A stretch of DNA of 63,738 nucleotides, counting the filler, from Intoshia linei (lineage: Eukaryota > Animalia > Orthonectida): NCBI GenBank assembly GCA_001642005.1. It is 6 parts of 6 records of this genome, joined end to end, with 100 filler letters (N's around TTAATTAATTAA, not from the genome) between each part and the next. Parts side by side here need not be neighbours in the genome. Positions count along the whole stretch, not along the records: positions 37,045 to 56,811 come from LWCA01000718.1; 5 more parts are not named here. The stretch is one strand, 5' to 3'. The notes under the pieces are model-generated. The model was not told where the DNA came from and made no database searches. It saw only the letters and a program-made list of their open reading frames with translations. The translations under genes were made by a program, and so were the position numbers. Below, piece by piece: positions 1 to 63,738 of the stretch; within the stretch, counting starts at the first letter, position 1, and each line of letters begins with the position of its first letter.

Positions 1-607
1 ATGGTCACACAAAAATAAAATATTAAAAGGTGAATAAGTTTTGAATTAAACAAGATAAATATTTATGCATGGCATATTTAGAATCGTGTAAGTATTCACA
101 ATGTATTTTTAACGGTCATAAGGTTAATAATGTCGTAACTTAGTGTCCATCGGTAAAAACATTTTTTGTTCTGAAAAAAAAATAAAATGAGAATTAGATT
201 TTTTGATCCAGATTATGCACAACTAGGTTCAATCTTAGATAAACGATATTATGGATACATTCATTACATATGATTTCTGAAAATTAAAAAGGATTTCAAT
301 CAGTAGTTTAATATATATCCACTTTTAAGCGTGTGTGGCCATATGGTCACATTGGGAGAATATGCTAACTTTAATGTATGAATATCTAATATTAATAAGT
401 ATGATCTTTGATATTATTTTTTGTAGATCACTTAAATTGAAGTATTTATATTTTATTTGCTAGAGAATAGCTCAATTAATTAAACTTTAATATGTGTGGC
501 TTTGATTAAAATACTTTTTGACCTTTAATTATTTGATAATTTGTCTTTATATAATTCATGTCAATATCATCAATTCATGTATGTAAAATATTAATACATT
601 TTTTTAG

Positions 608-3600
608 GTTTTAAAAAAATCTATATATTTAAACGTCGGAAATTCTACTGCATTTGAAACAAAATCTTACATTTCCAGTATAAAAAATGCCGGCCGAACA
701 AATAGTTCCGTGTGCAAGCCGATTACACCAATGTCAAATGTTACAAGAAGTAATTTACTTTTGTTTATACAGTAATGAGTAGATTAACTGTTATAAACTT
801 CGTACAAATAGCACCTAATTTTTCGCAGTGCTGGCTTTTTTAATTGTACAAAAAAATATATTATTGGAAATATGAAGACGTTTAATGCAATTTTTTTCAA
901 AAAGTAAGATGAATATTTTAAAATAACGAATATTCTTCAAAGGGTTAATAAAAAAGTCTCGAAATAAACAAAAATAATGCCAAAATACTTTTTTGATCGT
1001 GAAGGCGTCACGACTGTCAGACTGGATTTTTTTATGTGTGTTAACTGGATATAACTATTAACTATAAGTTTTTTTTAAAATGACATAAATATTCATTTTT
1101 TATAAAAAGGTATTCTGGGTTTTGTTCGTAAAAATTGACTTTGAAATAATATTTTTTTACATTTTAATTACAGTTTTTTCCGGGGATGTTAGCAAAATAA
1201 ATTTCAACTTCCCAAACTCACATCTTACGGGTCAAAAAGCCCAATTTGTATTTTTTTTTAAAATCAATCGAGTTCGACAATTTAAAAAAATATACTCTGA
1301 TAAGGATTTCAAAATCATAAACATTATCATAAATTTAAATTAAAAAAAAATATATCTTCAGGGCCAAAACATCAAATTACCTTTTTTTTTATGAAAACAG
1401 CCCTAGAATTTCAAAAAATTTAAGGTATTACAGTGGTATCCTGTTAACACACACAAAAAATGTGAAATAATTAACTGTCCGAAAATTAAAAAAAAAAAAA
1501 TTATTCTAATAGAGCTTATTCCAGTTGATATAAATACAAAATTTCAACCCCAGAAATCTACACATTCCCGGTGAAAAATAATTTTTAATATATTATCAAC
1601 CCATATTTTTCCAATATATATTTAATAAATCAATTATAAACGTTTAGTATCAATCTTGGAAAGATCGTTATATAGCAGTGGATATGGAACCGAAATTGAC
1701 ACTGACCGGCATGACACTTATTCCAATAAACCACCAGTCAGTGCATTAGATTCAATTTCTTGTACAATCTTTTCAAAAAGTAACATTTTGAAGCCAAAAC
1801 TGAGTCCTAATCGCACATTTTATAAACTTGATTCTCATACACGACCAAAAACTAGTACTACCAGCATAAATGCTTTAAATTTAGAAACGAAAGGTTTTAA
1901 ATTTCATTAAAAAATTGATAAATTTTAGATTCTAATCGACGAATAAAATCTTCAATACAAACTCGTAAAAGTTCCATAGATGCGGTTGATGACGAAATAA
2001 AATATACTGAAGAATCTTTGCCAGATAATCCCACAGACAAAATGGAAAATATGGAATCATATGAAAATATTTCTAGCAAGGATCCGTACATGATGATTAG
2101 TCGAAACAACTGTCAAAATATTCGGTCATTTGAAATTTTTGAATCTTTCAAATCATTTACTAAATTATACCCTGAATGTTACAAAATTTTTAATTATTGG
2201 ATAGACATTGATGTGCTTTTAAATAAAAATACTACATTGAAAGATATTTCTATTTACATAATTCGAAAATACTGTGATCAATGCTTATCTACCGCTTTAT
2301 CTCATTATCAGTTGAGTCTAATGTCACTAAATAAACCTGTTGGAAATATTAATATGGAAGATATATATAAGTCTGTCGAATATTCTACAAGATCCATTTT
2401 GTACTATTGGTAATTTTTTTGTATTTTTATCTAATATTAATTTAGGTCTCCACGTTTTATTAATCATCAACTTTTTCAACAATCTTTATGCAATATTTTA
2501 CTTGATAGACCAGTATACATTTAATGAATCAGGATATTAATTATTTTTTAGACGGAGGAGGATTTTATGACAAATTTTAATGTATTGTAAGTAATTTCAC
2601 TAATTGAATATGCGTTTAATGCACAAAGTGCATAATTTTAGTTTATAATGCATATTTAGCGGTAAACATTTAACCCAATATGGAATATACATGAAAGATT
2701 TGTTGAAGAATAATTTAAACTGTCAAAGCATTAATAGTATCCTCAATATTATTAATTGTGATTCCAAAGTTGGAAATTGTTTGTACAATTTTATTAAAAG
2801 AGAAAATTATACAGTATTTTCTATATTTTCCCTTTCAGTTTTGTTTAGACTGGAAAAATTTATATGGAATTTGTTGAAAATGTCATTAAATTCAAAAATT
2901 TATATTGTGATGAAATGCAATATAATTATGATTTATATGCGTCCATTGAAGCAAAAGTAATTTTAAAAATTTGTTAATTTTATTTAATGAAATGAATATG
3001 TTTTGCCAGATTAAAAACGTACTAAAAACGTACTCACATTAGTTAGTTACAAAATTATAATGTTGAATTGAAATTTTACAAGTTTTTAGTTTTAAACTAT
3101 ATAAAATACAATTGTAATTTAAAATTTAATTTAAATATTTTATTATTTGAATTATGATTTCACATTATTTAAATCAATTGTATACCATAGCGTATTACAG
3201 TTTAAAAATTATTAAAATTTATTATAATAAACTTAAATTTTTAGTATGTTTTTATCAGTGTTGCCTAAAACGTACTTTTACAAAAAACGTATTTCTGGCA
3301 GCTTTATATGATTTTAAAATCCGTATCATAATGTTTATTTTTTTTAAATTCTCGAATTCGCTTGATTTTCAAAAAAAGGACAATTGGGCTTTTTGACCCG
3401 TAAGATGTGAGTTTGAAATTTATTTTGCTAACACACCCGGAAAAAACTGTAATTGAAATGTGGACTTGCATAACAGTCAACCTAGTAATTTATATTTTTA
3501 ATAAACGAAAATTAGAAAATTATATCAAAATTTATTGCTCCCACATCAAAATATTCTAAATTGTGGAAAATTAAAGATAAAGAAAATATTTTTCAAAGTC

Positions 3601-6600
3601 AATATCCAGTTTACGAAGAATTATTTGATAAACTCTTGCACAAATCTATTTTAGAAATTAGGATAATCATCATTTCCATGTACAGGCGATACATACAATC
3701 TGTAAAAAAGGTGTACAAATTTATTAAAATCATAACAATTTATATTTTACAAAAACAGTATTCTCTCCATATTTGCCAGTTTTTTAGTTAACCAATTATA
3801 ATGAATTAATTAAATCTACCGTGAAAATTTTTTTTAGAAAAGTATATTTCGAGGATTTTTATTTGTTATAAGTTATGAAAAGTTTTTAATTAAGATTAAT
3901 AGTACTATTAAATACTTATTGATATGTTTTCCGTGGTTATATTCTTCTATTTGACTAAAGGTACTTTGGCATATATACATAATGTCATAGAGAGATAATT
4001 CTGTACAATTTTGATATTTTTAATGGTTTCAATTAGATTAAAGTCTTCAAGCGTCAAAGAAAAATGTCTGCCAAAACATTTAGCTACAAATTTATCAATC
4101 AAGATTTGAATAAAATTGATCATATCGAGGTAAGTTTACATTAAATTCAGTGGTTGTGGACATGTTAGAGTCTTGCATGTGCAGACCCTCTCCAATTATG
4201 ACTTGGAATGTTTTTTAAAATTATTCATTATCCCAGCGTACCCTGCCCTCCATTTAAATATATTTTCTAATTCACTCATACGTACTCGTCACGTACTTGA
4301 ATTTTTTACAATCCGTACATCACAGTAAAGTAGCTTTGCGCTGGTATTGGTGGAATGGTTGTGAACCACTTTTATTTAAATTATTTAACCCAGCGTTTAT
4401 TAAAGTTTTTTTTCAATCTTACCCTGCTGGATTAAAATAATTTCGCTTATGATACGAAAAATGTATCTAGCACCACTTATTGATGTAGAATAGTAGGATA
4501 CATAATGGTCGGTCTAGTCATATGGACCCTAGTCCTCTACAGTGTAGACTCTACTTTACTCTATACGGCTTTGACAATTATAGACATTTTCAGTACATAA
4601 AATCTTTTTTAAAACATAGTCACTTTTAGTTAAGTCATATTTTCAAATCGTCATTGAAAAATACTTTAACTAGTAATATAAACGATAATTCGATAATTCT
4701 ATAATTACATTTTATAATTATAAATAACAAATTGCAAGACATTTTTATCCAGACAACGTTAAATATAATTGGCAAACTCAGACATTTATACCTTCAATGT
4801 CAAAAACATATATTACCATTCTGTTACCCAATATTTTAAAAATTAATTGATTAAAATGAAAAAATATTCAATAATTAGTAAAAAATAATATAAAAATAAA
4901 AATTAGTTTATTTGAAGAATCATAGATACAATAATAATAACTAATAATTGACTTGAAATTTAAATAAACTAAAATTGACTATACTTTTAATTTTTTCTGG
5001 TTACCCTAGTTAATTTAAAAAGTTTTGTAACTATCGATATTCAAATTTACTTAATTTGAATTGTAATTGTAGTATTTTAATCGCGTTCTGATTTCCAAAT
5101 AAAAATCTATACTACACTCCGTCTACTAATTTTAAAGACAACATGATATTATGATATAGCTTCCTTATTAATGAAGGAATATTTTTGAAGAAATTAAAAT
5201 AAAAAGTTATTAATAAAATAGTTAAAATCACAATAAATGACGTGTCCACAATTATAACAACACTAAGTTTTATTATTAGTATTACTAAATAAGTTATATA
5301 ATGATTGTTTTCAATAGTCAATTGGCTTTTCTCCTACCTTCAATACTTCGATTGCACGATTTTGAATTGAGTTTGTCAGTTTAATAAACGTTGCATCAGC
5401 GATGGTCCACCATGTATTCATTATAGCTATTCGTAGTTTACCTAGATTACTATATTGTTTATTTCCAGCATAGAGTTGTCTGACCATGATACCCCATACG
5501 TTTTCAATGGGGTTAATATCTGGATAGAGAGCAGGCCACTCCATAATATTAGTAAAATGATTATTTAAAAACGTTTTTATTGAGCAAGACGTGTGACAAC
5601 TAGCATTATCTTGTTGAAACACTAAATTTTTCTTCAATTCGTCGCTAGTTGGAAGAATAAGAATCAGGTTTTCCTCTAAAATACTTTGGTATTTGATTGA
5701 ATTTATATTACCGTCAACTTTGACAATACACTTAATACCTCCGCTGGAGAAAGCACCCCAAATGATAATACCTCCTCCACCGAACCTTCTATTAACTCTT
5801 TCTGGAATTTTATCACGCAAATCACATCAATAATAATTGTAATAATCTGGTCCATCCAAATTAAATTTTTTCCAAATGATAATTTTGATATCTATTTTTT
5901 TGTTAAGGTAAGCCTCTGCCCATTTTACATTTGCGAACATTGGAAGAATTTGAGGTATCGGGTTAGATCTAACTAGAATAATATTTGGGCTTGCTTTGAT
6001 CACATTATGAACCGAAGATTTAGACACTTTAATCCTTTTGAGCTCATAATTGCAGCAACATCCCTTACTCCTTGTGCAGGATTAATTATGATTAGTGTTG
6101 TTATAATTTTAGGCACGTTATTTAATGTGATTTTAACTTTTTTATTAATAACTTTTATAATTTTGGTTTTTTCAAAAATATTTTTTTACGATGACAACAT
6201 ATTGACATGCTTATATGGCATGTCAATAATCAAAAAAATATATTGACGAATAAGGAAGTTATGTCACAATATCATGTGGTCTTTAAAATTAGTGGACGGT
6301 GTGTATAAACTAGGTTGGTCCAAGTAAATTAGGGGGTACATTGAAAAAATTTTATCTACCTGAATTATGAAATTTTTCACGCTTACTAATCTTTCTCAGG
6401 AATACCAATAGTAACCAAACCTACAGTATTCTAGCTTCAACCCTCCAGTAAATAAAAATAGGGCTAAAAAGTTTTTACAAACTATGTATAGTGTCATGAA
6501 TCCTAGCATTCTCTACCGATCCTCGAATTGATAATTTAAATTTGAGAAAAAGTAGTTATGATATTGAAAAGTATAATTTTTATACCAATTTTCTCCAAAT

Positions 6601-8516
6601 ATTTATATTAACCAAAGTAAAAATTCATTCGCAATGTATTTTTCACGACGATGAGGTTACTAATTTCGTCACTTAACGTTTCCAGGTAAAACATTTTTTC
6701 TGATAAAAATAAGCGGAATGACATTTAAATACAGTCAATCCTGTTAAATATGAACATGATTCTACCAAATTTTATTAGTGTTTCTATTATCATGGTAAGT
6801 GAACACTGAACAAGATATACAAAAAATAATTTAAGTTAAAATGCTTTAAATCATTCTAAATGCTGAAAATTATGTTCACTTAATAAAATGTTCATTGTGT
6901 GAAATTTTCATATTGAATAGGATTGACTGTAGTAAAATTTTATTAAAATCGGAGGAAAAAAGTATATTTTACAATGTACATATTAAATCTAGGAAAATGA
7001 TGAAAGCTTGGACCTGCTGGATTTTGGAGAAACAAGCGATACAGAAACGGAAAACTTGTTACATTTAATACCTGAAAAATTCAAAGACTGGACATTTAAA
7101 ACACTTTTAAATGACCGAATCGAATTTGAACATTTCCGTCAATTTCTGAATGACAACAATGCAAACATGGATTTACTGTGTTGGATGGACATTGAATCAT
7201 ATAGATCCATAGCGAATGATAACCACAAAAGGAGATACGACACAGCCGTATTTCTGAAACAACAATATTTGACTCAAAGATACTTTTTCAGTAAAAAAAG
7301 TCCTGCAAATCCCCTTACTCAAAAATTACTCGTTAAAGAATCTGGAGGTTGGGCTAAGATGATATCTGATGTTCCATCATCTGAATTACTAATTAAAGTT
7401 CAAGACTGCGCTAGAAGTAAAACTAAACATTAAAATCATAAATATGAATACATACATTTAGGTCGAATTGAATTACATTGGTTGCCAAAATTTTTATCAC
7501 AAGAATCATTTATAGATCGCCAAAAATGTCAAAATCATTTATCCGAAGTTGTTGAAGAAGTGTTGCATCAAAGAAAACGAAAATCAATGAATGTTTCAAA
7601 ACTCATGGACAGTAAATGGATGTCTTCATTCGAAGAGGTTAAAATTGAACATAACATTAACTGAGAAATTAATTTTTCCATTAGATTTATCAATTTCGAC
7701 AAAGTCTTCAGAATAACATTTCAATCAAAAAATTTATCCATTTCGTATCCATCAAAGGAAGTATACACATAAATAACATTTATTTTTTGAGAGAGGTATG
7801 CATACTTGAAAAAATTGTCTAAACTATACATTTTTAGCTACACGCTTTCAAACAATTGTGTCATCGACACGTTGAAAAATCCTTATTAATTCAAAAAATT
7901 GTTTCTATAATATCGTGTTTTATCGAGTCATGTATTCCTCCCTCCATACAGGTATCTTAAACTTTAGTATTACATGTACAATAAAATTAGATTGATATAA
8001 CACATGAAATGGCTCAACGCATAACAGAACGACGTTTAGAAGCTTCACCGTACATTTTCAGAGAAGCACAAGTAAACATAAATTTACAAATTTAACTCGC
8101 CACAATTTTAGATGTCAGTATTTCGATCCTTACTTCCATTATGGCAAGAATACTGTGAATATCGTTCAAAATCTACACGAGACCCCCTATCACCACCGTG
8201 TCCATTGCGTTTAACGTCCAATAAAAAATTTTCACCGATAGAAAAATTACAAACCAAAAAAATGTTTGGAAGCGTACGAAGTAATTTGAACATTCCTCAA
8301 AAACTTGCAACACCCAATGCAACAGAAACAAGTTTAAATAATTCCTCTCACAGAAGGTCATTGAGAAAAATGTCGGATATGACTCAAGTTACAGAAAGAC
8401 GTTCAAGTGAGTTTGTAAAACCAGAATTGGATAATGCAAATACGATAAAATTTCAATATTCAAATTACATTTCCGTTTTGGAACAAGAAGATTTACTCAA
8501 CAAAATTACAGCTTAG
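608..8516 (+). CDS. RGS22: Regulator of G-protein signalling 22-like, multi-RGS-domain, spliced; 5' end probably upstream of 608 or outside the window
   Basis: Exons at about 608-749, ~1640-1893, 1929-2410, 2446-2512, 2660-2956, ~3500-3780, 6993-7416, 7462-7638, 7685-7795, 7839-7951, 7991-8071 and 8112-8516, joined by GT-AG introns (e.g. 1894-1928, 8072-8111). RGS-type segments 'TFKTLLNDRIEFEHFRQFLNDNNANMDLLCWMDIESYR', 'HWLPKFL' and 'IDITHEMAQRITERRLEASPYIFREAQMSVFRSLLPLWQEYCEYR' match my recollection of the RGS22 C-terminal domains. Stop TAG at 8514-8516. Confidence 0.8.
780..1612. mobile_element. Rearranged non-autonomous Helitron copy in an RGS22 intron
   Basis: 780-820 is the reverse complement of the family 3' hairpin/CTAG end. 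1157-1612 is plus-strand internal sequence shared with 15115-16160. Confidence 0.65.
3300..3485. mobile_element. Helitron fragment: inverted internal part joined to a plus-oriented 3' end
   Basis: 3309-3466 is the reverse complement of the family 5' internal region. It is followed directly by 'taacagtcaacctag|t'. Confidence 0.65.
5115..6303 (-). mobile_element. Tc1/mariner DD34E (Tc3-like) transposon, decayed, in an RGS22 intron
   Basis: Imperfect TIRs of about 55 bp (cactccgtctactaattttaaagac / gtctttaaaattagtggacggtgtg). TA at 5113-14 and 6304-05. Broken transposase ORFs 5827-6027 ('KKFNLDGPD') and 5311-5820 ('GGGGIIIWGAFS', 'FQQDNASCH...PDINPIEN'), with 34 aa between D and E. Confidence 0.93.
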
Positions 8517-8523
8517 TTAACAT

Positions 8524-10056
8524 TTATCCAATTCTCCGTTTTTTTGATCTTTTGTCGATAGATTTCATCTTTTTTGCCAAAAGTTTATCATCAAACACAA
8601 ATTGATATTTATCACTAAATTTATATGTAAATGAAAAATAAAAATGTACTGTTTTCTTTTGTCTTTAATTACATAATCCGTTCCAATTCGCAGTTTTTTA
8701 TCTTCTAAATTTTACATTTTAAAGTATTTTTCAAAAATAAACGTGGATTTATGACGTGGAGTTTAGAAACAGACTGGCTGAAATCAACATGAATTCGACG
8801 GTCGTCTATCAATACATTATCCATTTTAAAGTATCCCTCCTCAGCAGATTCTTTCTAATTACATTTTGAATTAATTTTTCATTTTATTATACATTTTCAA
8901 ATTCAATAAAACCATATTGCAGTGACTCGTCAGTTATATGGTCTCGAAGAATTTCACAACTCAAAATATTTCCAAATCGAGAAAAAATGATCTCCAGGTC
9001 TTCATCTGTTGTTACTGGGTTCAATTTACACACAAAAAGGACATTTTCAGGTGGTTTCATGTCGGCAGAGTCTATATCACCTACCTATTTCAATTATTAT
9101 TGGCTTATAATAATCTCACCATCTCCAATAGTGTTGCTTGAGCTTGGGCTTCTTTTTGTTCCATTACTTCTTGAATCTCTTCTTGTGTCATACCCTTATA
9201 TGTATCCAAAGTTTCATCTGCCCCAATGTTTCCGGTCTACATTTAAATATTTAAATTCATATCAATGCTTTATAGGTGGTCATCAGTTTTAATTATGAAT
9301 ATTCCTACAAACCGTGAAACACATAGAAATGGTTTTTTCGTAATTATATTTATTTTAATATGAAATTACCAGTTCACGGTATAAAAAAAGTGGAGCAGGA
9401 ATAAATGAATTAACTTACATTGAGCATTTCTCTTGTAGGTAGAGGTGAACTGGCCGGTACAAGTGATTCTAATTTTTTAGAGTTGTCGAATGGATCAAAC
9501 AAAACAACAGTATGGTATATCCTAAATTATTAAAAAAAGAATCAAAAAAATTACCAAATATCACGAAGTGGCATATTTTTGTTATTAACATAGGCATTAT
9601 TTATCAAATCCACAACATGACATCCATCTCCAATTTGACCAAAAACAACATGTTTTTGGCCGTCCAAATAACTTGGATCAACTGATGTGGTAATCAGAAA
9701 CTATAAGCATGATAAAAGTACATTATAAATTGAATGAAAACCTGAGATCCAAAGAAATTACTACCATTATTGACCATTGATATCAAATACTTTTTATTGT
9801 GTTTTATTATAGGTGTAAATTTTGGTTGAAAATATTTTACATTATCAATTTTATTGTAAATTGATGTTCCTCCGTTTCCTGTATTACTTGGATCACCAGA
9901 TTGAACTGCCAAATCCTTTTGAACACAAAAGAATCGACAATAATTGTAATACTTTACCATACATAGTTTAAGGAAATTAAATGAACATTTGGGTCTTTCT
10001 TTAGTATACAAATCGACAGTAAAGTCTCCTAAGGATGTTTCAAATGTTACAGACAT
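8524..10056 (-). CDS. PPIL4: Peptidyl-prolyl cis-trans isomerase-like 4 (cyclophilin plus RRM), 8 exons
   Basis: '[17 protein letters not shown]...[12 protein letters not shown]', '[10 protein letters not shown]', '[10 protein letters not shown]', '[44 protein letters not shown]' and '[22 protein letters not shown]'. The spliced frame ends 'DKYQFVFDD...KRSKKRRIG*', with the stop at 8526-8524. Example intron 9701-9741. Confidence 0.93.
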
Positions 10057-10959
10057 AATTCATTGTCATATCAGATAATTAATTTAAATATTTATTTATT
10101 GAATTTTATAAATAAAGAGTGATAATCAGAAATCTCACAACTCAATATCGTCTATTTTTATGTGTTAGTCCAGTGAGTTTTAACTGATGCCATGTATAGA
10201 GTTGAATTCCATAGCGAAGAAAAATGACTTGATAATATAAATTTTTAAAAATTAGAGTCAAACTTTTACACTGACAATTCTTTGATCATTTTGGGATTTA
10301 CTATTTACATTTATTTATGTTAATATTTATAAGTGTATAGTAGGGTCATCACCATATTCAAAGGTCAAAAAGTATTTTTCACCATCAGGATTATTGGTGA
10401 TGGTGATCACTTTCCTGAAAAAATTATTCAAATTGGTTGAGTTTGGACCGGGCCACTCAACATCGAAATTTTTCCTTAAAAAGTTTAAATTAAACTTTAT
10501 TTTCATAGTAAAATGTTATAAAAATTTGTAACAAATATAAAATTAATGCATAAAATGAAGTAATTCTTAATTAATTAATTTTTTTAAATGAATGAAATTA
10601 CATAATTGATATTTTTATTATCAACAAAAAGATAAGATATAAGATATAATTTCATCTTGTTAATACTTATTAAGTTAAGTTAATAATTAACCCTCATTGA
10701 ATTTATTCAAATTTGAATATTGAATGTATACATTATTATGTTAATATATAAATTATACTCAAAAAACTATCTTAATACAAAATATATTATATGCTACTAA
10801 CGCTTGTTAAATATGTAATGGCAAAAAAATTTTTTGAATCTATGGTGTAATTTCTGAGATATAGAAGTTTTAATTATAGTTAATATATACAATGTTGCCA
10901 TACAAAATTTAAATTACAAAGTTATATTTCAATTTACTAATTTATTTAATTTACTAAAC

Positions 10960-11186
10960 ATGCCTCATTTTTGCGAAAAATCGATCAAATTTTGTTTTAT
11001 CTGTGGAGCGTACATTTTGAAAAGTAAAAAAATATTCAATACATTCTCCTGGATTTAACGGAAAATTGGTATTATTGTATGAACAAATTGTGACATCAAG
11101 TGAATGGTGGATTCCACAATTTTGTTGTGGAACATGTCACACTGATATCAGTAATATGATACAACGATATGACAGTACAAAATCAT
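10960..11186 (+). pseudogene. Decayed N-terminal zinc finger of a DNA transposase (Chapaev3/CMC-like), cut by a gap
   Basis: 'MPHFCEKSIKFCFICGAY' then, after a frameshift, 'SEWWIPQFCCGTCH'. This resembles the FCYICG...WxPHxxCxxC motif I associate with Chapaev3 transposases; the family call is from memory. Confidence 0.35.
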
Positions 11187-11286
11187 NNNNNNNNNNNNNN
11201 NNNNNNNNNNNNNNNNNNNNNNNNNNNNNNTTAATTAATTAANNNNNNNNNNNNNNNNNNNNNNNNNNNNNNNNNNNNNNNNNNNN
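11187..11286. other. Assembly gap with artificial TTAATTAATTAA linker (also 36945-37043, 56812-56911, 60961-61060, 62231-62330)
   Basis: N-run + ttaattaattaa + N-run, the same at all five sites. The linker puts a stop in all six frames. Confidence 0.97.
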
Positions 11287-11308
11287 TACAATTTAAATAT
11301 AAATTTAG

Positions 11309-14300
11309 AACGAATCTACACTAAAACTAATTGAAAATTTGACTAAATTAAACGACTGCAATGAATTAGAACAGATCTTTTTACAGAAACTCAAATTCGG
11401 AACAGCTGGTGTTTTATTCAAAATATTTATGGAACCATTGTGTAGATTGGTCGGCATAATTTTATTAATTTTCAAAATTTTTCTAATTTAAATACATTTC
11501 GTATTTTTAAAGTTTATTGGACTCAAAAATTGTGATCCTTATCTACATATATAAGTATATAATATGTATGCAATATTTTTTGTGTGTGTGTTACCGTTTT
11601 TTTTCAATAACTACCAGTGTTAGAATTTTATAAAGTCCACATTTCAATTACCGTTTTTTCCGAGGGTGTTAGTAAAATAAATTTCAACCTCCCAATTTCA
11701 CATCTTACGGGTCAAAAAGCCCAATTGTCATTTTTTTTGAAAATCAAACGAGTTCGAAAATTTAAAAAAATATATTCTCTGATACGAATTTTAAAATCAT
11801 AAATATTATCATAAATTTAAATTTGAAAAAAAATATATCTTTAGGGACAAAACCCAAATTACCTTTTTATTTTTAATGAAAACAGTCTTAGATTTTAAAA
11901 AGACACAATGTCTAGTAAAGTTTTTCGAGGGTGAGCTTTTATCTTAAATTTCATTATCAGAAATTGAATCCTGCAGGATCAAAACCAAAATTACTTTTTT
12001 TTAAAACTAAAATGACTTCTAGAATTTTAAAAAAAAATACAACTGATACAATTATTTCATGTTAATAGTCAGAAAAAAATTCATAAAAAATAAATTCTGG
12101 GATTAGGTTTAAAATCCTTAACATTGTCGTAAATACCAGCTTCAGAAACGCACACATTCATGGTGAAAACCCAAAATTACCCTGTTATAAAATGAAACGT
12201 CCTAAAATTTTATAAAAAAATAAATTTTGGGATAGTTTTTAAAATCAAAAGCATTATCATAAATGGCAACATCAAAAAAGTGCATTTCCAAGATGAAGAC
12301 CCTAGATTACCTTTTTTTAAAAATGAAAAAAGTCCTAGAATTTTAAAACAAGTTATAGATGATCAAGTTATTTCAATTTAATAGACAAATAAATTTTCAA
12401 TCTGACAAAATGACGCCTTCACGATCAAAAAAAAACTTTAATATATTTAGATTCTAAAAAATGATCATTGATTGCCATATTTGAAATTTATTAAATTTAA
12501 AGGTATTAACTCATTCTTTTTAATAGGAATTCGCGCTCCAATGGGCCCAGGATTTGGTTGTTTGAACTATCAAACAATTATTGCCATTAGTCGAGTAAAA
12601 TAGTTAAATATTGTAGAGCAGGCATGTCAAGTAAGCTGACTACTGTGGCCTTGTATATTAAAGTATGTAATTAAAATATGTATTATTATTATTATGTATT
12701 AAAGTATAATAATTTTCGTGTCATTATTTACACAAAATAGAATTTAAATTCAATTCAATTTTAATGTATATACAATCAGGTTCGTGTTTATCCAACAGTG
12801 GGTCCGATCAATAAAAATTATAAAACCCTTATATAAACCTTAAAATTTTTGTGTGTTCCTCATCATTATTTAATACAGCGCGTTTCTGCAACGGTTGTAA
12901 ACTTTTTTTCAGCGTTACCCTACCGGAGTAAAAAAAAATCCCCCACCATGCAAAGTTTTTTCATAATGTCACTGTTTGTTTAACCTATTAATTTATAATA
13001 ATATCTCTCGTCATATGAACTTTTATTTCTCTCCAGGATCTTGTATGTAACAGATATTATGTATTTTCTGTTTATTCGATTTTATAACAAAAAATGAGTA
13101 GTTGTGATGTTGACGATGTTCCATGTGACCATGATGAATTTAACATGATTTTTTTTGAGCAATTTGCCCAAACCCAACCCCGTGCCTAGACGATTCTTTG
13201 AACATTTGAGTAGTATTCTCGTTTCCTCTCTTTAAAGATTAAACCAAAGTTAATGACGAATGTACAAGTTTTTTTTATCCACAAATATGTATTTTTAACC
13301 TAATTACCCAGAGCCGAACTTACCCAGCGTGAGGTCACCGAAAATGACAAATAGACCTATAAAAAAATTTTTTCACAACTTATTCATAGTGTCATAAACA
13401 GTAGTCTTAATGTTTCTCTAAGGTTTTTGATTTGATATTTTAAATTTAACACAAAATATTTATGATATTAAAGAATATAATTTTTTTAATGCTTAATTTG
13501 GAAAAGTGAGGCCCCCATTTTTATAAAAATTGAGAAGAAGTGTCTCCGATGTGGTAGGTTCGGCACTGTAATTACACACATCAGTAGGTTAACTTTACAG
13601 TGCGCGACATAAGTCTTAGGCACCCCCATTGTAATTAGTTTAAACAGTTCTGGTTCATGATTTAAGACATTTTCATTAAATTTAATGATCTATAAATAAA
13701 ATATTATTATTTTTTTAGTAAATGACGCGCATAAGTGACGAAAAAAGATGCAATGTTGTTTCCTTATTCAAGGAAGGAAAAAGTCATGTTTTTATAAGTA
13801 AAACCTTAATAATTTCTCGATATGCGGTTCAAAATATAATTAAAAAATATAAAAAGGGGTTAGGTATAGCTGACTTGCCAAGATCAGGTAGAAAACGCAT
13901 GCTAACATTTAGGATAGAGGCTATTATAAAAAGGAATCAATTAAAAACTCATTCTTGACAGCTTTGGAGGTCAAACACCACTCGAATAATTTCAAAAATC
14001 CATTTTTAAGGACATTGCAACGTGTATTATATAGATTTGGATTATATGGAAGAATTGCAAGTCGAAAACCGTTTCTGAAAAAAATACACAGATCAAAGCG
14101 TTTAAAATGGTGTAAAGCAAAAGTGGCATGGACGAACCAATGACAAAATGTAGCCTTTACTGATGAAAGTAGATTTGAATTGTTTTCAAAAAGGAGAGTA
14201 TATGTACACAGGTACACAAGTAGAAGCATAAAACATAGCCAATCAATTATGATTTGGGGTGGTATTAGGGCAGATGGAAAAAGAATATTTATTAAATGTG

Positions 14301-17300
14301 AAGGAGGAGTAAACGCTCAAGAATACGAGAGAATCCTTGGAAAAGCAAATGAGGAAAATTTTATCCATGGAGTGAAGATGCAGCAAGATGGAGCACCGTG
14401 CCACACAGCAAAGACAACCCGCCGATTTATCAGGGTAAATCGTATAAAAACATTAAAAGATTGGTCCACGCCAAGCCCAGATCTAAATATTATTGAAAAT
14501 ATGTGGAAAATTTTGAAAGATAAAGTTTATAAGCTAAATCCAACCAATTTAAAAGAACTGTGGAGATTTATACAAGAAAATGGGACCGAGTACCTCTAGA
14601 AACTATTTAAGTTTTGTATGCCTCATTGCCCAGTAGAATTGCATCAGTTATACAAAATAAAGGATGGAATACTAAATATTAGTAACTTTGTATATATTTA
14701 TCTAATGTTTTCATTTAATTAACATAATTAATTGTATTATTTTATAGGTGCCTAAGACTTATGTCGCTCGGAATTTTGCAATTCTAATTAAAAATATCTA
14801 TATTTCATTAATTATTAAAAAATTTTTATAGTTTTCGCTTTTTTAGGGTTGTTAAATATTTGTTCTTGATCATAAACTAGATATGATATAATAAAATATC
14901 TTAAATCATGAACCAGGAGCATTTAAATTAATTACAATGGGAGTGCCTAAGACTTATGTCGCCTACTGTACTTTAAATACCTTAAAACTTGTCACCTAGA
15001 CAGAGACATAATTTTGTACGTAGTGCAAAAAAGAAAATCTAGTCTGATAAACAAATACAAGTGTATGTGTTATTTTTTAGTGATTAAAAAGTTTTCTAAA
15101 ATTTATAATACAAATCCTAACTTATATAATGTTTGTTTGTCTGTGTGTATTATCGTTTATTTCAATAACTACTAGTCTTAGAATTTTATAAAGTTCAATT
15201 TCAATTACAGTTGTTTCCGGTGTTAGCAAAATAAATTTCAACCGCCCAAACTCAAACCTTACGGATCAAAAAGCCCAATTGTCTTTTTTTTGAAAATCAA
15301 ACGAATTCGAGAATTTAAAAAAATATATACTCTAATACGGATTTTAAAATCATAAATATTATTGTAGTTATATATCGTTACCATACTAATCGAGATTCGA
15401 ATATATACTTTTGATATAACTTACTTGTGATGTCTAACGGGCAGAGTGGTTATAGTCATATAATTATACTCTGCGTGGCTAGGTTCGAATCGAGATTTGG
15501 GCATGTTTTTATTTAAGATAAACTTATCAGAGTTTTTATCTGCCAATCGTTACAATTATCATAAATTTATATTTAAAAAAAATATATCTTCAGGGACAAA
15601 ACCAAAAATTACCTTTTTTTTAATGAAAACAGTCCTAGAATTTAAAAAAATCTGCAGGTGGTACAGTTGTACCCTATTAATACACACAAAAAATTTCTAT
15701 CTGAATAAGTTACGCCTTTATGGTGAAAAAAGCAGTTTAGTATTCATATTTTTTTTTTCAAAATATTTAATTAAAACAAAAAGTGTGAAATATTTAACGA
15801 TCCGAAAATTATAAAAAATGATTATTCTGATAGAGCTTAATCCAGTTGATATAAATACAAAATTTCAACCACAGACATATACGCATTCCCGGTAAAAAAT
15901 AATTTTGAATATATTATCAACCAATATTTTTTAAATATTTCGATTAAAATAAAAATTGAAAATGTAAATATTAATCCTAATATTTCAAAAAAAAATGTGC
16001 ATTGAACGGCTACACATTTTCAATAAAGAGATATGAGTGAAAATCTATATAAATTATTTTTTCGTTATTTTTTTCATTGCTACGCAATTTTTCAATGTCA
16101 AATTCTCATTTTCGGCAGAGCTAGGTGCTGTTTGTACGTAGTACATAACAGTCAACCTAGTGTATAAAATATAAATATGACACAGCTGAAAATTTTTCGT
16201 AATAATCCATGAAATATGAATTTAGTTTGACATGGCTGTTGTACAATACTATTAAAACGTATTATATAATAATTATTTTTAAAATAGGCATTTGCTTTTT
16301 ATTTAAATACGACTCAAACCCCTAATATTTTAATTGGATATGATACAAGACATAATAGTAAAAGGTTTTCAAAATTTAAAAAACTTTCAATATCAATGAA
16401 TACATAACGAATTTAGGTTTGCTGAAATATGTGGTTTAATAATGCATTCAATGAATGTAAAAACAAACTTATTAGAAAAATATGTCCCAACACCATTAAT
16501 AGTAAACTTGATCATTTTAGTGTTTTATAAATAATAATGTCATCTTTTATAGCAATGGTCGCCAATTATTATATTCAGTGTCATTTCTGGAGATTTAAAA
16601 AAGTTCGGGCCCCTTTGGAAAAAATTTATCGAGAAAAATTTTTTTTAATTTATTAAAAATGCAGAATACTACACTATCTGAAGAAATCAAATATTTTATC
16701 TCGTTCCACTCAGTTTGAACACTGAGTTATAGAATTAGTTGCATTATAATGATTATATACATTTAATAATATGATTATTTAGAGTTTTGGTGTACCACAT
16801 TTTGGATACCATTGGGGAATAATGATTACCGCTTCTCATAACCCACCCATAGATAACGGTTTTAAAATTTACAGTAAAAACGGACAACCAGTAATATTTA
16901 AACCCCATTTTATACGACTTGTGCTCATAGATTTTGAATCATATTGAAACAATTATAGAAAATAATATTAATTTTGATTTTGACAAACCGTATATTGATA
17001 AAATTATCAAAAATTCTGCAGATATATTCCAATTGATCCATCAACAAGATGATGAAAATTTAATCATTAATTTAAAAGAAATAAAACTGGCATACTATAA
17101 CGAAATTGGGTTGTTTTATAATAAATTGTAATTTTTTATTAATTTTAAGCAAAATTAAAATATATTTAAATAGAATTCAAATTGACAAAAACCAGACAAA
17201 AGTAGTATATAGTGCATTTCATGGAGTTGGAAAAATTTATGTTGAGGAATCTTTCAAATATTGTGATATAGATGCTTTAGTTTTTACTAGTAGTCAAGTA

Positions 17301-20300
17301 ATCTTTTTGTGTTTTAAATTTTTAGGTACAGTTAATGTAGTTTTAATTTTTCCATTAACATATTAGATATCAGTGGATTTCAGCAATAATTAGGAAAAAT
17401 TATTCTAGCGCATATTACTATATAGAATATAAACTATATAGATAAAATTACTCAATATTTCATTTATTTCTTAATTTAATTTTTCTTGAAAATTAGGTGA
17501 CGCCATCTGAAATTGAAATTTTAAAATTTAATTTTAATTCAATTTTAATGTATTTATTATAGTGTGAACCAGACCCCAACTTCAGTACACTCAAATTTCC
17601 AAATCCAGAATTAGGCCTCAAAGTATATGTAAGTCTTAATAAAAATTTATCTAAATATGATTTTAAATTAGGCAGAATCGATTGCTGAAGCAGATAAACA
17701 TAATTTAAATGTTATATTTGCAACAGGTTCACAAAAAATTCAATTTTATTAATTTTATTTTGTTTATTGAGTACAATTTTATTTAGTTTAATTTTAATTT
17801 TTAGACCCAGATGCCGACAGGTTTTGTATGTGTGAACGAAAACAAAATGGGTTTTATTTATTTTTAGTTTAAATTTTCATTAACTCTAGAGGTTGGCATT
17901 GTTTTACCGGAGATGAAATTGCAGCACTTTTTTGTTGGTGGTTATGGAAGAGTCAAAAAGAAATGATGAAAAAGAAGTGTAATACAGAAATACATAATAT
18001 GAATGAAATTAAAATCTTTTTGGGTTTATTTGTTTATTATAATGGTCATGATTTTAAAATTTTATCAGAATTGATATTTTTTAAAAAGAATAATTTAGTT
18101 TTTGACCATGAAGAACTCAATTTCTAAAAATGAAATTTGCGATAGAACCTCACTCTCGAAAACTGTATTAGAAATTTATGTTAAAACTTTATAAAACTTT
18201 ACGTCTCTTACTTTATTAAATAAACTGGAACAAACAGACACACATTTTTAGCTAAATTTATTTATATAAATAGGGATTATATTGAAGTGTCGCAGAAATT
18301 TTTTTGAGTAGTGTGGTTTGAATTTTTTTATCTTTCTTTTTAGGTATGAGATGCTCTAGTATTGTATAATTAATACAAATGGAAACCTATAAAAAATTAA
18401 ATTTGTCCAAGATAATGTCATTTTTAAATTTTTAGATAAAGATTTTAGAAAAATATTTTGTGTTAGCACATACGTTTCTAGCAACTTTATAGATTCTTTT
18501 TGTAAAAACAAAGGATTATCCGTAATGGTAAGATATTATAACAATGAATAGTAATGTTCAGTTGGTATACATTTTAGAGCAGGGGTTCTCAACCTTTTTA
18601 AACCAACGCTCCCATTACACTATATTTTATAAACTTATAAATCAATTTCTAAGCCCCCTATGATAAATTAACTATAATTTTTAATTATTTCCATGTGATC
18701 CTTTCGCCTGGTGATTGAGTGCCAACTCCTTAATTTTTAGTTTTATGCTGGTGAATTCGATAACAATATATCCTCTTTGACATATATTCATTTTGTTGAT
18801 ATATTTATTCAATATTTTAACGCTCACGTCGAGAACCACTGTTTTAGAGTATAATTAGGCTGACCATATATTTTTCGTACTAAAAATAGTACTTTTATAG
18901 CTTAGAAACAAAATATGTTTTTGATTAATTTATCATTAGAAAAATGAACGTTTAAGTTAAATTTCAATTTATAAGTTTACAAGGGTAATTTGGGGTTTTG
19001 GCCCTGAAGATATAATTTTTTTAAATTGAAATTTATGACAATGTTTATGATTTTAAAATCCGTATCAGCGTATATATTTTTTTAAATTCTCCAACTCGGT
19101 TGATTTTCAAAAAGAGGGACAACTGGGGTTTTTGACCCGTAAGATGTGAAATTGGGAAGTTGAAATTAAGTTTTCACACACCCCGGAACAAACTGTAATT
19201 AAAATGTGGACTTTATACAAATTATAAGACGGGTGGTTATTTAAATAAAGCGTAACACACACGCAAACAAAAATCGCGTAGCATATTATATAAGTTAGAA
19301 TTTACTACGACAAACTACGACTAAAAAAAAAACTTAAAACGGCAAAGTTGGAACAGTGCCAAAAGTCGTACTTCTGGTCGCACTAGTATAATGACTATTT
19401 AATTTTTAATTATAATAATACTTTAAATCGGTTGTTATCGAGGTAGGCATACGGGCCCTCCGGGCCACAGGTATAATTATATGTTAAGTCACAAAAAAAA
19501 ATGTTAGTAAAAGTATATTTATACTAGGTTGACTGTTATTGAAAATCTTATGATCAAATCTTATGGGAAAAATTCAGTTTTATAAATCTTTAGGGAAAAT
19601 TCCAGTTTTAAAGTTTGTAAAAATGGATTAATCCCTTAAGGGTTGGTAAAACTGATTTTTTCATTTTAGGGTTGGTTGATAGTGAAAAAATTCCGAAGGA
19701 ATGAATTATATAGATTTTCACCCATAATTCTATATTGAATTGTGTAGACATTCAATGCACATTTTTTTTAAAATTGTAGGATTAATATTTACATTTTTAT
19801 TTTAATCGAAATATTTGAAAAATATTAGTTGATAATATATTAAAAATTATTTATCACCGGGAATGCGTAGATTTCTGGGATTGAAATTTTATATTTATAT
19901 CAACTGGAATAAAGTCTATCAGAATAATTTTTCTTTTTAATTTTTGAACATTTAATTATTTCACATTTTTTGGTTTAATAAAATATCTCAAAAAAAAATA
20001 TATGAATACTTAAATTCTTTTTTGACCGTGAAGTCGTCACTTATTCGAATTGAAATTTTTTTTAATTCTAGGGCTGTTATCATTAAAAAAAAGGGTCATT
20101 TGGGGTTTTGGCCCTGAAGATATTGTATTTTTTTAATTTAAATTTATAATATTATTTATAATTTTAAAGATCAGAGTGTATATTGTAAAAAGGACAATTG
20201 GGCTTTTTGATCTGTAAGGTGTACGTTTGGGTGGTTGAAATTTATTTTCTAACACCCCGGAAAAAACTGTAATTGAAATGTGGAATTTATTAATTTCTAA

Positions 20301-21594
20301 GACTAGTTAGTATTAAAATAAACGATAACACACACACAGACAAAAAAAGCATAATATATAAGTAAGGATTATGGGGCGCGAATAAAATAAAATCGTTAAG
20401 AGTGTAGGGCTAAGAGGTTGATAACCGTTACTTGAATTTAGTAAAACACACATAATGATAATTATGCATAACTAAATCCAGTCATTTCTTTGCGTATATC
20501 AATGTAAATAACAATCAGTAAACTTTAAACTTGATACCCTTTAGTTTATTTCAAAAAGTTGTTTATTTTCCGTTATAAAACTAGCTCAGTATTTCTGAAA
20601 TGAGTCTTCGCGGAACTAAATGTTTTTGACTGTAATATGAAGAATTTAGCGTACACAGACTGGTTTTAAGTGGATATCAGACTGTATGTCCCGTGTACGG
20701 AAAGAAGGAAATGCAATTTTATTAGGTTATGAAGAATCAATCGGATATATTTGTGGTCCCGATTTTTATACATATGACAAGGATGGAATAACAGCAGCAG
20801 TTGTAGCATATAAAATGATTCATTTCATTTTAAATACAAAAAATATTAATATATTGGATCAATTGCAAAGTTTATATGTCAAGTACATTTTAATTTTAAA
20901 ATTGAAACAAAAACAATTTAGATATGGATATCATATTTCCGAAAATTCATTTATTGCAATTAATAATGGAGAAGAAATTTTTAATAAAATTAGAAATTTC
21001 ACCAAAATCAAGGGTTCCAATGTAATAATGCTTATTAAATATTTATTTTTGCCATAACTATTTTTCTTTTATCCAAAAAAGTAAAGGGTTGTTATATTTA
21101 TGGCCCCATGTACATTATAAATTAGATATTAATATATATTTTATATACAGCAGTGCAATAAATTTAAAGACTATAAAATTAGCAATTTTGTTGATTTGAC
21201 ATTTGGAATCGATACGTCAAAGAAGGATAATAAAAGCGTAATTTTCTATTGTCATTTTTGTTATTAATCAATTAGAAGGTTAAAAGTATCAAATATTTAG
21301 TTTAGATTATAAAACTTAAAATAATTAGTTATACTATTACAATTTAGACATATCCAAAAATAAAAGGCAACTTTTTAATATTAAATTTTGATAATAATGT
21401 TACAATCCGAATTCGTGCCAGTGGAACTGAACCTAAAGTTAAATACTATGCTGAAATGGTTTACCAAAATGTGAATCAAGAGTAGTGTCTTTTTAAAATA
21501 TTATTTATAATTTACTAGTGAAAAATTGAACGAAAAAAACCGAACAGAGCTACGTGAAACTGTGACATGGTTTTGTGAATCATTTTTAAAATAG
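11309..21594 (+). CDS. PGM2: Phosphoglucomutase-2 / phosphopentomutase family (alpha-D-phosphohexomutase), about 17 exons; first exon not located
   Basis: 'LKFGTAG' (~11390), 'IRAPMGPG' (12528), 'ILIGYDTRHNS' (16330), 'VPTP', catalytic 'MITASHNPPIDNGFKIY' (16823), 'YSAFHGVG', 'FPNPE', metal loop 'T-DPDADR' (17804), 'FTGDEIAAL', 'TGFKWI', 'GYEESIGY...DKDGITAA' and 'RASGTEPKVKYYAE' (21414). Stop TAG at 21592-21594. Confidence 0.93.
11536..12432 (+). mobile_element. Helitron family copy (5' TC end, 3'-truncated) with internal ~120-bp tandem units
   Basis: The 5' end is 'a|tccttatc...ttttgtgtgtgtgttaccg'. The unit 'aaaacccaaattaccttttt...aatgaaa..gtcctagaatttt' recurs at about 11849, 11981, 12167 and 12297. 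Confidence 0.7.
13309..13568. mobile_element. hAT-like MITE (related ends at ~38770-38932 and ~48180-48346)
   Basis: TIRs cagagccgaacttacc / ggtaggttcggcactg. Flanks taattacc / taattaca (7 of 8 match). Internal sequence is shared with two other copies. Confidence 0.75.
13598..14968 (+). mobile_element. Tc1-type transposon, DD35E spacing, near full length but inactivated, in a PGM2 intron
   Basis: TIRs of about 80 bp (cagtgcgcgacataagtcttaggcac / gtgcctaagacttatgtcgcctactg) with a TA TSD. Paired-like HTH and 'RSGRKR' at 13722; 'FTDESRF', 'IMIWGGI' and 'QQDGAPCH...SPDLNIIEN'. Contains frameshifts and stops. Confidence 0.95.
15115..16160 (+). mobile_element. Complete non-autonomous Helitron
   Basis: 5' end A|TCCTAACTTATATAATG-TTTGTTTGTCTGTGTG. 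3' hairpin 'ctaggtgctgtttgtacgtagtacataacagtcaacCTAG|T'. Inserted between A and T with no TSD; many related copies in the window. Confidence 0.82.
15363..15554 (+). mobile_element. Solo-LTR-like insertion carrying a tRNA-like segment
   Basis: Termini TGTA...TACA, perfect 5-bp TSD ATTAT (15358-62 and 15555-59), absent from sister Helitron copies. A-box-like gggcagagtgg at 15439 and B-box ggttcgaatc at 15482. Confidence 0.75.
18580..18841. mobile_element. hAT (Charlie/Buster-type) MITE
   Basis: TIRs caggggttctcaac / gtcgagaaccactg. Perfect 8-bp TSD TTTTAGAG. Confidence 0.88.
18856..19385. mobile_element. TIR element (Tip100-like ends) containing a minus-strand Helitron fragment (~18975-19300)
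   Basis: Ends taggctgacca / tggtcgcacta. 7-bp direct repeat GTATAAT on both flanks. Confidence 0.65.
19524..20368 (-). mobile_element. Complete non-autonomous Helitron, minus strand
   Basis: 'a|ctaggttgactgttat' at 19524 and 'cacacagac...tatataagtaagga|t' at 20368. Largely collinear with 15115-16160. Confidence 0.82.
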
Positions 21595-22347
21595 TGTAAA
21601 TTTCATTAATAAATGTTTTGTCACGCTATAATTTTTCCCCTCTATGTCAAAATTTTAAATTTAAATGTATTTTGACAGTATCAACACTTTAATTAACATT
21701 ATATAGTTACACCATGTATCCTTCTGGTTGATATATACATCTATTGTTTTATTTACATGGTTATAAATTTGATTCTACAAGATATAGATTAGATTAGAAT
21801 GTCAGAAAAATTAATTACATGTTCAATCAAAATAATACTGAAAATGTCCACACACAGAATATTACACAGTTTGGTGTTGAAATTTGTTAATTAAATTTAA
21901 ATTAATAAATTATGTTTACATGTATTGTCAATCATTTATTAATATTACAGAAATTAATACAATTTTATGTTTTAATGTTTGTTTATCTGTATGATAAAAT
22001 ATACATACTTTGCGTGCAAGTGTGGTTCTAATAGTAAATCCCTTAAAATATAATTTTGTTAGCAAATTGTTAATAATTTCAGATAATACGCAAATCGTAA
22101 TGTATGTGTGTATTTTCGTATTAATCCTTTTCATACACTCTGTAATATAATAAAATAATTCGTCTATTACCTCTAACTTATAATTATAAGTAATAATAAT
22201 AATTATTTTTAATATACATACAACATAATATACGCATTTTATTGCAATATAGAATAAAAATAAAAGGTTTGAATCCATGTTGGTAACATCTTGATTATAA
22301 TTATAATGTAAGCGATACGTTGTAATGCCTTTCATTGATTAGGAATA

Positions 22348-22896
22348 CAGTCTAAGTCCTTATTAACGGAATTTAAAATTCTGTAATTCCGTTAATATGG
22401 AATTTTCCCATATTAACACCTTTGTTAACGGAATTTAATTTTTTTAAATAAAAACAATATATATTATGGTCATATTTCAATTTATTATGAGTTTTTGAAT
22501 AATACATGACGAAGTAATATACACAAGTGAAAAATTTTTAAATTTTAAATTATTTACAGATATAAAATAAAGTTAAAAATGATATTTTCACAATGATAAT
22601 AATTATTTCTAATTAACGCCGTCTAATTTAATATCTATTAAAAGTTTCATAAAAAATATAACAAATTAACTTCTAATTTGTAAAAAAATTAGTTTATACT
22701 TATGATAGTCACTAAAAATAGATTATAGAGCTTTAGAGATAAAATTTCTATTAACGGAATATTTGGTTACAATTTGGAATGGTTTATACAAATTCGTTAA
22801 GAAAAAATAAATAATTCAAAATTCCGTTTAAATAGAACTTTGCCGCTAAAATGGAATTTCCACTAACAAAAATTTTGTTAATAAGAACGTAGATTG
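22348..22896. mobile_element. pogo/Tc1-mariner-type MITE
   Basis: TA|cagtctaagtccttattaac ... gttaataagaacgtagattg|TA, with subterminal 'ttaacggaa' repeats. Second copy at 32027-33601. Confidence 0.82.
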
Positions 22897-23039
22897 TATT
22901 AGTATATTATATTAATTATATATGCATACGGGTAGAAAAAATTTCAATATGTATTATTTTTAAACTTATATAATTATGAAATAATGTCTAGATTAATATT
23001 TTTTGTATATTTTAATTAGAAATAACTGTATTAGTTGTG

Positions 23040-24215
23040 ATTTTTTGTAAAATTCAAAGACTTTATTTTTAAAAAAACGGTAATCTGGATTTCGACCGTA
23101 AAGATGCAAGTTTGTGATATTGTGATTTATGGTAATACTCAGGATTTTAAAAACCGTCCCAGAATTTGTGTTTTATAAAATTTTAGAATTCTTTTCATTT
23201 AAAAAAAAGTAATTTGGTTTTTGGCCCTGAAGGTTTAAATTTTTGAGAATAACATTTTTCGTGTACTTTAATGGGAAATATCAGTATTAGGCGTTAATTT
23301 TTTTAAATTTTGGGAACCTTTCCATTAAAAAGAACAATGTAATAGGTGGTTTTAACCGTAAAGATGCAAATACAGTGTGTACCAATTTAAAACAGTGCAC
23401 TTAAAAATAATAATTATAATTGTAAACATTAGATAATTCTTGAGTGCTAATTGAATTAATACTGTTAATGATATTGGTTTTTACGGATTCTATATTTAAA
23501 GGGTAATTTTTATAAATTTTAGATTTTTTTGTTCCCACAAATAAAAATCACATGGCGTTAGATCAGGAGACTTTGGTGAATATTATTTTTTCGTCGAATT
23601 TTTGATTTAACCAATTCATGAATATTATGATATTAATGAAGTATGGCAAGTTTTAAACTCGATTAATAGCTCGTCAAGAAATATTCTTTCACTCGTGGTT
23701 AACATTTCAAAAAATTGAACTAACAAAATATGAACTTGTTTTTATACAGTTGATTTGTTATTTATTTCGTCAGTGCACTCATAATATGAAATGTTTTAAC
23801 AAGTGCACTGTTCTAAATGATACACCCTGTATATGAAGTCGCGATTTATGGTAATGCTCATAATTTTAAAAACCGATCCAGAATTTTAGTCATAAAAAAT
23901 TGTATAACTCTTTTCGTTCAAAAAAAGGTCATATGGGGTTTTTACCTTAAAGATGCAAGTTTCTGAAGTTACGATTTGTTTATGTTTATGCTTTTAAAAA
24001 CTGTCCCAAAAATTGTATTTTATAAAACTTTGGAAGTCTGTTCATTATTATAAAAAATAGAGTAATTTGTGTTTTTGACTCTTAAGGTTTTAATTTCAGA
24101 TAATTTAATCTTGAAGTTAGCGGTGCTGTATCAAAATTTGTGGTTTTTAATTCTAGGAGTCTTGATTTTTTAATTAAACCGTAACACAGACATTCAATTT
24201 TATATACATGTATGT
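23040..24215 (-). repeat. Helitron-related degenerate ~120-bp tandem array
   Basis: Repeated 'gtaat.tgg.ttttt.acc.t.aagatgcaa' units, the reverse complement of the units at 11850-12350. Interrupted by 23373-23829. Confidence 0.6.
23373..23829 (-). mobile_element. Internally deleted mariner-like element (rosa DD41D / maT type)
   Basis: TA|cagtgtgtaccaatttaaaacagtgcactt ... aagtgcactgttctaaatgatacaccctg|TA. Minus-strand remnant 'PKSPDLTPCDF' at about 23545-23577. Confidence 0.8.
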
Positions 24216-27200
24216 AAAATATTTCGAAAAATCCCCTCGAAAAGTAATTTGTGATTTGACTGAGAGGTTTTTAAAAAAAGTATTGGAAAAAGGATATTTT
24301 TTCATGAGGGCTTGAAATGGTATTTTTGATTAAATTTTATTAGTGGTGGGATTTTTGAAATAGTAAATTTTAAATAGTATAATATAATCATATTTTTATA
24401 GTAATAACAAACATAAATCAAATACAGGTATGTCTCAATTTTTTTTAAATTTTTGGGGGAAATTTAATTCCCGGAATTTTTTCCCGGTACAATCACTATA
24501 GCAACCAATATGATAATATCTATATTGTTGCATTTAATATAATTTTCACTATAAAATTAAACTTAAATCTACACTTGTATAACTATACAATAAATATCGC
24601 TGATTGAGTAATTACAAAACTTTCAAAATAATATGAAGCATAAATGAATGATAATTATTTCATTTCCGATATTTAAAGTGCGTTTAAAATGTTATTGCAT
24701 TTAGTAAAAAGTGACAATAATTTTTGGATTTATCAATAAAATCAATAATTTTTAAATTAAAATGACACAAATGTAATTTATATTTTTTAATTGATTTAAT
24801 TTTACAAATTAAATTATTTGGTTTTATACTTAATAAACCATTGAAATTTTTTTTGAATGATAATGATTTTTACCCTATTGAAAAATAAAAAACAAATAAA
24901 AGTAAATATAATAATGATGTAAATGTATATAAAATAAAAGCTAAACACATTAAAACGTAAATATTAAATTTAACATATTCAAATATTTTTGACTAATATT
25001 AATATTCAAATCTTTCAATTGAGATTTTAATTATAAATTTATCGAAGCATGTAATATTTAATTTAATTGAAAATTCTAGAAACTGTATTCCAATATCCGA
25101 GTTGCAAAATAAACTAAACTCATCCAAGTAGAATTTTGGTTAGATTCATGAAATCACACGACTGCTCAAAATTTTTCAGGCGTTAAAATTTAACTTAAAT
25201 GTGTATGTTAAAATTAAAATATACATTGAGTGGGATTATGTAAATGTGTGATATTATTGTCATAAAAATGGTAATTAAAACGAATAAAAAATAAGCTTAA
25301 TCATAGTTAAGTAAAATTTGAAATTAAACAAATAATAATTGAAAAAAGCATTGTATTAAAATGAGATCACAAACAAAAGTTAAAAGTACTCAACAATAGA
25401 AAAAATACCAATAAATGGAAATTTTAACAATTAAAACACATTTCTGGCAGGCTGGTTCTTTGTAAAAATTAAATGGTTGCAATGCAAGTGTAAATTAAAG
25501 ATTAGTGATCATTATCATTGATAAAGGGATTAAAATCGGTAGACTTAAATCTCAAGTAGATTTGACACTTGAGATTGTTGAGATAATACATGTCCCGGTA
25601 AGTCGAGTGTTTTTCAAGATTTTGGATAAATTGTACCAAATTGAATAGATAAATTGAAAAATTTAGATTGGAGCAAAAAACAAAATCTATAAATAAAAAT
25701 ATAAAAATAAATGTGTCAAATCAACTATAAATAAATATTTTAATGAGCATTGTTTAGTTATTTACAAATACCTGAAAAGAATGAATAAATATATAAATAT
25801 TCATTATTTTCTACAAAAAGGTCGATTGATAAAATTTAAACGTTTTTATTACATGTAACAATAAAAACATGCATGACACAGAATTTTATATAATTAATTT
25901 AGAAAAGTGAATATACCAATTGTAATAAAACAAAAACATGTAAATAAAAACGGAATCATATGAATAAGTTATTGATGACTGTATCACTTTATAACAATAC
26001 AAAAAGTATAACATTGAATAAATGAAATACATTGTATACTATTATAATAGTTTCACTTTTTTGAAAATCTAAATTTTTGATATTCAAAACTGCAAATTTT
26101 ACATTTTCACATCGCATGATACAAAATATTTTAAAAACTAAAGAGTAATTATGAAAATAATAAAAAAAATACAAGGTATATTTAAATTATTATTACATTA
26201 CAATAAAATATTTAAAAAGTTTCTAGTCTCATGTAAATTGCTAATTTCATTTACTGATATTCCCAAAAGATTGAAAAATCGCTTAAACAAAAATTTATAA
26301 ATTTAGACGCTTGGATATAATTATAAATTAATACGTCTATAGGGAGTTAATTTACTTGAATCTAATTTTGACTAACAAATATGCTGAATCATAAACTAAC
26401 TTGAGCTTTTAAGATAACCTAAACATTTCATCAAATATTAATAATAAGCCAAATTGTAATGTACTATTTTTTTAGCTTTCTTAATATTTTTTTTCTAAAT
26501 TTATTCATATATTAACACTAAAATTACTTATCGATTCTTTCGACCGTTTTCCAATTATTTTGGTTTTAATTTTTATTTAATTAAAAGAGTAACATTTATG
26601 AATATAAATTAGTTTTGATTCAAATTTTAAAACAAAAAAATTCAATTGAAAATCACAATCTAAGATTTAGACTAAGTAATCAATTAAGTTTTTCTAAACG
26701 ATTACACTTTTTATAAAATACAAAATGAATTAAAAAAATAAATTTAAAATGAACACATTTTTGTCTGGAAATTTCAATTTTGCTTTTAAATTCATAGGTA
26801 GGTGCGTTTTTATGAAATTGAGTTCAAGCATGCTGTAATATTTAAATTGACTGAAACAACGCACATTTCACTTTTATTTTAATAGAATTTAATGTTTAAT
26901 GTTGAAAAATGAAATTGCGTTAAAAATGGGATATATTTTTATAAATTGTTCAAATCATTTAACACAAATTCAAAAATTATTCAAAAATCAATTAACTGTT
27001 GAAAAAATTTTGCGTTAAAAATGATATGAATTGAGATGAGTCATCAAATAAATTAACACAATGTTTTTTCATATTTTTATTTCAGTTCAATTTATTAGTT
27101 TTGATTTGATTTGATTTTTTTATTGTTTTATTTTACTTGTCAATTTAATTTTCTCATTTATCACAATTTAAAAGATAAAATTAAAATAATAACTTAAATA

Positions 27201-28661
27201 TATATATTTACGTACAATAATTCATAGTTAGTTTTATTGTATCAAACTGATTATAATTTTGGGCACTGTACGACATTTAAATTAACTAAAATTGTTTCAG
27301 ATAAAGAGATAATTACATGCTATTATCAAATTTTATAGTAATTAATAGCACTTGTAATTATGAATTTGTTTATTAGAAATGAAAAAACCCCGACGGTTAT
27401 TAACAAAAGTTTCAATTAATTTGATTAATATTGACGGTGTATTTATGACAAACAATTGCGATTAATGATAAAATTATGATAGGTTTTTAAAATTATTCAC
27501 TTTTGCCCTTTAAGACAGTAGGTTAAAATCAATCTCATACACATGTCAAAATGTCGATGGGAAAATAGCCAAAAGCTATTGTTTCACATTTTTTAAAAGT
27601 AGAAATGAATTAATTCCAATTCAAAATTTTAAATTTATCTAAACATTAGTTTATAAATTTTGGATTAGTTGTAAAAGTTTAACCTCAATTGTTCAAAAAA
27701 AATTATACCATTTGACACGTTTTTTGACATTTTAGAAACAAACTAAAATTTTATGACAGTCTACGTACAACCATATAATTACGCAATTATGCGCACAACA
27801 TCAATCACTATTGAGTGGTAAAATTTTAACTACTTTTAGCTATTGAAAACTTTTAGTCAAACTGACTCAATAGGTAAAACTTTGTTTATAAAATTCTAGA
27901 CATCTCGACATGATATGTACCGATTGAACTCGAATTTAAAATAGCAACACAGTCTTGTACATTTTAATCAACTTAAATATTTGACCATAATTTATTTCAA
28001 ATTTTTATTCAAAAATTGTCTAAATTAATTAGGTGTATTAATTAAATATATTTGATTACACTAACTACCATACCTAAATGAATTTTAGATTTTGAAATTA
28101 ATTACGAAGCGTCTTCTTAAAAATGTAGGCTGGTTTTATTGTATTATGTGCAACGTAGCAAGACACTAATCAAGCATAACAATGTTACCATCAGACCAGT
28201 CTAATTGGAATGCATGGAATGTTATTACAAGAAAAGTATGAATAGACGCGCACAACTATTGGTCGTTCCATTTATACAAATACATTATCTCGATTAGCAA
28301 CAAGTACAATATACGCAATCTAATCAATCATACGTAGAATAACTGTAATCATTCAACTACGTAGTCTATGAAGCAATATTCAGCTCAATATAATGCATTA
28401 ACAAACAATAGCACTAGTCCCGCCTATACAGCATTTCAACAACAAAACCTCAATACGATTTCATTATTTTACTATCTAAGCATATTGTGTTTGAATTTAA
28501 TCATAATAGAAATTGGATAAACCAACATTCAATATTCAATAACAAAAAAACGTGTAAGTAAATTAAAATTCTATTTTATTATTCCCTTGTTTATTTGGTC
28601 TATGAACCATTGTATAATGCAATGGGCAAATTTCATTGTTTGACGTGTTATTTAGATATCA

Positions 28662-30167
28662 ATGGATGGTCCTAAACACAAAAAGTTCAAAATTGCTGAA
28701 GAATTGAATCCTCAGTCATCTAATTATTTATTGTCTTTCTCTGGTGATTTACAAAATAATGATTTACGTCTTTTGAATAGACCTTCCTTACCAAATGAAA
28801 CACACAATCAAAACGGATTTGTACCAAATTATGAAAATATGACATCAGACAGTTCTCAAGTTTGGACGAGACCAAGTTCTGATTTTACAAATTGTTCTTC
28901 TTACACGGTAGAAGATGAATTAAAAAATCAAGTAAACACAAATTCGCACACTAACATTTCAAATGGTATTAAACAGTATAATATACCAAATTCACAAGAA
29001 GGTCCACCAAGTTCATACAATGGGCACTTGGAAAATAATGTAAATAATGATAAAAAGGGTTTTAACCAATTTCCCTCCAACCAAAATGAAACAACTTCAA
29101 TTTTTGAAAATTACCCAAATACCATGAACGTAGGAATGAAATATCAAAATTATTCAAATGAAAAAATTGGTGCATCATGTGAAAATTCGGAAATTAAACC
29201 AGAGTGTGATTTGACAGAGTCGACTTCAAATGCTGATACGGCGCCTTTATCTAAAAAGAATGATGACAGAGTCAAACGACCCATGAATGCATTTATGGTT
29301 TGGAGTCGTGGACAAAGACGTCAAATGGCAGTAGAAAATCCTAAAATGCACAATTCGGAAATTAGTAAAAGACTCGGTGCAGTGTGGAAAAATTTATCTG
29401 ATACTGAAAAGCACCCATTCATTGATGAAGCAAAACGGCTACGTGATCAACACATGAAGGATCATCCCGATTATAAATATAGACCCAGAAGAAAATCAAA
29501 AAACCTTTTAAAAAAGGATAAATATGGTATGAATATGATAAATCATCAAGTGGCAAATCATCAGCAAAATTGTAATCAAAATGGTCACGCAGTACCAACC
29601 CAAATAAATTCTGTCGGTCGTTCAGATATATATGGAAAACAAATGGGCAATACATTTATGAATAATGGTATGGAAATTCCTCAAAATAATTATTTATTTA
29701 ATGGTATGAACCCTTTTGAACAACAAAACATGAATGTATCTCCCTACTCTTATCAACACATTAATAGCCAATTTCAACCAGTATCAATGTATCAACAGAT
29801 GCAACCTAATCAGACTATCAATAGTCACACAGACATTCACAATAGAATCCAAGGTCAAGAAATTAGAAATTTAAATTCTAATACTCGCATGTACGACCAA
29901 ATGCCTTATTGTGGACCCAATACTCAATACCTCAACAATTATTCTCAGAATCCTAATTCTACAAATTTTATGCGACCTCAAAATTTAAATCAATTACCCA
30001 ATATTTCTAATCATGAAATGACAAATTCCACTAGTGCCCACGATAAAAATAATTTTTCCTCCTCTCAAGTTCAAATGGGTCAAAATTTAAACTTTAATTC
30101 AAACAGACTTTTTTCGGAAAACCATAATACAAATTCCACTGAATGTGATTCTAAAAGAAGTATATAA
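28662..30167 (+). CDS. SoxB1: SoxB1-group HMG-box transcription factor (Sox1/2/3 / SoxNeuro-like), single coding exon
   Basis: HMG box '[42 protein letters not shown]...[21 protein letters not shown]' with the group-B motif, flanked by N/Q-rich sequence. Probable upstream intron at 28554-28656. Confidence 0.95.
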
Positions 30168-30704
30168 TTACTAATATAAATACAAATTGTCCAAATACAA
30201 AAATAAACGTTTATATTTATTAATTGATTCCATTTTTAAAATGAATCACTGCGGGTAGCTGCGAAGCTGACCTGGATACTGAAGTTTTTATAGAGTCAAT
30301 TTTGTATTTAATTAATGTCATTTATTGACATGATTTTTTTTTGTAAATTTTTAATTTTTCTCAGGAAAATTACATTTTATATTTATCAATGAATTTACAA
30401 TTTAACAATTAAGCACGTTTCATTTATCCCAACTTTTTATTTTACACTTGTTCAACGTTTTATTCATGGTCTAAGACGTGATTAAATATTCGGCACACCA
30501 AAGCAAAATTTCTCAATGATTGTGATCGTTAATTAATCTAGTACAAAAGAAGCCTAAATGTTTTTCCTTAGTATGATTCAACTTCCCTCTAGTCATTGAA
30601 TTGAAATTTGGACAACTAATTCGAATCAAACATTTAAATATTTTGCTCCAAGGAATACTATTAACAATTATAATTTTAATGTAAAATAATTAGTTTGTTT
30701 TCCA

Positions 30705-33700
30705 TCAGGATTTTTTGTTCCAATAATGTATTATTTGATAAAATAACATTCCATTGCAAAAACTTAACACTGTTACATTTATCAGGTATAAAGTATCGAT
30801 ATTATCACACAGTACAGTGATAAATCGCACAAATGATCCAATGAAAATAAGTCCTGTTGTAATCGCAGATAAATTTCCAGTTGATTTGTTGTTAAAATTT
30901 AAATAAATTTGTATCAACTAAAAAATACATAATTAAAAAATGGGTTATTAATTATAAATACAACGCAATAGTAAAATTTGATATATTCGTTATAAAAAAA
31001 AACCATGAAATTTAAATTAAAAAAATAAAGTACCATTTAACATTGTGCGTTAATTTTTAATTTAAAATTTCAATTTAATTATATTAAAATTACCCTTGCT
31101 AAACTTGCTGTGACAATGGAAGATGCTTGTAAAGTTATGACCAGTATTTCTGGTAATACGGCAATATAATTGTACAAATTAAAAAATACTGTAAAGATTG
31201 ATGAAATTATTATTGTTTTGGAGATTGGCAGTCGGTAGTAACAAATTAAAAGAAAAACTATTACATTTTGGATTAAAATAAAAACAGATTCTCCAAATAT
31301 TCTAAAAATATGAATTTCAAAGATATTTTAGAATATTAAAGAATTATCAAAATTTCAGATGAGGAACCCAACACTATACATTATTTGCTTTGTGGAATAG
31401 TCACACCTTAACCTACCAAAGGTAAGTTACCGCACGATAACTTCTTTGATCATCATTTTAAAATCATTTTAAAATGTCAAATATAACTATTTGACGGGTA
31501 AAGTCTTGGATTCCAGACCCGTGCACGATGTATTATATATTTAATTTAATTTTTAAGTTTTGTTAACTATTTCTGTTTATTTCAATTTTTTTAAAATTTG
31601 ATAACCGGGTATCCAGCTTTATTAACACTAAATTAATGATTAATGCAAGCTCTACTTGTTAAAAAAATGAAAAACTGCTTAAAGAGAAACATTTTTGAAA
31701 CGATACTGTCAAGTTTTATCCCTAAAGAATTGATAAAAATAATTATACCTTTATATGATTAAGATAATACAAATGTCTAAAGTCGACACTAATTGTGATC
31801 ACATTTTATGTACATTTTTGTATATTGGTTTGTCAACATTTTAAAAGTTACATAAATCAGCCTCAGTGGTTGCAAACTTATCAAAATGCCCGTAGGGGAC
31901 ATTAATGTAATAGATGAGAAATTTTACTTAAATCTTGAAGCAATTTTTTTTAAAATCTCACTATATATTTATTCATGTTATAATACATTTACGTGATATT
32001 TTCAAAACTCGCTATTAAGCGTAATACAGTCTAAGTCAGTAATTTCCAACTATGTGGGTATTTACCCACAAGTGGGTAATTTCACATTTTTCATGGGTAA
32101 TCGCGAAATTTAATGAAAAATAGGATTTTTTTTATTTTTTTGCGCGCATGCACAGTAATGTATAAAATATAATTTTGACATTGAAAAAAATAAAAAAAAA
32201 TTCCCTTTTTTTTTTTTTAAATAAAATCAGCCCTATAAGATAAATAAATGATTTTATTATTTTATAAAATTAGTTTTTTAAAAAATTTATATGGCTTATT
32301 CTAAAAACCTGACCATCCAATATGCAGTTAAAACATATTGTGGGTAAGTATAATTGTACTCTAATATGGGTAATCTAGTAAAAAAGGTTAAGAAACACTG
32401 GTCTAAGTCCTTATTAACGGTTTCCTTTTTAATTCCGTTAATATGATATTTTACCCATATTAACACACTTGTTAACGGAATTTAATTTTTTAATTAAAAA
32501 CTATTAAATGGTAATATTTCTTTTATTTTGAGTTTTTTAATAATACATGACAATGTAATATACACAAAACATTATCAATGGGTCCGTATAGACTCCTTGG
32601 TCAACAGCAGTTTTTTTAGGGTCCTTGAAAAGTTTTAAACTATTTACAGAAATAAAATAAAGTTAAAAATGATGTTTCTGCACTGATATTAATATTTTCT
32701 AATTAACGCCATCTAACTGAATATCTATTAAAAATTTGATAAAAAACCTGGTATTTTATACAGGGCTGTTCAATAAATTAGCATGATTGTTAAACTTTTG
32801 ACCCATATAAGATGAGATGGACATTAATCTGATGAATTTTAATTTTATTGATGAATAACATCGAGTGATCACTACCAAAAGGATGTTAGTGAAAAAGTGC
32901 GTATTAAAAAATTCACATCATGGAGAGAAATTATAAAACGTGGATGCAATAATCAAAAATAAAACTTTAATCGTTGTTGAATTATAATTTTTTGCATTCT
33001 TAGGTATATTATTATTTCTAAAAATATTTAAATTTTTATCATTCAGTATGGGTAAAAGACAAGACATTTCTTCAAAAAAAAGACACCATAATCGTTATAC
33101 TGCAAACTTCTAATTGGATACAAAAAAAAGTAGCTGATGTAAACGGTGTGTCTCAGTCAGTAGTATCTATGTTAAAAAAAATCTTTGGAAGGATATCATC
33201 ATATTTCTACTTCAAAAAGGAATAATTGTGGGAGACAAAATCCACTAATAAAAAAACCGATAGAATAATAGTGAAAACTTCTCTGAGATCTTTTAAAATT
33301 ATTTGTAAACTTACCCCATTTTTATTGTTTCATATTTCATTTTATGAATTAAAATTATTATAAATTAATTAAATTTGTTAGTTTTAACATAATTTTTTGA
33401 GTAAAGATTTTTTTGTGCGACTCGTGTAATAATTTTTTTTCACATTTGGCCCGCCAAGCAAATTGAATCTGACACCCCTGTTCTAGAGCTTTAGAGATAA
33501 AATTTTTATTAACGGAATTTTTGGTTCATACAAATTCGTTAAGAAAAAATACATAATTCTAGATTTCGCTAACAAAAATTGTGTTAATAAGGATTTGACT
33601 GTATTTAAAAATTTTATTTCACGTAAATGGCTAAAGTAGACTGAAAACAGGTTTTGGAAGAGTGAACGAATGAACCATTCACATTGAATACCATTTTATT

Positions 33701-34305
33701 TTAGTAGCTAGTTATCACAAAATTTTAGCGATCCCTACAATTTTTAAAATAATTTAACAATATTTTTACTGTAAAAACAAAAAATTGTTACAAATTCTTC
33801 AGGATTATACATACTGGCACCTGAGACAGCAAAGCTGTGTCACGTAACGAAGCTTCATACTTTTCCGTAAAAGAGTCATAAATGGTGTTTGATGACCACT
33901 TACTATCAAATCATTATGTATTTAAAATAAACTTACGAAAATGGCACATGTTTGTAAAACCCATAAATGGAAACAGACGTAGCAGCAAAAATATCCAAAA
34001 ATGTACTAAATAGACTTAATCCTCTTGCATTTCCGGATCTAACAATTTTAATAATTTGTGGTAATTTCACTAAAACTTATCTTTTTAAAAAAAATAAATA
34101 CTCACCAATAGCAGAGCATGTAACTATTCCCATTCCCAATATTTTCAATAAAGCTAATTTTATGCATACAACTAAATTTTTTTAAAAAAACGTTTTACAA
34201 TTGCAACCTACTTGATAAGAGTGTTGATAGATTTTTCTCTAATGAAACACATTTCTCTATAGATAATGTACTGTATACCAGGTTCAAAATACTTGTGACT
34301 GTCAT
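30705..34305 (-). CDS. MPDU1: Mannose-P-dolichol utilization defect 1 (PQ-loop membrane protein), 5 exons
   Basis: 'CIKLALLKILGMGIVTCSAIVKLPQIIKIVRSGNARGLSLFS...YGFYKHVPFSIFGESVFILIQNVIVFLLI' and last exon 'IQIYLNFNNKSTGNLSAITT...GSFVRFITV...QIIHYWNKKS*'. Confidence 0.9.
32037..32400. mobile_element. hAT MITE nested in the TIR of the pogo-type MITE
   Basis: cagtaatttccaac ... gttaagaaacactg, with perfect 8-bp TSD GTCTAAGT (32029-36 and 32401-08). Confidence 0.85.
32761..33290 (+). mobile_element. 5' remnant of a Tc1 element
   Basis: TA|cagggctgttcaataaa end. Decayed 'MGKRQDISSKK...VADVNGVSQSVVS...NNCGR' HTH/GRPR-like region from 33048. Confidence 0.6.
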
Positions 34306-36677
34306 ATTAAAAATGTGAACTTTAGTATGTGAGAAACAATTTGTTTATTTATAGTGCTACATTGTGTAGCTGCTATTGTTGTATAATATTGAGTAATATT
34401 TTTAACTTGGTAACTTTGTAAAAAAATGTATTTTAACCAGATTTTTAATTGTGTCATTAGAACCATGTTAATTACATTTTAACGATTTAGTTGTTTTGAA
34501 TCGATATTACAGCATTCCAATTTGCAATAAATTTATAACGTTGAGACAAAGATAAGTTTAGCTTTTTTGTATTACGTAGCAACTGGTTGATTTTGACGAG
34601 GGTTCACGATTCCAATTTTATTTTAAAAAATAATAAAAACTAAACCAAAATAACCAGAAAATAGTTAAAATCTTTACTTAGAATCAATAAAATTGAATGT
34701 ATAATTTACCTTCCGTCTGTATTACATGTATGTATTTTTTATTTGAAATTTGAAATACAGATGTATATGACAAATAAGATTATTAATTTACATTTGTAAA
34801 TTTACTGATTGAAAAATTAATTTGGTATCAAAAAATTAATTTTCGTTTATTTACTTATTTTGACCCAAAATTGATTTGACGCTAAATGAAACGAGCTGAA
34901 TTGTTTACTTGATGAACATTTGGCTGAAATGCTGCTACCAGTAAAAATTTGATGATAAATTGCTGAGTTTTTGATAAATTGGTAGAGAAAATTTTTAAAT
35001 TTAAAGATGCAAAATTCAGAAATTAAATTGATTATCGTTCCACCAAAAACGGCCTAAAGGGTTTATTGTTTTTTAAATTATTGACTGAAATATATGAAAT
35101 TAAAATTAAAAAAAATTAAAATATTAGAATAAAATAAATTAACAATTAAGAGTCCTAGAAATATAAAAAACAAAAATCCTGATAGATTTTAAAGTCTAAT
35201 GCAGTCTTATGAATTTTATTCTCTGAAATTTTCATCTACGGTAAAACACAAATTACCCCGTTTTTAAAAATGAAAATAGGTGAGAGTCCCATAAATTTTG
35301 ATTAAAATTGTCGTTTTTTTAAAAAATTACTAAGTACCAATAAAATAATAAATTTGACATATTTATCTCTAAATAATTTTCAAACCACTTGGAGGTAACA
35401 TCCCCGTCGAGAATAATTTCTGAGAAGAATAAACTAAAATAAAATATTTGGAAATAAAAGTGTAATTAAACATATATAAGAATCATGTACGGGTCAAAGT
35501 TTCGAACCTTTGACAATTTTTTATTGTGGTAGATAAAATGAGTTTGGGACCACTGTTCTAGAGTCTATGTCTCTTAGAAGTTTTAAACTTTAATATACAG
35601 TTCTTTTATTAAAATTCTTTTAATCTTGTGAAATAAATTATAGTAAACCTAAATGATCATAATCCTGGTTCATATCCCTCTAAAACTGTACATCAGTGTA
35701 TATCAACCATTATAAGCAAAATTTTGTGAATAAATAATACCCACATAAAGATCTCTTATAGTAAATTAAAAAATTATCAAAAAAATATTAAAAAAAAAGA
35801 AAAGAGTTTTATCAAGCTTTTTTATAATAATAAACATTAATTTTTTACAGTACTGAATGTAAATTTAAATTTTCTGGAAATAGTCTACTGATGTCAATAC
35901 TGTTGTAGGATTCAAAAAACAAATTATAAATTCAATATACAATATTATAATTCTTTAATCAAAGCCGCTGCACCATCGATGATTATAAACAAAAATTTAT
36001 TCCATATAATATTATTTTAAGTTCTGATTCTGTAAAGGTGTAATTAACACATTTTATTACTTTACAATTATTTTATTGATGTAATAAAATAAACGTAAAC
36101 GTTGATGTGTATTTTTTGTAACTCTTTAATTTTTTACTCTAAATTACAATTCACAGTATTATATCATAATGTGAAAAGTTACTCATTTTGTCAATTAATA
36201 AGATTTATTTTATATTTTTCAAAAAATAAATAAATTAACTAAGATAAATTTTATAAATCTGATGGGATTCACTACCATAGCATCATCGTTTAAAAAGTTT
36301 TATGTAGGCTAATTCCTGGTTAATTGACTTATTTGTTTAGCCCGTGTTCGCCAAAATGGGTGAGAAATATTTTGAAATTGAAATTCTATACTTTCCATTG
36401 AATAGGGCTTCGTAATGTAACAAAATTTTTTAAATTTTTTAAAATAATCACTGACAATATCGAAGATAGAAATAATTTCCTCATAATGTGGGCATTTGAA
36501 GATTTTAACCGGTGTCTATGGTAATAAAATATTCACAAAAATGATGAATTATAATTAAGGCCATTTTTTTAAAATATAAAATTAAAAAATGTAACTTATA
36601 AAGCGAAATTTCATAACTTATAAAAAAATTTTTTGTGAACTATACTGTAAACTTATTAAGTTGAACTTTTATAAAAC

Positions 36678-36944
36678 TCCTTACTTATTTATAAAACTTA
36701 CTAATATATGCTTTGTTTGTCTGTGTGTTATCGTTTATTTCAATAACTACCAGTCTTAGAATTTTATAAAGTCCACATTTCTATTACAGTTGTTCCCGGG
36801 TGTGATATTAAGATCAATTTAAACCTCCCAATTTAACATCTTACGGGTCAAAAACCCTAGTTGTCCTTCTTTTTGAAAATCAAACGAGTTGGAAAATTTA
36901 AAAAAATATATACTCTGATACGGATTTTAAAATCATAAACATTA
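36678..36944 (+). mobile_element. Helitron 5' portion running into a gap
   Basis: 'tccttactta...tttgtttgtctgtgtgttatcgtttatttcaataactac', matching 15115 onward. Confidence 0.75.
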
Positions 36945-38039
36945 NNNNNNNNNNNNNNNNNNNNNNNNNNNNNNNNNNNNNNNNNNNNTTAATTAATTAA
37001 NNNNNNNNNNNNNNNNNNNNNNNNNNNNNNNNNNNNNNNNNNNNTATATATTTAAGGTTTCTCATCCGTAAAATTTAATAACAAAACCACAGATTAATAA
37101 CCTATTATGTTTTTTTATTATAATAAAAAAATACCTTTTCTCATATTGTAGCTTAAAAATAAAATGTGAAACAAATAAAATTGGCAAAATTGCAATAAAT
37201 TGATGGGTTTTTCAGAAATGATTTACAACAATGAAAATACGTAGTGTATTTATGGTTTAATTATTAATGACTAAAACGCAACTACATAATCATAAATTTA
37301 GTTATTACTTACATTTGTGTATGTATAGTTAAATAGATAATAAGGAAATAGTACAATAAGTTATTTTTTATTAATCTTTCAGATTAAAACTTAATTTGTA
37401 AAGTATTTAAGACCCTAATAATATATAACTAATTATTAATGATCATTGATCAATGATCATCTTATTGAACTCATTTAAAATATTCCAACAAAGACGATTG
37501 GAAAGACAAACCTTATAGCATTAGAATCTAATGATTAGATTAACAATTGTTCATGACAAAACTACTAAAAATCCAAGAAAATAAAAAGGTTAAAATAAAT
37601 AAATTATGTTTTAAAATAAAGTAAACATATGTTTATTTTCATAAAAGTTTAAATATCATTTTGAAAAATTAATTAGAGCCTGCAAGTTGATTAGTGTATA
37701 AAAGTAATTTTTTTCAACGAATTAACACTTTAAATGTATATAAGCATCTAATTATTCCTGAGCGGCATTGCATTTAAGATACCGTTGACACCCTAATGCA
37801 CGCCAATTACTTTTAATGCGATAATAGTTACATGCAATTTGATAATGGGCTTTTTTCGAAAAATCTTACGTAAATATAAACAGAAACTTCGTTACAACTA
37901 ATTAAAATTATAACAAGTATTATATGGGCCAAAATTTCTATTTTTTTACGTCAGTATTAAGGGATTTCTAAAAATGACTTTTTTCTAACTGTATTTTTTA
38001 TTAAAAGTTTTAAAATTGATTTCGAATAATATAATAATA

Positions 38040-39514
38040 AGAAAGTTTATGAATATAAACAAGGCTATGTATGGAATTGTGATAAAACTGGATTATACTA
38101 TAAACGGGAATCTAAAAAAACTCTAGCCACTTCTGAAATCGTAATATTTGTAGTAAAACAAAAAAAGGAGAGGATAAAAATTTTATTGTGTCTATGTGCG
38201 GAGAAAAGGCTGATCCACTTTTTATTGGAATATTGAAAAATTTTCTTCGGATTCTCTGAAGCATCAGATATTGATTATGCAACCTGTTTTAAAAAAATTA
38301 AACTAATTGATGGAATATTAAGCATGTAATTCTGTTAAGGGTGATACTATTATAAACTATATAGAAAATCAATTGAATTATAACTTGATAATTATCAAAA
38401 TTTGATATAAATATGTCCAGCTATGTTAATAATAATAATAAGAATGCATAATAATCAGTGGTTTCAAAAGTGGTTCATAGGAAATTGTAGATGGTCCACA
38501 ATAAAAATTTTAAATAAAATGAATATACTCTTTTTTTAACAATAAAATTAGATTAGAATATTATTTATTATCGATCATTTATTATTATTATTTGTGAACG
38601 TAAACATTTTATCAAAAAGAAGGGAAGTTTCACTGAATAACGTTAATAATTTTCACGTGCCTTAAATTTAATCTAATTAAAGCTTTAAATAAGTTGAATA
38701 GTAGATCCCAAAGCCAAACTTTAAAAAATTTCGCAAACGAATTTTAGTGTCATATAACCCTATCCACCTCTCTAAGACTCTTGAGTTGACATTTTAAATT
38801 TAAAATACAAATTATTTATGATATTCAAGAATATTTTAATGCTAAATTTAGTAAATTCATACCTCCATTTAAAAAAAAATTTCGTCGAGACCCCTCCGAC
38901 GTCGAATCTCGGATACGGTAGGTTTAGCACTGTTAGTTTATTTATCATATATGTATATTATACAATTTATTATTATTACATAAATTCCATTTAAGTTAAC
39001 AAAAAAATGTATAAGTATGTTTGAAATGAATAATTGTTTTAATTACGTCATAGAAGCTACTAATTCAAAACGAATGTAAAATTTTTAATTTAACTTAAAT
39101 TTTAAGGAGGAGTATATAACAAAAACATACAAGTGTTACATTAGTGACATGTTCAGGATTACAGCAATTTCTAAAAAACATTATGTGATCTACGGTAAAA
39201 AAAGTTTGGGAACCACTGTTCCATATGATGATGTGGACCAAGAGAACTTCATAATAAACAACATTATTAACAAGGAAGGTATAGTAATAGATTCCAGTAC
39301 CGATGAAAATTCTACTTCTGAAGAATTGGACCATATATCCTTAACACATAGAATTACGTACGATGAAACAATTATGCATATTCATAATCTTGAAAATTTT
39401 TTTACTGAAATTATTCCTAAATTAATGGATGAAATATTTACTATAAAAGAAATTATATATACCAATTTAAAAAAAGAAGAACCCTCAAACATTGATTATA
39501 TTATTAGGAAGTAA
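38040..39514 (+). pseudogene. Decayed pogo/Tigger-like transposase fragments, interrupted by MITE pieces
   Basis: 'VKQKKERIKILLCLCA-EKADPLFIG' (~38150-38230) resembles the DDE_1 'KERITVLLC...EK..PLVIG' motif. ORF 39149-39514 has an acidic stretch and a tail typical of Tigger C-termini. Confidence 0.55.
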
Positions 39515-42500
39515 TAAAATAGTGAACATGAGAATTTTTGAAATTATAATTTTCCTTATACTCGAGTCTGAATCTACTTCATAACCATTAAATTCATACT
39601 TAAATTTACATTGCCTATAAATTTCTTCATCAAAAATACTCAAAATGTTATTTTTATATTTTATATTCAAAATTAAACGTATTTTTGAATATTTTTTTGA
39701 AATTTAATTAATATAATATGTTAATTAACATTAAATTAACATATATATGCAGTTAATTATAAAAAAACATTAGTAATAATATAATAATAAATTCTCACTT
39801 TGAACTTAGTTGAAAATTATCCGCTTATTTTGGACGTAATTATTCTTACATTGATTTTAATTATTATTACTATGTCGTTAATTATTCTTACATTGAAAAT
39901 AGCTATTTTTACATTGACTGATACTATTCTTACTTTTCTTACTTCTTATTAATTTAAAAATATCATAATTTTCAAAATGAATTTATATTTTTATTTTGAA
40001 ACTATATTATGGTTAAATGAACCTGCGAATAACAATGATATTTTGATAATTTAAATTCAGAAAATTCCAATATTTTTCTTAAATATACACCTTAAACGTA
40101 AAAAAAATATTATAGGTAATGCGATTGAACCATATTACAATTTAATTGTAAGTCAAAATATACCAGAAACCCTTAATAATTCGATTATCACTTTGAATAT
40201 AGCAATAATCACATTGATAATTGATATTATCACATTGCTTGTAGTTATTTTATTGTCTTGCAAAATGTTATCACATTGAATTTAGATATTATCACATCAC
40301 ATGTAATTATTATCATATTGATAGTGAAATGGTATAGTTGGAAAATTGAATAAGAGCTTTTTGATGAAATTTTCCATAAATTTTTTCGTGGACCCCCATT
40401 TTGGAAATACATAAAGTTGACATTATGAACCCAACATATAATATAATTTCATAATAATCGTAAATTCCAATGTACTTGTAACTTTTAAAAAACGGAAATA
40501 TAATCTTTAGTATCATTTATATGATATAGTTCATTTTGCAATATACCTGTTTTCTAATATTGAATTTCTTGAAACAGATAAATTTAAACTGTAGTAATAA
40601 TCAATTTTTAAACACATAATTTTTTCCAAGTGGTCTCCATATACATTTTGATCTTAAATATCATATATAAATTAAAAATAGATACAAAAATTTTAAATAA
40701 ATAATATTACCACAGTAGCGGTACCGAAATTAAAGTTAGAAGAAAAAATTTCATATTCAACTAATAAAGCAAAAAAATTAATTTAGAAATTACATCTTAT
40801 GTGGTATGCGAAAAATTATTAGGGGTTAAACTTATATAATGTATTTAAATATTAATGTTTATATTATGTTTCATTATTAATATATTTCTAGTTTTTATTC
40901 TACTAAATTTTTCAACAACTGCATCAAAATCGACATTTTCGGCAAGTTTTATTTTTGATTATCAACAACGTTAAGTCCGGTAATTTAACTTAAACTACTG
41001 TTAAACTCCGATAACAAATTAATATACATAAAACGTAAACAATGATAACAATCATAATTTAATAAATGCAAATATGATGGGTCCTAGAAAACTTATTTAA
41101 TATTACACAATGTTAATATACAAAACGCCAGGGAGGGGGGGCCGCCAATCCCTTAACCCTACATAGATCCGCTACTGAGTACTATATAAATTGCATTTGA
41201 GTTAACAAAAAAATGTATATGTTAACGCAATTTTTAATTCATCAAAACGGGGAAATTCCAATTTCAATTGAATGATTAAATCTCAGAAGGTTGCGTATTC
41301 GTGGTCAAAAATTACTTTTAATATTTTCTCAACCAATATTTTCTCAACCAATATTTTTCCAATTTCAGTACAGTACATTTAGTACAGCTGTATATCAAAA
41401 TAAAATCACCTTTTAACTTTAAATACTTTTGTTTGATTCTAATATGGAATTTTTTAAAAAATGGATAAAAATAACGTACTTCTGATTTACATGCGCTAAG
41501 GGAACATTAAAATTGTTGATAACATTCATATCGATGTTATTTAAAAAATATTTTACACTTTCCGTGTCTTTATTAGGGCATTCACTATGTGGATATTCGA
41601 GTTTGTAAAATCTAAATAGAAATGTAATTAATATGACTATATTAAACAAAGTATAAATATTTTTCTTGACTAACCAACTCATAATTTTAGACTCTGCTGC
41701 TTTTGTTTTATCCTGTTGAATATTATAATTACAAATAAAATTATATAAATAAAACGTACATATTCCGATGATTTTCCATACAAAAACTGACCATATTTAT
41801 CAATAATGACAAATTTTTTCATATCATATCCATTAATATTCGATGCTATATTAGTCATAAACTCGTTTGGGAATATCCCTCCAACAACTAAAATAATGAT
41901 TATCGTATTTTTCCATATTACCCCATTTGAGTAATGAATTTTTCCATTTTTTTGTAATGAGTCTTGCGGCAAAATTTACTACAAAATTAGAATGTAAAAA
42001 ATATAACAATAATTACATTCTTGATTTATCTTTAAAATCAAATATTTAGTTTCGATACTTGAGAAAAGCATCGTTGAATACTTCACAATAAATGAAATAA
42101 TTGATTTAGATTTTATTATTGGATAGACGGCCAAATAATTAATTGAGTTCATTATAAATCGGTATTTAAATATTAACTTGTCATGCTCAATCCAATAAAC
42201 GTAAAGATTCGAAGATATCATCTCGTAATTTTTTCTTGAACCATTAAATGAAAATTTATCGAAAATTTGAAACATTTCATATGAATTAGTATTTAAGACG
42301 CTTTGATTGATATTATAAAAGTATGAAAATCTATTATGATCAATTGATTGCATAACCGTATAAATAGATCGAGGGTTATCTTCAAATTTTGATATTATGC
42401 CTTTATTTTTCACATCTGGAACTGCCAAAAATAAAACTATAGAGTTTTCCAATATGGAAAGGTAGAAATAGTCCGTATTGCGAGATTTTTCTTTTACGAC

Positions 42501-44205
42501 TATATTACCATTTTCAAAAATTCTTTCTACGTCCAAGTTTTTAAATTCTAAATCATTTACCGAAATTGGGTTTTTCAATAAATTTGTATTTGAATAAAAC
42601 AAAATGTATCCCTCTCGGTCGATGCCAAATTTATAATCAGAAGTATAAACCAAATCGGTTCCTATATTTGAAATGGTAGAAGTCTTTATTTCCATTGCTA
42701 TCACACCTATTAAATCAGAAGTAGGGGAAGACATGTTATAGACTGGCATAGACAAAATGTTGGTTATTTCTTTATCTAAAAAACTTTGAGATGGTAACGA
42801 TATGTAAATTTTTCTATCTGTGTAATGATCCATGGGCCTATTCATCGACTTGAAAATATTCTAAATTATAAAAAATAAAATTTTATCCCGGTAATATTTT
42901 TAATTCACGCCATCGTTTAATTGTTAAAAATATCATGTTTTAATGGCAGATAAATAACTTATAATTTTATATCTACACAGGTCATATACTGTTTATAAAT
43001 AAAAATGTTCAATTCAAATAAACCTTAACGTCATTTAAATAATAAAATTAAACTACCGTTACGGAAGGTTTAATGTTTCCGGTAGATGATATACGTTGAA
43101 TGATTCCACCATACCGACATGCGATATGTTTAAGAGATGTTATTGGGATAAGATAAGGACTAACAGCAAAAACGTAAATATCAATTACTAGAGGGTCGTT
43201 GTATGTCTTTAATATTTCTTCATTATATCCAAGCTCCGAATCGGTAAAAATAATTATTTTTTTATTACACAAACTTTTGTTTTCTTCACTTAACAAAATC
43301 TTAAATGCTGTTTCAAGTGCATTATCAAAATTGCTGATCCCATTGGATTCAAGCATTTGAATATCGTTTATGAGTAATTTTTTATTTAAATAATTCATAG
43401 GCATTAAATGTGAGAAACATTTTGTCAGTTCGACCTTGTCAGAATATTGAATCAAAATTGCTTTGTCTCGCAATGCAAGATTGGAAATAAATTCAATTGC
43501 TGTTTTCTTCATTAAATTTAGGGTTTGACCGAAAGTACTACCACTAGTATCCAATAAAATTAACAAATTTTTAGATTCCATTACAGCATTTTGGTACCAC
43601 TCAGTTTGTCTTACGTCGTACAGTAAATTTGAAGATGATGCATTTTCAATATTTTTGTAAGGGTAGAATCGTAACACGCCATTTACGGAAGCGTACATTA
43701 ATCTATGAATGTTTGGTTGATTAGCAGTGTGGATGTTTGGCCAAACCAGATTGAATTTTTCGCTTAGGGCAATATCCTTAACAATTTTAGGTTCATTAAC
43801 GTATATATCGACCGGTATGTGTAAACCTGATGGAGGGTGATAATTATATATTAAGTTCTCATTGTTGCGTTTGTTATACAGGTACAGATCAGTGCTTACA
43901 GATGACCGAAGTATGTCTTCTGTATAAACTGACAAGTTTTTCAAAATTTCTCTGTGTTTAATAATGAAACTATTAATTTGTTTTCCAATTTTATCAGTAA
44001 CTTGCTGGTAATTAATATTAGGTCTTAACTCCAAATTTGGTAATACATTTTCCACGCTTTGTATTAATTTAGATGTTCCAATAGAGTCATCCAATTCATT
44101 TTTTAATTTATCCACAAATTGTTGCGCTTTCATCTCAACTGCATAACATGTTCCACCCAACGAAACTGTAAATAGTAAGTAAATTATCTTACATTTTAAA
44201 TACAT
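39485..44205 (-). CDS. CACNA2D: Voltage-gated calcium channel auxiliary subunit alpha2delta (VWA_N, VWA, Cache); 3' exons tentative
   Basis: Signal peptide, 'LHIPVDIY', 'YASVNGVLRFYP', 'YDVRQTEWY', MIDAS 'ILLDTSGST', 'LKHIACRYGG', 'MNRPM' and Cache 'LIGVIAMEI...FGIDREGYILF'. Further exons at 41470-41972. Likely last exon 39485-~39670 with a Cys and a hydrophobic tail. Confidence 0.88.
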
Positions 44206-44945
44206 TTATTCATTTAAACTTAAGAATTTTATTAATAAATCTTAAATCGAGTATAGTAGCCATTTGTAAATTTACTCCAATTCTAGGTTATAGTAACAAA
44301 CATAAAATTTGTATCGATTTTGAAATACAAAAATTTAGATTTATACTTTTCTTTGCTAAAATATAAATGATACAATTTGTAATGATTCGTGTTAAGTTTT
44401 ATTCAATAATACATACATATATTATATAAACTGTTTAATACACTGTAAGATCACTAGAAACCAAAAAAATCGTGATTGTCTATGAAATTCAACTGAAATG
44501 AAACGACTATTCGTGTTTTGATCGAAATATGAAATTACAGTTTCATGCCATGTGATTCTGAGTCAGAATCATTCTGATTTTTTTTTTTAGAAACGTCTTC
44601 CATGCATTGAATATTTTTAACGTTTTTCTATTTTTCCTTTTTATTTATATTTAGATGTGTAATACACATTGTGTATCCATATCTGTTAAACAACATTCTG
44701 ATCCATATTTAAAGGGTGTATTAAAAACTGTTTTCAATATTTTTTTTATTGTTAAAAAATTTCCATCACTTTGTTCACAGTATATGATTTCTTTTACTAT
44801 GTTTGAGTAATTTTTAAAGTACGATATGCCGTAATATATCCCTGACTCGTACTCAATCAAATTTTTACAGTGATCTCAAAATATTAAATGCAATTTTTTT
44901 CCCATTAAAGTGGGAATAATTGAAATACAATCATTAATGTAAGAG

Positions 44946-45030
44946 CAGGGGTGTCACACTCAATTTTTGGCGGGCCAAGTGTGACAAAAAAATATTATGC
45001 TGGGCTTACAAAAAATTATCTTTACTCAAA
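44946..45030. mobile_element. hAT Charlie-like terminus (same family end at 33400-33480, opposite orientation)
   Basis: 'caggggtgtcacactcaatttttggcgggccaa' matches the reverse complement of 33447-33480. Confidence 0.7.
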
Positions 45031-45183
45031 TCATTAATAAACTAGCAGTTTTAATTAATACAATGAAATAAGAAACAATAATGGAATAAATGAATAACTA
45101 ATGCTAAAATTGTAATCAGGAATAAATAAATTATGAAAACTATGTAAAAAATTGTTTAAAATATTGTTAAAAAATAGGTTGTT

Positions 45184-47252
45184 TTGGATATAACTTCGAA
45201 TACTATGAAGTTCCAGTTGAAATGGAAGGGAATTGATCATTCCGGGCCTAAAGTGAATACTGTGGCCGGTAAATCTCCTGATCTAAAAGAAATAGTCGAA
45301 AAGGAGTGGGCTAAATCCACCAAGGCATATTTGTCGAATAAAACACGAAAGGTGGTGGATTTGGGCGCTGTGGCGCCGGATATGAAATACATCGTCGAGA
45401 AATTTCCCGATGTATTTGATTCAAGGCCAGGCCGAACAAAGGAGATCGAACATGAGATTAACGTGATTCCCGGTAAGGAACCCTATCGGGGCCCGGTATA
45501 TGGGGCACCTGGTAACTTGAGAAATAAATTACGTGAACATATTGAGGAAATGTTAAAGTTGGGGATAATTGAGACATCCCGTAGTAATTGGCGAGCTCCT
45601 TTTATGTTAGTGCCTAAGAATGGCGGTAAGGATAGATTCGTCGTAGATTTTAGGGGTTTAAATGATTGAACTGAAAAGAATTTGTTTCCTACCACAAATC
45701 CCACTGAGATGTTTGATCAGTTGAAGGAAGGTCGGGTATTTACCACGATCGATTTGAGTAAGGGATTTTGGCAAGTTCCTTTAAGACCAAGTGACCGGAA
45801 ATACACGGCATTTGCCACCAGTGGGTTGGGCTTAGGTAACAAATTATTTCAATTTAAGGTACTTCCCTTTGGTCTTAGCAATGGTCCCTCAACATGTCAA
45901 AGGTTGAGTGATCGAATTCTGGGTGGAATAGATTGTGCCGTCGCGTATATGGACGATATAATAGTATTCTCTAAATCGCGCAAGGATCACAAACGCGACG
46001 TAGAAGGCGTAGACGCGCGTTGTCAAATTGTAAAGACAAAGACTCGTAGTTACCACCACGAAGGAGTCGGGCTGTTGAGAGATTAAATAGAACGATAAAG
46101 AATCGCTTAATGCCACACCTTTAAGGTCGTTTTGATCGTAACTGGGATCAAAAATTACTAGAGGTATTGTTCGCTATTCGCAACACGGTTTCAGTGGCTA
46201 CTAAGAAAAGTCCGGCCCAAATGGTTTATGGAAAGAATCTAGATTTACCGTGGGATGCCAATAGGACAGGGGTGGTAGTGAATGATCAGGAGCTGAGGAA
46301 CGTGGGTAAATATTACCGGGCTATTATGTCGAAAAATTACGACAAGACGGTTCCAAAACAGCAGGATGTAGAAACGAGAAACTATCGGAATAATGACCCT
46401 GTCCTGGAAAAATTGGATCAGCGAAAGCGGAAAATGTTGGAAGGAAAGAATGATGTTTTCGGCGGGTCGGAGCCAATAGACACTACTGGAAAGTTTTTTT
46501 ATTGTAATCGCGGAGAAATAGAAGGCGATTTTATGGTCAAATGCGATCGATGTAGAAAATGGTTCCATGGTCAATGTGTTGAATTGACTAAAACCGAAGC
46601 AGATAAGTTGGATACTTTCTGTTGAAAGTATTGCGTAAGGCAAAATGGCGCCAGGCGTCGAAGATTACCTTCGAAGTTTAATGATTATATTTTGAATTTT
46701 AAATCTCGCAGGGTAAATAGCAAAAGGATAGATTGCGAACAGTCTGCTGGCCACACACAAAGGATTTGTGATAAATGTGAAGAGGGCACGCAGAAAGTGG
46801 ACAATTTATGGTGCATAATTTGTAGGAAGAATTTCTATCGGCAATGTTTAGCATTGGGTAAGAATATGGTGGGGTGGAATTTATTTGTCTTAACTGCGAA
46901 TATGATGAGGAAGCAGCTGAGAAAATGAGAAGACACCGTTATAATATTAATTATAAGAGAAGTTGAAAATCTTCGTATCAAAATTTCATCAGAGAGTTTG
47001 AAATCTTAGTATCAAAATTTATTTTGGAGTTTGAAATCTTCGTATCAAAATTTTAGTGGTTTTATTTAGAACGTGTTCGAAATGAATGGATCAGCGATCG
47101 ATCTTGGAGGGAGATGTAATAATAAAGCTACAGTATCCAGAGACACTGTTCACTTTATTAATAACCCACTGAAGAATATCACAATTGTAATTTTAATTAA
47201 ATATTTAATTGAATATCGACTTTAATCAGCTCGACCTCTTCGATCCATTACA
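45184..47252 (+). mobile_element. Ty3/Gypsy LTR retrotransposon remnant: RT, partial integrase, two PHD fingers, polypurine tract (PPT) and 3' LTR
   Basis: RT 'WRAPFMLVPK...RFVVDFRGLN', 'IDLSKGFWQV', 'LPFGLSNGP' and 'YMDD'. Integrase end 'ERLNRTIK...WDQKL..VLFAIRN...TKKSPAQMVYG'. PHD at 46490-46634. PPT ggagggaga at 47106-47114, then TGTAAT...ATTACA (47115-47252). Confidence 0.92.
46964..47056 (+). repeat. ~34-bp tandem repeat, about 3 copies, in the Gypsy 3' UTR
   Basis: gaaatcttcgtatcaaaattt core repeated three times. Confidence 0.85.
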
Positions 47253-48473
47253 ACCGTAACCATATTTTACCAAACTGACACTCACTACATTGTGTATTTG
47301 TGTCTGGGTCAAAAATAATTAATTCGACTTCAGGTAACAAAGAAGGAACCGCATACATTTTAATTAAAATACAATCACTGTCCTTATCAACAATTTAAAT
47401 ACGTTGATGCGTAACGATTGGGCATAATATAAATTTCATTTAGAAAATAAAAATAAGGATTATTTAAACATATAGCGTATTGCATTGACAACTACATTTA
47501 CAATTGTAAAGCATTTTTAATGATGATTGGAGTCGATCCGCAAATTCCATAATTGGGCGCCGTATAATTGACACTTCTGTGTAAGGGGCTTCTTTTCCAA
47601 TTTGAATATTTGATAATTTTAATGATTAGTTTTACGTATCATTCAATCTATGTATATTAGGGTGTCACATTTTTTCGAAAATTTTGGAATTTGATAGATG
47701 GTTAGCACTAACCGTGTGTATTTTTAAAAAAGAAACTATAACATAATCAAAAACCACTAACGATAGATATTCGCTGTGCGTTTAACATTTTAAATAAATC
47801 ATTACAAATCTTATAGTAAAATTAAAATATAACTTAATTTTTGTTAAAAACAGTGTTATAGTGAATTGTCATGATTTTCAGAGTATTATGTTAATCACCG
47901 TTTATAACTGACATCTTACTTTTTTAATTTTTATTCTAGCTGTCTTAGTTCGATTTTTATCAACGATTGAATTTCTTAAATTTAGTAAATTTTAGTGTAT
48001 AAATGTAAAGTGAAAAAAAAATTTAGAAATTTCATTTAATAACACAAACATAAACACAAGTAATACTAAAACATCGTGTATATTATTATTAATTTATTAT
48101 TGATGCACGATCGAAAATGAACAATAGACCAAAAAAAAATTTTTTTCACTAACTATGCATATTGTTATATAGCCCTAGCGATCTCTCAAAGGTATTGACT
48201 TGATATTTTAAATTTAACACATACATGCAGTTATGATATTCAAGAATATAATTTTTGATTCATTCGGAAAAATGATGACCCCTTTTTACAAAAATTTCGT
48301 CGAGCTCCCCCCAAGAGGGGCTAGAGTATGTTAGGTTCGGCAATGTATAATATACAGTGTATATATGTATTCCAAATGAAACCCAGTTTTAACGGTTACC
48401 ATTACACAATTGTAGTTTATTTTTAGAAATTATTTGCTCATAGAAAAATAAAGTTTAGCTTTGAAAAATTGAA

Positions 48474-49035
48474 ATGTGCAAAATTTTTATATCTATTTTT
48501 GTAGTTATATTTTTAACGATATATATTCACGGACAATGCCAAAAATTGAAAATTTCTAAGGAGAATTATTTTATAAACACTTCAGATGATGCATTACTAA
48601 AAAGTATGATAATATTGACTCAGTTCAATCTAATGTGCACTTATGGCAGTTTGAATAAACCGCTTTATGCTCGTCATGATGGTAGATTATATCAAATTGT
48701 AAAAATTCATTCTCATGATACTTATCAACTGAGTATATCACCGGCGTTCAAGAACGAAGAATACAGCCCTAACGTTGTTAGTCAATCAGATTTCATCCCC
48801 AATTCAGACATTGTATTTGAAATTATCGAATTACAAGTAGATTCAGTATTTATAAAATATATTTGTTTAGAATGACGAATCTCAAAATTTTAAAGTATTA
48901 GGTCAAATAAAAGTTTTCTATGGAAGAGACTGGAGAGTGATATACTACTTAAAGTCTATTAATCCGATATTATTCATCTTACTGATTTCAACAGGAATAT
49001 CGTATTATGCATATCGCATCAAGAAATTTTTTTAA
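48474..49035 (+). CDS. Uncharacterised small type-I membrane protein, 2 exons
   Basis: Hydrophobic N-terminus 'MCKIFISIFVVIFLTIYIHG'. Intron at about 48837-48871. Exon 2 'NDESQNFKVLGQIKVFYGRDWRVIYYLKSINPILFILLISTGISYYAYRIKKFF*'. Confidence 0.6.
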
Positions 49036-51180
49036 TTGATATATAAACATTTTATACTGTTCGATATTGCTTATCTTTGCTAACTAGCTGTTTTTGATAA
49101 TGATTCATGTTCTTTTGGCAATAGACAAATTTTTGATAGTTTACTGTTTTAAAGTAGCAATATGGACACATTTTTTTAGGATACATTTTTACAATATATT
49201 CTACTTTCGGAGTCTTTGTGAAATTTCTAGATATATTTGTTTGTAATTCAGCTACCAATGTCATCAAATGTAATTTTGTCTTTATCAAATGTAACATTAC
49301 GTTTTAATTGTTGAAAAGATAGGATGAAGTGTAATTTATTATTTTATTATGATTAATAATCATTGATTATAGGCAGACTAGGAAACCTTTTTCTATTTGT
49401 CGACCATAATTTTAAAATTCTGACATACAATTGTAATTAATATACATCAGGTATTAAAATATAACCAGTTTTTTCTAAAATAAGTGTATGATATGTAAAA
49501 ATTTTGAAATACCCCGTAACGCATCAAAACTTAAAAGTATGATTATCATTCACGCATCTTACCTTTTATTTAAAAACAATTATCAATTTAAGGTTGTACA
49601 ATTACATAATAAATTTTTCCTTTAACACCTGTTTGAAACGCTACACAATTAAAGGATTTCATCAGAGTCAAATCCCACAATATAATCTAACGTTTGTTTT
49701 TGAACATATTTTAAAAAAAATTAAATTTTATCCCGATATTTCCTCAAACATTCTGAATAATTACATTTTTGTGAAAAATTTAATGTGAAATTATCGATAA
49801 AAACCGTGGTTACTGTGGTAAAAAAATATGTAAATTCTTGGCCCAACGCAGATATCAATATACAGCAGTGATGTTAAACCTTTGTTTCGCGGAACATCAA
49901 AAATTCGTAAATAAAATCTATCAAAAAATTGAAATGCAGAAAATGATTAAGATTTTCTTGTGGAAAAACGATTTTTTGATGCAGTAAGATCTCATTTAAC
50001 GAAAAATAGAGAATATGGAGATATGAATTATAATTATAGAATCAATATATTTAGGTATTATCAATATTTTTTTAGAAATTTCGTTTGTCTATTACCTTAT
50101 TGTTTGTTACGGTGTCTATTGATTTATCGAAATTATTCATTAACAAAAAATTAAATTTTATTTCTTAAAATCATAAAAACCAAAACAATACTGACAAAAA
50201 ATCCCTAAAATAAATAATATTGATTTTATTTCGTTGATACATTGTGATTATTTTTTATTATAACCTTTTTACTATTCACTCATTGGAGTTGTTGAGCGTT
50301 TTACATGATCATTGATCATATCCAAAAATTTCCAACAGGTTGGTTGATTCTTCCATCCAGATTAATATTTTTTTAATCTTTCGAGATTGCTCTACAAAAT
50401 AATTACTACAATATATGTTTTAATTGTCCTACAATAATTTTATTGTAATTAAATGTACAATTTTAATTTTTATGATTTCATTAAAATAAACTTTGCAAAA
50501 AAATAATGTTTCAGTGGCTCTGAACGTCAGTTCTTTGTGAAGATTCTCAATGCACAATATAAAAATCCGATTATATGTTATATGTATTTCCATATCACCA
50601 TTCATAGAACAATATCGCTTGTTATTTTTTTGATATGAAAATTTAGCCCACATCAGCACAAATCGAAAGAAGGTTTTAAACAGTGCCAAATTTAGTATCT
50701 AAAGTTAGAACCCGTCTAAAGACTGAATCTGTAAATAATTGCTGTATTTTGAAACATTACTATAATTTATAACAATCTAAAATAAACTTTTAAATTTGAT
50801 ATTTTAATTTATATATACGGCAAATTATTAATTTTTTTAAATGTCCCAGGAAATTAAAATAATACTATTTTTCAGAAATACAGAAAGTTTGTTCTAATTA
50901 AATAGTATTATATGTATTACTAATGATTTCAAAAAATATAGATAATTGTACATTATCCTTAAACAAAGTTAACATGATACATGTATATATAATAGTGTAC
51001 TATTTTAATATATATAATACACTTAGTCTGTTTAGACATATTATGAATGATGAAATTTAAACTTATAAATTTACATATAATGACGCATTGTAGCGAATAC
51101 ATTTTTGACACAGATATTAATTAGTATAATAATACAATTTAATTGATAATTTTATTAAAATAATGCGTTAAATATAAATA

Positions 51181-54100
51181 ATGTGGTATTTTTATCTATT
51201 GTTATATTTACCGATTTTATTGTCGCACGATTGTCCAATTCGAATCAACAATTGTTACTGTACATCAAATCATGAAAGCCTCATATCAATATATTGTGAT
51301 AACATTTATTCAGCGTCCAATATACCCCCTTTTAAATATTCAGACTATGTTTACGACACTTTAAAATTTAGTAGAAATACCAACATATCTCATATACAAA
51401 GTCATGCTTTTCATGGATTGAAGGTATTATATCGCCATTATAATGATTAAAATAGTTATATAGATAAAAAGACTGGATTTATCAAATATAAGATTACAAG
51501 AAATACATGAAAACGCATTTGCAGGTCTTGAAGATTGTTTATTGGCATTAAATTTGAGGAAAAATTTAATATCCAGTTTGCCTCCCAATGTTTTCAATGG
51601 TATGCATAATTTAGTCCTTCTTGATTTGTCCGAAAATAAACTAACACAATTTGAACCCTCAATTTTTAGAGATTTACAACAATTGATTTATCTCAACGTA
51701 AGTATAAATTCAATTAACACAATATTTGAAAATACCATGTCACCTTTGGAAAGTTTACAAATAATATCTTTGTCTCATAATGCAATAACAAATGTTCAAT
51801 CCTCCTTTTTATCAAATATGTATATGCTCAAATGGATAGATCTGTCTTCAAATATAATTTCCGAAATTCACTCAAAAGCGTTTTACCAGTCCGATGCCTT
51901 ACGATATATAAATCTAAGTAACAACAGTATCAGTGAACTTCACCATAATTTGTTTGCATATATACCATCCCTCAACCAATTCAACGTGTCTAACAACAAT
52001 TTGGATACTTTGCCTTCTTCATTATTCCGAAATACAAATTATCTCCAAATCTTGGATCTTTCTTCAAACAAATTTAGTTATATACCAAACAAATTGTTTG
52101 ATTATTGCAAAAACTTGTTTCATTTGGTTTTAAGTAACAATTCTTTTCAAAATCTAAGCTTTGTAAGGAATAATGAACTATCAAATTTAAGAATATTGGA
52201 AGTAAACAACAATGAAATAACAAATATAGAATTTTTGGATATTAATCATTTGACACGACTTGAAATAATTTCATTTGCTCATAATCAAATATTTGAGTTA
52301 ATAGATGGAATATTTGGAAATCTACCCCATCTACATGAATTAATATTAGCAAATAATCGTTTTACCAGCTTTAAAGGTACTAGTTTTTGGGGGATGGAAC
52401 ATCTTCAATTATTGGATTTAAGTTACAACAACATAATTCTGTATCCTACTTTATTTGTACCTTTAAAGAGTTTAAAATGGCTTCGAATTTCAAGTAACAT
52501 TATATAAATACTTTTTATTATACTATTAAATAATTTAGATTGTGGTTTAAGATCATTAAATAGCAATTATTTTGTTTATCTGAGTAAATTGCAAGGTTTA
52601 GATGTCAGTGGAAATAATTTGCAGTATATTCAAAACAACGTATTTTATACGCTACCTAGACTTACACATGTTTCATTATCCAATTGTAATTTGACCAATG
52701 TGAACCTTTTATCATTCGAACCATTTCATTATTTGAAGGTTTTGGATTTATCTCACAACAATCTTACAACAATAGGTGCCAAAGTTTTTTCAAAAATGCA
52801 TGATTTGGAATATATTTTCTTGGATCATAATCTTATAGAATATATTGCACCACGTTCATTCATCCATCTTAGTCACATTATTATGCTTGATCTGTCAAAC
52901 AATAATATTACTCTGCTCGATGATATTCTATTTTCTGGTTTAACCTCAGTAACCCATTTGAATCTCAAAAATAACAACATAGGTTGAATTATATTCATTA
53001 CGTTAAAGCTTTTCAAATGTATCGCATATATTAATGATATAGTGGTGTTACTATTCAATGAAAAATAGGGATAAGAACATATCATAATGTGAACCGTACC
53101 TTAAAATTGGTAAACTTCTCTAAATTTCTTACTTAATACATTTTTAAATCATTGATTTATCCGTTTATATCTAACAATGGAAACAGAATTATTTCTTACT
53201 ATATTATTTTTTGACTAGACAGGAGTTATAATAATAATTAATAATAAACATTAAGGGTGTGAATTTTAGTAGCTTTTTTGGAAATTTTATGGTGCAGGAA
53301 CGGATAAAGTATGACAGTTTTATGGCTACACTGAAAAAAAATGATTTTGGAGAATTTTTTTGCGGAGACGCTGCCCTTTTAAAAATTTGATACAAAAACT
53401 AAAATATAACTTTATTTACTGTAATTTATGATGAGATACTGTAGCTATGTTTTGAGTCGTTTTGTGTTGATCTTCATGTTTGGTTGACATCTTTAAATTC
53501 TATTCTACCTCATTTATTTTAATCAATGAAAATAATAATTTTTATATGATTATATGATATGATCATATTATAATAGATAAATAAAAAAAAATAAATAATA
53601 GTAAATATCTTAATGGTTTGAAAATTTCATTTGGAAGAGTAAGAAGAGAGAGAATATTCATTAATTATCCATATTTTTTAAATCGATATATAAAAGGAGT
53701 TTCATAATGCGCTTTTTTTTATTTTTTAAGTGTTATCTTTATAATATATAGATAACATCTAAAATTTAAATGATTTTTAATTCACATTTGAAAAGTTCTG
53801 CGTTATCTGGCTTAATCATATTTTATTATTTATTTTATAGCAAATATTAGATCTGCAACATTTCAACATAATCACCACTTAGAGTTTGTAGATTTGAACA
53901 ATAACAATCTTGTTACGTTTTCCCCTTACATTTTTGTCAGTCATAATCATTTACATTGTATAAATATTGCAAATAATCCATTTATATGTGATTGTAATCT
54001 TCAATGGATGTTAAAAGAAAATTATTTCAGTGATGTAACTCAAATTGGTTGTGTTAATGAAGACAAGCCAGGTTCGTTTCAACTAAGAACTGTTTAATAA

Positions 54101-56811
54101 TCAGTAATTATAATTACTGAGTCGGTGAAATCACTAATATTTATTATAATTTTATAAAACATTTTATTTAGAATATTTGGGATGTTATATAGTTAATTCA
54201 AATTGTTATCGGAAAAAAAATTACATACACAATGATAAGCATAATGACTTTCATCATCATCACAATAATATTAACTATCGAATGTTCTGCAAAGATAATA
54301 CACAAGGTTAATATTTAGTATATATATTATTTAATAATAATAGTAGAATAAAACAGTCTTTCCCAATGTGAGATTTAGTTTTTTTAATAGGCTACCAGAA
54401 TGTTTTAAAAAAATCAATAGATAGATTTTTTACATAGTGGTATATAATTATATATACTAGTGTAGTATAGTTTTTACTAGGGCTTGGAAATAATTGATTG
54501 CAATCAATTATTTTATATACAACAATTAATTGTTTGCTAAATATTAATTTTTCAATTGATTGATTTATATAAAATAACTAGGTTGACTGTTATGTACTAC
54601 GTATAAACAGGACCTAGCTTTGCCAAGGGCACATTTTTATTATACTTAAAAAATAAATTTATGTTGAAAATCTAACTTAAAAATCCTACTATTCACGATT
54701 ATCAATCCTTTAAAAGAGTGTTTCCCAAACTTGTTTCAGGTGGAACCGTCATATCACATTACTTTTTACTTTATTTGTAAAATTATTCCATCTTAATTTT
54801 GTTTTGCTAACATTTGAGTAAAGAATTATAAAAACAATTTTTATCCCATTTTTTTAATTTATTAGACAGAATGTGTGTATAATATTAAAAATAAAGTAAA
54901 AACAGTCCAATCCTAAAAATTGTCATAAATAGCATAAATTCCAAAAAAATAAAATTAGTCCATTCCTAAAAATGGTCATAAATAGCATAAATTCCAGAAA
55001 AAAGAAAATTATAAAAACCTATTTTGTCATTTTTAATGTGATGATATATTCAGTACCAATTTAATAAATGCTTAAAAATACCAATTATGTATCAATAATT
55101 AATTGTTTTTTTTACCAATACGATGGAATCCGCTTATAAGAGACGTCCGGACATAAGGGACAAAAAACTAGGAACGGAATCAAACGCTTGTTTTGTATAT
55201 AAATCACAGACGGATATAATGGAAAAAAATCCGCTTATAGTGGACAGGTCAAAACAAAGTGTTTTGAAAATGAATTTAATAATAATGCTTGGATGAAAAA
55301 ATAAATTTTTAAACAAACAATTAATTGATTTTATTTTCAATAATTTTTATCAATTAATTCCAATCCCTAGTCCTTAGTATGGATGTTATAATTGTTTAGT
55401 TTTCAGTGGACAATGTCCATTGTTTTACTCCAATGATGGTTAGTTGTGGACAGGCCCAATGATTCATTAATATTTTATTTACTACTTTAAATAATTATAA
55501 TACTTATAAATATATATACATATTTATTATTGTACATTATATAATTATAATATGCATAATTAATCCGTTTTCACGATGTTTGTCTATTAGCTAAGAAATA
55601 AATCGTTCATATATAATATTTGACTAGAAATGAAGGATTTGATTAAATTCTACAGAAACATTTTATTATATTGTCATTCATTTCGATGTAAAGGAAACAT
55701 AGCCTATGTTTCCTATGCTACATAGGTCATAAAAATTATAATTAAAAATAGAAAAAATGATTTACATACATGTAATACCATAATTTAAATATAAAATATT
55801 CTCAAAGGATTATTAATCATTGTCTCCAGTCTTTGAGGGCGAGCTAGGCTTTATAATTTTAATTCTTCATACTTTAAATCGAAATTAAATACGTTATATC
55901 GAATATAATTTAATTTACTTACTTGCATTAATTAATTTTTCACATTTGCAATTATTTTATGACGAGGCCTGGTTGTGGATACCGACTCTTCATTAAATAA
56001 ATATTTACATTGAATTAATAAAAAAACGTATTTTTTTTTTTTTTTTTTTTTTTAANNNNNNNNNNNTTTTTTTTTTTTTTTTTTTTTTCTAAAATTTCAT
56101 ACAATACGTTCCACTACAATGTAGCTAAAAATTTTTATAATTATAAATATAAAACAATTTAGATTCTTCAACGATGATAACTGAAATACCAGTAGATACA
56201 ACCATAATGTCACAATCCACACAACAACCTTGGGTAACTGATCTATGGATACCTGATACCACGCAACCACCGTGGGTCACTGATCCATGGCCACAAGATA
56301 CAACACAACCACCTTTGGTAACTTATCCATGGCCACAATACACAACACCAACACCGTGGAATCCTGATCCATGGCCACAAGATACAACACAACCACCGTG
56401 GGTCACTGATCGATGGCCACAAGATACAACACAACCACCTTGGGTCACTGATCGATGGCCACAAGATACAACAAAACCACCGTGGAATCCTGATCCATGG
56501 CCACAAGATACGACACAACCACCTTGGGTCACTGATCCATGGATACCTGATACCACGCCACCACCGTGGGTTACTGATCGATGGCCACAAGATACAACAA
56601 AACCACCGTGGAATCCTGATCCATGGCCACAAGATACAACACCTACACCGATGAATCCTGATCCATGGCCACAAGACACAACACCAGCACCGTGGAATCC
56701 TGATCCATGGCCACAAGACACAACACCAGCACCGTGGAGTCCTGATCCATGGCCACCAGACACAACACCAGCACCGTGGAATCCTGATCCATGGCCACAA
56801 GACACAACACC
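51181..56811 (+). CDS. Secreted or cell-surface leucine-rich-repeat protein (LRRNT, >20 LRRs, LRRCT) with a Pro/Thr/Trp repeat stalk; 3' end lost in a gap
   Basis: Signal peptide, 'CPIRINNCYC', many LxxLxLxxNxL repeats (exons 51181-51423, 51464-~52494, 52540-52982, 53841-54071) and 'ANNPFICDCNLQWM'. Exons ~54172-54306 and 56163 onward join with matching phase 1. Confidence 0.85.
54478..55369. mobile_element. TIR element (hAT-Ac-like ends) with a nested minus-strand Helitron 3' part (54579-~55110)
   Basis: Ends tagggcttggaaataattgat / atcaattaattccaatcccta. 'a|ctaggttgactgttatgtactacg' at 54579. TSD is degenerate. Confidence 0.6.
56219..56811 (+). repeat. Coding minisatellite, 36-bp / 12-aa unit (WPQDTTQPPWVTDP / NPDP variants), at least 16 units
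   Basis: Repeats of tgatccatggccacaagatacaacacaaccaccgtgg are directly visible. Confidence 0.95.
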
Positions 56812-56911
56812 NNNNNNNNNNNNNNNNNNNNNNNNNNNNNNNNNNNNNNNNNNNNTTAATTAATTAANNNNNNNNNNNNNNNNNNNNNNNNNNNNNNNNN
56901 NNNNNNNNNNN

Positions 56912-57991
56912 AAACCACAAATTACTTTTCTTTTTTTAATGAAAACAGCCCTAGAATTTCAAAAAATTTCAATCCAAATAAATGACGACTTCACGGTCAA
57001 AAAAGCATTTTAATATTCATTTATTTTTTTTTTGGAAATATTTTATTAAAACAAAAAATGTAAAATAATTAAAAGTCCGAAAATTAAAAAAAAGAATTAT
57101 TCTGATAGAGCTTATTCCAGTTGATATAAATACAAAATTTCAACCCCAGAAATCTACGCATTTGGGGTGAAAAGTAATTTTTAATATATTATCAACCAAT
57201 ATTTTTCAAATATTTTGATTAAAATTGAAAATGTAAATATGAAATGATCCTACAATTTCAAAAAAAATGATCATTGTACGTCTACACATTTTCAATAAAG
57301 ACATATGGGTGAAAATCTATATAATTCATTCCTTCGAAATTTTTTTCATTGCTACGCAATTTTTAATTTTCAAATTTTCATTTTTAAAACATTTTTATGA
57401 AAACATTTAAATTTAAATAAGAAACTAAACAACGAAACTAAAAAAACTTTGTTAATATCATTTTTATATTACAATCCTTTGCAATAATGGTAAAATTCGA
57501 CTGAAATGTTTATAAGTTGAAGATTCAGTTAATTATTGATACACAATTGGTATTTTTTAAGTATGTATTAAATTGGTACTGAATATACGTCACCACATTC
57601 AAAATGACAAAATAGGTTTTTATAATTTTATTTTTTCTGGAATTTATGCTATTTTGACAAAATTTTTAATGACTGTTTTTACTTTATTTTAATATTATAC
57701 ACACATTTTGTCAAATAAATTACAAAAATGGGATAACAATTGTTTTTACAATTCTTTACGCAAATGTTAACAAACAATAAATTAATACGGAATAATTAAC
57801 TTTAAAGTAAATAGTAATGTGATATAATGGTTCAACCTGAAACAAATTGGGGAACCACTTCTTTAAAGGATTGATAATAGTGAATAGTAGGATTTTAAGT
57901 TAGATTTTCAATTTATTTTTTTGGTATAATAAAATTGTGCCCTCGGCAGAGCTAGATGCTGTTTGTACGTAGTATATAACAGTCAAGCTAG
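56912..57991 (+). mobile_element. Helitron, long subfamily (extra ~550-bp segment), 3' end intact
   Basis: Collinear with 15600-16110, then an extra segment shared with 54630-55110 and 61250-61620. Ends 'aacagtcaagCTAG|T'. Confidence 0.8.
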
Positions 57992-58311
57992 TTTCATTTA
58001 TAATCAGCTTTGGTTTGGTTGGTAAGGTTGTATTTCCTTTGTGGTTTGCCATGATTTGTGGACCATTTTGTTTTTTTTAATTCATTTCTAGCTTATTTCT
58101 TTTGGTTTTTACGAAATTTATTTTGAGTTTATAATAAATTTTATTTTTTTTTGGGATTAATTATGAGGAATTCAAACATCATAAATGCTTAAAATCAAAA
58201 AGGCGGTACCCATGTTCAAAATGGGTTTTTTAATTAAAAGTGGAAACCCTATTATACACAGTTCATTATGTCGCATGGAAGTCAGTTAAAAACTTATTAT
58301 TTAATATTTAG

Positions 58312-59386
58312 AAATGTCTAAATTCTTTATTAAATTTAATAAAAGTTTTGTGTGGCAATGATGAATTGAAAGATGAATACATGTCTTTGAATTTATCTAA
58401 GTTGATTCGCGATGCAATGGAAATGCATAGTCATAATGCACACATTTTGACTTATATCACTGCTCTGATAGCGATGGTTTCTCTTCGAAATTCAAAATAT
58501 GTGAATGAACTGATTGCTTATAATATTGACAAATTATGTTTGAACGCTATTACTCAACATTCAAATGAAAAACTTTATGTAATTTTTTTTATAAAAATTA
58601 TTTGTCACTTATCTTTTTGAAAAATAATTGGGACTACAAAAAAATTAATGTACCTGACAAAATATATTAAGTGAATCAAAAGTTAGGAAACTCAATTAAG
58701 AATGCTATGCATTTGAATTTAAATCAATAACATTTTCTCGTTGACTTGCAAAATATGTGGATATTTATTATGACCTTCAAGGTTTAGGTATATAGCTAAA
58801 GTATAAACGAAAATATTGCTCTTTACTTGTGTAGATTGCACATATTTGGTTTAAATCAGATTTTCTCAATAGATGGCAGAATTTTAATATATTATTTTTG
58901 TTTATATATCAAGTTATAATAACGCTTTCATTTACTAGTCTAGATCATAAATCCAAAATATATTGACATTGAGGCCGGTATTTTTATAATTCTTTTACTA
59001 GAAATTTTCTTTAAATTTGGATCAGATATCAACTGTAGTTTCAAGTTCTTTGTGTTTCACAGTCATGCAAAAAAATATTTAATATTTTTAAATTTATATA
59101 GAATCACCGTTTTCGAGGGAAATATCTAGTGATAATTAATACAATTTAAAATGGAAATATTTATTAGAGGATTGAATAAATGTAATGAATTATTCATTAT
59201 TTTTAGGTTAATGCATGCTATTCATTAAGGAACATTGTATCAAGGAATAAAGAATATATTGCCCGAATTCAGGCATTTGATGCAGAATCAATTTTGTCAC
59301 CATTGTTAAATAACCCAAGTAAGGATATTACAGATGCAGCATCAGCGGCGTTGAGAGATTTGAATTTAAATTATAAAAAAATTTAA
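58312..59386 (+). CDS. ARMC6: Armadillo repeat-containing protein 6, last two exons
   Basis: 'IKVLCGNDELKD...AMEMHS...IAMVSLRNSK' (58312-~58578) and 'VNACYSLRNIVSRNKE...DAASAALRDLNLNYKKI*' (59208-59386) match the ARMC6 motifs GNDDVK, RNLVAR and AKAALRDL. Confidence 0.82.
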
Positions 59387-59516
59387 TATAAATAAAAATT
59401 TTGTATATATTTTACAGTATTCGGAAATTTCAATTCTTTTTTCTATTAATTTTAAATATATTTTATTTTGTTATAGATAAACCTGTCGCATTATCACATG
59501 TTTCAATTAATGTTAT

Positions 59517-59933
59517 TCAGCGCCTAATCGGTCGCGATAAAGTTTTAATCAGTGTCTTGCTAAAATACAGTTTGAAAAATATTTTCTTCTCTTCTTTAAT
59601 ATATTCATCTTTGTTTGAAGCTGAACTCGTTACTTTTTTTTTCTTTTTAAATTTAAAAAACTGGTTTCTCTTTTTTTTTTCAATTTGGCATTTTGATATT
59701 TCATTCATCAATTTATCTAATATTGAATTTTGAACAATTTCATTTAATGATTCATTCGATGGTAGAGATATTAAAGTGTAATATACCTTTTTTCTATGTA
59801 ACATTAAGAAACGTTTGTTTGTATAGGTATTTCATTTCATTTGTTTACATGGCAAAATTGAATTGAATAAACCATGTGTGATACTTTTATACTCCCTACT
59901 TATCCTTGAATTCTTGTTCCATTGTTTTGTCAT
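59517..59933 (-). CDS. Possible small Lys-rich orphan gene
   Basis: ORF 59517-59804 plus a short ATG-initiated upstream segment at 59933. No recognisable motif, and the splice phase is unresolved. Confidence 0.25.
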
Positions 59934-60674
59934 ACATTAATAATAAATAGATTTTAATTATAAGCCTAGAAATTTTTTATCTAAAATCGGGTGTCAAGTG
60001 CTTTTTTCCTACTGTCAGTGTTAATTTAAATAATAAATGTACTAAAAGGCCACATTCCAATAATTTGGAATTGATAAGGCCGCAATGAGATAAAAAAATA
60101 TAATCATATACATGTAGATAGATATTTGCAATTTTTAAAATTGATTATAAATACAAAATTTCTTAAGCTGTTAAATAATATAGATAGAGACGAAAACCAA
60201 TTCAATTAATGAAACTAAAGATTATACGGTTAGTTTTAATGGTCGATAAAAATGTTCTTAAAATTATTACAAAATTAAATATATTTTAATGAGTTTTTTG
60301 ACATGTTTTTCTCAAAGAATATAGAAGATTTGAAATCGTAGATTCGACTTGATAAACATAAAATGTCATTTTTAAAGTTAAGAATTAAAAATTTATTTTA
60401 GTCTAAATTGAAAATGTAAATTAATTCAAAAATAATGAATATGACATTTGTATGTGAAGGCCGAACCAAATCGTCCATAAGGCCGCCCGTTCCCCTTCAT
60501 AATGTACGAGTAATATTTATTTATAATTAAAATATTGATGTTTCAAATTATATCCAGGAAAAATTATAATTGTAACATTAACCATAATTAATTATAATGT
60601 TATAATTATAATATAATAAGACACCTGGGATCGAAAAAATGTTCTATAAAATTAGAGTAATATTATTTATTGTA

Positions 60675-60760
60675 CAGTGCCAGATATAAGTCTTAGGCAC
60701 CCCAATTGTAATTAATCTAAACATTTCTGGTTCATGAATTTAAACTTTTTCTTATATCAT
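60675..60760 (+). mobile_element. Isolated terminus of the 13598 Tc1 family
   Basis: TA|cagtgccagatataagtcttaggcaccccaattgtaatta...ctggttcatga. Confidence 0.85.
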
Positions 60761-60811
60761 ATCAATACCCAAACGGTATCACATCAACGGGTCACAAAAC
60801 GGTATTATTTA

Positions 60812-60960
60812 ATGTTCTAACAAAATTAGAAAATTCTGGTTTAACATTGAAACCAAAAAAATGTCACATTGGAAAAAGTCAAGTTAAAATTTTAGGATAC
60901 TTCATAAGTAAAGATGGTTTGCAAGCTGATCCTGACAAAGTAAACACAATACAGTCATTA
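60812..60960 (+). mobile_element. Gypsy RT C-terminal fragment
   Basis: 'VLTKLENSGLTLKPKKCHIGKSQVKILGYFISKDGLQADPDKVNTIQSL'. Confidence 0.85.
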
Positions 60961-61060
60961 NNNNNNNNNNNNNNNNNNNNNNNNNNNNNNNNNNNNNNNN
61001 NNNNTTAATTAATTAANNNNNNNNNNNNNNNNNNNNNNNNNNNNNNNNNNNNNNNNNNNN

Positions 61061-61621
61061 AAAAAAAAAAAAATTTGAAATAATTAACTGATACAGCTTA
61101 CTCCAGTGATATAAATACAAATTTTTAATTCCAGAAATCTACCCATTACCGGTAAAAAATAATTTTCAATCAATATTTTTCAAATGTTGGATTAATATTT
61201 AAAATGTTAAAATTTTTTATCTTATATTATTTTTTATTTGTTATTGAAAGCAGATACTGAATATACAGTTGATTATACTGTATATTATCACATTGAAAAT
61301 AACTAAATAGGTTTGGAAATTTTATTTTTTTTGGAATTTGTGCTATTTATGATAATTTTTAAAATTGTTACAACACATTCTGTCTAATAAATTACAAAAA
61401 TGATATAAAATTGTTTTTAAATTCTTTACACAAATGTTAACAACAAAATTAAGACGGAATAATTCCCTTTATAGTAAAAGGTAATATGATATGACGGTTC
61501 CACGCGAAATAAGTTTGGGAACCACTTTTGTAAATGATTGATAATAATTAATAGCAGCAAGTTAAGTTAGATTTTTAACTTGAATTTATTTTTTGGTAGA
61601 ATTAAAATGTGCCCTCGGCAG
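61061..61621 (+). mobile_element. Helitron long-subfamily fragment, truncated just before the 3' hairpin
   Basis: Matches 57090-57948 with deletions and ends at 'tgccctcggcag'. Confidence 0.7.
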
Positions 61622-62060
61622 AATTTCAAAAACAGTCGATAAATGAAAATATGATCCGACTCAGAATCAGAAGCAACGAGAATATCATCCATGTATACAT
61701 ATACGAATGGCAAATCAAAAAATAATGAGTCCATTAAACGCTGACAATATGCCGGTTCAACAAGGTTCAATAATGTCAAGTTTTAATAACTTCGTAATTT
61801 CTTTCTTTATTTCAGACTGATCAGAATAAGGCACTCTCCAGATACCAGATTTCCAAGGATGTGACTCTTCTATTAAATCTATAGAACACAAGGCTGACCT
61901 AGATTTCCCTGGAATGTTGCTAAAAATTTCTTGATAAAAAAGAAGTAACGGATTTAGAAATTTAGCTGCAGAACCCCAATTCGACGATTTATTTTCAGAA
62001 TTGGAATAATTAGTTTCCGTAAAATATTGGTCATTCAGATCAGAAACTATATCTGCCAAT
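61622..62060 (-). mobile_element. Gypsy pol fragment, internally deleted RT
   Basis: 'CSIDLIEESHPWKSGIWRVPYSDQSEIKKEITKLLKLDIIEP' joined to 'PAYCQRLMDSLFFDLPFVYVYMDDILVAS'. Confidence 0.85.
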
Positions 62061-62330
62061 GCTAATATGACGGGTTTACGTATACACGGTTCAATACGGT
62101 CAATTTATTAATTTGGCATAATTACAAAATAATTAATTTTTATTAATTAATTATTTTGTAATTATGCCAAAAAAAGTTATAATTGTAAAGAGAGTTTATT
62201 GATTTTTACAAACATTTGGAAAATCATAGTNNNNNNNNNNNNNNNNNNNNNNNNNNNNNNNNNNNNNNNNNNNNTTAATTAATTAANNNNNNNNNNNNNN
62301 NNNNNNNNNNNNNNNNNNNNNNNNNNNNNN

Positions 62331-62990
62331 TAGTGATACATTTTTTTAAATAAATTGGCATTTAACCCAACTGATCTCCATATTTTTTTGGTGGTGCTCG
62401 ATATATTAGCATCTGACACGATTGAAACTACAATGTTTTCGATCGGAATTTGCAACTTTTTGGTAATAAATTCATTTGCCATTAAAATTGATACTTCCTA
62501 AAGGAGGTTTATTTTAAAGTAATAGATTTATTGTACTTGATAAGTATCATGAAAAATCTTTGTTATAACAGAGTTATGGTGTTAAAATTAAACAAAAATC
62601 CAATAGTTTTTTTTAGATTTTTTTATTACCTCACTGTAGTTATTGTTAAATGACCAAGCTCCCATCATTTCAAAAAATGAATGTTGTCCAAAATGTGACA
62701 CAATTTTTTTAACATCGGTCAATCTGATACATTTTTGATAGTTATGTATACGATTACTCGGTAAAATTGATGTTTTTTTTGATAGTATGACACTTTTAAA
62801 CTAAAAATAATCGTTAAATCAAGGAAATGTCGGATGCATTAAATTAGCTATATACTTGATTTATTCCGGCATTGACAAATAAAGTGCCATCCGCATCTGA
62901 AGCCACACATGAAGAAGAAGGGTAATAAGTGTGATTTTTCGATTTATAAAAATTTAAAAATGTGTTACGAACATGACAAGATTTGATCAT
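62331..62990 (-). CDS. AARS2: Alanine-tRNA ligase N-terminal catalytic region, divergent and probably mitochondrial; continues into a gap
   Basis: Exons 'VRNTFLNFYKSKNHTYYPSSSCVASDADGTLFVNAGINQ', 'FKSVIL...HNYQKCIRLTDVKKIVSHFGQHSFFEMMGAWSF' and 'EVSILMANEFITKKLQIPIENIVVSI...TKKIWRSVGL', with phase-0 GT-AG introns. The true start may lie further upstream. Confidence 0.8.
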
Positions 62991-63469
62991 GTTTAAATTT
63001 AGACTAACTTTATCGGTTTTATATAGACATTTTCCTACAATTGAAAATTACTTTTCTCAACCAATTCATGGGTTAAATCAGTTGAGTTCATATATTTAAA
63101 AATAATATATTATTATATATTTTGCTTTTTATACCTTATTAATATCAGCATATTTCTCTTACACATTACATATTTTCTCATTTGAATATATCAGGCACCA
63201 GAGCAATTATCTAACTTTTTGATTAAGTTTTCATTTCTTTTACATTTAAACTGTATAATTTTTTTATTTTCATTGGGACAAAGATTCTTCATTCGAGTAT
63301 ACTTTATTTTGAATAATTTCATTGGATACCATTTAATGACATGCATAAATTGTTAGTTTCGGGGTAATTTTCGAAAAAGGTTTGAACATCTGTTCATGAG
63401 ACATCTTTATTTTAAAAGAAATCGATTTGAAGTAAACAATTAACCAATACTTTCGAATTGTTTTCTTTA

Positions 63470-63738
63470 TTAATTAAGATATGAATAATCAGTTCCGATT
63501 TTGATCTTATAGGAATTGTATGAATTTCCTCTTTCAATTGTGCTTACACATTTTCGATTGGGTTCATATCTGGGGAATTTCCGGGCCATTCAAGAACGGC
63601 AATCCCTTTATTTTGAAAATATGAAGTTACAGATTTGGCTTTGTGACATGGAGCGGAATCATGTCGAAATATATACTTCTGATTAATGTGCCGTTGTGTC
63701 ATTTCATCAAAAAAATTGTTTAATACATTTTTATAGGT
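63470..63738 (-). mobile_element. Tc1 DD34E transposase fragment
   Basis: 'YIFRHDSAPCHKAKSVTSYFQNKGIAVLEWPGNSPDMNPIENV*'. Confidence 0.88.

Follow-up and report, generated by a model that had tools for sequence, protein, structure and literature searches.

Within a 63,738-nt stretch of the Intoshia linei assembly (filler included; hereafter the window), a Helitron-like repeat is interrupted by a 192-bp insert bearing both LTR-type ends and tRNA-type promoter boxes, which raises the question of what kind of mobile element it represents and by which route it might have been transcribed and inserted. The insert (15363..15554, plus strand) begins with TGTA, ends with TACA and lies between perfect ATTAT duplications at 15358..15362 and 15555..15559, in agreement with the letters and coordinates of the initial annotation. 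Its insertion into a Helitron at a site empty in sister copies, likewise proposed there, can be deduced from six aligned sister stretches: four of them (1161, 11577, 19303- and 20370-) cross the site, lack the 192 bp plus the extra 5 bp and bear ATTAT only once, whereas the alignment of the fifth is cut off there by a gap in the assembly and the sixth loses similarity shortly before that point. In line with this, contigs of the public sets X1, X3 and X4 show the empty site by skipping 197 bases, with 5 letters that can be assigned to either flank, the duplication length being read from this one insertion.

The combination of TG..CA ends and a 5-bp duplication had been taken as the mark of an LTR element. 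By itself, this pattern is not beyond chance, as 12 spans of 80–700 nt from TGTA to TACA with a perfect 5-bp repeat occur in the AT-rich window; what stands is the LTR type of the ends, which contig ends support. The boundaries of the element are proven by the empty sister sites and the contig ends, not by the end letters and the duplication. The terminal inverted repeat comprises only 4 bp, and BLASTN found no second copy of the element within the window (best other E 0.11).

For characterizing copies elsewhere, six public contig sets (X1 to X6) from two studies (P1 and P2) covering the region were aligned on the element, and the family was found in both studies; X2 is possibly the set from which the window derives. 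At least 14 contigs of X2 leave the element into unrelated flanks within 2 letters of its 5' end and at least 19 within 2 letters of its 3' end. On the 5' side, 10 contigs do so at 15363 and four at 15362; on the 3' side, 12 do so at 15554, four at 15555 and three at 15556. The counts one or two letters beyond the ends fit chance extension in AT-rich flanks, and the peaks at 15363 and 15554 establish TG..CA as the family ends. Flank agreement at these loose ends is low (0.47–0.64 in the 11 of 53 rows listed), corresponding to differing flanks, and the unrelated flanks are long at both ends (median 108–255+ letters). Accordingly, the claim of a multi-copy family is corroborated by these junction contigs and a single-copy element is excluded; the element belongs to a multi-copy interspersed family, a property required for membership in the Helenus group discussed below. 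Summed depth reaches 660–700 in the end bins, compared with 9–14 on long contigs whose flanks are unique. These values suggest tens to about 100 copies, an order of magnitude only, as summed depth is no copy number. No match to a 22-base motif from the window was found among contigs of metagenomes and viruses.

One contig of 1047 nt contains a complete copy (29 differences, 4 gaps; about 83% identity) between flanks of 455 and 396 letters, and a copy with the same counts is present in both X3 and X4. The window's own 5' junction is present without difference in X3, which stems from the other study (15333-15408; the left flank comprises 30 letters, whereas bridging required 31). At eight listed places, the window copy differs from nearly all other copies. 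A single variant copy, which differs at 15478 and has an additional A after 15514, prevails in X1, X4, X5 and X6 within abundant contigs of 143–834 nt. There, non-LTR sequence of 461 letters precedes it and 75–661 letters follow, but it hardly occurs in X2; it may represent one copy in an abundant transcript or in a larger repeated unit. Besides, summed depth in X2 at 15386-15433 exceeds that of the remaining element two- to threefold, for which overlapping short contigs or a related repeat sharing that part come into question. The X2 flank letters adjoining the element, taken from consensus rows only, tend towards pyrimidine (T/C) on the left and purine (A/G) on the right, a hint of a symmetric target preference.

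In the interior of the element, a decayed tRNA-like region of 72 nt (15432..15503, plus strand) can be aligned gap-free with genuine tRNAs of 72 nt whose boxes are equally spaced. It comprises an A box at 15439..15449, starting with G in the window copy and with the canonical T in most copies (1358 of 1390 depth units in X2), and a B box, GGTTCGAATC, at 15482..15491, which is the only strict B box in the window. A run of five T at 15506..15510, 3 nt after the tRNA-like region, is predicted to be the likely Pol III terminator, and no variant is listed for it among the contig copies. From the A box to the B box, the span is 52 nt end to end, and an A and B pair at tRNA spacing was found once in 60 order-2 Markov windows. 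When the box pair at a spacing of 25–40 nt was sought in prokaryotes, 108 of the 118 matches listed from 120 loci were inside tRNAs called by ARAGORN, and the commonest span among the matches listed (34 of 118) was likewise 52 nt. Although 97 of these 118 listed matches are labelled tRNA-Cys, this isotype was not applied to the animal element.

The predicted A-box-like motif, B box and pairing ends within 15430-15504 were thus all recovered. In tRNA register, the window copy forms 6 of 7 pairs in the acceptor-like stem (P about 0.025), 1 of 3 in the D stem, 3 of 6 in the anticodon stem and 2 of 5 in the T stem, the D and anticodon pairs being counted by hand. Hence, neither the anticodon nor the D or T arm is preserved by this measure in the window copy, consistent with the earlier remark that a clear anticodon arm is missing. 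ARAGORN and Rfam (E<=10 and gathering score) called no tRNA or other credible family on the element, and the minimum-energy fold of the tRNA-like part consists of two hairpins (z about -3) and no cloverleaf. The tRNA-like part is a promoter relic and no working tRNA. With the majority letters of the copies at 15439 (T), 15501 (A) and 15505 (C), the A box becomes canonical, two pairs improve and the acceptor-like stem is lengthened. Because most copies keep both boxes, with the better A box and stem, the tRNA-like part is no one-off SINE insert but integral to the family unit, by which a loss of the boxes in other copies and a separate SINE confined to this copy are both excluded. Exceptions are a contig of depth 123 with two A-box changes and another of depth 24 in which 15419-15483, including the A box, is replaced by 13 other letters. 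By hand count, minor variants of at least 5% in X2 affect 4 of 21 box places versus 9 of 103 elsewhere, in a variant listing that seems to omit the outermost 30 or so letters of each piece; being no rarer in the boxes than outside, they give no sign of selection on the boxes. As a side observation, the 10-mer AATCGAGATT occurs twice in the element, at 15388-15397 and 15488-15497, 100 nt apart, the first copy adjoining a B-box-like GATTCGAATA.

The element thus belongs to a dispersed family of 192-bp units that end in TG..CA and contain A and B boxes of the tRNA type, with 5 bp duplicated at the target. Probably, it is what remains, as a solo LTR, of a small LTR retrotransposon without coding capacity, i.e., a Helenus-like TRIM, predicted to be transcribed by Pol III. 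According to Kojima 2024 (PMC10886601), Helenus comprises the TRIMs with tRNA-like LTRs (tRNA-type TRIMp3), whereas Ajax is the 5S type; hence, the initial annotation had misassigned Ajax as tRNA-bearing, a feature that belongs to Helenus. Hosts of animal Helenus are bivalves, brachiopods, nemerteans, fishes, chalcid wasps and a ctenophore, representing six animal phyla, and Table S1 of that work gives, by hand counts, 115 animal families with LTRs of 104–323 bp, a target duplication of 4 bp in all 113 families for which one is listed and no known interior for 8 of the 115 (PMC10886601). Following the same source, Helenus keeps the boxes and loses the arms, and solo LTRs are numerous.

The anatomy of the element resembles this group in several respects. 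Its 192 bp fall within the animal range given in PMC10886601, TG..CA ends are combined with a short target duplication, and the tRNA-like part of the window copy has retained both boxes without folding into a tRNA. Judged by eye from its position, 15363..15431 (plus strand) is a putative U3-like 5' part upstream of the tRNA-like region, in a layout as in animal Helenus LTRs, and 15511..15554 (plus strand) a putative U5-like 3' part ending in ATCGTTACA, similar to the ends of Helenus LTRs. Many animal Helenus LTRs, likewise by eye, have a T run after the tRNA part and GTTACA or GCTACA ends, and the majority loop letters TTGTA of the element recall the Thr(UGU)-like loop of Mytilus Helenus, a weak 5-letter hint (PMC10886601). 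In contrast to animal Helenus, the target duplication amounts to 5 bp (ATTAT, 197-base net insertion; one insertion) instead of 4 bp, and the element is far more AT-rich. Comparing five element motifs with Data S1 of PMC10886601, four had no match and the fifth occurred only in an unrelated wasp interior.

A tRNA-like LTR together with a 5-bp duplication, as in the element, is described in PMC10886601 for fungal and Selaginella Helenus, some families of which are known as solo LTRs only. The fungal families are linked by their PBS to Copia helpers, and the host of the element differs in being an animal, as is evident from SoxB and alpha2delta-like genes. An animal example with a 5-bp duplication is Ajax from nemerteans (PMC10886601). 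Like Ajax and the plant Cassandra, which are non-autonomous LTR elements with a Pol III promoter in the LTR, the element is a candidate non-autonomous LTR element with a predicted Pol III promoter in its LTR; unlike their 5S-derived boxes A/IE/C (PMC10886601), it carries tRNA-type A and B boxes and has no 5S match in Rfam. Among all these elements, that work describes Pol III transcripts as shown only for Cassandra. In sum, the element fits Helenus LTR anatomy and would work like Helenus, but it is not filed under animal Helenus proper because the 4-bp duplication fails and the interior is unproven. The proposal of a Pol III-driven, TRIM-like and possibly new family thus holds for the LTR-type ends, the multiple copies and the integral tRNA-like part, not for the novelty of the class: with six animal phyla already on record for it, novelty is confined to the host and the 5-bp duplication. 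A literature search, mostly without subscription papers and Repbase/Dfam, yielded no report of this family or of animal tRNA-type TRIMs with 5-bp duplications, and a database entry is possible.

From this anatomy, a replication cycle can be proposed. In a two-LTR parent, TFIIIC would bind the boxes in the 5' LTR and Pol III would start near 15432. Occasionally, as the weakest step, Pol III may pass the T5 run, continue through PBS, interior and PPT and stop at the T5 run of the 3' LTR, by which the tRNA-like 72–75 nt would become the R region. However, the T5 run directly behind the tRNA part would halt Pol III early, which counts against this cycle. Reverse transcriptase and integrase would be borrowed from an autonomous LTR retrotransposon; integration left the 5-bp duplication at the TG..CA ends, and recombination between the LTRs would then produce the solo LTR. 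The landing in a pre-existing, older Helitron copy is directly evident. The 5-bp instead of 4-bp duplication hints at a helper integrase other than that of animal Helenus.

Regarding such a helper, BEL and some Gypsy clades make 5-bp target duplications. Within the window, a deleted Gypsy remnant at 45178-46928 (reverse transcriptase PF00078, integrase tail, PHD finger PF00628) is followed, within 47105-47252, by a PPT, GGAGGGAGA, and a 3' LTR candidate starting with TGTAAT at 47116 and possibly ending with TTACA at 47252. The presence of a remnant with PPT and LTR start implies that candidate helpers exist. The suggested comparison with the ends of autonomous LTRs turned out negative for this only Gypsy LTR candidate of the window, which is unlike the element (best local score 37 versus a shuffle mean of 31 and maximum of 55). 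Close by, 47411-47421 has 11 letters in common with the 3' end of the element and no longer similarity, and within 47405-47600 (minus strand), brief stretches recall an LTR end (CCAATCGTTAC), a PBS of the tRNA-Lys type and, loosely, a B box, without significant alignment to the element.

Complete Helenus elements have two LTRs around a short non-coding interior, with less than about 1.3 kb in total, a PBS behind the 5' LTR and a PPT ahead of the 3' LTR. Among 130 X2 contigs, the search for a two-LTR copy gave one joint and no go-back joint. This test has low power for young near-identical copies, as contigs from the interior would share only about 30 letters with the LTR and the rows are consensus lines. 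No TGG-type PBS start was found among the 3' loose-end rows listed, which are consensus rows. A PPT in a purine-rich upstream row of X5 was not accepted, this being a two-contig consensus with an uncertain tie rule (P about 0.05). As the abundant downstream flank in X1, X5 and X6 shows by eye no pairing with the tRNA-like 3' end of the element or its presumed 5' end, self-priming is not claimed.

These results bear on other readings of the family. It is rather unlikely that the solo LTR stems from an LTR retrotransposon that is autonomous or, if non-autonomous, large (LARD-like), and that acquired the head of a tRNA or SINE in its LTR at some time; transcription would then be by Pol II, the boxes being passengers or TFIIIC sites. 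Identical ends and a target duplication would be expected from such a parent as well, the T5 run after the tRNA part would block a long Pol III transcript, the boxes are without excess conservation among the minor variants, and the variant dominating X1, X4, X5 and X6, preceded by 461 nt or more and followed by as much as 661 nt, could be attached to a long interior. The sequence after this variant, however, starts without a TGG-type PBS, and its near absence from X2 shows that it is not the family majority. Moreover, the window's only Gypsy LTR candidate (from 47116) is dissimilar, while size and layout of the element match Helenus.

Less credible still is a 192-bp unit that is mobile alone without any two-LTR form, i.e., an LTR-shaped Pol III-promoter cassette helped by an LTR-type (or Ginger-type) integrase. 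All copies with visible flanks do look single, with long unrelated sequence at both ends and without a go-back joint. On the other hand, a Pol III transcript from 15432 to the T5 run would miss 69 nt upstream and 44 nt downstream, so that reverse transcription cannot rebuild the ends without a second LTR. DNA transposons need a longer terminal inverted repeat than 4 bp, which the element does not offer. Helenus families known as solo LTRs only are explained by recombination in PMC10886601. Comparably improbable, and the most novel proposal, is an independent animal TRIMp3 with a 5-bp-cutting integrase and no normal tRNA primer site which, in its boldest form, would dispense with the two-LTR stage and spread as a single LTR-shaped Pol III cassette via a 75-nt tRNA-shaped RNA closed by a 9–10-bp stem.

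A tRNA-derived SINE, a PIF/Harbinger-type MITE (T-TGTA..TACA-A, duplicating TTA) or a SINE insertion into an LTR restricted to the window copy is very improbable and largely refuted: the window letters alone permit a TTA duplication and A and B boxes are typical of SINE heads, but other copies end at 15363 (10 versus 4 at 15362) and 15554 (12 versus 7 further out), the tRNA part lies 69 nt inside two fixed ends without an A-rich or simple-repeat tail, no 5' truncations cluster at the tRNA start among the rows listed, and the full-length copy at about 83% identity spans all parts. Correspondingly, a PIF/Harbinger MITE with TTA/TAA duplication and terminal inverted repeats was rejected on account of the family ends and the inverted ends of 4 bp only. 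SINE2 elements share tRNA-type A and B boxes without a tRNA fold; with a 5' tRNA head, a variable 3' tail and a variable target duplication, they differ from the element, which has fixed TG..CA ends on both sides, an internal promoter and no tail, and this class was rejected as well.

If the preferred reading as the solo LTR of a Helenus-like TRIM is true, TRIMs with a Pol III promoter gain a small and very AT-rich animal genome as a host, and the 5-bp footprint of a tRNA-type family from an animal would support Kojima's idea of repeated independent births or helper switching. The element alone leaves the known picture unchanged, and its novelty is modest. It does sharpen a question concerning the whole class, namely how a Pol III transcript passes a T5 terminator directly behind its promoter; passages on Cassandra in PMC7215508 and PMC10853983, and a passage of PMC12859917, do not explain terminator read-through. 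In practical terms, such copies can inflate counts of tRNA pseudogenes.

The interrupted host is a Helitron-like repeat at 15115..16160 (plus strand), deduced from sister alignment and end features and present in several copies within the window. Its first letters are TC (15115), its 3' end is formed by a hairpin plus CTAG (16157-16160), and its target lies between A and T; the CTAG boundary is common to three of the four aligned 3' ends. We take these features to fit a non-autonomous Helitron. Directly upstream, a Tc1/mariner-type remnant at 13596-14970 (DDE_3 at 14144-14596) has inverted ends of about 86 bp; another DDE_3 remnant lies at 5311-5826 and a related end at 60664-60763. The host repeat is located upstream of exons of a phosphoglucomutase (PGM) gene confirmed by Pfam at 16783 and beyond. 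Two frames further upstream, at 11309 and 12502, gave no match in Pfam and presumably represent the PGM N-terminus, from which we infer that the host repeat resides in an intron of the PGM gene. The window has a GC content of 21–34% and encodes SoxB, VWA/alpha2delta-like, cyclophilin, RGS and phosphoglucomutase-like genes besides Tc1-type DDE and Gypsy remnants. In a homologue search with SoxB, of whose 4655 hits 120 were listed, every listed hit apart from the window's own protein covers no more than 38% of the query, essentially the HMG box. More Gypsy-like reverse transcriptase fragments at 60721-62104 (minus strand) are split by Helitron-like pieces and gaps, and an ORF at 56153-56811, which enters an assembly gap, encodes a 14-residue unit repeated in tandem, with many P, W, D and T residues.

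Follow-up and report, generated by a model that had tools for sequence, protein, structure and literature searches.

Ty3/Gypsy elements of the orthonectid Intoshia linei carry a PHD finger at the end of their integrase, and this finger is real, conserved and widespread. Judged by sequence, it belongs to the BPTF/PHF2/DIDO class, the subfamily of H3K4-methyl readers. The copy described here is dead; the reading that we favour with moderate confidence is that the integrase-terminal PHD of its family likely tethered the integration complex to H3K4-methylated nucleosomes.

Structure and decay of the Intoshia relic

The window, as we call the whole 63.7-kb stretch of I. linei DNA that was analysed, contains a GC-richer island at about 45180-47250 that is the relic of a Ty3/Gypsy element. 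It begins on the plus strand with a reverse-transcriptase (RT) remnant (45178-46011, +; Pfam RVT_1, E 2.6e-25) that comprises a linker and the RT domain to about 15 codons past the YMDD motif, with one in-frame stop at 45667-45669. This remnant is of Gypsy type, being matched by 31/31 Gypsy pol proteins in tblastn. At an approximate deletion junction (46005-46027, +), pol homologues skip from about RT residue 476 to integrase residue 1040 of P0010, and tblastn shows the loss of the RT C-terminus, RNase H, the integrase zinc finger and the greater part of the catalytic core. The C-terminal part of the integrase core follows (46027-46256, +; tblastn, integrase profile at 45 bits and alignment to sister models) and is broken by a frameshift (near 46070) and by a stop codon (46122-46124). 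The succession of RT and integrase end is that of Ty3/Gypsy, and an RNase H-H2C2-integrase-PHD order is found in the Intoshia model P0042.

From position 46125 to 46622 a frame without any stop leads from the end of the integrase core into the PHD finger (tblastn and blastp to Gypsy pol ends; Pfam), as an earlier note on this DNA had proposed, and the peptides quoted in that note are present where it placed them. The integrase tail and linker (46257-46493, +) have no module recognisable as SH3-like or GPY-F with an SH3 profile. Finger 1 (46494-46634, +) was identified by Pfam PF00628 (E 3.1e-8, 33.9 bits against a cut-off of 24), by PDB matches and by a PHD profile. It is followed by a basic, R-rich P-x-K-F-x-D-Y motif (46653-46688, +; motif comparison), by a second Cys cluster with PHD-like spacing (46767-46897, +) whose last Cys pair lies in another frame ending at 46966, and by three tandem repeats of 33-34 bp in the 3' untranslated stretch (46961-47053, +; repeat comparison).

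The element appears to close with a candidate polypurine tract (PPT), a 9-nt purine run (47106-47114, +) that is one of two purine runs of at least 9 nt in 46900-47600, and with an unpaired candidate 3' LTR of 138 bp recognised by its end motif, TGTAA...TTACA (47115-47252, +; for LTR end motifs see PMC3601003). A lone 3' LTR at this place is plausible. No LTR pair was found within the whole window, and the relic has no 5' LTR, gag or protease. That an LTR-bounded unit holds both Cys clusters was not confirmed; downstream of them lie the candidate PPT and 3' LTR. Internally deleted, the copy cannot transpose. The public gene model at the locus, P0035, is a pseudogene artefact of 286 aa, labelled 'PHD-type domain-containing protein', that splices together upstream flank, an RT piece and an integrase-PHD piece; several sister models, such as P0042, are probably artefacts of this kind too.

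Other mobile or repeated DNA was seen elsewhere in the window. Decayed Gypsy RT scraps at 60750-60960 (+) and 61600-62030 (-) share no DNA similarity with the relic, fragments of a DDE_3 transposase lie at 5314-5826 (-) and 14144-14596 (+), and a 42-bp tandem array at 56135-56848, beside an assembly gap, encodes a Pro/Thr/Trp-rich repeat.

The second Cys cluster had been described as a second decayed PHD finger. Its Cys spacing does not look like chance: it has a sole match on both strands of the 63.7-kb window and occurred in 0/20,000 simulated 489-nt tails, for a pattern picked after seeing it. Against its identity as a PHD, it scores 5.4-6.8 bits on the PHD profile, where background reads reach up to 10.7, has Tyr in place of the His ligand, and lacks the cage Met and Trp. 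The best Pfam match is sub-threshold (PHDvar_NSD, E 0.002-0.01) and the best PDB match is an MLL3 PHD (E 0.055). We considered a recent duplication of finger 1 and rejected it, as the two have no DNA similarity. Nor did two fingers hold up as a lineage trait. The other Intoshia models that reach past finger 1 showed no second finger, although frameshifted parts could be concealed in such models, and none of the 43 marine loci (see below) with at least 500 nt downstream has a second cluster after the PHD. The cluster is probably a real but decayed, subfamily-specific zinc finger, not expected to read methyl-lysine.

A family feature with marine relatives

Finger 1 in the window retains 6/8 ligands; the first is a Phe (46497-46499) and the seventh a stop codon (46623-46625). 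Sister copies have Cys at both broken positions, in agreement with the proposal that two single-base reversions would restore a C4HC3 finger, and the full C4HC3 ligand set is present in the relatives P0038, whose finger spans about residues 160-212, and P0050.

Searching 1.84 billion representatives with phmmer yielded 667 matches at E <=0.001. Among the best 150 of these 667, profiles detected a pol domain in 16 and a pol domain together with a PHD in 12. The names of the top matches mark them as Intoshia linei gene models, namely P0035 at the window locus and 10 others. In 5/10 of the latter (P0038, P0039, P0042, P0044, P0061) a pol domain is joined to a PHD; P0036 is a sister copy, 88% identical, that reaches the start of the finger and has Cys at ligand 1, and P0050 consists of the finger and tail motif only. 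The five pol-PHD models, P0036 and P0050 all lie on contigs of differing size. The integrase-terminal finger 1 is therefore a family feature of Intoshia elements, as the earlier note supposed, and not a one-off. It is conserved like the integrase end, and more than tail or linker: identity to P0038 is 28/46 in the finger, 23/40 in the integrase end, 17/53 in the tail and 0/7 in the linker. Fingers of the Intoshia subfamilies are 15/46 to 28/46 identical, with the cage Met kept in 7/7 and the cage Trp in 6/7. The R-rich P-x-K-F-x-D-Y motif was present in the window and in the 5 Intoshia models checked, and in 0/4 marine pol-linked proteins. An SH3 profile gave 47-54 bits on two marine relatives against no more than 2.1 bits on any of 10 Intoshia sequences, and no Chromo match was found in the window ORFs or in the 6 Intoshia models scanned.

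The same PHD subclass sits at the integrase end of a marine Gypsy family with the order integrase-SH3-PHD, seen in the Mytilus models P0047/P0192, in P0054 and P0200 and in loci L002-L053. P0200 is a complete PR-RT-RH-IN-SH3-PHD pol whose finger, at about residues 1243-1291, is naturally intact. Metagenomes were scanned with the pattern CxEW[YF]HGxC and the best 80 of 502 loci were kept; the PHD lies behind pol domains in 52 of these best 80, and 51/52 of the pol-linked loci have the cage Met, a residue that the search pattern did not impose. In a circular marine unit (L003) the PHD comes after RT and before the PPT-TG, which places the finger inside the element in the marine family. Unlike the Intoshia elements, the marine family has kept the SH3 module, ends its pol at the finger (0-21 residues beyond it in 8/8 loci read), lacks a second finger and has an additional ORF. 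This ORF follows pol, is about 700-1100 aa long and has a TatD DNase domain at its end (Pfam; L002:6627-9347, L003:2691-5018, L015:5650-7785 and other marine loci). The domain scored E 1e-27 to 1e-39 in the 3/3 marine ORFs scanned with Pfam, tblastn found the ORF in 15/16 marine loci with 3 kb downstream, and in L003 it precedes the PPT. Its novelty may exceed that of the PHD. Neither the SH3 module nor the downstream TatD ORF was found in the Intoshia elements compared.

Some searches returned little. Word-based protein searches with the integrase-PHD part as query gave 0/242 candidates, with a cut-off that was too strict, and 0/5 candidates; no relative of the Intoshia integrase-PHD was found in viral contigs. 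An Atlas search returned an 80-member PHD+rve cluster (score 0.79), which is a lead only. A giant-virus-like contig (L001:5629-6138) has a PHD ORF of the same subclass adjoining a DNA adenine methylase-like gene, unrelated to the Intoshia element.

Trees place the eight Intoshia integrase ends in one clade (SH-aLRT 99), and in the joined tree the Intoshia and marine groups are each supported (99 and 100). AU tests gave p 0.67 and 0.55 for a union of Intoshia with the marine family. The Intoshia clade falls outside the chromoviruses in free trees, which included no named reference elements, and the AU p for a union with them was 0.63. P0042 left the Intoshia clade in the joined tree and was excluded from the AU tests giving p 0.55 and 0.63; some trees were built without the long rows P0033 and P0027. 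The RT, integrase and joined trees would thus allow a union of the Intoshia elements with the marine family and with chromoviruses alike. A further element, P0009, has a Gypsy pol ending in SH3-chromodomain-PHD and groups with chromodomain elements. Its PHD is of a different subtype, 20-27% identical to the Intoshia fingers, which suggests that it was gained separately.

Predicted mark and proposed role

The solved fingers nearest to finger 1 are those of BPTF, PHF2 and DIDO, and the top PDB matches of both the window finger and the intact P0038 finger are all H3K4-methyl readers. Published criteria for such readers are an aromatic cage with an invariant Trp and an acidic pocket for Arg2 (PMC3241642). 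The cage positions in finger 1 are Phe 46494, Glu 46515, Met 46533 and Trp 46560; the aromatic residue (Phe/Tyr), the Met and the Trp, together with an Asp after Cys3, fall at positions aligned with BPTF and PHF2. An AlphaFold model of P0038 has a pLDDT of about 78-85 over the finger, and Foldseek with this model puts BPTF, PHF2 and Cfp1 on top, in weak agreement (E 0.008-0.02). Sequence class and predicted fold thus both bear out the H3K4-methyl-reader pattern that had been noticed. A phylogeny of PHDs rested on about 50 columns, too weak to name the donor gene.

The claim of H3K4me3 reading survives as to the H3K4-methyl class; strict me3 is too specific, as the cage Glu suggests K4me2 or me2/3. 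Finger 1 is predicted to have bound H3K4me2/3, leaning to me2 because a Glu replaces the cage residue Tyr17 of BPTF. The Glu is found at this position in 7/7 Intoshia fingers, which are related and hence not independent, against 16/198 fingers from proteins in which no pol domain was detected; the marine family has Asp, Trp or His there. BPTF Y17E is reported to prefer Kme2 over Kme3, and acidic cage residues do not always yield Kme2 selectivity, as in TAF3 and Sgf29 (both in PMC4589357). The best PDB match of the window finger is 2RI7, the BPTF Y17E mutant with H3K4me2.

In the mechanism that we favour, the PHD at the C-terminal end of the integrase would dock the integration complex on nucleosomes methylated at H3K4, and this binding would, by analogy with chromoviruses, bias insertion to open, gene-flanking chromatin. 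By the same analogy the PHD may have steered the insertion of new copies. Against tethering, P0037, P0041 and P0068 (3/10 Intoshia models) have an integrase without a PHD. The finger may have been spliced out in these gene models, or it may be dispensable.

The genes flanking the relic are indeed divergent, as had been claimed, with an alpha2delta-like VWA/Cache gene on the minus strand (start 44205) and TRAP-delta on the plus strand (start 48474), and the relic lies about 1.0 and 1.2 kb from the two starts. Promoter targeting is not supported by this one case, an insertion in an intergenic interval shared with two unrelated repeats. The first, at 44942-45059 (copy at 33364-33484), starts CAGGGGTGTC, sits where the 5' part of the Gypsy element is lost, and presumably resembles the end of a hAT-type element; the other is a dispersed repeat at 48112-48312 with copies near 6466, 13339 and 38745. 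Not every copy has a divergent-promoter setting, as the annotation fuses P0042 to the 3' end of an ion-channel gene. For Gypsy-7a_cRei of Chlamydomonas, insertions are enriched in intergenic DNA, and the authors could not separate targeting from selection (PMC9940879).

Other roles for the finger have to be weighed against tethering. It might read H3K4 methylation for another end, such as general chromatin holding or expression of the element from its own locus. This account draws on the same sequence evidence as tethering, post-insertion selection can mimic targeting for readers borne by transposable elements (PMC6673714, PMC9940879), and the TatD nuclease ORF of the marine family illustrates that accessory modules with other roles occur. 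The PHD nevertheless sits where the chromodomain sits, which is reported to direct integration (PMC6673714, PMC12440569), and we regard a non-targeting role as rather unlikely. Improbable in our view is that the finger was captured as a structural or non-histone binding module in place of the SH3-like tail, with a cage likeness inherited from the donor. Intoshia copies do lack a recognisable SH3/GPY-F module, non-histone partners are possible for PHDs (PMC3241642), and the PHF2 PHD also binds a non-histone peptide (title of PDB 7M10; PMC3241642). Yet the cage Met and Trp persist across Intoshia fingers that are only 15/46-28/46 identical, and marine relatives have retained both SH3 and finger.

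A one-off chimera, in which a dead Gypsy fragment abuts a piece of a host PHD gene, would suit a badly deleted copy without an LTR pair. It is largely refuted by the sister copies, since an 88% identical one at another locus shares the tail that leads into the finger and pol is joined to a PHD in five further models, and we hold the chimera to be extremely improbable. Tethering, our preferred reading, could also be cast in a much more specific form, in which an orthonectid Gypsy lineage traded its SH3 tail for a 'Y17E-type' H3K4me2-reading PHD, with a second finger in a subfamily, promoter-flanking insertion in a very compact genome, and a gain separate from that of the marine family. This full scenario we consider unlikely.

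Relation to known chromatin-reading elements

Chromoviruses have a histone-mark reader, the chromodomain, fused to the C-terminus of their integrase (PMC12440569, PMC6673714). The Intoshia element shares with them the Gypsy pol order and a reader at the integrase C-terminus, but it uses a PHD of the H3K4-methyl class, whose predicted mark is one of active chromatin and not of heterochromatin, and no SH3/GPY-F module is recognisable. PHDs are common accessories of transposable elements, discussed alongside chromoviruses (PMC6673714, PMC8557442, PMC12440569, preprint 10.64898/2026.05.21.726589). Gypsy-7a_cRei has one in its Gag-Pol, proposed to affect insertion, which according to the figure legend lies between RH and INT, and its host is a green alga, not an animal (PMC9940879). 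It is like the Intoshia element in having a PHD finger within a Gypsy element. In REM1, also from a green alga, the PHD is reportedly encoded in a separate antisense ORF.

The DNA transposon Ginger1-9_HM has a PHD among the C-terminal domains of its Gypsy-integrase-like transposase (PMC2836005). It differs in having terminal inverted repeats and Ulp1, whereas the Intoshia element has RT and a PPT/LTR-like end; membership in Ginger1, which has no RT and has terminal inverted repeats, was rejected since RT lies in the same unit as the Intoshia integrase-PHD. CopiaMBD is an animal LTR retrotransposon with a captured host chromatin reader proposed to guide insertion (PMC6673714); it is a member of the Copia superfamily that recognises methylated DNA, and binding data exist for it.

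The novelty is smaller than the earlier note suggested. We found no description of an integrase-terminal PHD in an animal Gypsy element in the literature searched, with Repbase, GyDB and subscription journals outside its scope, and the accessible parts of PMC5408684, PMC3286476, PMC4255032, PMC6431247 and PMC5890265 do not mention a PHD in Gypsy elements; published cases are, however, the finger in a Gypsy Gag-Pol and the one in the Ginger1 tail.

The copy in the window is dead and adds little by itself. The choice of insertion sites by LTR retrotransposons is understood for few families. Both lineages have naturally intact fingers (P0038, P0200), and the cage residue differs between them: Glu on the Intoshia side, and Asp, Trp or His on the marine side. 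If integrase-terminal PHDs do read H3K4 methylation, animals would have a widespread active-chromatin counterpart to chromoviruses.
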